Source of the DNA: Chlorokybus atmophyticus
Taxonomy: Eukaryota > Plantae > Mesostigma and Chlorokybus algae
Assembly (NCBI GenBank): GCA_009103225.1
Contig: RHPI01003369.1
Coordinates: 146,911 to 210,910, forward strand
DNA: 64,000 nt
Direction of reading: 5' to 3'
Shown here: one piece after another, positions 1 through 64,000 of the stretch
How the letters are laid out: every line of letters starts with the position of its first letter
Position numbering within the stretch: the stretch's first letter is position 1
Notes under the pieces: model-generated
Seen by the model: the letters and a program-made list of their open reading frames with translations, nothing else
The model's database searches: none
What the model was told of the DNA's origin: nothing
Translations under genes and position numbers: made by a program

Positions 1-3000
1 TCAGGCTGCTCCGCATGCGGGATGTTTGTCACCGTGACGGACGCATGCTCCGTTGTCGCAGCGGCAGTGGTCATGACTGCATCCGCACGTGCATCCGCAC
101 GTGCAAGTTATCGTGGCCATCGGCGATGCGACAGTTGTTCACACGCCCGTCACTTGAACGGACATCCCATATGTGGAGCATGATACTACGAGTCAGCATC
201 CATTGACGCTGTCAGCGCCGCCACGCATGGCCATGGCTGCATCAGCCATATCCGCCACGATACCCGCGCACCACGTCCCTGATAGCGATGATGTGCTCCG
301 ACACATCATCGCCCATTTTGTCGCTTGGAAGTTGCAAGTCGCAATGTGCCAGCTGACTGCACAGCGTTCGCGCGCATATTATCAATATGTAAGACTTGTT
401 GATGTGCAGTATAGTTTTGGCATAAACTTGGCGAGATATTGTTGGTTTGAACCAGATTTAAACACATTGCATGAGCATATATACGTCACATTGTATGTAC
501 AACGACCCAAAATTGTAGTTGCTAAAGTTTAACAGTCTTGAACAAGCCGTTACGACATCAACTAATTCAAGTAGTAGCTGTGTGTGCGCAGTTTTTGGTT
601 GGCGACATCGACATGCATGCGGCTGAGAGCACACCTGTCACTCTTGCTCGTGATATCAGCAGCGAGTATGCGAACGACTACGCACATAACGGCAATACGC
701 GCGCATGTACTACTGAAAGAAACCCCAAGTACCACCGGAACCTCCAGCCGTTGCCGTTATGCCACTTGACGGTAGCGACTGGGTTGGTGTGTGGTGGAGG
801 GTGGAGAAGAGAGGTGGGGGAGTCAGCTGGTTGTTTTGCCAAGTAATGGTGTCGACACCAAAACAGTTTGGGCAATTTGCAATTTGGCAACTTGCCATTG
901 AATGTGGCAGGTCGTGCATGCATGCATGACCAACAGGGTCACCCAACGATTGGGCAGTAGCAATAGCGTGACAATGAAGAGTAGTAAAGTCGGTAGTGGC
1001 AAGTGTGTGTCGTTGACCTGGTGGTCATAAGATGAGTGTTTCTGCAGCTGGGTGTCATATCCATGCATGTGTTGTGCTTGATGCGTACACTCTATATATC
1101 ACTTGTAACGGGAGCAATGGTGATAGGGGTTTTATTGCTACCTAAATGACACATCTTGTATGAATAAGTATAAGTGAATATAAGATTTTACTCATTTATA
1201 CCTCTTTTCTACGGTTCCTCGCTTATCAAAGCTTATAATACTGTATTATAGCTTTGATAAGTCCCAATGAGTGTAGACCCGCCTATTAAGCCTATTTAAT
1301 GCCGCATTTCATGTATGCGATCACTATAATCAGATATTAAGTTAGGTACCTCGTCGCTAAATGCCTTATTGATAAGGACCTTATCGATTGATATCTAAGC
1401 TCTGGTTGGCTTACGCGAGATCTCAACGGCACCCCTATTTGTAGGCCTGATATCTCTTTGTGAGCTTTATATTGAGATAATCATTGTGATATACATATAC
1501 ATATATATAGTACTCTTTATATAAAAGGCCTCATCAACTGATGGGACCTCAATCAGTTTTCTACCCTTCGCAGCGCCACATGCATGGTGCCGGCAGTGTG
1601 ATACGGCTTGTCTCCGGCGGTATGGGTTTTGGGGTAGACGATTGAGGGGGCATGACCCGCGACGGTGGTGCTGTTACATCACTTGCATTTCCTACACAAA
1701 TGTGCGCGCGCGTGCATGCGTATACAATACATTGATATATGTGCATTATATAGGTATTAGTACATGTACATGTATATGAGCCATGGCCATTAGCAGGACC
1801 CGCTAATTGTTTTAAAGTCATTGGTGTTAGCCAAATCGCACTGGTCCCCCAAAAGTTTAAGTTATAGCAACAATGCAAATGCAAAAGCTAATGATATGGT
1901 GTGGGCATGGGCACAAGACCATAGCATGTCTGCAATTGCAAGTTGCTGACCATGGCGGTGCTTGTGCAGGCTGGGCGCCTCTTAAAGGCGCAAGAGGCAA
2001 ACCGTACCAATGCTCTAATCGTGCAATGGTATGAGCACTGTGTTGTTGTGGTTGCCTCTAGCCCCAGTATCGTCAGGGTCTTTGCATATGCTAATCATTG
2101 GCATATGCAGTGCGGGATGCAAATTGAAACTGCATCGCGTACTAACATGTGACCACATTGTCATGGCGCTGAAGGTCAAGTACACTCTTGAAATGTGGTA
2201 TTGGCATTCTTGCTCTTGTAGCTATGGTGCAAGACTTGGAAGGTCCCTTGCAGTTAATAGGCAAAGATGTGCGCAAGTTCGCACTACGCCTTGAAAATGT
2301 ACACGAGAATGTAAACATCAGCTTGGTGTGATGCAATCATACGATGCATGGGTGGCTGCATTTATGGCTTGGGTGCAAGCGTAAGCTGCAGCACTACACG
2401 TGCCACTTTTAAGTGCTCATTCATCACACATGAGCACTCGAAAGTGGAATCTTAGCATATAATTATGTCATTAATGTGGCATTATGTTATGATTAACGCT
2501 GGCCGTAATTATATGCAAAACGATTTGCAGCAGTGCATGGTATGAACTCTGGTGGACAAGTGTGGCCCACCTAGGGTACCTTAGCCCAGTTACATAAATG
2601 TTGGGCTAACATTTGTAAAACCTAATACATATTATTGCCAACCAGTACAGCTGCTGCGCGCGGTGTTGACACTCGCAACATGTGATCACACATGCCATCA
2701 CAGTGGTTGCCGACATCATTGCCCTACGTAGTGATGCCATCAATGCCATCAAGCTTACAACAAGCAGCAAGTTTTTTAAACTAGTATTGAAGGAGTGCCC
2801 GCTCGCTTACCACACTTATACATGTCCAGCTGCACAAGGTCCCACCCAAGCCCCGTTGTATTACAGCTGCATTGACCACAACATACACAGATGCATCTCT
2901 CAAACTCGTGAGTACAAGCCTTTGATTATGCCGAACATGACAAACGTAGTAGATGAGCTGTAAAGCGAGGCACTGGGTGAGCGGTTGCAGATGTCGAGAT

Positions 3001-4044
3001 GGTTTGTGAAGGAGTTATTGAGCTTTGCACGGCTGCAACAACATTTCAACCTCTTTGAGGTCTGCAAGTATCGGGCCCCAGCAGCTCAACGAGGTGGCAT
3101 CATGGCTGCCTACAGCATATGCTCACAATTTACATACAACACAGAAGACTTCTGTCAAGAGTTGGCATACTTTGTTCGAATGTGCCAATCTTTGAAAGAC
3201 CCCGTAGTGTGAATTGCGCAATACTAGTACGAGGTCTTATAAGTATTTAACAAACCAAATGTTGCACCATTCAGGTTCTTACCGCGTCAACAGCACCTCA
3301 CCGCAAAGCATTAGCTAAAATTGGCGAGGGAGTGGAGGTGTCACAGTTTGTGAGGTTCATACACATCTGCAAGTTGCTGCCTTGTCGCCTCCACGCCACA
3401 ACCAGCCCCTATGTATATAACCCTCCTCCTCTATTGCATCAGGTCGGTCCTGTTTGCCTAAGGTGACAACTCGGCATGCCTGCTTGCCGTCCGCCCAATA
3501 GCATCCACTTCACTATTACACGTATATGTATAGCTATGTATAGATACGTAGGTAGGTCTTGGCCCTGTCAAAGCCTTAATTGATCAATTGCTGCTGCTGT
3601 TAAGGGCTTGCATGTGTTACATGCTTGCTGTAATTGTGCTTGCCTTGCGTCAGTACCATTAAAAAGCATGTACCGGTGTATACATGTATGTCACAAATGT
3701 ACGGTACATACAAGTGTACATATATACGTTAATAGTTTGCAAATGTTCATGTTCAAGCGCTTGCGAGTGCTTGCCTGCTGCATTTGTGCTTGACTTGCAT
3801 CAGTACCATTGGAAAGCACGTACACACACACACACACACGCACGCACGCATGCACGCACGCACGCACACACACACGCATACATTTAAAATCAGGTGTGCC
3901 ATTGCTACCTACATTAGCAAATGGTGGTATTGTGTGTTGCATGGTAGGGATGGGGGCTAGGTGGGACCAAGTACGTGCAGTGGCACATGGTATGCGATGT
4001 GTTGGTGGATTATGATTGTTGGGTTGTGCTTATACATGTGAGCG

Positions 4045-4397
<353 letters not shown>

Positions 4398-5492
4398 ATA
4401 TATCTACACGAAACAAATACATATACAATTATATATCAATTGATGCACATGAACATAATATGTGTAATTGTCGAGCTTCATTGAATGATGGGCACACCGT
4501 AGCTACACATACATGAAAACTTCAGAGTAATTTATACATATGGATTGTAATATATGTGGCACTATTTATAAGATGGCTTGAGATATGATTATGATGAAGT
4601 ATTCTGGGCTTAAACAATTATAATCAGGTGTTCTGGGCCTGAACAACACCAACACCAATACCAATGCATTGATTGTTTTATCCATACTAGCAAAAGGTTG
4701 AACTGAGTAGTAATAAAGTACGAAAGTGAGTCCGGTTATGAGTCATAATCGGTACATGCGCCAATGCTCTCTGCAGGCGCAGGTATTCCGGACCCTTGTT
4801 GTCGCTGTAGTCGTCACACTCCTGGACGCCGGCAGCGGCGTCCGCGGCAGAAGGCGGCGTGGTAGGGCGCACCGGGGCGGGGCGGGGTGGGAATGGGAAA
4901 GCGACAAGCGGCTGTTGGACCACCTGGTCTCTGTGTTGTTGAACTCGCTTGCGTGTCTTTTTCACCCCTAGCGCATAGGCGGATCAAGCAAGGGTTTGTG
5001 GGGCGCTGTGAGAGGCGATTGCCGTGGAGGCGGACACGCTCTCCCCTATGAAAGAGCCCGCATGAAGCACAACAGCAATGCGCTGCCGCTCTCGCCGGCG
5101 TCGTCTGAAAGGACCCCGACCACGCCCGCCTCAAGCAGCCGCACGGCGAGCAGCAGCCCCACAGTCGGCACAGCCGGGTGCTCTCCAACCCTTGGAGAAT
5201 CACACTCTCCAAGCACCAGCGGCACGAGCAGCAGCAGCGCAAGCAGTGGTGTGCGGGAGGACATGGCGGCCGCCGCTGCCCTGCTGCCTGTCAACACTGA
5301 CTGTGAGGACGACGTCTATGGAAGCGGCCCAAGTAAGTAACTGATGGTCTGCAGCACAGCAACCACCATGAGCTCTAGCAGCAGCACAGCAAACTCCTGT
5401 GTAACCGAGAGCTTGTGTGTTGATGTGAGTTTGGTATTAATGCATGATCACAGTCAAGGTGCTTGTGCAGTTGTCTTCCATGTCTACTACAG

Positions 5493-6476
5493 GTTGTGCT
5501 ACATCACCGACCAAGAGCCGCTGACATCGGTGCGGCGCGTGACCGTCAGGCTTTGGGATAGACTTGAGACATATCACACGAGACGAATGGTGACCGTCGC
5601 AGTAGTCAAGCAGGACGCCAAGCAACGGACACGTAAGTGCGCTCTTGCAGCAGGTATCATTGCATATTGGTACTCCTGATCGTGAGGCAGCCTCCACACT
5701 GGTTGCACACACGCTAGCAACTGTTTCAGGCATCACTACATCCATGCATGCGACAAGTCTGGTGTCCACTATTTGTATGTAACAGTTACGTGTCTATAAC
5801 TACCGGTACAAGCGTCACGTTTGTTAAACCTACACAAGCAGGCGCGCACACTCAACTGCATGCGCTTCCTGTATTGAGTCAACAGCATCGATTGCTGTTG
5901 TTCAGGATTTCTGGATCACTTGCCACAAAAGGGTGGGCAAAAGTCAGCGTATTGGAATGATGGTTACTCTGACTACTTGACCATGTAAGCCAATCATGGG
6001 AAGTTCGTTGGTACCTGCAAAGTCGTCATTGTTGTTGTCCGTTCGCTGGCTGAGTGCGTGTTGGTTTGCACCTCAGGTTCTTCTCTCGGCGTCATGAGTA
6101 TTACTGGACTGAAGGGAGCTGCCATTTGCCATTCCCTGCCAGTCATTGGAGCAATCCGCTGGAAGCATCAGTGAGGCCCCCACAAGGTGTGTATCTCAGT
6201 TTGGTGTACAGCCTTGCACTACTACATGTATGGTAAACATGTGTATTCACGGCTAGCATGTTCCCAGGATATGTGCCAAAGAAGCCCTGGCCTCGAGTAC
6301 ATGTTCCATCCAAGTGGATTTGCGATGTTACTCCCCGTTTTGACACGTATGATGCGCCCTGGTGGTGGTACGACCCATGGTCCTGTGTCAATCGCTCGCA
6401 GAAAACATTGACACAAAAAGAGCTGGAGGAAAACTACTGGGACATTCTAGGCATCAAACCCCCGTCATCAGCTTAG
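5493..6476 (+). CDS. Spliced orphan protein with a Trp/Tyr/Pro-rich C-terminus (5' end unresolved)
   Basis: Four phase-compatible GT-AG exons (5493-5632, 5906-5984, 6077-6186, 6268-6476) give LCYITDQEPL...KQRTRFLDHLPQKGGQKSAYWNDGYSDYLTMFFSRRHEYYW...PWWWYDPWSCV...GIKPPSSA*. No family recognised. Confidence 0.65.
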
Positions 6477-6641
6477 AGTTCTTTGTAAGTTGTATGATAT
6501 CAGTAATGTGGTCATTGTCCAAGATGCTCTTCTCATGTTGAGTATAGAAATATCAGCTGTGAATGTTGTTTGAACGCTGTTGGGGTAGGCTATAGGGCAC
6601 AAAGGGGTATGCTGCTGTGCCAGCATGCATGCTGTTAAGCT

Positions 6642-6643
<2 letters not shown>

Positions 6644-6697
<54 letters not shown>
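6644..6697. repeat. (AG)n microsatellite
   Basis: Perfect AG run of about 54 bp. Confidence 0.97.
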
Positions 6698-6699
<2 letters not shown>

Positions 6700-7799
6700 T
6701 AGCCAGTTGCACATGCATGTAGTGAAAGAATCTAACTTGCTATTTCAGGTTGTGTGGACATGGACGTAGGCTGCTCCTTACCAAGGAGTCGCTTGACAGG
6801 ACTCAGGAGGTTGTGTCCAAGAGGGCTTGTGCGATGTGTCAAAGAAGTGGTATGCTGAGGAGGTTGTGCCCAAGCTCGAGCTTGTGGGTTGTGGGTTCTC
6901 ACGCAAATGCTATTACCTCTGCGATGGCACCGAAACTCTTCACGAGTTGAGTTGTGCTGGTCTTTGGCGAACAATGACGTGACAGCTAAGCCACAGCTAA
7001 TCAACAACACTACTAGCATTAACCAAAGTACGTGGCAATATGGCTATTGAACTAGCACTAATAACTGCACCACCCAACCTACTCATTCACACCCTACACC
7101 GCATGCCTAAGCACACCACAGGAAAGCCACTATAACACTGACATAACTAACTGTGCGTGCTAAACCTTAGCTAGCTCAAGGCTAATGCACACATGAGAAC
7201 CGCATGGATATAGTGGTCAAGTGTACAGGATATACGCGAGGCAGGTGCATGTACGAGTGAGAATAGATCTCGAAACCTATTCAAAGCATGCAATAACTGC
7301 AGCACATCCATTATACATGCTCCATATCATTCAGCAGGCAGCATACCTCAGCACATACTTGCATTAAACCAGCGAGCTGCCTGCTGCGTGATGCTACTAA
7401 GCTTGCATGTTATGCTTGATGTGATGTATGTCACCAATCATGAGCCCATTAGTCAAGCACAACAATATTGATTATATATATCAAACATCCTGCCATGCTC
7501 AGAGAATGAGATATGAGTTTGGTAAATGGCACCTGAATTGGCATGAATTGGATGTGCTGAGTAACATTCATGCAACAAATTGCAACACAAGCAGTCTACT
7601 TCTTGCAAGTGGACAGTGTGATGGTTGCGGCCATTGAGGGCGTCGACACTAGCGCACTCTCGTTTTAGCAGGTCTTGCGCGCACCATGGCACGATTCTTG
7701 CAGCAGGACGACAAAGAGATGATCGACATAGCCATAGCTGTTGTCCACGAAGGAGGCGCCGGACAACCATATTTCAATAATCAACCGCAGGGTTAAATG

Positions 7800-8760
7800 C
7801 TGGTGCGTGGCTGACAGGCCTGCTGTTGACACCGGCAACTAGGCCGGCGACATTTTTGGGAAATGTACAGCGTTGCATGTGCGCCTAGGGTTAACATTGC
7901 CACACCCGTTGCTAGTAGGCTTGGCGCATTGCGTGTGCGGATCTTCGCTGCAACCGGAGGGCATTTACTTGCTGTGCTGTGGCGTCGCCACGCCATGGGC
8001 CGAGCGCGTATACGCGCGGTATGTACCGCCACACACGACGCGGTGCGCGATGAGGTGTTCGCCCTGCTGACAAAGGGTGGCTTCGTCGTCAGCCGCAAGC
8101 GATCACGTTTCGTGCCCGGGCCCGTCCGACCAGCGGAGGTACTACTAGGTAGTATAGTTGCATGGCAGGCAGCTGGAGCTGGTGGCGTTTGCTAGGACGC
8201 GACAGAAAGTTGCCTGGATATCGCGGTCACGGTGTGTGCACGTGGGGATCTAGCGGGTACTGCCATGCGTGTGGCGGAAGCGGCTAAGCCTTAGCCGACG
8301 GCGTCGCGAGTATGACGACCACCATCCGAGAGAGTTCTTCTACCCACTCGCGATGGACACACATGGACTCTCATGATGTTGGCAAGGCTTTCTAGCATAT
8401 GTTGCGCCTGTGCACATCGCTGCAGTGCGCGGAGCGGAGCCACGCCTCGGAGGCTTTTGCATCGGCTAATAGCGCGTGGCGTGCACCTTGCAGCGAGCAC
8501 AAGCAATGGCGATCTTGAAGCAGTGAGCGAACGCTAGGCGGCGGTGGCCGCGGTACGTGGACCGTTCACGTACCGCGGCCACCGCCGGAAAGAGGCTCTA
8601 TCCGGGATGAACCGGGGGCCCCGCGGCTTGAGGCCCTCCTACTACTGAGGCAAACGCTGCGATCACTTAGCATGATAGGGTGCCACCTAGTAGCTATTTG
8701 ATACAAGTTGTAGCATGACATGGTGTGCGTCTAGGGTTGTATTTGTTGGCGAGTAGTAGC
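7800..8760 (+). mobile_element. Degenerate DIRS/Ngaro-like reverse transcriptase relic
   Basis: EVFALLTKGGFVVSRKRSRFVPGPVRPAEVLLGSIV resembles the DIRS RT segment after YxDD (L..LGF.vn..KS...P.....LG..i). It is intronless, has stops downstream and no intact YxDD. Confidence 0.4.
8539..8587. repeat. Perfect 21-bp inverted repeat with a 7-nt loop
   Basis: cggcggtggccgcggtacgtg (8539-8559) / cacgtaccgcggccaccgccg (8567-8587). Confidence 0.97.
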
Positions 8761-10989
8761 TAGGCATGGTGACAGCATGCTTGTGTCACGTCCCGGACGT
8801 CCTTTAAAAGGACTGGCTGAAGAGACTCTCAGTTTCTTACTTATGTGGTAAGTAAGAATAAGTAAGTGAGGATTTTGTATAGTCATGGTGTGTGTAGCAC
8901 CTGGCATATGTCACAGTAGCCTGCTGAGTGCTCATTAAAGAAGTCAGGTTCTTATGCACTTTGTGTATAAGGACCTAGCTGCTACATAAGATACTATCGA
9001 CTAGTAAGTACATGATTAGGCAGTGTCAAGCGTATATAGTTGTTAAGGCACTAAGAGTGTTGCCTTTAAAGGCAACACTTTGATAAATTGATAAATATCA
9101 ATGTGTTAGAGGGTGGACAAAGTCAGCATGTGCTAACAGGTCAGCGCATAGGTGGCGAGGCTTTGTTGGCCTCGGATATTGTGCTTCAGGTCGGAGAGCA
9201 ACGGGTAGTATAAAGGCATGGCTACCACCTCGTGGTGGTAAGGACTTACTGGCCTTGCCAGAGCTATCCGTGTGTGAGGTGCTTGGCTGAAGCTGTTGAA
9301 GGGGCTCTCCCCACCTACTCCCTTGTGGTTGTTGCTAGTCGCAAGATGTGTTGTAAAGTTCAACTCCTTGTGCAGAAGTTTGTGACCCTCACTAGCAGGT
9401 GAGTGAGGGGTCAACGTAATAGCTTGCATGTCGATAAAAATGGAGGATGTCGTTTGCAACACTACTAGAAGGGCCCCTTCGGGAGGGAGGGAGAGATTGG
9501 GAGAGGGTCCAGTAGACTCTCTCCTTGCCCCTCTCCGTCTCTCTCCCTCCCTCCCTCCCTCCCTCCCTCACGAAGGAGCATGCCGGCCGCCGGTGCGGCG
9601 CGGTATACCGAACACGATGTACAGTGCGCGTGCATGCGCGCGCCCACACTTGCGCCAATCAATGTGGGAGTGCAAGTAAAAGAACCCTTTGTGAGAGTAG
9701 AAGACTTTGCATGACAACTTGTGTGAGCGTGCACTTTCAATTGCAGGCAACCGCGAGTCTCTGTTCTGTTAATGAGTTTGCAAACATTTAAAGTTTGAAA
9801 ACTTGTTGAACAACATGTGTTAATGAGCTTACAAATCAAATGTAAAGCATTTGCAATCAAATGCATGAAATGCCTAAGGCACAAGGGCCCCTTACCGGGT
9901 TTCCTGGTGGAATGGCTAACTGTGCACTCCAATGCCAAACCGATGCTTGGGTTAGCATAGCAGCGACACACCTGATCGAGGTGCCGCACATGCCCGGCAG
10001 TTCCGAACCTTGAATACTCACAAGGCTCAGTGCTATCCTGCCATACTAGCGCGTGGTAGGATAGCACACGGGCGGGGGGACCAAATACCATGTGGCGCAG
10101 ACATGATATGTCTGCACAGACATGCAGCGGCGGGGGTTGGGAGCGGCGGCGGGGGGGTGCGTAAGTTCATGGGAGGCGCTGATACGACACTTGTACAAAC
10201 AATGCGGGACATCATTGCTCATGCACTGTGTCATGTACTTTATGTCAGCATGGATACAACATGCTGCAGGCATCCATTCTCACATACACTCAACCACCAG
10301 GCTATGCTACCACGTCTCGGCTACCAGCTACACCACCACCCCGTTAGTCAAGCAAGCATGCATGCATCAGATTGTAATCACCTGCCCACATGGGCTGATG
10401 TTAGTGGCCAGTAGTCGCCAACAATGTCAACATTAACATCGGCAACGACGACTCCCTCGGCCTCGCCCTCCCCCTCCGCCTCCCTGCGCTTCTCCAGCCC
10501 GTTACTCCGCTAGTTGCTGCTTTGCGCAGCGTGAACCCTACCGCACTGCCTATGTCAGCAGTGCTCCGCTCGCGGCACGTGCGCCTTCATACACCACATT
10601 GTACAAGGCCTGTGCCATTGCAGAGCTCAGCACTGTACAGTGTTGTAGTGCATCATGACGCTCTGGTTCGGGTAGGATTAGGTGGGGTTGGGTGGTGGGG
10701 TTGTGTATAAAAGGTATGGAACTGTGCTGGTAACCCCTGGTACAGACATGCATGACTAAACGGGGTTGGGCAGTAGAGGGTTTGGAGTAGCGAAGTAGGT
10801 ACCCTCAACGTGCCTAACCCGGTGGTCATGTTGCAAGTGCATTGTTTGAACCACTTAGGTGTTTCGTGATCGAATAAAGGTTTGCTGAGTGTTATCATCA
10901 TCTCGTTGCATATTCTACACACAACTCAAACACGTTCCTTCGCTATTGCTCATTGTGCCTTGCGCGTACATGTGGCATGCACATGGGCT

Positions 10990-11711
10990 CGCGCTTACGT
11001 ACGGCCATGAGGACCGTCCTCATGGGGGACCCATCTCCGCGATGGCCTGAAGAGAAACCTCGGAGTTCGCCTCGAACCTCAACACATCTCGCAAATTGAC
11101 TGTGACGAACTTGGGCAAAGCGGAGCTCCCATACCTGCAAATACAGCGCGACATATCAGTCTGTTCCACTTGAATCTGCCAACAGCAAGAGTCCAATTTC
11201 TACAATACTCCTTACCACCAGCAATGCCGCGCAGCGTTGGAAGGCGCCTGTAAAGAGGGGTGTGCCCTCCCTCAAAGCCTGGCCTGACACCTGAACCAGA
11301 CCTAAACTTCTGCCCGCGCATACCGAAACCGCAGGTGGCGCCCTGACCAGCTGCGGGACCACGACCCTTGCGCTTCTCCGCCCTTCGCGAGCCAGGAACC
11401 GGCCTTAGATTGCCCAACCCCGATTGCTCTGTCGCCAAAGCCAGATCATTATCACACTCCTTTGGCATGCAAGTTTGCTGTTGATCGTGTGACAAACCAA
11501 TGATTTAATTGCTAACATATCTTGCGGAAGTGTATATGGTGTCCACGACTCGACTTCTGTAACATGGTACCTGTGGACTCTTCAGTGGCAGCAACGGCGC
11601 AGACAATGAGTGAGGTAGTCCTGGTTGTGTTTTGCTGGGCAGTGCGCAGTGAAGGCTTCGGCCGAACAGTGCGGACGATGTGGCAGCAGACGACAAGGAG
11701 GCGCTGCCCAT
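10990..11711 (-). pseudogene. rpl15: Plastid ribosomal protein L15 pseudogene (intron-containing)
   Basis: Transit-peptide-like exon MGSASLSSAATSSALF (ATG 11711), then [19 protein letters not shown]...[12 protein letters not shown]...[21 protein letters not shown]|GMGA. A frameshift precedes [10 protein letters not shown] (about 11115) and a second disruption lies at about 11005-11025. Conserved residues are altered (QKSRSG to QKFRSG, GGQ to GGH). Confidence 0.85.
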
Positions 11712-12905
11712 GAACTGGCTGCCTCGCGCCTGACAACTTCAACAACAATAAGCACCCATTGGAGCCAACAAAGAACATTTCAATTGTGACCATGGTAAAC
11801 GCATCGCAATGCTGCAGTTTTCTACATACAATGCACATACATAAGGGAATTGTCTCAATGCAGTATATCAGTCAACCTACAGCAACTTTTTCATTACGTA
11901 CATTGGACGTAGAAAACTGCAGCAATCCAATTCAAACAAGCCTGCCAATTGCAGGAACTTCCCTGTTTTGCTGCAACCAACCGGCAGACTCCTTGTACAA
12001 TCAGTGCGCAAACATCTGCAAGCATTCAAGCGCTGCAGCAAGGTGCGATATCAGTGTTTGCTTCACAGTGTTGTGGCTTCAACCACAATGCACATGTGCA
12101 TAAGAAGCGTAACAGTACAAGTGGTAGGCACACAGAGGGTGGAGGAGGCCTTCTTACCTAGCATGCAAAGAACACTCCATGCAATACAATAATATTAATG
12201 TTTTAGCGGTACCCAAGTACTGCGCTTGCTGCATATATGTGCACCGGTGACGCGGCTAAAGGCAGCATAGCAAGTAGTAGTTACAGGAGCAGTAGTAGTT
12301 ACAGGAGCAGTAGTAGTGTTTGGCAGGCAGCACAATCGCAACGCAGAACTACTAGTATAATATAGTACAGATAGCATCAGCCATAACATGCGCTCATTGA
12401 TATAGTACGGTGTAGTATGAGCCACGACAACAGAAGCTTTTGTGGCTCTCTGCTATATATAGCAGTAGCTGCACCGTCTGGGTGCAGTTAATAGCGAAGC
12501 TTGCAAGCAACGTGCACCCAGCAAGTGCCGGCACTGCTGAGCAGCAGGTAAAATTTGAAAAAGAACAGAAGGCACAACAACATTGCGAATGGGTACGCTG
12601 CAAGACTTACTCGGTGCTGCGCACACTCAGCAGCATGCTTGGGCGCGCTGTGCTGCCGCCTGCATGAGCGAGTGCATGCACTGCAGCCTGCCTTTACCAC
12701 GTGTGCCTGAGCCTACACAAGGCTTGCAGCAGGAGCACCAGCCGAAGACCGCGCGCTGCTCCACCACCGGAAGCCTCCCTCTCCCGGAGGCCGCCCCACC
12801 CCAAACCCTGAAACTAGGGTTACAGGCAGACCCGCCCGATCGCGTTGCATGTGCTCATGCTGCCCTCCGGCGCTTCTCCGAAGAGAGCCACTGCCCCAGT
12901 TCAAA

Positions 12906-13111
12906 CTCGATGGCGGCGGCAGCGGCAGCGGCGGCGGGCGCGAGCGGCGAGGATGACATGCGGGACGAGCATCTGTTAGTCCCTGTCCAGCCACCGGGTA
13001 TGTACGAATGCGAATGTGTGTGCGTCAGGGCCGTGTGGCGGCCCTGAGTCCAACCTCTCCCTGCCCGATTAATGGATGGATGAATGGATGGATAGACGTG
13101 CGGGCAGCGCA

Positions 13112-13163
<52 letters not shown>

Positions 13164-13370
13164 NCTCGATGGCGGCGGCAGCGGCAGCGGCGGCGGGCGC
13201 GAGCGGCGAGGATGACATGCGGGACGAGCATCTGTTAGTCCCTGTCCAGCCACCGGGTATGTACGAATGCGAATGTGTGTGCGTCAGGGCCGTGTGGCGG
13301 CCCTGAGTCCAACCTCTCCCTGCCCGATTAATGGATGGATGAATGGATGGATAGACGTGCGGGCAGCGCA

Positions 13371-13420
<50 letters not shown>
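12906..13420. repeat. Identical tandem copy (12906-13163 / 13165-about 13420) joined across one N; probable assembly artefact
   Basis: Both copies start ctcgatggcggcggcagc, contain the same exon and end in a (CT)n tract. The junction is an N. Confidence 0.85.
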
Positions 13421-13450
<30 letters not shown>

Positions 13451-14767
13451 AGGAGAGAGAGTCAGTAACTCTGTGTGTCAGTGTGTCTGTGAGTCAGTGA
13501 GTCTCTCCAACTTGCGTGCGTGTCTCGTGAACAGCGGATTGCACCAATGCTGCCCGCTGTTCGACTTGCCTGCTGCTGTACTGCTTGCCTACCTCTGCGC
13601 CTCCTGTTAGAGCGTGCACTCAAAGTGAGTTTCGTCAATGCAGGTGCAGACGCAGGCGCGACAGCACCAATCCCCATCAGTGCAGTGGCTGCTGCGCTGA
13701 CCGTCGTGACACCTATCATCTTGAGGGTGACTGTGGAGGTTCATCTGCCTGCCACATACTTGTGGCGCGCCTCCTATATGGCGCGCCTCCTGTGGCATAC
13801 GGCCAAGTGGTGGCGACAGTGTCCGGGCAGCACGGCCAACCCCCGGCCTGCACCGAGGCCGCTGTGATGTGCCATCTCCGTAGGTACTTGCGGCTTCGTG
13901 ACGGTGGCACCGACGACGGCGATGGCGGTCAGTCGCCAGCAGTATTCCCGTGCACAGCAGTCAGCACCAGAGAGGATGCAGGTACTCACGGCGCCTGGCG
14001 TGTGTTGAGCGGCGAGGACGGGCTGTCGGGGTACGACCCCAAGCTGGTGCACACCAGCTGGGTCCGTCCCGACGTCCTCCGCATCACAGTGGCTCCAGGT
14101 AAGGCGTTGAAACGTAGCAAGTTACGGTTTGAATGATAAGTTGTCAATGCAATGCCAAGCGTGCATTGAGATCAATAACCGACATTGCTATTTTTCTTTG
14201 TTGTGATCTGATTGCAGATGCAGACGCGTTCAGCGAGCTCAGCAAGCTGCGTATCCAGTGGGCAGCCGCGCTGACGCTCTTATGGGGCTTATGGCCCTTG
14301 GGTCCCACTTCCGATAGCCGAGTCATTGCCAGTAGAGTGGCGGCGCTGATCGTGTCGGTGTGGTTTCTCGTCAGTGAGGTCAAGGGGTACATCACACATA
14401 AGCACCCGCCCTTGACACAGAGGTACGTTGTAAGTTACAGTTTGCACATGTAACAGATATGCAATGAGAGAGTTCAACCAAGTCAGATAATGCTTTTGCA
14501 AGTGAAGAAAGCCTTGCATATATTCTTGCATTGTTTGGCAGGTTGAGGCCGTGCCGGCGCATTATGAGATATCACCTTTGCAGCTTCGGACACCGCATTC
14601 CATCCCCTCTGCGGTGCTGCCTTCTCCACACCGAGCCAGACGTGCCCAGTATGGAGTACTCACCGTTTTGGGTTGTCACGGGCTTCAGCTTGCTGATAGT
14701 TGCCGTGGCTGTGAATGTCATGATGAGTTTGCACTTGGCACAGAAGTTGAAAGCCCTGGGGCCATGA
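12910..14767 (+). CDS. Orphan multi-exon membrane protein
   Basis: First exon MAAAAAAAAGASGEDDMRDEHLLVPVQPP|. Later phase-compatible exons ...RITVAP|DADAFSELSKLRIQWAAALTLLWGLWPLG...VAALIVSVWFLVSEVKG...|...FWVVTGFSLLIVAVAVNVMMSLHLAQKLKALGP* carry three hydrophobic segments. The middle exon boundaries are uncertain. Confidence 0.55.
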
Positions 14768-14891
14768 AGTCTCTAGTGCAGCCTAGCTGATCTCCTCTAG
14801 TCGCAGGATCCATGCGTGTCAAGTGCGTTTGTGAGTAGAGGTGGACAGTGGGGGAGGCTAGTTGAGCACACACAGTGCGCTGTCAGCTGTC

Positions 14892-16790
14892 ATGGCGCTG
14901 CCTGCAAGGGTAGCTGTCGTTCTGATAGACGGCCTTGGAGACGTAAGGGACTCCTTTGTAACTCGTCACCATGACAGTAGCTTACATGTTAGCTTCAATT
15001 TTCCATGCATGCGATGCTTGATGCCTCGCTGCTGTCTCAAAGCAGCCACCTTACCTGCAGTGGTTAGCTAACATTCGCCAAGTGTCCGCCACTGCTGCTT
15101 ATAGCCGTGCATGCTTTGCATTCTCATGGTGGCATTCTCAGTCGCACTGTGAGCATGCACACAGTGGTGTGCATTCTACACACTTGCTGTTCTTGCGAAG
15201 ATCCCACAACCAAAAGCCCACTCAAACAAGCAAAGAGATGCTACGGGGATGAAGCAAAGACCGAACCCCTTCACAAGCTGCCCCCACAACAGTAGCTGTG
15301 AACCATGCAGGTGCTGGAGTCAACGGATTGTTGGATCCAGTAGAGCTGGGTTTGGCGTGCGGCAGCAACACTGCACACGTTTCGCTTCTTGGCTATGACC
15401 CTCGCACATACTACTACGAGGGCAGGTAAGGCATTGTAATGAGGAGTGACGTTGGTTTTGTCCGCAAGCGCATACTCTCGTTTCTGCGTGCGCATGTGGG
15501 TGCTATCTGCGTGCGTGTGTCTCGGTGCACGCATGCGTACATGTGCGTGTGCAGGGGAGCGAGTTACGTGCATGTCTGTTTGTAGAAGTTTTCTTGCATG
15601 TGCAGGGGAGCGTTTGAGTCCATGGGTGCGGGCATTCCCATGGCGCCTGCCAGTCCAGTGGAGACATTGCTTTCAAGAGCAACTTTGCACGCATCCATGA
15701 TGCCACCAACATGGTGAGCTGGTTGTGTTGGCATCATCATCCATGATGTTGCTGGGTTAGGGACGCATACCCACAGTGCACGACCAGGTTGTGAAGAGGC
15801 GCGTCGACAGGCAGGTTGAGCACATCAGTCCAGAATTGTGCAAAGGTATGGGCGGGATTACAATTCCAGGCTTCTTGGAGCACAAGTTGAGTGTGTGAGT
15901 GTGTAAGCGTGCGCGTGTGTCTTCATGCACACGCGTGTTGAGTGTTAGCACACTGCACTCTTGTCGCCACGTATGTGTACGTATGTCAAGCTTGTCGCGC
16001 GTGTACTCACCTTCAACAACAACACGTCAGCGTGTAATACGCGACTGAGCTCTGCTGCGGCGTGGTGGTCCGCGGCCCGGCACTGAGCGGCAACATTTCC
16101 GGCACGGACCCACTGAAGGACGTCTCTCCTACTACTAGGTGCGACAGTTGTTGTTGTTGTGGTGGTGGTGATGGTGGTGGTTGGCAACATAACGTACAGT
16201 GCAGCTTGTGGCTTAGCATCTCACATTAGACTGTGTGCGCCTGCTTTGTTTGCATACCCGTTGCTTTGATGCCATGTTTATGTTCTCTTAAAACTGTCAG
16301 GAAGTGTGAGCAAACACAAGCTGCCTTTTCAATGTGCCCTCAGCTAGACGATTCCTCTTCTTCCGCCCAGACGGCAGCATTGGTGCATGCGCTGTCGGAT
16401 GCGTTTCGCGCGGCCCTCTCCAGCCACCCGATCAACCTCACGCGTGCCGCCGAGGGCAAGACGGCCGCCAATGTCGCGGTGCGAGCGCGTACGTGTGCAT
16501 GTGCCTGTGCTTCATGGAATGCGTGTGCGCGCGTGGCTGAATGTCTGTGCGTGTGTGTGTCTATGCGCACACGCACGTACAAGTGCATGAAGCGTATGCC
16601 TGTCTGTGAATATACGCACACATGTGCACGCGCGTCTGCACTTTCCTCCAAACAAGTCACTGCAAATGTGTGTTAGGAGCCCTTCGTTCAAGGTAAAGCA
16701 CAGCTTGAAGGCGAGCATGGTTGCGCCGGCGAAGATCATCGCGAGGTTGGAAGTGTCGCTGGACAAAAAATAATCATAGACGCACCTGAT
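14892..16790 (+). pseudogene. Cofactor-independent (archaeal/apgM-type) phosphoglycerate mutase pseudogene
   Basis: Exons MALPARVAVVLIDGLGD; AGVNGLLDPVELGLACGSNTAHVSLLGYDP; GAFESMGAG..GDIAFKSNFA; YATELCCGVVVRGPALSGNISGTDPLKD; HPINLTRAAEGKTAANV; MVAPAKIIARL. Lesions: 11-nt insertion 15649-15659, in-frame TAA 16035-16037, frameshift near 16770, GSD to GSN, and no recognisable 3' part. Confidence 0.88.
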
Positions 16791-17350
16791 ATGTACACAC
16801 CACGACACCTATGCCTTCCCCATGACCTGACTGCCCAACCAACAATGCATTGGAAAAGGTGCATCGGGCAACTATTGCACGCCGCTGAACGCAAAGGCTG
16901 CAGCAATAGCAGATGCACTAACTGCACCTGGGGGTGACAGCAAGTTACATATACTTAAAGGTCTGCACCTGCATGCTTGAGATGACGCTGTTTGCAGATG
17001 ACGGTGCAACATGCTTGAAGAATTAATGCTTGGTGACTTGGTGTGCAGACAAGGCACATGACTTCGCTTTCCGCCATGTGAAGGCCGTAGACGATGCAGT
17101 AAGCGCACAAAAACACACACATATGGCATGCGTTTGTGCCTGATGGAGTCAAGTTGGGTAATGGTATAGCGGAAACTGCCATAATCTCAACCAACTGGCT
17201 GATGGAAAGGCACATACCATAAGTTGATCGAGCTCTGAATACGCCCAAATTCACGTATGCCCAAAGCCACAACAGCTCTAATGGGTAAACCTGCAGCAGA
17301 ACTGGCTACCAGTTTCTAACCCTACGATGTACAAGCGCAAACAACAGCAC

Positions 17351-20300
17351 CTATATCTCATCCAGCCGCGGCTCATCACCTGCTTCATCATCAGCTGCAT
17401 GCTCCTCCCCATCACTGGCATACCCTACTTCACCCTCATCTTTCCAATCCCCTGAAACAGACGACAATGACAGCATCAGCCCCAACAAACCAAGACAACA
17501 ACTACATACCCTCAACCCAACACCAAAAGAACCCAACCTGCACTCACCCGCTTCATATCCTTCATCCAACCCTCTCCCTTCTTCACCTCCATCACCAACA
17601 TGTCCATTGGCTGGCGCACCCGCACCTCCTCCATGTTTCTGCTTCTTGTACATTTCCACAACAACGTCGGGTCCGGTAGCGTTGTCGGGACCCTTGTCTT
17701 CGCGCACGCCAACAAAGCGAGGGAAGCGCAATCCCAACCCGCGGGACTCGTGGAGCCAACCAACAGCGGCCTTGTGTACAGGGGAGAGAGTCAACTCTGC
17801 ACAGGAGAGGTGAGAGTTGGTTTGTCGGCAGTATGGTGTTGTTGTGTCATTGGTTGAGGTCGTAAAAGGTGTAAAAAGGTATAACACTTGCCTGCGCCGC
17901 GTATTTCCCACACTTGGTCGGGCGGTAGCCACACGTCACAGACCTCGTCAGTGCGGTAGTAAGGACTAGGCCGGTCGAGCAATCGCTCCTTGTAATGCTG
18001 TGTAATCTGCTTACCAGGCCAAGATTTGTATCTGAAGGCTGTTGAACACATTCCTCACACACACACACAGTCTTCTACACACCTTTTGGTAGAAAGCATC
18101 CGAGAATCCGCTCATCACTCGACACAGGGACTGATACTCCTCTTTGTCCGGGTCCCACACCGCGACGAGGAAGGGTGAGAACCAGCCGGCCTTGCGACCA
18201 TTACCCCACCAAGCACCGATAGGCACCAAATCGAGGGTGTCGTGCAAACCCGAGACATAATCACGCTTCACCTGCCAAGCAAAGGATGCTTTCGATCATG
18301 CAATCAATAGTTGTACACCATAATCACGCTTCACCTGCCAAGCAAAGGATGCTTTCGATCATGCAATCAATAGTTGTACACCACTATCTAATGTATACCC
18401 TTTTGCACACACCTTTAGCCAGCGGTCAGAGCGTTTGCTCGGTTCATAAGAGGACTCCTCATCCAGAGCCTTGCACATGATGCCTTCGCACCGCGAACCC
18501 AACGCCTTGTGCAAGAAGGCCTCAACCTTGTCACTGGCTTCATCAGGTGCCACATCCCCTTCGACCTACACCCAAAACCAATCAACTCCAGCAATCCCAA
18601 CACCACACACACACCCACACCCACACACACTCACTGTCATCTGATGTGCAAACTCCAGGTATCCCTCCCGTCTATTGGGGAAAGCTTTGTCAAATGTGTC
18701 GCGGCGGGAGCGGAGAGACTCGCGCACGAGCGGGGAGCCGTTCACCGCCAGCACATCGAACACAAACACGCACACGGAGACTTTTATCTCAGAGAGGGTT
18801 ACGGCCACGCGAGAACGGGTGCTGAGCTCCTGGGTGAGAATGTGGGTCAAACCCAACTAGTTGATTGTGTATGCAAGTACTCGAGTCAAACACTAGTGCA
18901 CTCACTTGGAAGGAGAGCAAGTTGTTGTTGTTGGTGCGGTCGACGGCGACGAGCTCGGCATCGATTATAAGAGAAGAGGCACCTGGAGAGAAAGAGTTGT
19001 GTTGCAGTTGAAGTGGAAGCGCGACTTTACTTGTGCGTCTCCCAAGTTGGAGCAGGACTTTGCCACACATGTGGATTGGTTGTCGATACCCAACACAATA
19101 CCAACATACCGCCCGCAGCGGCGGTGCGCACAATGTCCGCCACGTCCGGGAACCTCGCCGATGTGTCGCTGAGGTTGCGCGAGAAGACCTTCACTTGCGC
19201 ATTGGGCAGGAGGTGTATCTGTGTGAGGGCAGTGCAACGCATGCATCAGCACAAAAGGCTTTATCACAACAGAAGCGCACTAACCAACGGTTTTTGGTAG
19301 CATACAGTGCAGCAAATAAGGCGTCACATGAACATAAGCTGAGAATGTTTGTTGTTATGTATGTATGCTGTACCTGTGCTCGCTGGCCATCGTACTTGTA
19401 CTCGCACGTGAACGCTGAGTTAGCAAACTGCTTGAGGACTTCAGGTATCCCAGAAGTAATCTTCGCCAGCATCGGCTTGATGGGCGTACCTGTTTGATAC
19501 CAGATATCAATATACCACAATCAATGTTATAGAAAATCAACGCTTGCACATGCCTGCAGTCAGTACAGCTGTCTCCGATATCGCCTGCGGCCCTTGCTTC
19601 ACCAGCATCGGCACGAGGATATCGAGATTAGGGCAGAGACTGTACGCTTCCGTAAGGGCGAGGCTGGCCGATTGTATCTCCATCTGCATACCAACATCAA
19701 CATCAACGACACTCAAATCTACAACAAAGCAGTTGTATGTACTCACCTGTAAGCTGGACGGTGATATCGGAGCGCCTCCGCCGTGTTGATGCATAACAGC
19801 CGCCCGCGCAAGCGCCGGCAGCACCGATTTCAGCACAGCGCCAATGCGCAGGTGCTGCACTAGCGTGCGCACGACGTACTGCGGCTCGCGCTCCCGACAC
19901 GCGCGCAGAAGCTATGTGAAAAGTAGTGTTGGCAATTGACAATTAACGGGAAGAGAGGTGGCGATGTGCTCCAACCTGAAGCACGATGGCTTTCTTGCGT
20001 TCGGCGCTTCCGCTCCCGCTCTCTTTGCTGATCTGGCGCACGGCTTTGTAGACTTGACGTATGCGCAGCGGAGGGGGGGACATAAGCATTCTTTGTGTCT
20101 GCCTGCAAGCCTGTGTGGAATGACAAGTGGTCAACACATCAGCACCACGCCGTGCGCACACACACGCACGCACGCACGCGCGCGCATGTATCCATTCATC
20201 CACTGGCTTTTGCAAAATGTTGGGATGCACCTGTCATCCCCTACCTGTGCAACATCCCCCAAGTCGCCCTTCTCCACATACAACTCCCGCAAGCGCGCAC

Positions 20301-23300
20301 GCGCCACACCTGCAAGCGTGTCAGTTACACACCCACATCTCCGGCAACAACTTGTCTAACACGCAACATTTGCAAGCAGCTACATAACCTGTTGCCTCAG
20401 AGATTGCTGCCGCAACAGTAGAGCCCCCGATGTTGAGTTCATGACTTTCAAAGTCAGGCGCAACTTTATTGATGGTGAGATAAACTGCCGGTAGCACATC
20501 ATCCGGCGAGAGCGCCAACAAACTACACAACAAATGTAAGTATCACTTTGCGCAACCCAACAACCAGTGTTGCATACCAACCTCCTGAACATGTTGGTGA
20601 GAATGTCCGATATCTTCAACCGGCCTCGTATCTGCTCGATAGCTTCAAACGCGCGTGAAAGATGCAAATAAGGTGCAGCTTCGACCTCTTTCCAACATGC
20701 GTGCGCGACGGGATCATATTTATCTAACGGCAGCGTGACAACATTGGCATCAACCACATCAAGAGTGGGTGTAACCACCTTCCCAACAACATGTTCCTTC
20801 CCAATAACACGTTCTTCCTCTGATGCAGGAGCAGCCATGTCCACCTCTCTGTTGTCTTCACACATAACACTTCTACCAGCATCAACATCATCACCCGTGC
20901 CAGAGTTGTTCGGTGCGTTTGTTGGAACCTCCAACACACGCTGTTGGTTGGTATAGTACATATCAGCCGCGCGCTGCACGTCGCCACGCGCCTGCGTGAG
21001 CAACAGCGTAACCTCATCCTTGTCGGCAACAGGAACAATCGCCTTCAATCGCTCACACGCATCGTCATGAGGGCTTTTTGACTCAGTTTTGGACTCAGTC
21101 TGGGCTTGCGGCTTGCCCTTTGTGCCAAAAAACTGGCTGATTTTGGCCTGGCCTTTGCTCGCATCAGTGCTGCGTGCCTTCTTAGCAGAGTTGTTGCTGT
21201 TGTTATTGGCTAAGGATTTCCTGGGTCTCTTTTCGGGTGTTGTTGTCGTTGTTGGTTTGACGTTTGTTGTTGCCTTGTCGTAGAACATAGCCACAGCTGT
21301 GGCGACATCAGCGTTGCTTCTTTTCAACAATGACTTGACTTCTGCGATTGATACGCCCATAGGTAGAATAGCCTGAAGCTGTTGAAGCTTCTCATCAACA
21401 ACAGGCTTGACTCCTTTCTCTCCATTCTCTTCTTGTTGGGTTTGAGAGGAATTTTTCCCATCACCAGCACATGAAGCGTTAATGTTGGTAGCAACATCAT
21501 CATCATCATTATCATCAGCTTCTGTCTCCATGGCCAGCAAGCCCTTCAGCTTCGGTGCGGTGTCACGCAACCGTAAGGTTGGCTTTGTCTGTTGCTGCTG
21601 CTTGGGTGTGACAGAAGGTTGTATTGTGGTTGGAGCAACAACAGTGCTTGATGCAACTGGGCTGCGGCCTGAAGTCATTGGCTCTTCATTATTATCATCA
21701 CCAGCACCATCATCGTCATCATCAGCTACACCGCCTTTGCTGTTACTGTTGTCGGCTGCTATAGATGTGGATGCTCCAAATGAACGCAAGAATCGCTGCT
21801 TGCTGCAGTGGCACAGACACAAACCCTCACCTTCAAGGTTAATGATGCAATGTTGAGCAATTGTGGGAAGTTCTGTTAGTACACTCACCTGGCTGTTTGG
21901 TCTATGAGAGCAGTGAAGTACTTGAGCTGATTGGCGCTGGCTTTGTCCTCACCAGGCATGCCTTCAACACCAACCTACGGGGGGGCATGACACTGCTTTA
22001 TGTTGTCTCACACACGCGCGCGCCAAAGCAAAAACGCACTGCTGCTTGAGCACAAAACAACCAACAATGCAACATACCCACCGTAGGGATGATGCGAGCA
22101 GGCCGCAGGAATGCCACATACTCGCGCAGCTCGTCGTAGTTGGAGTGCTCGCTGTAGGGCACCTGCGCATGGGCACTCACTATCACACCATGCACAATCG
22201 CAGGCAGTGAACTTCCGATGTAGCTGTCACTGCATACCAGATGAAGGAAGCAGTTGCCCTTCTCTCGTGTTGCAAAAGCCTTGCGCTTCATCTCGTAAGT
22301 CCTGAAGTGAGTAAAGGTAAATACAGTGCAAATGTCAAGCACAGCTTCCGTTTGTTTCCACGTGGCTCGCTGTCGCCTACATGCGCACACAGGCACACGT
22401 GTGTACACGCACACGCACATACACAAAATGTCTCTCACCAGCCAGTTGGCACAAAACCTACAGCTTTGTCATAGCCGTGCTGAGCCATGTACTTCTCCAT
22501 CTCCGTCCAGTTGGGCCGGAAGTAAGGCCAAGCCTGCTCAAGAAAACGAGCATGTGATAAAACAACTTACCAGACACGCACACACATACACACACGCAAC
22601 CACACCTCGCCAAGGTAGTTCCACGACACCACGTGCACGGGCGTGGCTGCAGAATCTGTCGTGAACACGTGCATGTTGGGCAGCTGCAAGCACTCCAGTG
22701 TAGACAGTTTTTTCTGCCCAACCCAACATATCAATACACCACATGACCGAGCAACACTGGAACAAACCCACATAACTGCATACTCACCTGGTCAACATGC
22801 ACAAGACAACCGCAGCGCTCTGCAACAGCAGACAAAATCTTCTCTTTGCCAATGACATACCTGTGAGCACGAACATGCTTCAGGCTGAAAAGCATGAGTA
22901 ACAAACTCTATTACATTGTGTACAGCTGTTTTTACACTCACGTTGCAATGAGAAACAGCGTCTTTTCATCTGGGATCTCCTGCATCGTTCTGTGAATGAC
23001 CTCAGCAACGTACTCCACCGACACGGACTGCGGCGGGAACACGTACTTGGGGTTGCAGTACGTCGTGTCTAGGAACAAGTCATCCACCTGTGACGCATAT
23101 GCTGCATGTAAGGCACTGTTGGGACTCATGTCCACAACAAGTATAAAAGACGCATGCAGTAAGCACTCCTTACCTGGCCGGCGCACTGCGCGAGGTGTTT
23201 GTTCTCCTTCATCGCGGGTGAGTACCTCATGTCGCTGTGTGTGGCAAAGAGGGATGCTGATGAGTTGTTACACACACATGTGCTTAATTGCATGTGCAAG

Positions 23301-24291
23301 TGGCCACATTTGCGTACCCGCAATGCACATGAGTAACAATGCGGTCGCCTTCGGGCACCTTGAAGATGAACTGTACGGCTCCCGGGCAGTGGTTGGCATC
23401 TAACACCCGACACAATGTGTAAGCTAGAATTACAAGGGCTGTTGCTTCAATCAAGTGCACGCAACGTATTTGCTAAATAGCAGTCGCGAGATGTACACAT
23501 ACGGATGCGAGAAGGCACGTGTGTGCGTGGATGCCTGCAGGGACACGTGCGCGCGCATGTGTGCATGCGTGCGCATATCTGCGCGTGTAGCACACACGGG
23601 TAGGTGCGCGTGCGTATGTGGGTGCGTGCAATGTTGTTGTTGCTCTCTTAATCTCTTAGTCTCTTGCTTGCATGCAACTCATCTGCTGCTTACCGACGAG
23701 CGTGACTCCCACCCCATCCACATCGACCCCCTCGTCCAGCGGCAATGCATGTATAAACTCCGGTCTCACGCCGAGGTTGCGCGCCAGCAGCTTCGCAGTT
23801 ATGGCGGAGCAGTAGATTGGCCCGCGCTGCCATGTGTCGCTGATGCCTGGGCACACACAACCAACTGCTTAGCATATGCTGAGATACAGGTGGCACAGTG
23901 CTGTTGAAATCAAGCACGAATAGCGCGCAAGCACACCACAAGTCTACATGCATGCAGCACTGTGAGCGACGTGTGCAGGACTGAAAATAATAAGATGGAG
24001 CTCACAGCATACGGTGTATGCGTGTGTAGTATCAAGCAATACTTTGAGAGCACCAATCATAGTAGCTTAATTAGGGTTTCGGTGGTGAGTAAGCTCCAAG
24101 TCAGTAGGTTAAATGATTGCCTTGCCTTCATAGTGGTCGCTGTGGAAGTGGCTAAGGAAGTATACCAGTCCCGACGCCGTTCCCGCCGCGGCAGCGTGGG
24201 CGTGTCGGAATCCATCCACCACAATGCGCGTCCCCGGTATGCGCTTATGCTGCGCGACAGCGCTCAGTGCCGCCGCCGCCGAGGCATCCAT
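17351..24291 (-). CDS. LIG6: DNA ligase VI (SNM1-type metallo-beta-lactamase/beta-CASP domain, UBA-like linker, ATP-dependent ligase)
   Basis: More than 20 phase-compatible exons with motifs [41 protein letters not shown], active-site [26 protein letters not shown] and LRFPRFV. No internal stop found in the reconstructed mRNA. Confidence 0.95.
18256..18383. repeat. Perfect 63-bp tandem duplication over a LIG6 splice acceptor
   Basis: Unit cataatcacgcttcacctgcc...gttgtacac at 18256-18318 and 18319-18381. Confidence 0.95.
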
Positions 24292-26584
24292 GCCATGCCC
24301 CCGTGCGTGCCTCGCATGCCACGTACCTCCGGATGCACCTTTGTCCTAGAGGTGGCCCAACATCATCAGACTGGTTGTCCCAGGGAACAGTCGCAGTCGG
24401 GGGACTCTGCGTTGCGCTCTCAGAAACACTGCGACAGTGCGGCTCGACACAGGGGACATGCAGGACGTAGGCCTACCGGTAAATGTGGCAAAAATCATGC
24501 CATTACATACAATACACACTTGGGTTACTTCCGTTAATTCACAAAGGCTTCGGGGCAAGATCAACTCAAATTGTCGTCGCGTCAACATGAATTATTCAAC
24601 ATCAAGTCGGCAACTTGCGGGCCGCAAGCGCTTGCAAAACTTCAAGCATTGCGTGTATTCAAGCTTATACTACAAGCAAATGTGCATGTTATGACTAACG
24701 TTAACATGTATATCAAACATGTTATAAAGTCATAATCATGGGTTTAAATTGAATATATCTCACGAGTTGATGCGGTGGTAATTGCTCTTGCGTGCATTCA
24801 AAAAAACCATTATGATAATAAAACCATTATTTGACCATACCATGCTGGTTTGTTGAACATCCATAATGGCCGGCATGGTTTCATAAAAGCATACATACAC
24901 GCGGACATGTATATCATAATGATTGCGCACATGTAAATGAATGGAGTAGCATGTGCTGATCCAATCAACATATGTTTAATTTGTTAGCATTTACGCTAGC
25001 TGTTGAGTGATCATTGACGTGACATATGAACAAATAAGCTGCTCGTCACTCTCACGAGTTCAATACTTAATAAGCTTGAGCTTACAATGGCATATCACAA
25101 ATGTCCCGCATGCGATGAGCGATAGGGCAAGGTGACGCTAATGTCAATGATCACGAACGGAGCGGGCTTGCGGGCTTTATCAGTAAACTGGAAGTCATTT
25201 GCGAGTCAAACTGTTAAAGTCTGCCCTTCAAACCCACCACCATCACCATCACGACCACACGAGCATACCAACCTACTACTTACCAACAAAGTACCAACAA
25301 CATACAATTACGATTGACAACTTAGATGCTGCAATAGCACGCATCTTCGCTGAATGTAGTCCATGCCTTGGGTGGCTAGTGCTTAATGTGCCACCAACTT
25401 ATCGACTACAGGTGCACCTGCATTGCGCAACTCCTCCTTTGTGGTGGGTGCAACCTGTGGCAAGTCTCCATCACCATTCCATAAAAATTGCACGATACGG
25501 TTGTCAGGGGTCAAACCGTTGAACAAACTGCGCTTGACATTATCAGTCCACAATGCTGATGTCGCGGTCTTGTCGCGCGGTTGTCTCCCTCATGAAGGTG
25601 CATATTTGCTGCAAGAGGTGCGTTTGCTTAGCGACGGCTTGCTGGAGCTGCTCCAGCATTTTGGTTTCATCTGCGAGACTTGCTTGCACGTTGGCTATCA
25701 GGACAAGCGTGGCATTTTGCATTTCCTGCATATCACGTTGGCCTTGCAGCAACTTCTGCAGGACCTGAGCATCTAGTTCTTGGGCTGGCCGTCTTCACCA
25801 CCTGACCCCTGTCGTTGCGAGTCGCATCGTCCACTGTGCGGAACCTCTGTTTTGCAGACATGTCACCAGGTGGCGCAGCCATGCCTGCATACAGACTGTT
25901 GATCAGTGCCTACACAGTATAATGCAAGGGTTGTTATTGGGCCTGCTGTTTCTGTGAGACGTTAGTGACAGATTGGCTGGCGGGTGCGTAATGTTGCTTA
26001 CAACACACAAATCACTAGCATTATCCCCTTCGATGAGTCACAAGCAGCTTCAAATATACCCAACAGAAACACACCCACAGCATGCTTTGTTGTCAAAGTG
26101 TGCGCGCAGGTTGACACGGTTCACAAGAGCACAACTCTCGTAATCCCAGAACCAAAGCCTTGTTCTCAATCGCAATACTCTTACCATGATCTTGGAACTA
26201 CCTACAATTGTTTCTGCTGCAAGCAATGATGCCAACGGCCTTCATGTTTAAAGTAATTTGCGGTGCATGTACACTGTTGAGAATGTTGAATTCTGTCGCC
26301 TTCGTGATGAGTTGCATTGCTGACCTAAGCTGGCGCATAGGGTGTGCAGCTGGGCAGCTGGCGAAGGCAACACGTGCGGATGCGTCCCCCAAGACAACCA
26401 AGAAGCTGGTATCCGTCCTTCCGTCCGTCCGTCCAGCTCACTCCCCGCACCACACGCCGCCGCCGCCCCTGCAAACTGCTCCTGCCCTTGGTCCTCGCAC
26501 GTGTATTGTGCTTCATTCATTCATTCATTCATTTTGCAAAGAGATGTGCACAGCACGCGGAGGGAGCGTTGTTTGCAGGTTGAC

Positions 26585-27111
26585 TGTGGTGCTTGTTAAT
26601 AACTGAGTATGCTAAAGAGCATATTCAGCCGTTTATGAGCATTAACACAGCCTCTCATAGTAGCGATTTTGCTACTGTGGCTTAGTCGGTTAAAGCCAGG
26701 TTCCACAATGCTATCGGACCTAAAAGGTCTCATGTCCCACCGGGCGCAAAAAGTTGCGCGCGAGTGGGTAGAACGAGACCGTGGTTAGAACGATCCAAGG
26801 CCGAATTAAGACCGGGTACGGCTGACTGAGTCGGCGCGCAGAGTCGCTCCTGCGCGTGACAATGTGGCAAGTCGACGCGGATAACTATGCGGCATGACCG
26901 GCTAGAGGCAGGTTATGACCGGACGTGAGTCAGCCCTGTCAGTTTGTGCATCGCTGTTCAGGTAGTTCATGGTTAAAGCCGGGTTGAATGTGGTGCTTGT
27001 TAGTAACTGAGTAAGCTAGAGAGCATACTCAGCCGTTTATAAGCATTAACACAGCCTCTCATAGTAGCGATTTTGCTACTGTGGCTTAGTCGGTTAAAGC
27101 CAGGTTCCACA
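26585..27111 (+). mobile_element. TRIM (miniature non-autonomous LTR retrotransposon), family 1, Helenus-like
   Basis: 123-bp LTRs (26585-26707, 26989-27111; 5 mismatches) with TG...CA ends, a 5-bp TSD TTGAC (26580-26584, 27112-27116), a 281-bp non-coding interior and a PBS-like tgctatcggacc 1 nt after the 5' LTR. Confidence 0.9.
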
Positions 27112-27869
27112 TTGACTGGGGGTTGGGATATGATGAGTGGCTAGCTTCAGGCCTCAGGCACACCACACCAACCTGGGTGTGGAGTCTCCACAGCCACCCC
27201 CAGCTGGGAAGCTCGTCGTCCTCTTCCGGGTGGCACCATCAACCACTGCAGCTCGCCATGCTCCTTGCTAGGGCGGATGGCTGCGCACAGGGCTGCTGTC
27301 TGCGGTAACAGCACCCGCCTTGCTGCTCATGCCGTTGTTGCAGGAGTAGCTGGGGAAGCTGCTACCACCTCTGCTTCTTCAGTGCTTCGCGTTCATTGTG
27401 CAATTTCCAGTGCTTTGGACTTGGTTGTTGCCATGCATGCTGAATCTACACTTGATCTCCCGCATGCAGCTGGTCAGAGACGGGTACATTGCAGCTGCCC
27501 TGCATGCATGCACCACCAGTTTTCTGAATTCGGACTGCACTGTGTGCATGCTTGCTCGTGCCTGTGATTACCCGCATGCAGCTGAACAGACAGGAACCTT
27601 GAAACTGCAATGCAGGCATGCGTGCACTCGTGGTTTATGCCAACCCACACTGTACTCGTTCCATCACGCATGGCGTGTAGAAAGACCCGCTTGGCCCTCT
27701 TCGTCCTCCTCTTGCTTCTTCTTGTGCCTGTTGGGTTTTCTGCTTTTCCTTCAGCTTCATTGGTCGTCATCGTTTGCTTCTGCACTTCCTTCTTCTATCA
27801 TTGCAGCGGTTCGTGTTAGCATCTGTTCAAGAGACGGTGGTGATGTACACACCACTCTCTCTATCGTTG

Positions 27870-29380
27870 CAGAAGCACAAGCAGGCGCAGCCAGTGGTGG
27901 CGACATTCCTGCAGGGACTGCTGGACGAGCATAATCAAGAGCTGTCTGAGGCTCTGGGGGGGCTGGACCTGGTAAAAGGGGAAGGTAAGTGGAGTAGGGG
28001 GATGCACTCGCACACAACACAGCATCCACACACGCAAGTGTGGAAGACAAGCTGTGTCACCCTGGAAATCTGTGAGCGCCTGTGCTCGTGACGCAGTGTT
28101 GCTGCTTGCGCAGCGCTTTCTCGCTCGATGACGCATGGTTGGCAGAACGCTGACACTGCTGCCTTGGTTGGTCAGATTAACAACACGGCCGAAGCCTCTT
28201 GCTCTGTACGTGTTGTCCCAGCACAAGGCTGTCCGAGACGCTTGTATGTGTGCGTGTGTGCGCGCGCGTGTCACAATGGGTATTTGGCGTGTGCGTGTCC
28301 GTGTACACTCGCAATATGTGTGTCTCAGTGTTCGCGACATGGGTGTGCGTGTGCGTGCGTGTGCGTGTGTGCGTGTGCGTGTGATATGGGTATTTAGAGT
28401 GTGTCCGTGGACACTTGCAGTGTGTGTGTCCCAATGTTTTAGTTATGCATGCACGCGCTGATGTGTTACTGCATTGGACTGCTAAGCGCATGTGTGTGCA
28501 TCTGCCCGCAGCTCCTGGAGGACACCTCCTGCTACAGCTCTGGCGAGGTGGCGGGCTCGCTTCTGAGCCAGTGTACGAGTACGTGAGCAAGCATTGGTGG
28601 TCTCCTTTGTTGGGGTGACCTCGCAACCTGTAGGCATTGGCGTGGAATTCAACTCAACGGTTGTTGCGGCAGCTACACATGGTATGCACACATGTACGCG
28701 CAACTTGTTTCGCTGACATGCGCGTATGCATGTGACCCCTGTGTGCTTTACACAGGCTTGCCGCTGATGCCGCCGGAGTGGGTTGTTGGATACCATTAGT
28801 GCCGACGGTCATACAACGGACACAAGTGTTGGACTGAGCAGCGAGCAGGAACTGCCATTCGAAGGTCACAAGTGTATGTTTCCTGTTGGTTGTCCTCTCG
28901 ACGATCACAAGTAGAGAGACAATGAACATCACCTTCTCTCCAAGTACGAGGCCAAAACGGTGTCGTCCTCGCTGAGTCCCCAAAAGCAAAACTGTAGTAA
29001 AAGTCAAATATGAGATCGCCGCATGAAGCAAGCGAGGGGGAGCGACAAGTACAAGCCGCTCAGAGACGTGGACATGAAGACGAGGGTACTCAAAAACATG
29101 TGGTATGCTTGTGTCGTCACGTGTACGTGTGCATTCCGTCACGTATGCGCAGGTGCAGGTGCATGTATATGCATGCATTTTATGCACGCACGCAGGCATG
29201 TACGCATGCACACAGTGCACATCGCTGTGTACGATGTACACGTGCGCGCTACCATGTGCAGGTCACGCCATTTGCGGGCGGACGGCTGTGTAGCATGGTG
29301 TGGGGCCCCAACGATGTGGGAGCTGTTGAGTTCCAACTGGTATGATGACGGGTACGAGGAGTACAGCACGCGCGTACATG
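27870..29380 (+). pseudogene. Possible decayed multi-exon gene of unknown family
   Basis: Exon-like blocks with GT/AG borders (KHKQAQPVVATFLQGLLDEHNQELSEALGG; AVLLLAQRFLAR*RMVGRTL; KYKPLRDVDMKTRVLKNMW|SRHLRADG...NWYDDGYEEY) separated by CA-rich introns. One block has an in-frame TGA. Confidence 0.3.
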
Positions 29381-29699
29381 CATGCGTATTGTGGCACTTT
29401 ACCCCTTGGAACAATTGGATCGGACACAATCAAACGCAATAGCGTGCTACCCGCATACCCATTTGTGTCTGTCATGTGCAATGCTGCAGCATATACTATG
29501 CTACGACTAGTACTATATTATCTCAACCCATCGCATGCATCTCTATGCTGCAACATGAGCTACTTGACTGAGTGTGAACCCAACAGTAGTCAACTCAGTG
29601 TTGAAGGGTATTCCCGCTACTCTGTCGCCGCTGTGCTCATCTCAACTCCTGTTGTTGTGCGAGGTTGTCGTTGCTGCTGCTTGGCAGTTGTGGTTGATG

Positions 29700-32330
29700 A
29701 GATGAGTGATGCGCAGTTGATACACACATACGGGTTTAGTATCGAGTTTCACGGTGGAGGCGAATTGTTGCAGCAGCGCCAACTGAAACGGATCCTGCGT
29801 GTGCATCACACAACCACGCATGTTGGTCAGTGAGTGGTTTATGTATAGAATGAGTCCGCATTCGATTCCTTACTTAACATTGCGTGCGCGCACATTTGCA
29901 TTGATGCACGTACATGAGTGCACACGTGTGCACCTGGCCAACGGAGTTCGTGTTGGCTGTGCTGTGTGCGCGCGCGTGAAAGGTTGGTCTTCATGTTGTT
30001 GCCCGCAGTCAAGTTGTGCGCAATGTTAGCAGAGGGTTTGAACGACGGATGCTCCATAACCTTTTCTAACCACCCTGTGCGTATAGTGCTCCCACGCCTG
30101 CACGCATAAGGACATGCGGCTGTGCATGCGCTGGCCACCTCTGTAACAACACATGGACAAATGAAACAAATGCACGACTACATGCATACAAACACAAACA
30201 TACACTGACGCGCTGGCATGTATGTAGCAGCGTATGCACGCGCAAACGCACACACGCACGCATGTACACACGTTGGCGCACCTTCGTGTATAGGAGTCGA
30301 CCATGCGGTTGGGCGCATTCACGTCTTTGTGCAGCGCCTTGGTATCCGTCATGCACGCCGCCATGATGTCTACATACTCACACGATCTGTACTATTCTGC
30401 ATACACACACAACAGACATGTGTTATGAGCGCGCAGAGCTGTGGGTCGTGAACACAGTCACACAGTCACGCACCTTTCAAATGGAGCTCTTGGCTCAACT
30501 CGTCGCCCGCCACCACCAGCACCTCCTCCTCATGTGGACCAAAACAGCCCGCTGTTCCCCGCAAGATCTTTTGCCACCTACAACACATGCGTGTGTGCAC
30601 ATGTGCGTAGATGCGCACACGCACACGCACTCTTTCCCCTTCACCTTGCCGTCCATGAGCACCTGTATGTACTGCAGCATACTATCCGGCACGCGCGAGC
30701 AGTTCACCATGCGCGTCCACAGATGCAGCGACATCGCCATCGCCATGGTTGTGCGCGCACGCAGGTGGTATGTTTATTGTTACGTGCGCATATATCACCA
30801 AGAAGAGAACACACGTGCACGCACGCTCGCGTAAGCTTATGAAATTGTTGTGATGGTAACGTGGTTATCGTGAGTTGGTGGTCGTTGATTTATAGACAGT
30901 CATACATTGTTGTCACATGTAATTCATTTGTTGATACTGGTCACACACCAACGTGACTTCAGCTTCGCGAATGTCTAGCCAACATCTACCTGCAATACCA
31001 CTGTGTTGCACACACTTTTAGCCCGGGTTGGCCCCTCACCTCACCAACTCTCGCCCCAAGCAACAGCAAGAGAGTTGAGGTTAATGTAAATGTCATGTTG
31101 GTAACAAAGAATTGGAGCAGCTCCTGATGGGTGATGGATGAGACAGGACACACTCATTTCGCAATATGTACTCACAACGTCAAACGGTTACATCTCTCAA
31201 CAGCACACAAACTTGGAGCATACAGCATATGCGCTGCATGACGGAGCTGTGTGCGCGCATCAGTACACACGCGCTTGTGTACGTGCATGCGTGCGTGCAT
31301 GCGTGCTTTGCAGCCCATGAGCTTGATGACGCGCATGACCATGACCATAACGTTGACGTTGGCAGCGCATACCACAAGAACGAACCACCAAATCATGTCA
31401 TCTTTCAGTGCTCACAATGACGCTGCCATAGCACAGTGTATACCGTCATGTGCAGGTGGACACTCGTATGTGTCAGATACATGTGTGTATACTACGCTTG
31501 GGTGAATGTGCATGCATTAGAATGCGTACATATGCGTCAATGAAAGCAATATGCAAGCAAGTGATGCACATGCACAGGTCTTCGGGATGTAAGGTGACTA
31601 TGGCATACACACGCTCCTACAGGCCAGTACAACCACTTGCGCGTGCAGATTGCGTACTGTTGTCAGGGTGCATGTGTTTTGTCAATGGTGGCTATGAAGG
31701 AACAAGCGCATGTACACGTGCGTGTGGGTGCATGCGTGTGCGCGTGTGCGCGTGCATGCGTGCGTGCCAGGGAGGGACAAGTCAAGTTCAATCGTTTGAG
31801 CAACACTCAATGGCAACGACAACCGCAACCGCAACCACAACATTGACAACGATGACGTCGACAACAACAATGTCGAGCACCATGATGACATCCTCTCACG
31901 CACATGGTGAAGCGCACTCGCACGTTGGTGAAGAGGCTGTTGTTGTAGGTGTTGATGATGTCCGTGGATGCAAGCAGAAGAGACATGAAGTACTGACATC
32001 AAGCACGAGCATCAACACAAGTACAAACGAAGTACTTGGCAGGCACGCATTAAAGAAAGACCGGGGAAGCCAGGCATATTGGCCACGTGTGAGCGATGCA
32101 ATGTGCAATGAAGCCCCTGTACACATGCGCTTGTGTGAGAGTGGTGGATGTGTGGGGGAGAGGAGTGTGCGAGCGTCTGTCCGGGAGAGCGGTTCGACGA
32201 ACCTGTGGAGTGTGGGGGATGCAGATGTGTGGGTGTTACAACTTATGCGTGGTAGGTTGGTATCGCGTTCGATCAGCCTGTGGCATTGTATGCGTCTCAT
32301 CGTTCAGGGTGTCTATGGAGCCTTGTGAGA

Positions 32331-32399
<69 letters not shown>

Positions 32400-33180
32400 T
32401 TGACACTGGTGCGTGCTTGTGCATGTACATAGCTACGTGTGCAAACACAACGCCGCATGTATGCTTGCTGCCGTTGCACACTTACAGCTACACACAACAC
32501 GACAGGGTCACCCCCTTCTTGTGGAAACCGACTGTCCGGCACTACTTGCTAGGCATAGCATCCGGCGGGAACACACATGTGCACCTGCTTCCTATGGCCG
32601 TGTTGGAATACGTCGGCAATGCGATGGACAAGCTGGCTGCCTGTAGATGCAACAATTAGAGTTGGAACACAGGCAGATAAGGCCTTACGCGTTGCTTCTG
32701 ACACTGACACGCATACGCACGCATGCATACACACAACCCAGCTGCCAGCAGACACGAAACACACACATCATTACAGGTATGTGCAAGCAGACATGCAATA
32801 GCAGCAACTCGTACCGGTGTTGTGCATGAAGGTCTCATCGTTGTAACACGCCTTGGTGTTGTTTTCCTACTGATGTTCAAGTCCTTGCCGTTTTCCAAGG
32901 AGGGTTGCGTGTGAAAGTCGTCCATCAATTGTTTTTGATAGTACGTGTCCTCCAAACTGGGCTCCCGCGCCATTGAGAGCCCCGACGCATGACACATTTG
33001 ACAGCGACAATCACGATGACAACCTTTCCGTATAAACACACCTGCACGAGGCACCGCGCAAGGCGCTGGTGCCAGGACCCACGTACAGCTCGCTGAGCAC
33101 AAGTCTCCCCCAGTCCGCATCGCCCAGGAACATCTCGGTGCTCGCAAACAGAACATTTCGGATGTTTGGAACACCTGCGC
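29700..33180 (-). pseudogene. Multi-exon gene or pseudogene of unknown family
   Basis: Exon-like blocks with splice signals: GVPNIRNVLFASTEMFLGDADWGRLVLSELYVGPG; DIINTYNNSLFTNVRVRFT; AMSLHLWTRMVNCSRVPDSMLQYIQ; VAKDLAGNSGLFWST*GGG (TGA 30530-30532); DIMAACMTDTKALHKDVNAPNRMVDSYTR; DPFQLALLQQFASTVKLDTKP. The full model was not resolved. Confidence 0.4.
32335..32396. repeat. (CT)n microsatellite
   Basis: Near-perfect CT run. Confidence 0.95.
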
Positions 33181-33226
33181 ATGCACTTGACGCAAGGGAA
33201 ACTGCGTGGCACAAGTATACGCAGCA

Positions 33227-33263
<37 letters not shown>

Positions 33264-34858
33264 CGCGCGCGTGTAAGATAGCAGGAGTTAAGAGGCAAGT
33301 GACCATACGCAGGAGTCTGAGCATACTCTAACCAGCAATCGGTGAGGTTGAGCCCCGGACCGCAGCCGCCTTCGTGGGCATATCTTCCTGCATCAACAAC
33401 AACATGCTCAACTCAACGCAACAGAGCCTATGTCGCGTTCCAGCGATGCTCATTTACGGTGCAGTGAGTGCATGAAGCACAATGGTCAATGACATTTGCC
33501 AGCTGTCCCGGGAGAGGGTGGGTGAGTGAGTGGGTAGGTGAGTGACAAGTTTTTGCTTGACGAACATACGACAAGACGGTGTCTTGCATTACTCGCGTGT
33601 GTTGGTCAACACACAGGCATGTGCGCACTTACTTGTGAGTGAGAAACATATCGACCCACGGTACGCTGCTCACTGTGCTGGTCAACCTGCGAGCAGTTGT
33701 GGGCATTGTGTACGCCCTCTCCTCACCACCGCAAAACAACAACAGCACGATGCCGGTACCAATCTATGAGGTCGGTGGAGGAGGCAAAGGTGGAGCGCCA
33801 AGTTGTCCTTGCCACTTAGTATTACTGCGCTCATGCACCTGCTTATCGGGAAACGCTGCACCCGGGTGCCCTGCCTTTGTGCATGTGCCTATGACCTATG
33901 TATGTGAGGGGCCACGCGGTGGCGGTACCCACTAACGTGCCAGCAGCACGCCAACGCCGTCGACGCAACAGCAATCATGCATCGACGCGCACACTGTCCG
34001 TCGACAGCAGTACCACAAGCAACTCTTATAAAAAAACAAGCTTATGGTTCTTACGATTGACACAAGTTCGTTGCTTACAACCAGGGTCGCCTGCAACAGC
34101 CTACAACTGGGTATAAGGATTTGTTACGTACATGTACGTGGCCGTACATGTCCCGCTGCCTGTCAGTACTACCTCTCTCCTCCAGGCGGCGGCGGTGGCC
34201 TAGGAGGAGGAGGAGAGACAGAGAAGGTGGCTAGTGGCTGTGTGATCGTGTGTGTGACGTGACAGGTCAGGTCAGGCAAAGACTTGACAAGCTTAGATGC
34301 TGCTGATTGCACACGAGTAAAGTCTCTCTCTCTCTCCCCCTCTCTCTCTCTCTCTCTCTGTGTTTGATGTGGCCACATGGCGCAATGGTGCCAATGCCAT
34401 GCACTCGTCCCACGTGTTAACGCATCAAGCTACTGCCTGTATATGGCGGTTGTTGTTCCTTCATTGCCAGCAAGGTTTGAATGCAATCCAGGTAACCCGT
34501 GGCCGTGCGTGCTGTATGGAAGGTTGATGTACTTGGTGGTGTGTGGTTGTTCATGCTAGTGTATTGTTTTAACTTCTGGGGTTGCCATGTGCAATCTTAG
34601 CAATATAGCACGATAATGACGTTCAACATGCACTTCACAACATGAAACGTGTGTGTAGCAGGCCCCCTTTTGCTTTCTTATTCTTCCAGTCTCACGTCTA
34701 ACCAATTAAGCCGTTTAAGGAGCATACGCATGTACCACATGTGCAGCACAATGTGGCACATGATCAGCCTACCTACTGCCTCACAACGCCTGCACACATT
34801 TGCAGCTCAAGTACAAATGCACACCCTGCAACCTAGCATGTTGGCCTTTGACATCGCG

Positions 34859-34898
<40 letters not shown>

Positions 34899-34919
34899 CC
34901 ACATCCCTCCCAAGCCAAG

Positions 34920-35973
34920 ATGACCAGCGACACCACCCCTTTCACCATGTCGGCCGCGGGCGATCGCGATCTGGTGGGGACCCGCCTGTTCGACGCGCCG
35001 CGGGAGCGCGTGTGGGAGGCGTTCACCACGCCGACCATCGTCAGCAAGTGGCTGCTCGGGCCGCCAGGATGGTGCGTGTGTGTGCATGTAAAATGTACAC
35101 AGAGAGAGTGAGAGTAGTGTTACCTACTCCAAGTGAGTGATATGTGTGCATTAGGAAGGGAGAGAGCATTCTGAGTTGGTTAAGGTGTTTATGTATGACT
35201 CACAAGCAGCCTCTCTCAATCCAGCAGACGAATACTGCACACATTGCTTCCCGAAGCAGTTGCACGCTACTCCTGCTATGCCTGCAATTTGCTTATCTAT
35301 CTGAGTCACTGTGTAATCATCTATCCACCCTGCAATCTACACATGTGCGTTGCGCAAATGGCTGTCGTCCTGGTAACGCAAAGGTTCACAATCCACTTCA
35401 GCTGTGCTTGCACATGTCTTACACACATGCAGGTCCATGCCAGTGTGTGAGATGGACGTGAAACCAGGCGGCCAGTACCGTTACATGTGGCACAACGATG
35501 AGGGCAAGGCAAAGGACTTCGGCATGTCGGGCATGTTTCGGGAGGTATGTGTGTTGTTGATTTGTGCATGCTCATAATGATATATGCCAACACACTGGTT
35601 GAGGCTTTGGGCTTTTCAACAATACCAATGCAAAGGACTCAAACGCACTCAAGCACACGCAAGCACAACTCCAGCATATGCAAGCACAAGAGCACATATC
35701 AATCTATTTGCCAACATGTAGGTTGTTCGCCCGGAGCGCATCGTGCAATTCGAGAGCCAGACAATGGAGGACACCCCACACGATGAGACCCCACAAGACT
35801 GTTTCACCACATCTGAGTTTGCGTCCCAAGGCGACGGCAATGACAAGACTCTCTTCACGATCCGGATCGTGTGTCGTTCCCGGGAGGCGCGTGACGGCAT
35901 GCGCGCCACGAGGATGGAATGGGGGATGAATCAAAGCTACAACCGCCTGGCCGAGCTGCTGGCTGCAGCTTAA
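34920..35973 (+). CDS. SRPBCC/Aha1-like (CalC-type) protein, 171 aa, bacterial-like
   Basis: Exons 34920-35071, 35433-35544 and 35722-35973 join in frame: MTSDTTPFTMSAAGDRDLVGTRLFDAPRERVWEAFTTPTIVSKWLLGPPGWSMPVCEMDVKPGGQYRYMW...GMSGMFREVVRPERIV...SREARDGMRATRMEWGMNQSYNRLAELLAAA*. Confidence 0.9.
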
Positions 35974-36054
35974 GGGATGTTGTTACACATTATGAGGTAA
36001 CTACACACCATTTTTGTAAGACTGTGGGGTAGGTTGTATGTGTATCATAGGCAT

Positions 36055-38900
36055 GTCCTTGCATGCCCAATTTTGTATAGCAAGCAGAGCCTGCCACCTA
36101 GACTTAGGTTTCAGGGTACCTCCTGTATGTGAACATGTGATTGTACATACTTACCGATACGAGTCACTCTCGCGCTTTTGTATGACTGTAGATTGTGTGG
36201 TGCATATATGTCTGTGGAACCTATCTTTGTGTACTTGAGCACTCCATACACTTGGAGCGTAGTCATGGCATGGAAATGCAAGCACACTTTCTCCCAGCAG
36301 TACCACCAACAGAGAGACTAACAGACCCGTGAACAAACTTCTCACTCTGCGCCAGGAGGTGTGCAGCTTGCAATAAGCCCAACACCCCCCCACCCAACAG
36401 GCTGACAGTGCCCTCGCATACACGCTCAGCCTGCAAGTGGAGGACTTTACGCCCAGATGTTCACGCATGCAAGCAGCCAGCTAGCATGTGCGTTCATTAA
36501 GGACTTAAGATGTGCATGCATTGATAAGTTGAATTCATATAAGCCGTCCACTGCTACTACAACACCTGCTTTCTACGACGTCAGGTAGTCAACGCCCTCT
36601 GTCCAGCTTGTTCGGTCCATCTTATACAAAAGCTGTCTTGTCACCTGCTGACGGTGCACCAAAGGGGCACATTTAAACAGAGTTCATTGGGGTAGCCTGA
36701 ATGCTGTCCCGTCCATTATGACTTGGTCCAACTGCCAAGTGATGGGCTGCTTTCTGCAAGTTTAACAAACACATCAACACCTTACCACCGGGCACGCGGC
36801 TCATATGCTATTGCCTGCATGCCTGCATGCAATCGACGCCTGTATGCTTGCAGGCAAGTGGCATGTGTTTCATGCAACAGCCTTGCAATCTCACACAACA
36901 GGTGGGGCGACACGACAACATAGGGAGCATCTTCTGTTGCTAGTGAGTGCATGCTTCTGTGTGTGCAGAACTGCTTATGCGCAAGCATGTGGATGTTGTG
37001 TTGTAGTGTATTATAAGCTACATGCAACATGTCATCGCCTTGCAAGCAAAATGATACCTGTGGCTGCAGCAAGAGGGGAGGCACAGGGCAGCTGAGGCAG
37101 CCTCGACCACTGCTGTAAGGAGGAGAGTAGCCAACCCAGCAGTTGAAAATGTTGCCAATCAGCAGCATTACTCAATGAGGTAATATCAACTGCAGCACAG
37201 TTTCAAAAAGAGTGCACATCATCATAGGTAACACAGCGATTGTGACTCCTACAGCAAGTCAAGTGCGAAGAACATGTTGTAAACGGCTGTACACAGAGTC
37301 ACGCTGTCGCACTTCAAGCGTGGCGCTTGCGCGTATGCCTAATTTGCCATTACAACTACTGTGCAATACGCTTTACGCAAACAATATACTACAGAACTGG
37401 GGGATCATGCACGAGTCTGCTATTTCCAACACTTGAACTCTGGGCCCAGGGCGTCGTTGCGGCTCTTGCCTCCCTCCACTTTCTTCAACTGCAAAGCATC
37501 AAGTAATCTAAGCATGAACCATCTCAATGATGATGAATGTGTATGGTGTTTTGCGTCTACACACCTCGGGTACTTCTCCATAACATGGAAGGGGTAGAAA
37601 GATAGCCACATGCGCGTACTCATCATCACCAATCTCCACCTTCACCATGTAATTTGTTCCTTGAACAAGCTGCAAAACGCCACGTGTTTTCTTTCGCCTT
37701 TTATCTAACCTGTGGTGAGCACAATACATACGCCTGCAAAGACATGGTCGGCACTATGCCAAGCACATCCAATAGTGCAAAACACCAAGACAATGTCACA
37801 ATGAAAAGGTGCTTCATGGATACACCGCAGGTGTTATTGGCAAGCAAAGTACCGCAGACTTGGGCCTCACCTAGTTGTGAACGTGTGTCTAACTGCCTTG
37901 CACGCGTGCTTTCATTTGATGCGGCTGCGATTGTTTACCACCCGACGCATTGACTGTGATGTGAATTGACAGCCTAGGTACAACTCTCAGAAATCTTTAG
38001 CAGAAGCAGCATTGTTATACTTGTTCCCTGTAGCTCAACGGATGCCATTTCTAACAAGTTGTCCACAGAACCGTTCAAAGCATTCTCAGCTTCCCCTTTC
38101 ACCGGCAATTGTGGCAAGAGAGCAAGAATGAGCAAATGCATGAGCAATGCACCAGCCTTTCTGCTTACAAGCTGACTGGACACTTGACTGGCAGCTGGAA
38201 CGCTATGGATATGAGGCATAAATGTTGACATGACCAAAATGACTTGCAGAGCAGAAGCACTCCCAACCCCACAAACAATGCGTACCGACAAAAAATTGGG
38301 TTTTATGTAGCCAGCTAGTTCAGTATGAATACAGACCCATTGGGTGCAACCCCAAGCTGGCAACTTGTCAATACAATGGAGAGACCTTAGTACCAGGCAA
38401 TGCTACTCACTTGTCAGACGCAAACCTTGTTATGGCAGCTGAAGCCAGGCCACACTAACCTGCTCAACAAGCTTCTGGAAGTCCGCGGTGACAGGCTCCT
38501 CGTTGGTGAAGCCGCCCACCCAATCTAGAGGCTTCTCTTCGGTGCAGCCGCGCATGAGAGGCATGGCGGCAGCGGCGCCGAGGAGGAGGACGACACAGAG
38601 CACGACGGAAGCGCTGAAGAGCAGCACTCTGCTCTTCATTGGCCCAACCTCACCGCCGCCGCCGCCGCTTCCACGCATGTCCATGTTAACCGATCGACAG
38701 CCAGCAAGAGGTTTGCCAATTGGGTGTGTGCGTCGCAAGACAGGGCTCCGCTTGCTCAGCCTGGGTACCGGTATTGTGGCTGTCTCAGCCCACCCGGAGG
38801 GCTGATCGTTGCTATTGCCCACTCCACCATTGAGTCATTGGCAACTTGCCATTGAATGGCTTGTTAAGGACCAGGCGTGCTCAGCGTGCTGTGCCAACCA
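36055..38900. repeat. Copy A of an approximately 2.8-kb diverged segmental duplication carrying a stefin gene (copy B about 44211-46900)
   Basis: Shared non-coding anchors (tccttgcatgcccaat...gtatagcaagcagagcctgccacc at 36056 and 44212; acttgagcactccataca; similar 3' flanks) plus homologous exons in the same order. Confidence 0.8.
37420..38678 (-). pseudogene. Stefin-type cystatin paralogue A (pseudogene or acceptor-shifted variant)
   Basis: Exon 1 38678-38460 (signal peptide + ...KLVEQ). Exon 2 has a lost acceptor (CAG to CCG near 38103) and a 10-nt insertion at 38049-38058. Exon 3 37669-37565 LVQGTNYMVKVEIGDDEYAHVAIFLPLP. Exon 4 37488-37420. Confidence 0.8.
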
Positions 38901-39965
38901 TTAGCTGCCGCTAGCTCAGCTCACACGTTAAGCTTAAACTTACTGCTGCTGGGTGCTCCGCCAATGGCTTGCCACCATAAGGGCTTCGACTATGTGTGAA
39001 ATGGGTTACCATGCCCTTGCAGGTTGGGACGTAAGGGGAGGGAGGGGCTGATCCAGCTCGGTTCCTGCGCAGCAACCAACCCAACTCGCGAGGTGTTGGC
39101 TGAAAAGTACACTCGGAGCAACTAGTTCTGCATGTCTGTGCACCTACAGAGCTACCTAATGATCAGACACTCCTGCATGGCTACCATTTGCCAAGTGTGT
39201 ATGTAAATACATGCGCTGCTTGCTCTATGTGACTTGTTGCTATTGGCTGATAAAGTAGGAGGCCAGGGAGGGATGTGCGAATTTTGCTCTACTTGTAGCG
39301 TTTCCACACATACGTACTTGCAAATGGGCTTGGCAAACATATGCACAAGCATACGGACTTACAACACCTTATGGATGGAAGTCCTACCAGCTACTATTGG
39401 TGCAGCACTTCGCATGAGAGTCGCCGCACTACTGAAAGGAGAGGACACCCACCTTGGGACCCTTCTCATGCCAAATACTCACACCAAGAAGGAGAGGATG
39501 ACCAATTTGCTCCAGCCCTAGACACACACATGCATCTAACGTGGCGTACTCATACACATACACAACATCACACCCCACAAGGGATGAGAGGGAGAGCCCC
39601 CTTAACAGCTCCCAACCATGCACCCCACATACATAAGTTCGTACTCTTAGAGCACCTCACGTGATGATACCTATTGTAAGCTGACACAAGCTTATATAGT
39701 TCACTTGTTGCTCTCCAACTTGATACACAACATCCAAAGCCAACAAGGCCTTGCCACTGTGCGCTAACCTGTACACATAATAGTTTAACATAAGCATCAT
39801 CAAACTCCACCTCGGGAGTATTGCTGAGGTGATCTATTACTTCAAGTAAAACTTTTACTTGAATAAACATAGCCCTATAACACTTATTCAAGTCTACATG
39901 TTCAATACAGGACTTGTCTCATCATAAGACATCAACCTCACTATTGAACACAGGATAACACAGTA

Positions 39966-40472
39966 TGTATTACGAAATGAGGGGTTTCCAGTAGGTCACA
40001 TCAGCAAAAGGCGTTAACGATTGAGGATTTTACCTGAATTTATGCTACAATTGTAACACTCCTCCCCCTAAGGATGTGATGTCCCATAACCATCCAATCA
40101 CTAAGGAAGCTTGACGTAATTTTCCGTGCTAAGGGCACGTTATCGGCCGCCAGCCTACTCGGCGAATTGCGCAAGTTTTGGCCGCGGCAAGTTGCCATCT
40201 TTTTATCGATGGCCGACCTAAAACAACGGTCATTCCCACGCGATACAGCGACATGTCATGTCGCGGTGACAAGTGAATGTTCCTCACTCGTGCTTTGTTC
40301 CCGAAAGACTTAAGTTCTATATAGATATATCCCCCAGTGGAATTCGAACTCAGGACTTTTGGGTTTCTAAGCCGCGATACCAAATGTTGCGAAGTGAGGG
40401 GTTTCCATTGCGTCATCAGCAAAAGGCTCTGATAGTTGAGGATTAATTATAAAGTCACGCTACAATGTACTA
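39966..40472 (-). mobile_element. TRIM family 2, Helenus-like (older insertion)
   Basis: About 90-bp diverged LTRs (40385-40472, 39966-40058). On the minus strand the PBS TGGTATCGCGGC (40382-40371) lies 2 nt after the 5' LTR and the polypurine tract AGGGGGAGGAG (40069-40059) abuts the 3' LTR. Flanks cagta/tagta may be a degenerate TSD. Confidence 0.85.
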
Positions 40473-40661
40473 GTATGCCATTGTCAGCTTGCTGCTGCCT
40501 GTAGCAGACATAAAGTGCCAAACAACGTTCAACTGACGTAATTTGCCATCAACAGCTCATAGCTGTCTCCAGGTCACCATAGATGGCAACATTGTAAAAA
40601 CACTGTGACGTAAGGCTCACATGACCATTGTAGGCACTGATCAGCTCTGTGCACATATTGT

Positions 40662-43600
40662 TGCCTTGTGTAGTACTGTCCATGAACCCCAAGGAGACTT
40701 TTGATATAGTATGACGTGCCCGTGTGGTTCAACGTATGAAGCACTACACATCTCGACAAGTCATGTGTCCACATAGACCATATAATCCATATGAGTAGCA
40801 CATTTCCACATTCTTACCATCAAAGTATGTGACAGAATTTTTAATTTTTAATTTTCGCCAGCCCTACAGCTATGGGCGTGACATTCCTCCCCACTTGCAT
40901 TGCAATGACCGCGTTGCATAAAAGATGGGCACCACGTCCCACACAACCTCAGAGAGAGATGATCAAGCCCTGCTGGCTAATTGCACTCCACGCGTTACAG
41001 TAGTGCAAGTCGAGAAGTAATAAAACCAACTCTAATGGTACCAATGCATGCGGTGTTTGTATGTCACATCACGAGGTTGCAAGCACGTGCACATGCTTTG
41101 CAATTGAGCCCAAGCTCCGAGCACATGCTCAACCATGCCACCTGTGGATTTAAGCCCACTTCATAAAGTCCTCTCTTTTTGCAGCACGGTTACCAAAAGA
41201 TTGGCTCTCAGGCTATTATAGTCTTCATCATATTAAGCCACGTATGTCGTTTGAGGTTCTCGTGCTTCCTCACTGCTTGTTGAATTATTTGCTAACAAAG
41301 GCTTCAATCTCACGTGAGTGCACACTTGAGACTGCACCTGCCGTACCATGAAACGGACTGGTTGTTGTTTCGTCATACATGTACGGTTTCAACAATGCCT
41401 GACGGGACACCCACATGTTCCCACATACTACTTGGCTCTTGTATCCTTAAAACACACTCAATATCAGCAACAATGCCAAATCATGTGTTTATAGCACAGC
41501 CATTCTTACATACCTTGCTTATGATTTGAACATTTTCCATACTCCACGATAAGTGTTGCTCCTCCCCACCTAGGTTCGGAGACCTCACCAATGCTTTTGC
41601 TAACATAAGCAACTGTTTGCCACGCTCTTTGGAGCAATCGCCAAGTTGGACTTCAAAGTCTCTACCAAATTGTGATTGATTGCCACTGTTTTGCATGTAT
41701 GGCAGTTCCAATGCCGCAACGGCATCTGATGCCATAACAACTTTTACCAAGTGACGTACCCATCAATGCCTTACATGCATACCCGGTGACGTAAGTTGCC
41801 AACAGTCTCATCGACTGGTGTGGTAACATTGCATACGATGGCAACTCATGCTGAACATCAAGCTCGCGCACGCGCATGCGCTGTCGCGGCTGTCAACATG
41901 GGTAAACATCTCATATCTTTGTAAGAAAACATAAAAGGTTTGTAAGAAGATAAGGAGGGTTGTGGTCGGTGAACACACCCGCCTTCCACCCCTTCCAGAC
42001 AGCAGCGCTACCTATGTGGCGCATGCACATCCCCAACAACCACTACTTGGTTGTCATGTACGCACATGCGTAGCCTACCATCTCTTAAACATGGATGCGT
42101 GCCTCGAAGGAAGAGCCACTTGGCTTCATGCAACCCTTGTCAAGCAAGGCCGTAATCAATCTCCATATCCGCATTAATAGCTTGAGTTATCCCATACATA
42201 GGCTTCATGGAGGTTCTTGAACACACCAACGTGCTCATGTGATGCACTAGAGACTTCATGCACATTGGCGTACATCGCCAGATTTCACCAAATGGCGTGT
42301 TCTTGAAGTCAGCATTGATAGTCAATTGTTGGTTGCCATATGCTTGACAAATTGATGCGCAGGAAGCAGCAGCAGTGGTAGCCAACGCCACCCATACTTG
42401 GAGAGTCTTAACCTTCCTTGTCATGCCGCTCCTTTTACCTGTGTATACTCAACACAGTAGTAAGATACTTGGCATTGCATCAACACATGTAAGCACACCA
42501 TCGTGCCCATGTGCATGTAAGGGTACACGACCCCGCCCTTTGCATATGCTGCAAAGCTAGGTGCATATTGAAGTCATTCTCCAACCCAGCAACATTGCAT
42601 AATTGGGCTAGATGTGACATCAAGTCATTATAAGCTCATTGCTTGTGTATAGTAACAACATCCATGGAGCAATTATTACATGGCAGTCTCCATTGCATGC
42701 CGTACTACGTATAGTATGGCATGACTTCTTGCATTGTTCATGCCCCTGACACACAAGAGCATGCGTAAGCTATAGCGCTAGCCTCATGGCTACACCTGAG
42801 GCCGTGTTGTTGCATTGCACCCACGGACGCATTAACATGTTCTTCACATGAGACCTAATCGAAACTCTTCACAAATGCAAACATGCAATGTCCGCCTCGT
42901 GTTCAAAAGTTGTTACAACAACAACCTTGCTGCAACTTTCAAGTGCAATGGTTAGTTGCTCACATAAAGTGGCTACCATAATGGTCAATCACGGGAGGTT
43001 CATGGCAATATCATTGCCCAAGGATACCTCCTCACATGCTGCACGGTGCTACTCATCCATCCTCACAATGGGTCAGACCAACACGATATGGTGCAGCTGT
43101 AATGAAAGCACTCGTGCGCGCACGCATGCGCACATACATGCAGTTAGTGCAACAACGCACCGATTGTTAAACCCTCCCTGCGTGGCAGCTCCTTATTGAC
43201 TGCTGGTCGGCTTGACTTGCGTCATAAGTCACGAATGTTATTGTATAAATCATTAGGAGTCTTTAGACCTTGTTTCGCCCCATGGCAAAATGTAATGTAT
43301 CAATGCCTTGTGTGGTACTATTCAAGAACCTCAAGAGGACTGGGACGTGTCCGTGTGGTTCAACCTATCACGCAGTATACAGCTCGACAAGCGATAAGTC
43401 CACATAAACCACATAGTCTTTATGAGTAGCACACTTCCACATTCCTACCATTAAAGTAAGTGACAGAGAGACCCACTTAAAACAATGCGGTCTGAGAAAT
43501 ACACTTTAGCAATATCGAGTGACAACCCGAAATCCCAAGTCAAATGACGTAATCCATTACTCATATGGTAATGTCAATTCATATGGTAATGTCAATTCAT

Positions 43601-43786
43601 AATTAGTAACAATTAGACACTTATAATTAACCACTTACGATATGAAAACAAAATCAAAGCAAAATTATAAAAATAAAGAAGTTAATTGAAAATTGCAAAT
43701 TTTATAACAAAATGATGGTTAACAATACAAATGTTGCCATAAATGCACAAGTAGTGACTTTCGCCAGCCCTATGGGCATGACATTA
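40662..43786. mobile_element. Diverged direct repeats (40662-40836 / 43304-43467, plus a short motif at about 40853 / 43760) around a decayed interior; probable old retroelement
   Basis: Shared blocks tgccttgtgt.gtact, gacgtg.ccgtgtggttcaac, tatgagtagcaca.ttccacatt, gtgacaga and tttcgccagcccta..tgggc.tgacatt. The interior has only short broken ORFs. Confidence 0.45.
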
Positions 43787-45548
43787 CTGCTCTAGCACAG
43801 CTGCCAGGCCAACGAGGCGCTTGGGTTAAGGGACAACCTGCAGCTGAGTGTTGATTGGGGATTGATTAGATAGTCTGGCATGACTGCCATTGCTCAATAA
43901 ATGATCAAAAACTTGTGCATGCCTGACATGCAAGGCTCCCCATTGTTCTTGCATAGCTGCTCGCTTATTCAATGACACGCTTGGGTATATGTGCTCCTTG
44001 CAGTTGCGTGGTGATTGGGTAGGGGGTGTGACACCGTTGTGCCTTCACACACAGCGTGCCGGTGCCTTGTGATGCAACCGTGCACACCACAAGGCAATGC
44101 ACACTTGCTACACATGCTACAGCAGTGCACTATGCTGCCAAGCACAATGCACAAGGGCTGAACCGGTTCGACGAGGCTCTGGTTAGCTGGTCGCGGTTGT
44201 TTCCAAGCTGTCCTTGCATGCCCAATTACGTATAGCAAGCAGAGCCTGCCACCAGACCGTCAGGCTGCCACTAGACGTTGGTTTCAAGGCAACTCCTGTA
44301 TGTCCTGTATGTATGTAATGTGTTTGTAAATACTTCCTTCCTGATACGTGTTACTCGTGCGCTTGTGTACGATGGCAGAACGTGTGGTGCATATGTCCGT
44401 AGAACCTGTCTTGATGGACTTGAGCACTCCATACACCCTGAGCATAGCTGCTACCTTGCTTGCCCTGCTCTGCCCTGCTCACCCGCCCCCGCCCTCGACC
44501 TTTGTACGCACTTAGACACGGCATAAGGCTAGGTGCTGCCCTTGCCCCTGTCTTAATTCCTTTGCTAGCTTGCGTGCTTGTGATGTTTGCTGTTGCTTAG
44601 TGTGTGAGTGCACTTTGCATCAGAACCACTTGGATAGCACATACCTGTAGGTGAGGGTAGATTGTTTTATCGCCAGCGGCAACGGTCAGCGTGCTGCTAT
44701 TGTCACGTATGTTTGGGGCTCACTAGCGACAAGACAATACAAGTGTGTGTAGTCTGAGGAACATTGCACGCGACGCATAGTCAGCTGCTGATGGTGCGCT
44801 AAAGACAAAAACTACTACGAGCCTGTTGAGTAGGCCCTAAATGAGCAACTCCCTTCAAAGTGGTCTGGTGCCAAGTGATGGATGGTTGTCTGCACTTCAA
44901 TCAAGCAGCAACACCTGGAAGGCGCACACGGCTCGTAGGCTAATGCAAACATGCATGCATGTAGTCTACGCTTGCAGGCATGTATCACGTGCCTGCGACA
45001 GCTCTGAAACTGCACGCACAAGGTGGGGCGAATGCACCACTGTGAGCATGCAATGTTTGTGTTATCAACACAAAGGTATGCTACTGTGCGTGCAAGTGGA
45101 CGGGTTACATGCCAGTGGATGGTGTGTGGCAGTGTTGTAGCATATCACACTGCATATGCTATATGCGCATGTCATGACACTGCGAAGCCATGCCCCTGCA
45201 GCGGCAGCAGGAGGTATGAGGAAGCACAGTCTGTTCGTCAGCCAACCCAGAACATAATGGTGGCAATCAGCATGATGGTCAATCCCGATATCAGTCGCAA
45301 CACAGTCTTCAACAAAGTGTGGGGCATGCATAGCAAAGCAATTGAAAATTTCAAGCATGCACAACGAAAACAAGTCTTGAGAAGCTGTATACAGAGAAGG
45401 CATTGTTACAACGCAAGCATGCTGCGTGTGTTCAACTTGTATTTAACTTGCCATAGCGACTACTGTACAATGATATAAGCTGTCGAACGCGCACTGAGTA
45501 CTCAATAACTGGCTTGCTCGATGACTGTCGTCCCAACACTTAAGTGCA

Positions 45549-46811
45549 CTAAGCCAGAGCATCATTGCGGCCCTTGCCTCCTTCAACTTTTGTCAACTGC
45601 AGAGCAACAAGAACCAAGCATGTCCGATGATGATGACAGTGTCATGATCATGATGGTGCTGATGGTAAATGGTGTTTTGCGTACACACCTTGGGTGCTTC
45701 GCCTGTGTGGGGGAGGGGCTCAAAGATGGTCACATGCGCAAACTTGTCGTCGCCAGTCTCCACCTTCACCATGTAGTTTGTGCCGGCCACAACCTGCCAT
45801 GCCAGTGGGTCGTTAAACCTGTTTCCTCAGTACGCATGGCATTTGCATTGACGGCTTCGCCAGGAGCACTACTGCACAACCAACAGCAGTACCAAGTGTG
45901 ATACTCAACCCAAAATCAGAAGCATCGCAAGATGCAGAGGGGTGCCATTGATGTGATGCATCCGCAGCACATGCAATGCAGATACGGGCCCAAAGCGCAA
46001 TTGTGAAATGCAAGAATAATATTGCTAAGATTGATTCATGTTGGCCCAAACGACAAAAACACAAATATGGACGGATGTATGATTCAATAGCGCAGCGTTG
46101 CACTCAGAGTTCATCAGTATAAGAATTACAGTACCTGCTTCTTGTAGCTCACTGGGTGCCACTTATCCACCGGCCCGTTCAGTGCATTCTCAGCTTCTCC
46201 TCTCACCTGCACATGTAGCATGTGAGTGAACAAAGTGTTATGAAGCAAGCACTGTTCACTTCAAACTTAAGATGTTGAGGTAGTAATGATGTGGACGTAT
46301 GAGGCAATGCTTTGCAAGCATGCTTCTGATCGAACACTGCTGCTGTAAGCTCTGTTGAGCGAATGAGGCATGTTGTGAGGTAAACTGAAGCAGCGAACCG
46401 ACAGCAGCGCTGACGTGACTAATGACTTGACAAATAGCTTGACTCTCACTCGCACAATACGCGACGACGTAAGTTAGGGTTTTGTGGACAGCTGCTCAGC
46501 AACACATCGTGCAGCCCAAGCTGGCAACATGGCTTGACAATTGGAAAACCCTGAGAACTTGATTTGGCAACATGGATAAACGGACAGCACTATCAGCGGT
46601 GAACCCTAATGAAAACAACAACAGGCCAGGTCACGCATACCTGTTCGACAAGCTTATGGACGTCCTCAGTAACCGGCTTCTCGTCGTTGTAGCCACCCAT
46701 GAGAGGCATGGCTGCAGCGGCGCCGACGAGGAGAACGACACAGAGCACGACAAGAGCACTGAAGGGCAGCGCTCTGCTCCCGACCTGACCGCCGCCGCCT
46801 GCTCCACGCAT
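45549..46811 (-). CDS. Stefin-type (family 1) cystatin with a predicted signal peptide, paralogue B
   Basis: Exons 46811-46641, 46206-46135, 45793-45689 and 45596-45549 give MRGAGGGGQVGSRALPFSALVVLCVVLLVGAAAAMPLMGGYNDEKPVTEDVHKLVEQVRGEAENALNGPVDKWHPVSYKKQVVAGTNYMVKVETGDDKFAHVTIFEPLPHTGEAPKLTKVEGGKGRNDALA*, with QVVAG and the stefin LPH loop. Confidence 0.92.
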
Positions 46812-47999
46812 GTCCACGTCAACCAAGCAATATGAGCACGATTTTTGGCGATGTGTACGTGCGGCGATCCGAAATTTGCCCAATTGCCCAACGTAATATC
46901 CAACAAAGAGACGTTGATATCTGACAAACTGTTAATATCGACTTGTCGTGCTTACGGGGACGGTTACCGGACAATTCCTTGCTGTGGACAGGTTTCAAAG
47001 CCTTCAAGGTTCGCAATGTGACAAACACCCCCGGTCTAAGTGCGTAACTTGACCGGTGGTGGATGACGCCAGCTGCAGCGGCGGCATGCGCGGCGTTGTT
47101 AGGGATGTTGTTGCCAGCAGTGGTTCGGGGTAGACAAGCTCAGTTTATTGCATGATAAGCTTGATGGAAAGAAGCTGCTCCAAAACCAAGCAACGCCAAT
47201 GTGTTGCTGTGTTATTGACACTGCTCCATGCAGAGGCTTGCCAGGTTAGACTTGCTATCACTACCACCTTCACATCCACCACAGCCTCTGGGACTGGGAG
47301 CATCAAACATTACACCAGAACTGCTACTACCACTGGAAGTACTGGTGTCACTGACCTGCAGATTGGCCTTGCGTCTGAAACTGGCAACGCAGAGTAAATC
47401 GAGTTGTAAGGCTCTGTGTGGTGTGGTGTGCTAGAAGCTCCAATAGTGGCATGACGTGTGCGGAGTCATCTCATTTTGAGTCGTCTCACTGTTGTTTAAC
47501 GCAATCGCGTCCATGCCACCGTCATCATGGACACACCTGAGCAGCTGTTCAACGTATGCCGCCACAGCGACAAGAGTGGCAGTGGGCATTGGCTCAGAGC
47601 ACAGCGGTCACCGGCTGCATTCACTCCTGCATCCATGCATGCTGCCCATATGCAGGTTGCGAGCGTCGTAAGTAGAACAATATCAATTGAGGGCTGCTCC
47701 GTTTGCAACTGGGCTTCAACTGTGACACACACGCACACACATGCACAAGTACTGTTGGTCCACAGGTGTCCCAATGCTCACTCACATTGATGGGGGAAAA
47801 TACCTAAGACAGCAATGCGCTGCCGGTTATGACAAATTGAAATCCTACCTGCCTGTTCACAAAACACGCATACAAATCACCAACTAACCCTGTCTAACAA
47901 GACCGTCTAAGTAAGAAACACCCTCCCATACATACTCCAAACTCAATCCAATGACTGTATCCAACAATCCAATCACCTACGCTATTCCCCTCCCCTTCC

Positions 48000-50452
48000 C
48001 TACCCCTTCCCTTCCCCCACATTGCTCTGTCCCTGCTGCATCATCTCGCCTCCCCCTCTTCCACCCAAGAAACTCTGCATGTGCTCTCTGGTGCTGATAC
48101 TCAGTCTGGGTATGGGCGCCGCGAGCAGAGTGCGATCAAACTCCCCAGGTGATAGCATGGGAGAGAACAAAGACTCGTCCACCGGGGGGTAGGTGATGTC
48201 GGAGGAGGAGGAGGAGCACTCGGGGATGAGGATGGAGAGGGGAGCGGAGGGGTGGGAGGAGAGAGGGGATAAGGTGGGGTCGGCGCGACTGGACCTGCAG
48301 GGGGTGGGATGCATGTTGGAGGGGAGGAAAGCAACACGCACGTGCACGCGCATGTAAAACACACACGCACGCCCAGGTACACACGCATGCGCGTGCGCGC
48401 GCACCCACACACAAGCACATGCACGCACATGCGCACACACGCCATGACAATGACTCACGCGTACCGTCTGCCTCCAATGGAGCGGTTGGGTATGGCGATG
48501 CTGTTGTCGGGGGCGCGCGCGCGCGGGTGGGGCGGCAGCTTGCTGCCGTTATTGTTGTTGCTGTTGTTGTTGCTGCCAGGACCCAGCATGCTGCGCTTCT
48601 CACGCATCTTGCGCGAGGAGTAGTTGTCCTCGTTGTCGCTGCCCTTGTGCGGACTGCCCAACTCCAGATCTGGGAAAAGGGGATGGTGAGCACACGCACA
48701 CCACATCACACATACCCACATGTCAGCAACTTGTGCGAACGGACTTTCCACCTCCAAGTAAGAAGTAAGATATGGCAAATCACACACACGCACACACATG
48801 CACGCGCGTGCGCACGTGCACACACTGACATATGCATGCACGCACGCGCACAGACTCGCACACACATACACAACGTCACCCATGCCCACATGCCCACATG
48901 AGGTCACCTCTCACCCCAACAACCCCCCCTCCCTTCCCCCCCCCCCCCCCCCCCCCCCCNNNNNNNNNCGTTGTGCTGTGCCACCTCCTCGGCGACCCCA
49001 ATTCATCCACCAATAACCTCTTCGCTTCGTTCCCATCCACCACTTCGATCGGTCTCACCCTGACCCTCTTGATCCTCCCAATCACGCTCCCCCCACTCCC
49101 GGTGATGTTGATACGTCGTGTAATTGACAAGGTCCGGCCCGCGGCCCAGAGGCCGAAGGCGATGAGGGCGGAGGCGGAGAGGACCACGGCGAGGTAGGGG
49201 GGGAGGAGGGGAGGGGAGGAGTCGAAGTCCACGGAGGGGAGGGAGGGGAGGGAAGCTGAGAGAGAAGGACAGTCAGACTTGTGGGTATGCGTGTGGGTGT
49301 GCATATGCATGCGTGCGCACACGCACACATTGGCCCACGGAGGCATGCAAGCACACACATTCCGGCATGCAGGAGCTCGTGTGCGTGCGTGAGCACACGT
49401 GTGTGTGCGTGGGCATGTGTGCGTGTGTATGTGTGTGCGCGCACACCCTGATACACGTATGCTTGCATAAGGGGTGTAGAGACATGCGGGCATAGACATG
49501 ACCACAAGCGCATGTTGTTGCCCATATGCGAACAAGCAGTGGTACTCACCGCTAAGCTGTCTGTTGTTGACCGCTTCCTCTGCCACTCCCTCAATCTCTC
49601 CCACTCTCCACATATACTCCGCCACCGGCCTGTTGTCCCCACCCTCACCCTCACCCTCTTCACTGTCCACCACGCTGCGCACACGCACAACGTGCCAACC
49701 CGAGGGCGAGTCGGGTGCCTGTATCGGGCTCGAGCACGGGACCCACGCAAGATTGTTGGAGTTGTACTCGAGCTTTGGAACGCACGGGCCCGTGTTGATG
49801 ATCGATACAACATCTTTGGGAACGATGATAAGGGCGGATGCGGTGTTCCCGCCGCAACGCAGTTGTTGGGTGTGTTGTTGGGTTTGTTGGGTTGGTGTGG
49901 GGATGAGTGGAGTGCAGCCGGATGATACTGCGGATATGACTGATGAGGGGAGGAATACTTTGGTTGTATCGACACCGCAGAGGTGCCAACCCGAGTCGCT
50001 TGGCTGCGGACAGACGTGTGCACAAAATGTGGGTGTGATACACGCAATTGAGTGAAGTTGTGGACTCAAACTTAGGAGGGAAGCTTGAAAGTTGGCAGAT
50101 GTTGGGATATCAAGGATTGGTGTGAAGCACAACATGTATGGGTGCGTGCGTGTTTGACCATGTGTGCGCGCACACGCGCACGCGTGTGTGTTTGTGCGTG
50201 CGTGCGTGCGTGTGCGTGTGCGTGTGCGCGTGCGCGTGCGTGCCTCACCTTGGCAACAGACAGCTGGCATTCTGTCGGTCCAGCTGCTTCAAAGGCGATG
50301 ATACCCTTAGTACTGTTTGATTGCAACCCAGGCGCCGATATGATGCGCACGGAAGAGGATAGATATCCGTCATGTGCATTCGCTGTTGATGGATACAGCA
50401 GCAGTAAACTACAGCAGACCCACACGGTGGTCACCCACACGCCGCCTGGCAT
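48000..50452 (-). CDS. Orphan type-I membrane protein (signal peptide, Cys-containing ectodomain, one TM, low-complexity tail); spans an assembly gap
   Basis: MPGGVWVTTVWVCCSLLLLYPSTANA..., ectodomain exon PSDSGWHLCGVDTTKVF...WHVVRVRS, TM YLAVVLSASALIAFGLWAAG, tail exons DLELGSPHKG... and ...NVGEGKG*. Confidence 0.65.
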
Positions 50453-50489
50453 TGGATTTTCTGCTCTATTACGTGACCATAGCAGCAAT

Positions 50490-50720
50490 TGGTATGTTTT
50501 GGCCTGGTCTGGTCATGCCTGGCATGGTTCGGCCTGGCCTGCTCTCTCAAGTCACCAGCAGCCTGTGGCGGCCTGGCCAACACTCCTTCCCTGAACGCTG
50601 CTCTGGCCTGGTGTCGTCCTGTATGGGATGGTAGGGATGTGCAGTTGGGTCTGGTCTGGTCTGGTCCGCTCCGCCGCTTGGCCTACTCCGCTGCGGCTTG
50701 GCCTGGTCCGGCCTGGTCAA
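50490..50720. repeat. Degenerate 5-bp (TGGTC/TGGCC) array between two divergent genes
   Basis: Recurrent tggtctggtc, tggcctgg and ggcctggtc units between the membrane-protein start and the HISN7 start. Confidence 0.6.
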
Positions 50721-50909
50721 GTGCTATGATGACATCACGTGAGGGGCGCACCTCGCCGCTCCTACGCCGTCAGATTGGCTGCTAGCACGGTCTGTAACGG
50801 CCGTCGGATCGTAAGCCATTTGCTTTACGTTACGTCACGCTTGAGTTATGTCATGCGTAACGTGTAGCACATGATCACAGCGTAATGACTCAGTGTGACG
50901 GTGGCGGCG

Positions 50910-53225
50910 ATGTCGCTGGCGGTGGCGGCGGCAGCGGCAGCGGTGGGAGGCTCCGCTGCGGGGGTGGCTTGTAGTTACAAGGGGGTTAGACGTGGTTGCG
51001 GCGGAAAGCTGTGTGCGTGTTTGAAGGCTGGCGGCAACAGGAGAAGGAGTTGCGGCACAGCGGCAGTGGCATTGCGTGCTTGCGGAAGGCTGCTTGGCTC
51101 GAACTCTAATGCAAGGCTGAGCTTCAGCACCTCTTCCTCCTCCTCTCTGTCCTCCTCTCAGAGGTGGCAGTCATGCATGGCGTCGTCCTCAACCTCCGAG
51201 GCGCTGTCTGCTGCTTCCGCACAGCCGGAGGTCGTGCCAGAAGAGTTTGTGCAGCTCGCCAACAGGTGCATGCATCGCCCACCAAAGATTCCCACAATAC
51301 ACTCACTCCGGGTTGTTACATAACGCACACATCATCACTCTCGCAGTGCAGTTGCAGTACGCATGTCTTCCACACATTGCAAATCAAGCAGCGTAACGCT
51401 GTTATATGTTTGCCCTCTGCTCGACCATTGGTCGGTGACCAGCAATTGTTTCCAAGCCAACGTGCATGCTCATGCATGTCAAACACAAGCACGCACAATG
51501 CGCACATTCTCTCAGCATCGTCTTGTGCATGTTCACCTCCCCATTGCTTGCGACATGCAACAACGGTTGGTCCTTCCTGGCTTGTCAGCGTTGTGTTATT
51601 ATACGTTGGGTATTGGTTGCGTACTCTTGGGCATTGAATTGAAACCAAAGTAACCGCACAAGCTTTGTTGCCTGTGTAGGCATGTGGTGCCCATGCACCA
51701 TAATGCTTGCATGCGTGTGCCTTCTGCTGCCACATAACGTCACTGAATTCAACTCTTGCGCAGGTTAGCGGATGCAGCCGGTGAAATCATAACGCAGTAC
51801 TTCCGCTTGCCCATCAACATAGAGGACAAGGCTGACTTCAGTACGTTCAGTTACTTTGGAGAAGTTTAGTCATCGCTTTCAGCATCATATTTTCAGTATC
51901 AACTGCAAGTATTGCAGTCAATCAACACTTGTTTCCATCAGGTCCAGTGACAGTAGCAGACCGGGCAGCAGAGCGAGCAATGCGGCAGCTGATCAACGAG
52001 GCTTTCCCCAGTCACGGAGTGTATGTACATTGACCATTTGTTTTTGTCGGTTTTCAATGCAAGTGGTGGTTCTGCCTTAATGTTGACTGGTGCGCTGTGA
52101 TAATTGTTTTTAAGTTAGTGTAGTGGATTGCAGGTTTGGGGAGGAGGAAGGTTCCGTAAAGGGGTCTGACGGGGGAGAGTATGTTTGGGTTCTGGACCCT
52201 ATTGATGGCACAAAGGCCTTCATCACAGGTACATGCCACATGCACTCTCAACTTCAACAATGCATGCCTATTGATGTATGTTCGCTTTGCTGAAATGTGG
52301 ACACCATTGTGCAAGGGAAGCCGACTTTTGGGACACTCATCGCCCTGCTTCGCTACGGTGTGCCGGTAAGCAACTGACCATCCCTAAACAATGCATGATA
52401 CAACAGCATCAAAGCCTGTCTTGTGGCCCTCGGTATCAGGTGTTGGGTATAATTGACCAGCCAGTGTCACAAGAGAGGTGGGTAGGAGCGGTCGGCACAC
52501 GCACAACTCTCAACAGCAAGCCGATTGCTGTGCGGCCATGTCCGGGAGAGATTGGCTCTGCTTATATGTGAGCGTGCACACACAACAGCGTTGTGTAAGC
52601 ATTCACTGGCATCACCAACAGGCACTGCACTTGTTGGTTCACAGGTACTCCACAACACCGCACATGTTTTCGGGCAAGACTGAGGAGGCCTTTTTCAGAG
52701 TCCGCGATGCAGTAAGTGGTGAAGTGATGTGAGGTGCAGGTATGAAATGTTGCTTTCTTACTCATGACTGATGAATGGTTGACTCAGGTCCGATTACCTT
52801 TGTACGGATGTGACTGTTATGCTTACGGCTTGCTGGCTGCGGGCTTTGTGGATGTTGTGCTGGAGGCATCGCTACAGGTGTGTTGTTGAATGTGTTACGC
52901 AATCCACCTTACTTGAAACAACATGTTGGAGCGAATCTTTACTGCAAACTCTCCTGGACAGCCTTATGACTATCTTGCGTTGGTGCCCATTATTGAGGGC
53001 GCGGGAGGCGTCATCACCGACTGGTTGGGAAGGCCGCTGCGCTGGAGAGAAGGTGAGGCCACGCACACACACACGTGCGCGCACAGACTTGACTTACGCA
53101 TGTTATGTGAGGCGCTGTTGGACATTGTGTTTGTAGGTGATGATGTTGTTGGGGAGGTTGTTGCCGCTGGTGACGTGGCCGTACACGCTGAGGCCCTGCG
53201 CTTGCTGAATTGGACGCAGGGCTGA
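50910..53225 (+). CDS. HISN7: Plastid histidinol-phosphate phosphatase (inositol monophosphatase family, IMPL2)
   Basis: Long transit peptide, then 10 phase-compatible exons with SPVTVADRAAE, FGEE, WVLDPIDGTKAFITGKPTFGTLIALL, YGCDCYAYGLLAAG and PYDYLALVPIIEGAGGVITDW. Stop at 53225. Confidence 0.95.
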
Positions 53226-53374
53226 GTTTTTAGAACAGTAGAGACTTGCGTATTGATCACTGCAGCACGCAGTACATGTTTCCTTTGTGGTGTTGTGACA
53301 GAATGTTGACGATGCGTTCAAAATTGGGTTTCTTTCTTGTTTTGCGAAAATTGTTTGTAGCTCATAGCATATGA

Positions 53375-56300
53375 CTATGTGAAGCTGTAATGGCAGAGCA
53401 CTGCAGCTTGCAGCACAGTTAATAGTGTCCTGTCTGCCTCTGTAACGCTTGTCAAACTGGTGCCGCGGCAGCTCCACTCTGATGGTGAGCATCGCGAAGG
53501 TAAGTCCACTACGCACAGGTGCTCTCCGTTTTGTTTTCTAAGGTAAAGTGGGCAAGAGTGGAAGCTTCCCGCGGCCGACTGCAAGGCATCAGCCAGCCTG
53601 CACGGTGTGAACAGGATGCACAACTGTTGAGTGACGTTGGAGCCGAGCGTGCCAATATCCGCGCATCCCATGTCACTATCAAATGCGAGGACCTCCTGCC
53701 GGCTGTCCCATAATGCGCCCATCAGCACCACGCCGGACAGCGCCACGCTCGCTGATGTTGTTGGCACTCCAACCGTGCTGGAAGCGGCCCGGAAGCTCAA
53801 CACCTGTGCCTTGAAGGCCGCATCGGCAAGGCTGATGCTCTCCGCACGGGCATACTCTTGAAGACATGCGAGGAGGAGCCTGTCGGGACGCACAATCTCC
53901 GCCAGATCGTAGCTCCGTAGCACTGCGCCGCTGTGCCAACGCTCCAAAAATCGCACGCATCCAGCTGCTGACTTCAGCAGAGAGGCGTCCAATGTTGGGG
54001 AAGCGGTGCTGTGCTGCGACAGAGGTATCGGCAGCGTCCGCGATAAGACTCCCAGTATGGCATCCATGTCTTCAGCTTCTTCCAGCAACACGGCGCTGGT
54101 GAAGCTCTTGCTTACGGGCCAGGCTTTGCGCATGGATCTTAGAGAGTTGGTCATGTCATCAAGCTGCAAAGGTATGGACTTTGCTGCCACAACTGGTGTG
54201 GCCCCATTGCCGGGTGCAGATATACGCGGTAACAGGGATAGGAAGTGAGTATATCCATTGCGCAGAGCAGACACGTGCGCACGTGCAGGCAGGAACAGGA
54301 GATCGATATCTGCGCTGGGGGGTAGGATGTCTGTCACCCAGCGGTTTATATCTTCCAGGTACACGTTGTCTGGTGGCGCACCAACGGTTCGGCTTGACAC
54401 AACGTACTGGTCAGTGAGTATGAATCTGGAAACAAACTTCTCTAACAGAGCCTCACACTGCTGGGCGTCAAACGGGTTGCCCAAAAGAGTTGAATAGACT
54501 GTGGAGAGCGATGATGCGAGTGTTCGAAAGTCTAATGTGCAGTTCTCTGCCAATGCGTTGACGTGTTGTTGGATTATAACCAGCGCAGCCATGAAGTCAT
54601 TGTGGCTCCAACATGGCGATATCCTCCAGCCGGCGCCCGCATACCTGCTACCTCGCCAATTGGCCACAGCGTGGAAGAGTATCAAACCAAAGGCGCAGCG
54701 CTTGAAGGCATTCATTTGCTGCGGGCGAAGCAACTCCATGCCTGGTCTGTTTACTGATGTTGGCAAGCTATGATAAGAAGCAAAGACAGCGTCACGCAAG
54801 CAGGCCGGCTCGCCAATAACAACAACATGCCCGGCGGCGGCGATATCAACAGTGAGACGGGTTACATCGCTCAGCTCCATTAGCAGCCAGAGACGAAACT
54901 CTTCGCCACTATCGCGCTCAACGAGATGCCGATGCACACGGCGCAGCCATGTGGAGGTGATATCGGTGCACTGAACACAAAGCCAGTCGCTGAGGCGCTG
55001 CGCATCAGCAATGGCGAGTGAGACCTCGTCGATATCATCGTCCTGCGCCACGGATAACAGCTTTGCTGCCGGCAACCCCACGCGCCTTGCCAGCTGGCGC
55101 ATCAGCAGCATGGGTTCGGCCCCACGCGTGGCGCACATGACAAATATCGGCGTCGTGCGCGTGGACCGCTCCAGAGCAACTCTGAGCCGAGAGACGGCAT
55201 CAGTGGATATCGATGCCGCCTTGCACCCAACCTGAGTGCACAACCACTCCATTGCGGCCAACCCGTAGTCTGGGTAAGCGCTCTGAAGCAGACACATGTG
55301 TTGGAAAGCAGTGAGTCTGTTCACCCAATGCTCAGGCAGCGGGGATATCGCTGCAGCGGGGGTGTCGTCGACATCCCCGCCACACGCAATGGCCTGCATC
55401 TTGCGCCGACACGACTCCCACAACACAACCTCTTTCTCTCGCAGCGCTTGCACTCCATTGAGTAAGTGCTTCACGGGGTAGTACACAGCTAATTCAGATA
55501 GAGTTTGCACGCCCTCTTGCCGGATGAAGAAGTCCCATTCGGAGTCTGTGACCTTGCCAGTATCTCTCAGGAACATTGCCGAAGCAAGCAATCGCAGGAG
55601 AAGCATCTGCTCGTTGAGTAGTGAATTTGCAAAGCCCCGCATAGTGTTGGCGACGGCTTCTGATACAAACGCTGGAGCGGATATTGCCGCCTCCTGGTTG
55701 GCCTCTTCTATGCCTTCCAGCGCCTTGGTTATATGTATCGCATAGTCAGATGCAAAGGAGTCCAAAGACACCAGCGGCACTGATATCCTTGGCATCAGCT
55801 GCCGAGCGGCCGACATTGCACAGACAGCGTGTCTCCCGAGCCTCACCAACCCGGGTGATATCGCTGGCACGGCCTCGATGTCTGTCAAAGCCTGGGCCAA
55901 CCTCCCCTCATACTCCTCCAAGCTGACTGTAGTGGCAACCAGAGTATCAACCAGAGTGCTGTCATTCCAGACCTCCCCGCCCGACTTGGATATCAGCACG
56001 ACAGTCTTCCTCATCAGCTCCTGGATCATGTCTGAGGCTGTGTCGTGGTCGGATATCAGCCGCTGCAGGTGGTCGGACACCAATGCCGGGCGCAGTTTGC
56101 GTGACATGAAGGCCCTCATGCCCTCCCCAGAACGACGACAATCCACCACGTTGAACATGTCAAACACCTCTGCAGGCATACCCGGCGTGTTTGCCTCCCG
56201 CGTGTACAGTATCAGCCTTAGGCCCTGCGCTCTGTCCACCGCATCATCCACAATACAGCCTCCCGCCCCAGCACCTGCGTATGTACATAGCGTTGTACAC

Positions 56301-59300
56301 TTGTTCATACGTAATTCTGCTCGTAGTATGTGCATGCCGATTGCATACATGCACACGGGCACGCGCTTGCACGGACGCACACGCATGGACACACGCATGC
56401 ACACCCAAACCAGCGACCTACCTCCATATGCCATCCCGTACTCCGGCATGTTGGCTCGCATGCGTGAGAGGACAGCAACATCATATGGTGCTGCGACTTC
56501 CAGTAGGACAGAGGCTCCCGAGCGGACACTCTCCTGGATGTTGGCAATGAGGTTGGGTTCCCACGCGGTCATCTTGCGCCACCTTGCGCCGGTACGCAAC
56601 ACGGACCCAGACCCAATCAACCCCACAACGGCCCCGTATGGATCCACCAACAGAGGCCGCTGTCGGCTGAACCCGATCGTGGCCACGGTCTCGCGCAGGC
56701 AGCGTTCTGAACACTTGCTCTCACTCAACACCCACGGGGACTTGGTCTCACGGAAGGCAAGGAACGGCAGGAGATCAAAGCTGGAATTCATCTCTACCCC
56801 CACAGCTGCAATGGATAGTAGGTTAGCTAAGAGAGTGTGACCCTCAATGCAGAATAATTTTTACACAGTAATGCGCGTAGCACTATGTTCTCAAAAGTGC
56901 CTAGCAATGCATGATTACAAGAGCACTGGCCAAGTTGCAGCATACAAACTGCCTGTAAGACAAGCAAGAATTACAGCGGTATGTATGCCATTGTATGCCG
57001 TTGAATGTTACATGCTGACACGCACAGTGCGAATCCAACTGAATGTGCAGTTACGGTGTGCATGTGCTGACGGTTTTAGCACCTCTTTGACACACCATGC
57101 ATGCCGGCACAGCAGCATACCCCAGTTGTACACACGTACGCACAGGATACCAATCTACACGGGGCGTAAGCATATTCAGTTACTACGCAACATAGAAGCT
57201 GATGGGCGCTCTCACCTTTGCCTTCAGTGCGGAGGTCCTGCAGTGCCTTACTCCGTCCTGCAGGCCCGAATGGCGCCAGGTGCGATAGGCATGCGGCGGC
57301 GAGGGCGGCAAATCCGCGGAGGTTGGCGGCGCGGGCGTCGAGCTCCAGGAGATACGCCTCCCACTTGGCCTCCTGCCCCGCCAGCGTCCCGACCATTGCA
57401 CGCAGCTGGGCAATCTCCGCCAGCAGAGCATCGCGTGCCGTGGAAAACTTCTCCTGCGTCGCCAAGGTCTTGCTGCGCCGCCCCTGCTTGACAACGATCT
57501 CCTGCGGGTAATCAACATGACCCGTAAGCGGACAGCGGACTTCGACTTCAATGCGTATGTCAGTGGCATTGCACACAGTATCAAAAGATTGTCTAAACAG
57601 TTGGAATATCAACGACGAGAGAAAGTGAGACAGGGGCGGTGGTGAAGAGTGTGTGTCTGCATGTGTGCGTGCGCATGTGTGTGCAGATTGCTTGCACCAT
57701 GAAAACTTGCAATCACATTTTGACTTTGAGTGCCCTGCGTACCTCTTCCAGCGCATGGACGCGCTCTTGCATCTGGATAGCAGTCTGCTGCGTGACCTCA
57801 ATACGGCGCTGGGCCTCTGCGATCTTCTGAGCCTTGAACACAGCCGCGCCTTTCACTTTGGTATACCCGTCGACAGCAAGGACCCAGGCACACAGGTAGC
57901 TGCAAGCGTGGTTGGATTGCTCGACGGTGGTGGGCCTGAACGACGGGTAGCGCACGTACTTCTGTAGACTCCTGAGCGTGGCGTCGGCCACGCGCTCGCG
58001 GTCGAACCTCTCGAGGCGGGACCTGAGACTGATGCCGGCAATGGCGGTGTTGATGGACTCCATGAGGAGACGTCTCACGGCGGGCCAGTCGGGCTCGAGG
58101 CCGAGTAGCAGGCAGATGGACTCCATGACGAGGCGCACGAGGCCGGGAGGGGTCTGGTACCCGCGCACGGCCTGGAGGTCCTCGCGGGTGACGTGGCGGA
58201 GGTCGGCGAGGGCATCGGCGTACGCGGCCTCCGCACGCGCGAGGTCCTCCTCAGTGGTCTCTCTAAGGGTGGCCACCTGAGCAAGGGTGCGGGACACGCG
58301 GGCCTCGTCCTCAGCCAGACGTGCGTGCAGCTCGTCCACAGATCGCTCCGCGTCCGTCACACCGACAAGCAACTCGCTCGACTCACTCGCCGCTGACGCA
58401 AGCAACGGCTCCACCTCAGCCAACTCCGCGTCGCGCTTTGCCAGCCGCACCCGCGCCGCCGACAACACTCCGCACGCTGTCCTCACCCTTGCCGTCTCCC
58501 GATTCAACAACTGACACGAGTAGGTATGTATCAGAAGCATGCACTCCAGCAACCAAAGGATCAAGCGTTGCATATGTGTCGACATGACGTGCTGCACTCA
58601 ATAGCCCACTTTCCTCACCTTCTTGTGGTTGGTAATAAAGGTCTTGATGTGGTGGACGAGTTCAGCAGCGGCAGACAAGGGCACATGCAATGCGAGGGAG
58701 GCGGGGTCGAGGTCAATGGACAACCTATCATGCTCCTGCGCTGCAGCGTGCGTGACGGCCCACTTGTGCACGCATACACACAACTTAGCGAGGGACTGCG
58801 GGTCCTCGATGACAGAAGCTTGGCTGGACTCAGATGTAAGCGACTCAAGGAAGAAGGGGTACAACTCCTCGTCTATGGGCGGGTGGAACATGTTGGGTAG
58901 GAGGTTTGCATGGAGGGCAGGGTGCGTCGATGCCAAGGATTGGTAGGTTGTTGGTGAGGTGACGAGTACGATGTGGAGGTTGTGTCGCACAGCTGCGGCA
59001 AAGAGAGCGTGCGAGTCCTTGTACGCGGCCTTGTTGGGCACGTCGTCGATGCGATTAAAGTATAGAGTCGCCGCCGTGTCGATATCTGCCTCCGATATTA
59101 ACCCAGGTACCCGGCCCGACATCATCAATGGGGTGAGGAGGTCCAGCAGCTCGGGTCGGCTGGACTCACGCTCGAGGACAAGGAGGACCGTTGTTGACAC
59201 AACAGCTTCAGATATCGCTTGCACGACAAGCGCTTCCAGCTCTTCTGCAGGTGTCGCTGAGTCCTCTCCCCCGCTGATATCACCAATGCGGATGAGCTTC

Positions 59301-62300
59301 GCCCCGACCAGGCGGGTAGATATCTCTGCTACGCTGCGGCGCCCCAAATTCGGCCCTCCAACCAACGCGCAGCTCCCATTGGGCCACAACGAGTCCAACC
59401 TTCTCACCAGCCTCATCACGTGGTTCATGAAGCCGGGAAAGAGCGCCTTCATAGGCGCGAGCATGACTCGGGTCGTTGTCAAGAGCTCGTGCTCGATATC
59501 GAACTGAATGCGCGGGATCTGCTCATCGATAAGTGCGCGCCACTCCGACCTCGCCTTCCCATTGCTAACATCGCAGTACGACTCCGGGCCCCCAGACAAA
59601 GGTAACATCACCACCGCGGGCTCGGGTGCGAATATAAGGGCTCCCGGCTGGGCTTCAGGCCAGACTTCATGAACCTCATGACACAGCCACGCGAGCACGT
59701 TGTCAAACAGGTTCACGCTGGCGCCGATATCGATCCCGTCTCTGCACTCACGCACAATCTCGTGAAACCATATCTGATGGAGGGCGACAATACTTGCAGC
59801 GGGGTCGATGGCGTCCAACGCACGGAGAGCAAGCCGACATGCCGAATGCATTGCACGACAGAGCGGCTTCAGCAGCGGGTTCAATTCGACAATGTTCATC
59901 GTACGCAATTTCTTTATCAACAGCAAGGAGGATGTTATGAGTGATGCAGAGGATATCCACTCTGGATGCGCTCCCCCGAGTGTGGATGTCGCAACCGCTA
60001 CGAGCACCGCCCTTGCGAACAACTCAGCCACCTCGTCCTCCGTCCGCATCATGAAGAAGTGACGAAGCAGCCGACTACTCGCATACGACATGCTCTCATC
60101 CGCCACCCCAACCACGTGCACACCCTCCACCCTGAGCAAGCAAGGCACTTTGAACAACTTCCCTGATACGAAACTGATGTTGTCACTACACATGTACGTA
60201 CTACTGTACGTTGTGTTTTTCACAGTCAAGGCAAGAGACATACATTAACTCACCTGTAGTGCGTGCCTTCTTCTGAGTGGTAGAATGTACTCGAGTCCAA
60301 AAGTTGTCTCACCCACTCGTGCGCTTTGGGCGCTCTCGCGCTCACTCTCCCGCGCGTGCACACGCCAACATGAAGGTCATCGACAACAAGGACGGGCTCT
60401 TTGTTCCGCGGTCGGACACCCCCACGGCCATCCTTCTCCGCAGTCTCCATAAGAGCAACCTTGAGGTCATTGGCACGGGTGGTGGCGGTGATGTGGACAT
60501 GTGGAGGCAGGGACGCATCCCCACCCTGTCTCAAGTATACCCCCATCGCCGCGCACGTCTTGCCTGACCCACGTGGGCCTGTTATCAGCAACGGCCGCCC
60601 AGACAACGCCAGCAGGCGCGCCAGTTGCCTGCACGCGAGGGCGAAGGGCGTTGGGACCCACACGCACAACGGCGAGGAGAGCAGAGTCTGGTGCCGATGG
60701 CCTGGATGCGTGCCCGCTGCAGTCGACCAGCCGCGTGCTGTCCCCTGTTCATGTTTAGAGTACGTCAATTGCATCATGTCTACTGTTCCACGCACACGCA
60801 CATCCGCCTGTGTACACATGTTCAACACTCACACACGAGTGCAGACCCCCCCCCACACACACACACCCCTCCCTCCCCCCTGGGGTATGCGCAACCACAC
60901 GCGCGCGAAGACACACACTCTTCATTGTGCTGCAACTAACTTGCGGTGCGAGTCCGGGACCTGCTTCGTCTTCCCACGGGACAAACCGCTGCCTCATGAC
61001 GCAGATTCTGTAGTCAAAGCTGGCAACATGCACAAACTCTCAGGCCAAAACGCTCACACCCAGCAACAACCCTCATGCACACGCACCGCAACATCCCTCG
61101 CTTACAGCGTGGTGGCGTGGGTCATGCTTGATGACGTTGAAGGCGCGGGCAACACGGCCTCGAGGTTGCGGTTAGAAGCTGACCGGCAATGGTCCCGCAG
61201 TGCGCGGTCTATGCGCAAGCACACTTGATTGTGTTGTGATGTTGTGGTGTGTTGCTGGGACATTGATCTCGATGCTCGCGTGCCAGGGATGCGACACGTG
61301 CTTGACAAGAGCGCCCACGCCACCGTGAACAACACGTACATGTGCACTAACGGCTCGGTTGGCTTGGACCCGTCCCCATGATGGACCCAAAGGAGGCTTT
61401 CCATCAGCTCAAAGGCGGCCGCCAGGGTAATATCGTCCCCGCTGTCACATGCATGCACGGCCATGGCAGCTCCCGCCGCAGCGATATCAAGCAGGGGACT
61501 GTCCACGAGCCATGGGCAGCGCGCTCCCGCATGTTTGATGAACGCCTCACATGCTTGTGAAGGGAGTTTGTGCTGGTGTAATGTGGTGCCTGGGATGTGG
61601 AGGAGGGCAGCGGAGAGCAGCAGTGAGGGGGGTGCATGAGGCATGGTTTCCAGTTCGTAGATGATGGGAATAGAAGCGGGCGTGATGGAAGAACATGCCA
61701 ACGCGCTGCCATCGACCACAAGCCATGCCGGTGTGCCTGACAGATAGGGTACTTGAGTTGCAACAAACATGGCCACACACGCACACGCACACACATGGCG
61801 CACGCACATGCACGCGCGCGCACAGCTCCTGCTATAATTTGTACACAGGGGCATGTTGGGCCCCTCATCTTGACAAACACTCACCTTTGACGAGCTTGAG
61901 CTCCTCCACAGCCTTCACCACGACCTCCCTCGCTTCGGCCTCGTCATACGCGCCAACGTAGACAGCTCGCTGGACTGCTCCGCACGCTTGCGCGAGAGCC
62001 TCCCGCACCCATGTCTTCCCGCACCCCGCCACTCCCAACACAACCACAACGGCAGCCTCTCCCCATCTCCTCTTGCCACTCTCAATCATGTCGTACAACA
62101 TCAGCGCCCGCTCTGACACAGCCATTCCTCCTTCACCGCCGTCCAACTTCATCGCTATGAGCTGTCTGACTTCATTAGTGCCAGGATGTGGTGATGTGGG
62201 TATCAATGAACCCCTTCTGGAAGGAGTGACACAACTCTCTTTACTCCCCGCATCGCAAAAGGTGTCTTGAGCGAGCGCGGTGAAGAGATAAATATCTTTC

Positions 62301-64000
62301 TCATTAAAACGTGGGGATAGCGCCGCAATGCACGCAGAGAGCATCACGCTGTCAGATGATGGTGGTATGTCCGACAACAATTTGTTGTTAATAGTTTTGC
62401 TGTTGAAGTTGTTGCTAAGTCGAGTGGTAAGTATCTCCTCCGTGCAGGCAGCAACTGCTTTGACCTCTCTCAGACCAAAGTCATGCACACCCGGCCGGTG
62501 CGACAGCCTTGCTTTCAGAGCCTGAGTGAATGCAGCTGGTAAACATGTGTGGATGTGAGCGCAGAGGTGCGGGCGTGTGTGTATATGTGTGTGTGGGTGG
62601 TTACACGCGCATATGTTGGCATGCATGTGTACACGTGTGCTTTCTCTTGCCTTGAATAGGCAAGCACATTTGCGAGCGGCATCATGGGCTTGCGGAAGGC
62701 CGACGGACGCAAGCCGAAGCTCCAAAGCAACCTGTTGAGCGTGAGCAATGAGACACAAACCAACATAACGTCACACACAACTGCTTACCTGCATGTCTAA
62801 GGCTGGCAGGGCGACGCGTCTTCCGAGCCACTGGACAGTGCGGTGTATGTGTGTTTGTGCATTACTATTATTATTGTGGCTGTCAACATCAGCAATGAAG
62901 CAAGCGAATCCCGGCAAGACCGTGAGAGGGGCCATCTGATCCCCACGGGATCTGTATCGGTCCTTGCCCGCAGCCATGGCCTCATACGCAGCACGAAGGT
63001 GGTTCACCACGCCGCTCGGTACACTCTCACTCACACCCTCCAACACAACCCATGCCGCACATGCCGCCGCCCCCGCCACGCGCATTGCGAGCGACAACGC
63101 TGATGACGACGAGGACGGGAGCGATAGCACCCAGCGGCCACACGCTGCGGCAACCTCGCGGACGGTCTCAATATCAACACCGGCGCACATGCGGCCCGAG
63201 GCCACGCAGGAGAGGACGGCGTGAAGGGTGACAGGAGAAACCGGGTGAAGACCCCTCACCTGGTGTTACGTTGGGTTGGAGTTGTTTGACTGAAAACTGT
63301 CAATGGTAAGCACGGAATACTTACCTCTCCTCCAGTGTACTCCCACCCGTACTCTACACGCGCATCCAGCGCAGATACCATGCATCCGTCGATATCTGGC
63401 TCCCACATGCACTGCAATGAGGAGCATATTGGTCAGTATAGAACTGCTACTGTTGGCAACGCATGCAAGACACTGATTGTGGTTTTCACCTGCATTTTGG
63501 AGGCCCAGTCATACTCGTCCGTGCGCCCAACATTCTTCTCCACAAGCTCCTCCACAACAAGTTGATGCGCGGCCGTGAGAGCCGCCAGCTGTCCGTACAC
63601 CAACACGCCCTGGGTGTCCCCCACGTCACGTGCACGCTTCTTCCCGAACGCGGCCAACGTCCTCGTCGTGCTCTCAAGCAAGTCCCGCAAAGCCCTCCTG
63701 TGGCCTTTTCGCCTCGCCTCGAAGGCCGAAGCCACGGCGTCGGTCCACACGATCTCGTGCACGAGGGCGATCGATTGCAGCGGGAATGACGTCACCCACT
63801 CGTCCTGAGGCGTGGACAACACGGACCCGAGACACTCGCGCGTCTTCGCCTTGAACGTGCCGTTGATCTCACGGGTCAACCGACCGATCCATTCGTCAGG
63901 AGCGGTTTGGATCGAGTCGGACACAACAACGGGAGAGCCGAAGAGAAGCTCCTCGCCATGACGGGAGCATACGCCGACGATGGAGAGATTTGTGTATGAG
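53375..64000 (-). CDS. Highly divergent dynein heavy chain (5' part outside the window) with a degenerate AAA1
   Basis: Linker (FPLQSIALVHEIVWT...EYDWASKMQ), YGWEYTG, HDFGLREVK, AAA2 GVAGCGKT, AAA3 GPRGSGKT/VDDLH, AAA4 GGPNLGRR, stalk/MTBD (TPPGLVRLVMESICLLL..PDW...ACSYLCAWV), AAA5 RPLLVDPYG, and a C-terminal CPLY...LPS...W..RG segment. Long stop-free ORFs. Confidence 0.9.

What the first reader, a model, noticed from the sequence alone, without database searches (positions are those of the whole stretch)
62790..63400. Dynein heavy chain with the AAA1 P-loop lost: candidate motor-dead dynein
Canonical AAA1 reads YEYLG..RLVITPLTDRCY..L..AL....GGAP.GPAGTGKTET.KDLA, and AAA1 is the main force-producing ATPase (established). 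Here the spliced sequence reads YGWEYTGGE|VRGLHPVSPVTLHAVLSCVASGRMCAGVDIETVREVAAACG, with no GPAGTGKT and a shorter loop (about 63140-63205). The Walker B region reads WVVLEGV instead of W.CFDEFN. Yet AAA2 (GVAGCGKT), AAA3 (GPRGSGKT), the stalk/MTBD and kilobase stop-free ORFs are kept (seen). This suggests a selected pseudo-enzyme acting as a microtubule tether, scaffold or regulator, comparable to divergent DNHD1-like proteins (inference).
Basis: partly seen in the sequence, partly recalled or inferred. Interest (0 to 1): 0.78.

Follow-up and report, generated by a model that had tools for sequence, protein, structure and literature searches.

The report
Expressed algal dynein with dead AAA1
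The streptophyte alga Chlorokybus transcribes and correctly splices a very divergent dynein heavy-chain gene whose main ATP-burning site (AAA1) has lost its nucleotide-binding loop, so it most likely binds microtubules without moving, and it looks like one member of an old green-algal lineage of such "dead" dyneins.

Summary
On the minus strand (53375 to beyond 64000) lies an intron-containing dynein heavy chain. Its AAA1 exon (62789-63259) reads exactly as quoted. It has no GxxxxGK[ST], is about 10 residues shorter than normal there, has VLEGV in place of the Walker B CFDEFN, and has lost the sensor-I Asn.

Spliced RNA contigs cover 62787-63255 without a break, so no hidden exon restores the P-loop. 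The 63259|63325 junction itself was not bridged. The published gene model (JGI Chlat1 5828, 2426 aa) starts in AAA2 and omits these exons.

The protein is an extreme orphan. Of 1.84 billion representative proteins, only itself scores below 1e-30.

Its nearest relative is a Cymbomonas protein (KAK3233895) that also has a degenerate AAA1. The two AAA1 modules match each other (E=2e-9) but ours does not match a canonical AAA1 (E=0.09). They share an insertion after the AAA3 Walker B and group together in mixture-model trees. It is not a DNHD1 orthologue.

The reading as a selected pseudo-ATPase is supported by intact frames, codon pattern, expression, a conserved stalk and microtubule-binding domain, and the apparently old lineage. 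The tether role is inference. The N-terminus lies outside the window. An overlapping note from this scan (s1-079836) flagged the same gene.

The parts
63490..64000 (-). Exon A: end of the linker (DHC_N2-like). The open frame runs off the window edge, so the gene continues upstream.
   Evidence: 170 open codons. Weak match to the last 50 positions of DHC_N2 in the expected place (E=0.17). Aligns with the canonical linker end. RNA joint 63411->63490.
63412..63489 (-). Intron (78 nt, GT..AG).
   Evidence: Spliced contig in run X1. Splice sites read.
63325..63411 (-). Exon B (29 codons): CMWEPDIDGCMVSALDARVEYGWEYTGGE, the start of AAA1.
   Evidence: An RNA contig covers about 63323-63411.
63260..63324 (-). 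Predicted 65-nt GT..AG intron, phase 0. Not bridged by any contig.
   Evidence: GTAAGT donor and CAG acceptor. Flanking RNA contigs stop at 63255 and about 63323 without loose ends.
62789..63259 (-). Exon C (157 codons): the large alpha/beta subdomain of AAA1, catalytically degenerate.
   Evidence: A colinear RNA contig covers 62787-63255 with no differences. AAA_6 is matched only at E=0.11, in register. BLASTP gives E=2e-9 to the Cymbomonas AAA1 and 0.09 to a canonical AAA1. The AF2 model has pLDDT 73, and its top 47 PDB fold matches are all dynein motors.
63164..63202 (-). Remnant of the Walker A site: ASGRMCAGVDIET in place of GPAGTGKTET. No Lys/Thr remains, and the region is about 10 residues shorter.
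63032..63052 (-). Walker B equivalent: WVVLEGV in place of WACFDEF (Asp to Glu, catalytic Glu to Gly).
62882..62899 (-). Sensor-I equivalent: FIADVD in place of FITMNP (Asn lost), followed by an Asn/Ser-rich insert.
62732..62788 (-). Intron (57 nt, GT..AG).
   Evidence: RNA joint reported as 62729->62787 with cut +2. Sites read.
62651..62731 (-). Exon D (27 codons): VALELRLASVGLPQAHDAARKCACLFK, the start of the AAA1 small subdomain.
62522..62650 (-). Intron (129 nt) with a GC..AG boundary.
   Evidence: The loose end of a contig at 62523 continues with sequence found at 62653. Boundaries were worked out.
61885..62521 (-). Exon E: rest of the AAA1 small subdomain (VHDFGLREVK at 62459-62485) and the start of AAA2, with an intact Walker A GVAGCGKT (62012-62035). 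The published protein model starts here, at MAVSERAL (62102-62125).
60253..61735 (-). AAA2-AAA3 exons. The conserved AAA2 segment after WLVVDG (61708-61725) is deleted. AAA3 keeps Walker A GPRGSGKT (60556-60579) and has Walker B VVDDLHVG (60364-60387), followed by an insertion shared with Cymbomonas.
   Evidence: Pfam AAA_7 3.4e-13. RNA joints at 61736-61883, 61020-61105 and 60131-60252. Alignment.
58619..60130 (-). AAA4 exon of 504 codons, with Walker A-like GGPNLGRRS (59333-59359). The Arg-type loop is normal for axonemal DHCs.
   Evidence: Pfam AAA_8 3.5e-14..
57716..58510 (-). Stalk coiled coil and microtubule-binding domain (MTBD, 57854-58156), well conserved.
   Evidence: Pfam MT 5.9e-17. 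Alignment. Retention 67% in CC1 and 48% in the MTBD.
53375..56860 (-). Final exon of 1160 codons plus a TAG stop (53375-53377): AAA5, AAA6, lid and C-terminal domain.
   Evidence: Pfam AAA_9, Dynein_heavy, AAA_lid_11 and Dynein_C. PDB best hit 2.6e-20. The chance of 1161 open codons is about 8e-23.

Best explanation
This is a real, transcribed, correctly spliced gene of Chlorokybus for a dynein heavy chain that has diverged extremely.

What is kept (shown): the end of the linker, six AAA modules in order, the stalk and MTBD, and the C-terminal domain.

What is lost (shown): AAA1, the module that normally binds and hydrolyses the ATP driving the power stroke, is a pseudo-ATPase. It has no Walker A lysine or threonine, the segment is shortened, the Walker B glutamate is replaced by glycine, and the sensor-I asparagine is gone.

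Lineage (fairly well supported): the gene belongs with Cymbomonas tetramitiformis KAK3233895 and an environmental relative (P0049) in an orphan lineage of axonemal-type dyneins. AAA1 had probably already degenerated in their common ancestor, that is, early in green-algal evolution. Chlorokybus then lost a further 10 or so residues at the site.

Mechanism (inferred): ATP binding at AAA1 is what releases a dynein from its microtubule, and nucleotide-free dynein binds tightly. This protein most likely cannot step. It probably sits in an apo-like, ATP-insensitive, microtubule-bound state and serves as a static link, brake or regulator, presumably in the zoospore flagellum. AAA2 and AAA3 keep Walker A motifs and could still bind nucleotide as a structural or regulatory ligand.
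For: Sequence and motifs.

Domain order: Pfam AAA_7, AAA_8, MT, AAA_9, Dynein_heavy, AAA_lid_11 and Dynein_C, with weak in-register DHC_N2 and AAA_6 matches.

Expression and splicing: seven GT/GC..AG joints on the minus strand, and a colinear contig over the whole AAA1 exon.

Coding constraint: open frames and GC3 0.62-0.77 against intron GC 0.49. P(1161 open codons by chance) is about 8e-23.

Orphan status: of 1.84e9 representatives, only the protein itself scores below 1e-30. The next hits are 1.4e-25 and 3.2e-21. Its end branch is 3-4.5 substitutions per site against a median of 0.74.

Link to Cymbomonas:
- Trees join them at SH-aLRT 100 and 99, even with P0049 breaking the partner's branch.
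- They share 17 novel residues at conserved columns, against 1-10 for the control pairs that involve either of them; one other pair that is sister in the same tree (P0196-P0178) shares 13.
- As independent data, the AAA1 exon matches the Cymbomonas AAA1 at E=2e-9 and a canonical AAA1 at 0.09. There are 45 exclusive matches against 3-16 for the others.
- They share DLHV plus an insertion after the AAA3 Walker B, and a degenerate AAA2 segment.
- They share WVLAVD.Y.K and VEQ in the MTBD.

Regional conservation: AAA1-large keeps 25% of conserved positions, stalk CC1 67% and the MTBD 48%.

Fold: the AAA1 exon is predicted as an alpha/beta domain that matches dynein motors.

Background: AAA1 is the principal hydrolysis site, ATP binding there releases the MTBD, and apo dynein binds microtubules tightly (PMC7215579).
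Against: - No biochemical, proteomic or localisation data exist, so the function is pure inference.
- The exon B/C junction is not bridged by a contig.
- The N-terminus and tail lie outside the window. Whether the protein can dock on an axoneme is unknown.
- The Chlorokybus-Cymbomonas grouping joins two long branches (warnings). It is not a reciprocal best hit: the best hits of P0003 are canonical dyneins.
- No orthologue was found in any other streptophyte.
- The very long branch is also what relaxed selection would give.
- Unchecked notes from this scan report other decaying flagellar genes in this genome.
- The AF2 model was built on an alignment of dynein AAA1 sequences, so its fold match is partly circular.
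Confidence: 0.68

Rival explanations
1. Ghost gene in decay. It would be a dynein paralogue that lost its function, perhaps as Chlorokybus reduces its flagellar apparatus. It is still transcribed and spliced but drifting, and the protein does nothing useful.
For: Extreme branch length. Only 25-42% of canonical conserved positions are kept in the AAA modules. No close orthologue was found. The annotators' model omits AAA1. Unchecked scan notes report decaying IFT dynein and IC78 genes in the same genome. DNHD1 was long described this way (PMC8754002).
Against: There are more than 3,000 codons without a stop or frameshift, although the branch length implies several substitutions per site. The coding GC3 pattern is kept. 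All seven observed splice joints keep the frame. The stalk and MTBD are selectively conserved. The AAA1 degeneracy is shared with a flagellate chlorophyte, and that lineage has another member at 34% identity. The state is therefore old and has been maintained.
Confidence: 0.15
2. The protein really starts at the annotated methionine in AAA2 (62125). The upstream AAA1-like and linker-like exons would then be an untranslated leader or a separate relic, giving a truncated AAA2-to-C-terminus protein.
For: The only public model (JGI Chlat1 5828 / Chrsp4S06362, 2426 aa) starts at MAVSERAL.
Against: Exons A-E stay open and in phase for about 595 codons upstream of and through that Met. They have coding-type GC3. 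They align in order with the linker end and AAA1 of dyneins, and significantly with the Cymbomonas AAA1. RNA contigs splice them precisely onto the downstream exons.
Confidence: 0.08
3. Assembly or gene-model artefact. An unseen exon, an alternative isoform or a misassembly would hide a normal GPAGTGKT P-loop.
For: The exon B/C junction is not bridged by a contig. The window ends inside the gene.
Against: The place where the P-loop should be lies inside one uninterrupted exon. That exon is covered by one RNA contig identical to the genome over 62787-63255. Walker B and sensor I are also degenerate in the same exon. The closest relative shows the same degeneracy.
Confidence: 0.03

Closest known systems
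Cymbomonas tetramitiformis hypothetical protein CYMTET_55825 (KAK3233895.1; P0003) and the environmental fragment P0049
   Same: Best non-self relative in trees. Its AAA1 is also degenerate: GSPGLCLGG in place of GPAGTGKT, CLEECH in place of CFDEFN, and the sensor-I Asn lost. The two AAA1 modules match at E=2e-9. Both have PGFACF, ACGR, DLHV plus an insertion after the AAA3 Walker B, a degenerate AAA2 segment, and WVLAVD.Y.K in the MTBD.
   Different: Only about 22-27% identical overall. Cymbomonas keeps the canonical length at the P-loop, while Chlorokybus is 10-11 residues shorter. Cymbomonas has also lost the AAA3 Walker A, which Chlorokybus keeps. Cymbomonas has a long N-terminal part, which could not be seen for Chlorokybus. 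The protein is uncharacterised and is not a reciprocal best hit.
DNHD1 (Kollmar class-11 dynein; the 'ghost' or 'orphan' DHC of animals)
   Same: A divergent DHC whose AAA1 is poorly conserved and lacks the catalytic Walker B residues. It was thought non-motile yet is needed for flagellum or cilium formation (PMC11785096; PMC8754002). The Chlorokybus protein works like it only in the sense of being a presumed non-motile dynein.
   Different: Class 11 is reported as specific to metazoans (PMC5100056). The DNHD1-like sequence P0195 keeps an AAA1 P-loop (GPSGVGKSET) and does not group with the Chlorokybus protein. It is not an orthologue.
DNAHX / dynein-X (sea urchin sperm; PMC11785096)
   Same: [quoted passage not shown] It shows that cells keep dead dyneins for a purpose.
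   Different: DNAHX derives from the outer-arm alpha chain, is restricted to animals, still binds ATP at AAA1 (locked pre-power-stroke), and has an MTBD disrupted by insertions. The Chlorokybus protein has no P-loop at all, has a well-kept MTBD, and its nearest canonical relatives are single-headed inner-arm types. The predicted locked state is therefore the opposite one: apo-like and microtubule-bound.
Unclassified 'orphan' dyneins of Kollmar 2016 (including Chlamydomonas DHC12/pcr4 and a Klebsormidium orphan)
   Same: Bona fide DHC homologues outside the 17 classes, with very divergent motors, proposed to be axonemal (PMC5100056).
   Different: That study did not analyse the ATP sites and did not include Chlorokybus.

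Membership tests
Dynein heavy chain (motor domain) | Six AAA+ modules in one chain, in the order AAA1-AAA6, with lid and C-terminal domain | tested here: met
   Pfam AAA_7, AAA_8, AAA_9, Dynein_heavy, AAA_lid_11 and Dynein_C are colinear on the minus strand. AAA_6 is matched only weakly but in register. PDB hits are all dynein heavy chains.
Dynein heavy chain (motor domain) | Coiled-coil stalk with a microtubule-binding domain between AAA4 and AAA5 | tested here: met
   Pfam MT 5.9e-17. The MTBD aligns without large indels and keeps PP.LV..VME..C.L.G...W...FD...LC.WV.A..Y.KV.
Dynein heavy chain (motor domain) | AAA1 Walker A GPAGTGKT, the principal ATP site | tested here: not met
   ASGRMCAGVDIET at 63164-63202, with no GxxxxGK[ST]. 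The RNA contig is colinear there.
Dynein heavy chain (motor domain) | AAA1 Walker B (CFDEFN) and sensor-I Asn (TMNP) | tested here: not met
   VLEGVS and IADVD.
Dynein heavy chain (motor domain) | Linker (DHC_N2) and N-terminal tail | tested here: inconclusive
   The last 170 or so residues of the linker are present at the window edge. Everything upstream is outside the window. Look-up of the genomic neighbourhood failed.
DNHD1 (class-11 dynein) | Groups with DNHD1 sequences in a motor-domain tree | tested here: not met
   DNHD1-like P0195 (Ostrea) falls elsewhere in both trees. Long branches make this less than decisive.
DNHD1 (class-11 dynein) | Metazoan distribution, with the AAA1 P-loop kept but the Walker B catalytic residues lost | tested here: not met
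   The host is a streptophyte alga. P0195 has GPSGVGKSET and FDD, whereas here the P-loop itself is gone.
DNAHX subfamily | Descent from the outer-arm alpha heavy chain, with characteristic insertions in the stalk/MTBD and AAA4 | tested here: inconclusive
   No DNAHX sequence was in hand. The nearest canonical relatives here are single-headed inner-arm types (DNAH6/12-like, Chlamydomonas DHC2). The MTBD has no insertion.
Green-algal orphan lineage typified by Cymbomonas KAK3233895 | Specific similarity of the degenerate AAA1 module | tested here: met
   BLASTP E=2e-9 against 0.09 for a canonical AAA1. Identity is 29% against 15-18%, with 45 exclusive matches against 3-16.
Green-algal orphan lineage typified by Cymbomonas KAK3233895 | Monophyly in trees, and shared rare changes | tested here: met
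   SH-aLRT 100 and 99 under LG+C20, with a long-branch warning. Shared insertion and DLHV after the AAA3 Walker B. 17 shared novel residues.
Green-algal orphan lineage typified by Cymbomonas KAK3233895 | Reciprocal best hit | tested here: not met
   The best non-self hit of P0001 is P0003, at 279 bits against 274 for the next. The best hits of P0003 are canonical dyneins and P0049.

The most novel reading that the evidence does not exclude
Green algae carry an ancient family of motor-dead dynein heavy chains, dating to before the streptophyte-chlorophyte split. Its AAA1 became a pseudo-ATPase and has been kept for roughly a billion years as an ATP-insensitive microtubule-binding element of the flagellum. 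That would make it a third, independent origin of non-motile dyneins beside the animal DNHD1 and DNAHX, and one locked in the opposite state (apo-like and microtubule-bound).
Probability: 0.4. Interest if true: 0.72.

Novelty: new member of a known kind. Interest (0 to 1): 0.55.

Why it matters
Non-motile dyneins have only recently been taken seriously. DNAHX was described by cryo-EM in 2025, and DNHD1 has been linked to sperm flagellum formation. All known cases are from animals.

A transcribed, intact heavy chain from a streptophyte alga that lacks the AAA1 P-loop altogether, with a chlorophyte relative sharing the degenerate site, would show that eukaryotes have turned the dynein motor into a static microtubule-binding scaffold more than once. 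It would offer a natural "rigor" dynein for structural and mechanistic work.

On the practical side, the published Chlorokybus gene model is truncated. It starts in AAA2 and misses at least five expressed coding exons.

Tried and rejected
- Pfam and PDB sequence searches of the AAA1 exon alone gave nothing significant. The only PDB hits were spurious antibody chains.
- Looking up the contig that encodes the annotated protein, to read upstream of the window, failed: the protein is not on record there.
- Three word-based homologue searches (P0001, the P0003 motor, and the two-sequence profile A1) found only canonical dyneins and no new family member.
- I first took AAA4 GRRS and AAA3 Walker B DD for extra degeneracy, or for traits shared only with Cymbomonas. 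Alignment showed both are normal in axonemal or IFT dyneins, so I dropped them.
- The 38-sequence MAFFT alignment left AAA2-AAA3 of P0001 unaligned. I redid it with L-INS-i on 13 sequences.
- My first comparison of exon C with P0003 used the wrong subrange. I repeated it correctly.
- Descent from DNHD1 was considered and rejected.
- Without P0003, the Chlorokybus protein attaches to no class. No canonical parent class can be named, only that the best-scoring relatives are single-headed inner-arm types.
- The overlapping scan note says the gene has no N-terminal tail. This could not be checked.
Exons were used one at a time by reference.
Full report
**What is there.**
The window is GC 44-60% eukaryotic DNA with short introns. 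Earlier scan notes name the organism as Chlorokybus. The exact match of the large exon to EukProt EP00898 Chlorokybus atmophyticus, JGI Chlat1 5828 / Chrsp4S06362, confirms this.

The finding lies on the minus strand. From 64000 down to a TAG at 53375-53377 there is a chain of open frames. Pfam reads them, in order, as dynein AAA_7 (3.4e-13), AAA_8 (3.5e-14), MT stalk (5.9e-17), AAA_9, Dynein_heavy, AAA_lid_11 and Dynein_C. These scores are tiny for a dynein. Against the PDB, the 1161-residue last exon reaches only 2.6e-20, and its best hits are single-headed axonemal heavy chains.

**The observation.**
The quoted peptide is exact. Exon B (63325-63411) ends ...YGWEYTGGE. A 65-nt GTAAGT...CAG intron follows. 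Exon C (62789-63259) starts VRGLHPVSPVTLHAVLSCVASGRMCAGVDIETVREVAAACGRW.

I aligned the exons one at a time to 11 canonical heavy chains. The results:
- GPAGTGKTET is replaced by ASGRMCAGVDIET, with no lysine or threonine.
- The segment is 10-14 residues shorter. BLAST puts the gap just before the loop and MAFFT puts it on the loop.
- Walker B CFDEFN is VLEGVS.
- Sensor-I TMNP is ADVD, followed by an Asn/Ser-rich insert.
- The HYDFGMRA motif of the small subdomain survives as VHDFGLRE.
- AAA2 (GVAGCGKT) and AAA3 (GPRGSGKT) keep Walker A.
- The AAA4 loop GRRS and the AAA3 Walker B DD are the usual axonemal forms, not extra damage.

**Is it an artefact?**
Logan contigs of run X1 were filed without a library type. 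They skip 58511-58618, 60131-60252, 61020-61105, 61736-61883, 62730-62786 and 63412-63489, all with GT..AG ends on the minus strand. A loose end also implies a GC..AG intron at 62522-62650. The run is therefore spliced RNA and the gene is expressed.

One contig lies on 62787-63255 with no differences. The place where a P-loop should be is thus continuous in the mRNA, and no hidden exon can restore it.

The exon B/C junction is not bridged. Contigs stop at 63255 and about 63323, a few bases from the predicted sites, with no foreign tails.

Exons A-E (170, 29, 157, 27 and 212 codons) stay open and in phase. GC3 is 0.62-0.77 against 0.49 in introns. A 1161-codon open frame has a chance probability of about 8e-23.

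The public protein model starts at MAVSERAL in AAA2 (62102-62125). It omits all of this.

**How unusual is the protein?**
HMMER against 1.84 billion representatives found 243 proteins at E<=0.001. Only one scored below 1e-30, and that was the protein itself. Next came a canonical inner-arm-like chain (1.4e-25) and Cymbomonas tetramitiformis KAK3233895 (3.2e-21).

In LG+C20 trees its terminal branch is 3-4.5 substitutions per site, against a median of 0.74. Without the Cymbomonas protein it attaches to no class.

**A family.**
The Cymbomonas protein also lacks the AAA1 P-loop (GSPGLCLGG), has CLEECH for Walker B, and has lost the sensor-I Asn.

The two proteins join in the motor-domain tree (SH-aLRT 100). 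They also join in a C-terminal tree that includes P0049, an environmental fragment 34% identical to the Cymbomonas protein that shortens the partner's branch (SH-aLRT 99). The longer DNHD1-like branch does not attract either of them. treekit warns that long branches meet, so I looked for independent evidence:
- They share 17 novel residues at conserved columns, against 1-10 for the control pairs that involve either of them; one other pair that is sister in the same tree (P0196-P0178) shares 13.
- The AAA1 exon is absent from the tree data. It matches the Cymbomonas AAA1 at E=2e-9 but a canonical AAA1 only at 0.09. It has 45 exclusive identities against 3-16 for the others.
- Both have DLHV and a 6-8-residue insertion after the AAA3 Walker B, and both have lost the DALWIENMN segment of AAA2.
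- Both have WVLAVD.Y.K and VEQ in the MTBD.

Against the family reading: the Cymbomonas protein's best hits are canonical dyneins, and three word-based searches found no further member.

I put the family at about 75%. If it is real, AAA1 degenerated before streptophytes and chlorophytes parted, and the further shortening is specific to Chlorokybus.

**What is conserved.**
The table gives the share of positions conserved in at least 8 of 11 canonical chains that the Chlorokybus protein keeps.

| Region | Kept |
|---|---|
| AAA1-large | 25% |
| AAA2-AAA6 and C-terminal domain | 28-42% |
| MTBD | 48% |
| Stalk CC1 | 67% |

AAA1-large is the best-conserved module in normal dyneins, with 128 such positions, yet it is the least kept here.

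An AF2 model of exon C was built on a 13-sequence alignment. It gave pLDDT 73 and pTM 0.70, an alpha/beta domain. Its top 47 PDB fold matches are all dynein motors. The alignment was made of dynein AAA1 sequences, so this is partly circular.

**Mechanism.**
It is established that AAA1 is the principal hydrolysis site, that ATP binding there closes the AAA1/AAA2 gap and releases the MTBD, and that nucleotide-free dynein binds microtubules tightly (PMC7215579).

The rest is inference. With no P-loop, this chain cannot run that cycle. It most likely stays apo-like and microtubule-bound regardless of ATP, acting as a passive link, brake or regulator in the zoospore flagellum. AAA2 and AAA3 may still bind nucleotide.

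This is the opposite locked state to DNAHX. DNAHX keeps ATP in AAA1, is fixed pre-power-stroke, and has a disrupted MTBD (PMC11785096).

**Comparison and novelty.**
Divergent or dead dyneins are a known kind. DNHD1 is called a ghost or orphan gene, forms Kollmar's class 11, is specific to metazoans, and has lost Walker B. DNAHX is a second case. Kollmar also lists 75 orphans.

The Chlorokybus gene descends from neither DNHD1 nor, as far as could be judged, DNAHX. It is a new member of that functional kind from the green lineage, with the most complete AAA1 loss of the three.

The main rival is decay under relaxed selection, at about 15%. The long branch fits it, as do unchecked scan notes of other decaying flagellar genes in this genome. 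The intact frames, splicing, conserved MTBD and shared ancient degeneracy argue against it.

**Limits.**
- The N-terminus is outside the window, and the neighbourhood look-up failed.
- There are no dN/dS, proteomic or localisation data.
- An overlapping note from this scan (s1-079836) flagged the same gene and claims it has no tail. I could not test that.

Noticed in passing
window 62102-64000 (-): The published Chlorokybus protein model (JGI Chlat1 5828 / Chrsp4S06362, 2426 aa) starts at an internal Met in AAA2. It omits at least five upstream coding exons, which RNA contigs show to be spliced onto it. The annotation is truncated.
   Followed up: yes
window 62522-62650 (-): An intron with a GC..AG boundary instead of GT..AG. 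It is inferred from a 17-nt loose end of one RNA contig.
   Followed up: partly
window 60839-60882, 61767-61823, 62567-62602: Introns of this gene carry (TG)n/(CA)n-like simple repeats. The read-laying tool skipped them as repeats, and RNA coverage is zero over 60401-60800, so that part of the exon structure rests on the annotated model only.
   Followed up: no
P0072, P0056, P0109, P0141 (insect DNAH7/12-like proteins from the search): Several animal inner-arm-type heavy chains in the hit list also lack an intact AAA1 GPAGTGKT (for example GSAATGKVQT, GPSATGKTGI) and have altered Walker B motifs. They form a supported clade with DNAH12 in the tree, so AAA1-degenerate paralogues may be common in insects.
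   Followed up: partly
P0196 and P0178 (MetaClust proteins, 5147 and 3651 aa): Two further very long-branch dynein-like proteins without an AAA1 P-loop group together (SH-aLRT 86; 13 shared novel residues). Their organisms are unknown.
   Followed up: no
window 48876-50288 (-), with 9 Ns at 48960-48968: A 464-470-aa open frame just downstream of the dynein gene, in a GC-rich (0.60) stretch with overlapping ORFs on both strands. It has no Pfam match, and a short assembly gap lies inside it.
   Followed up: partly
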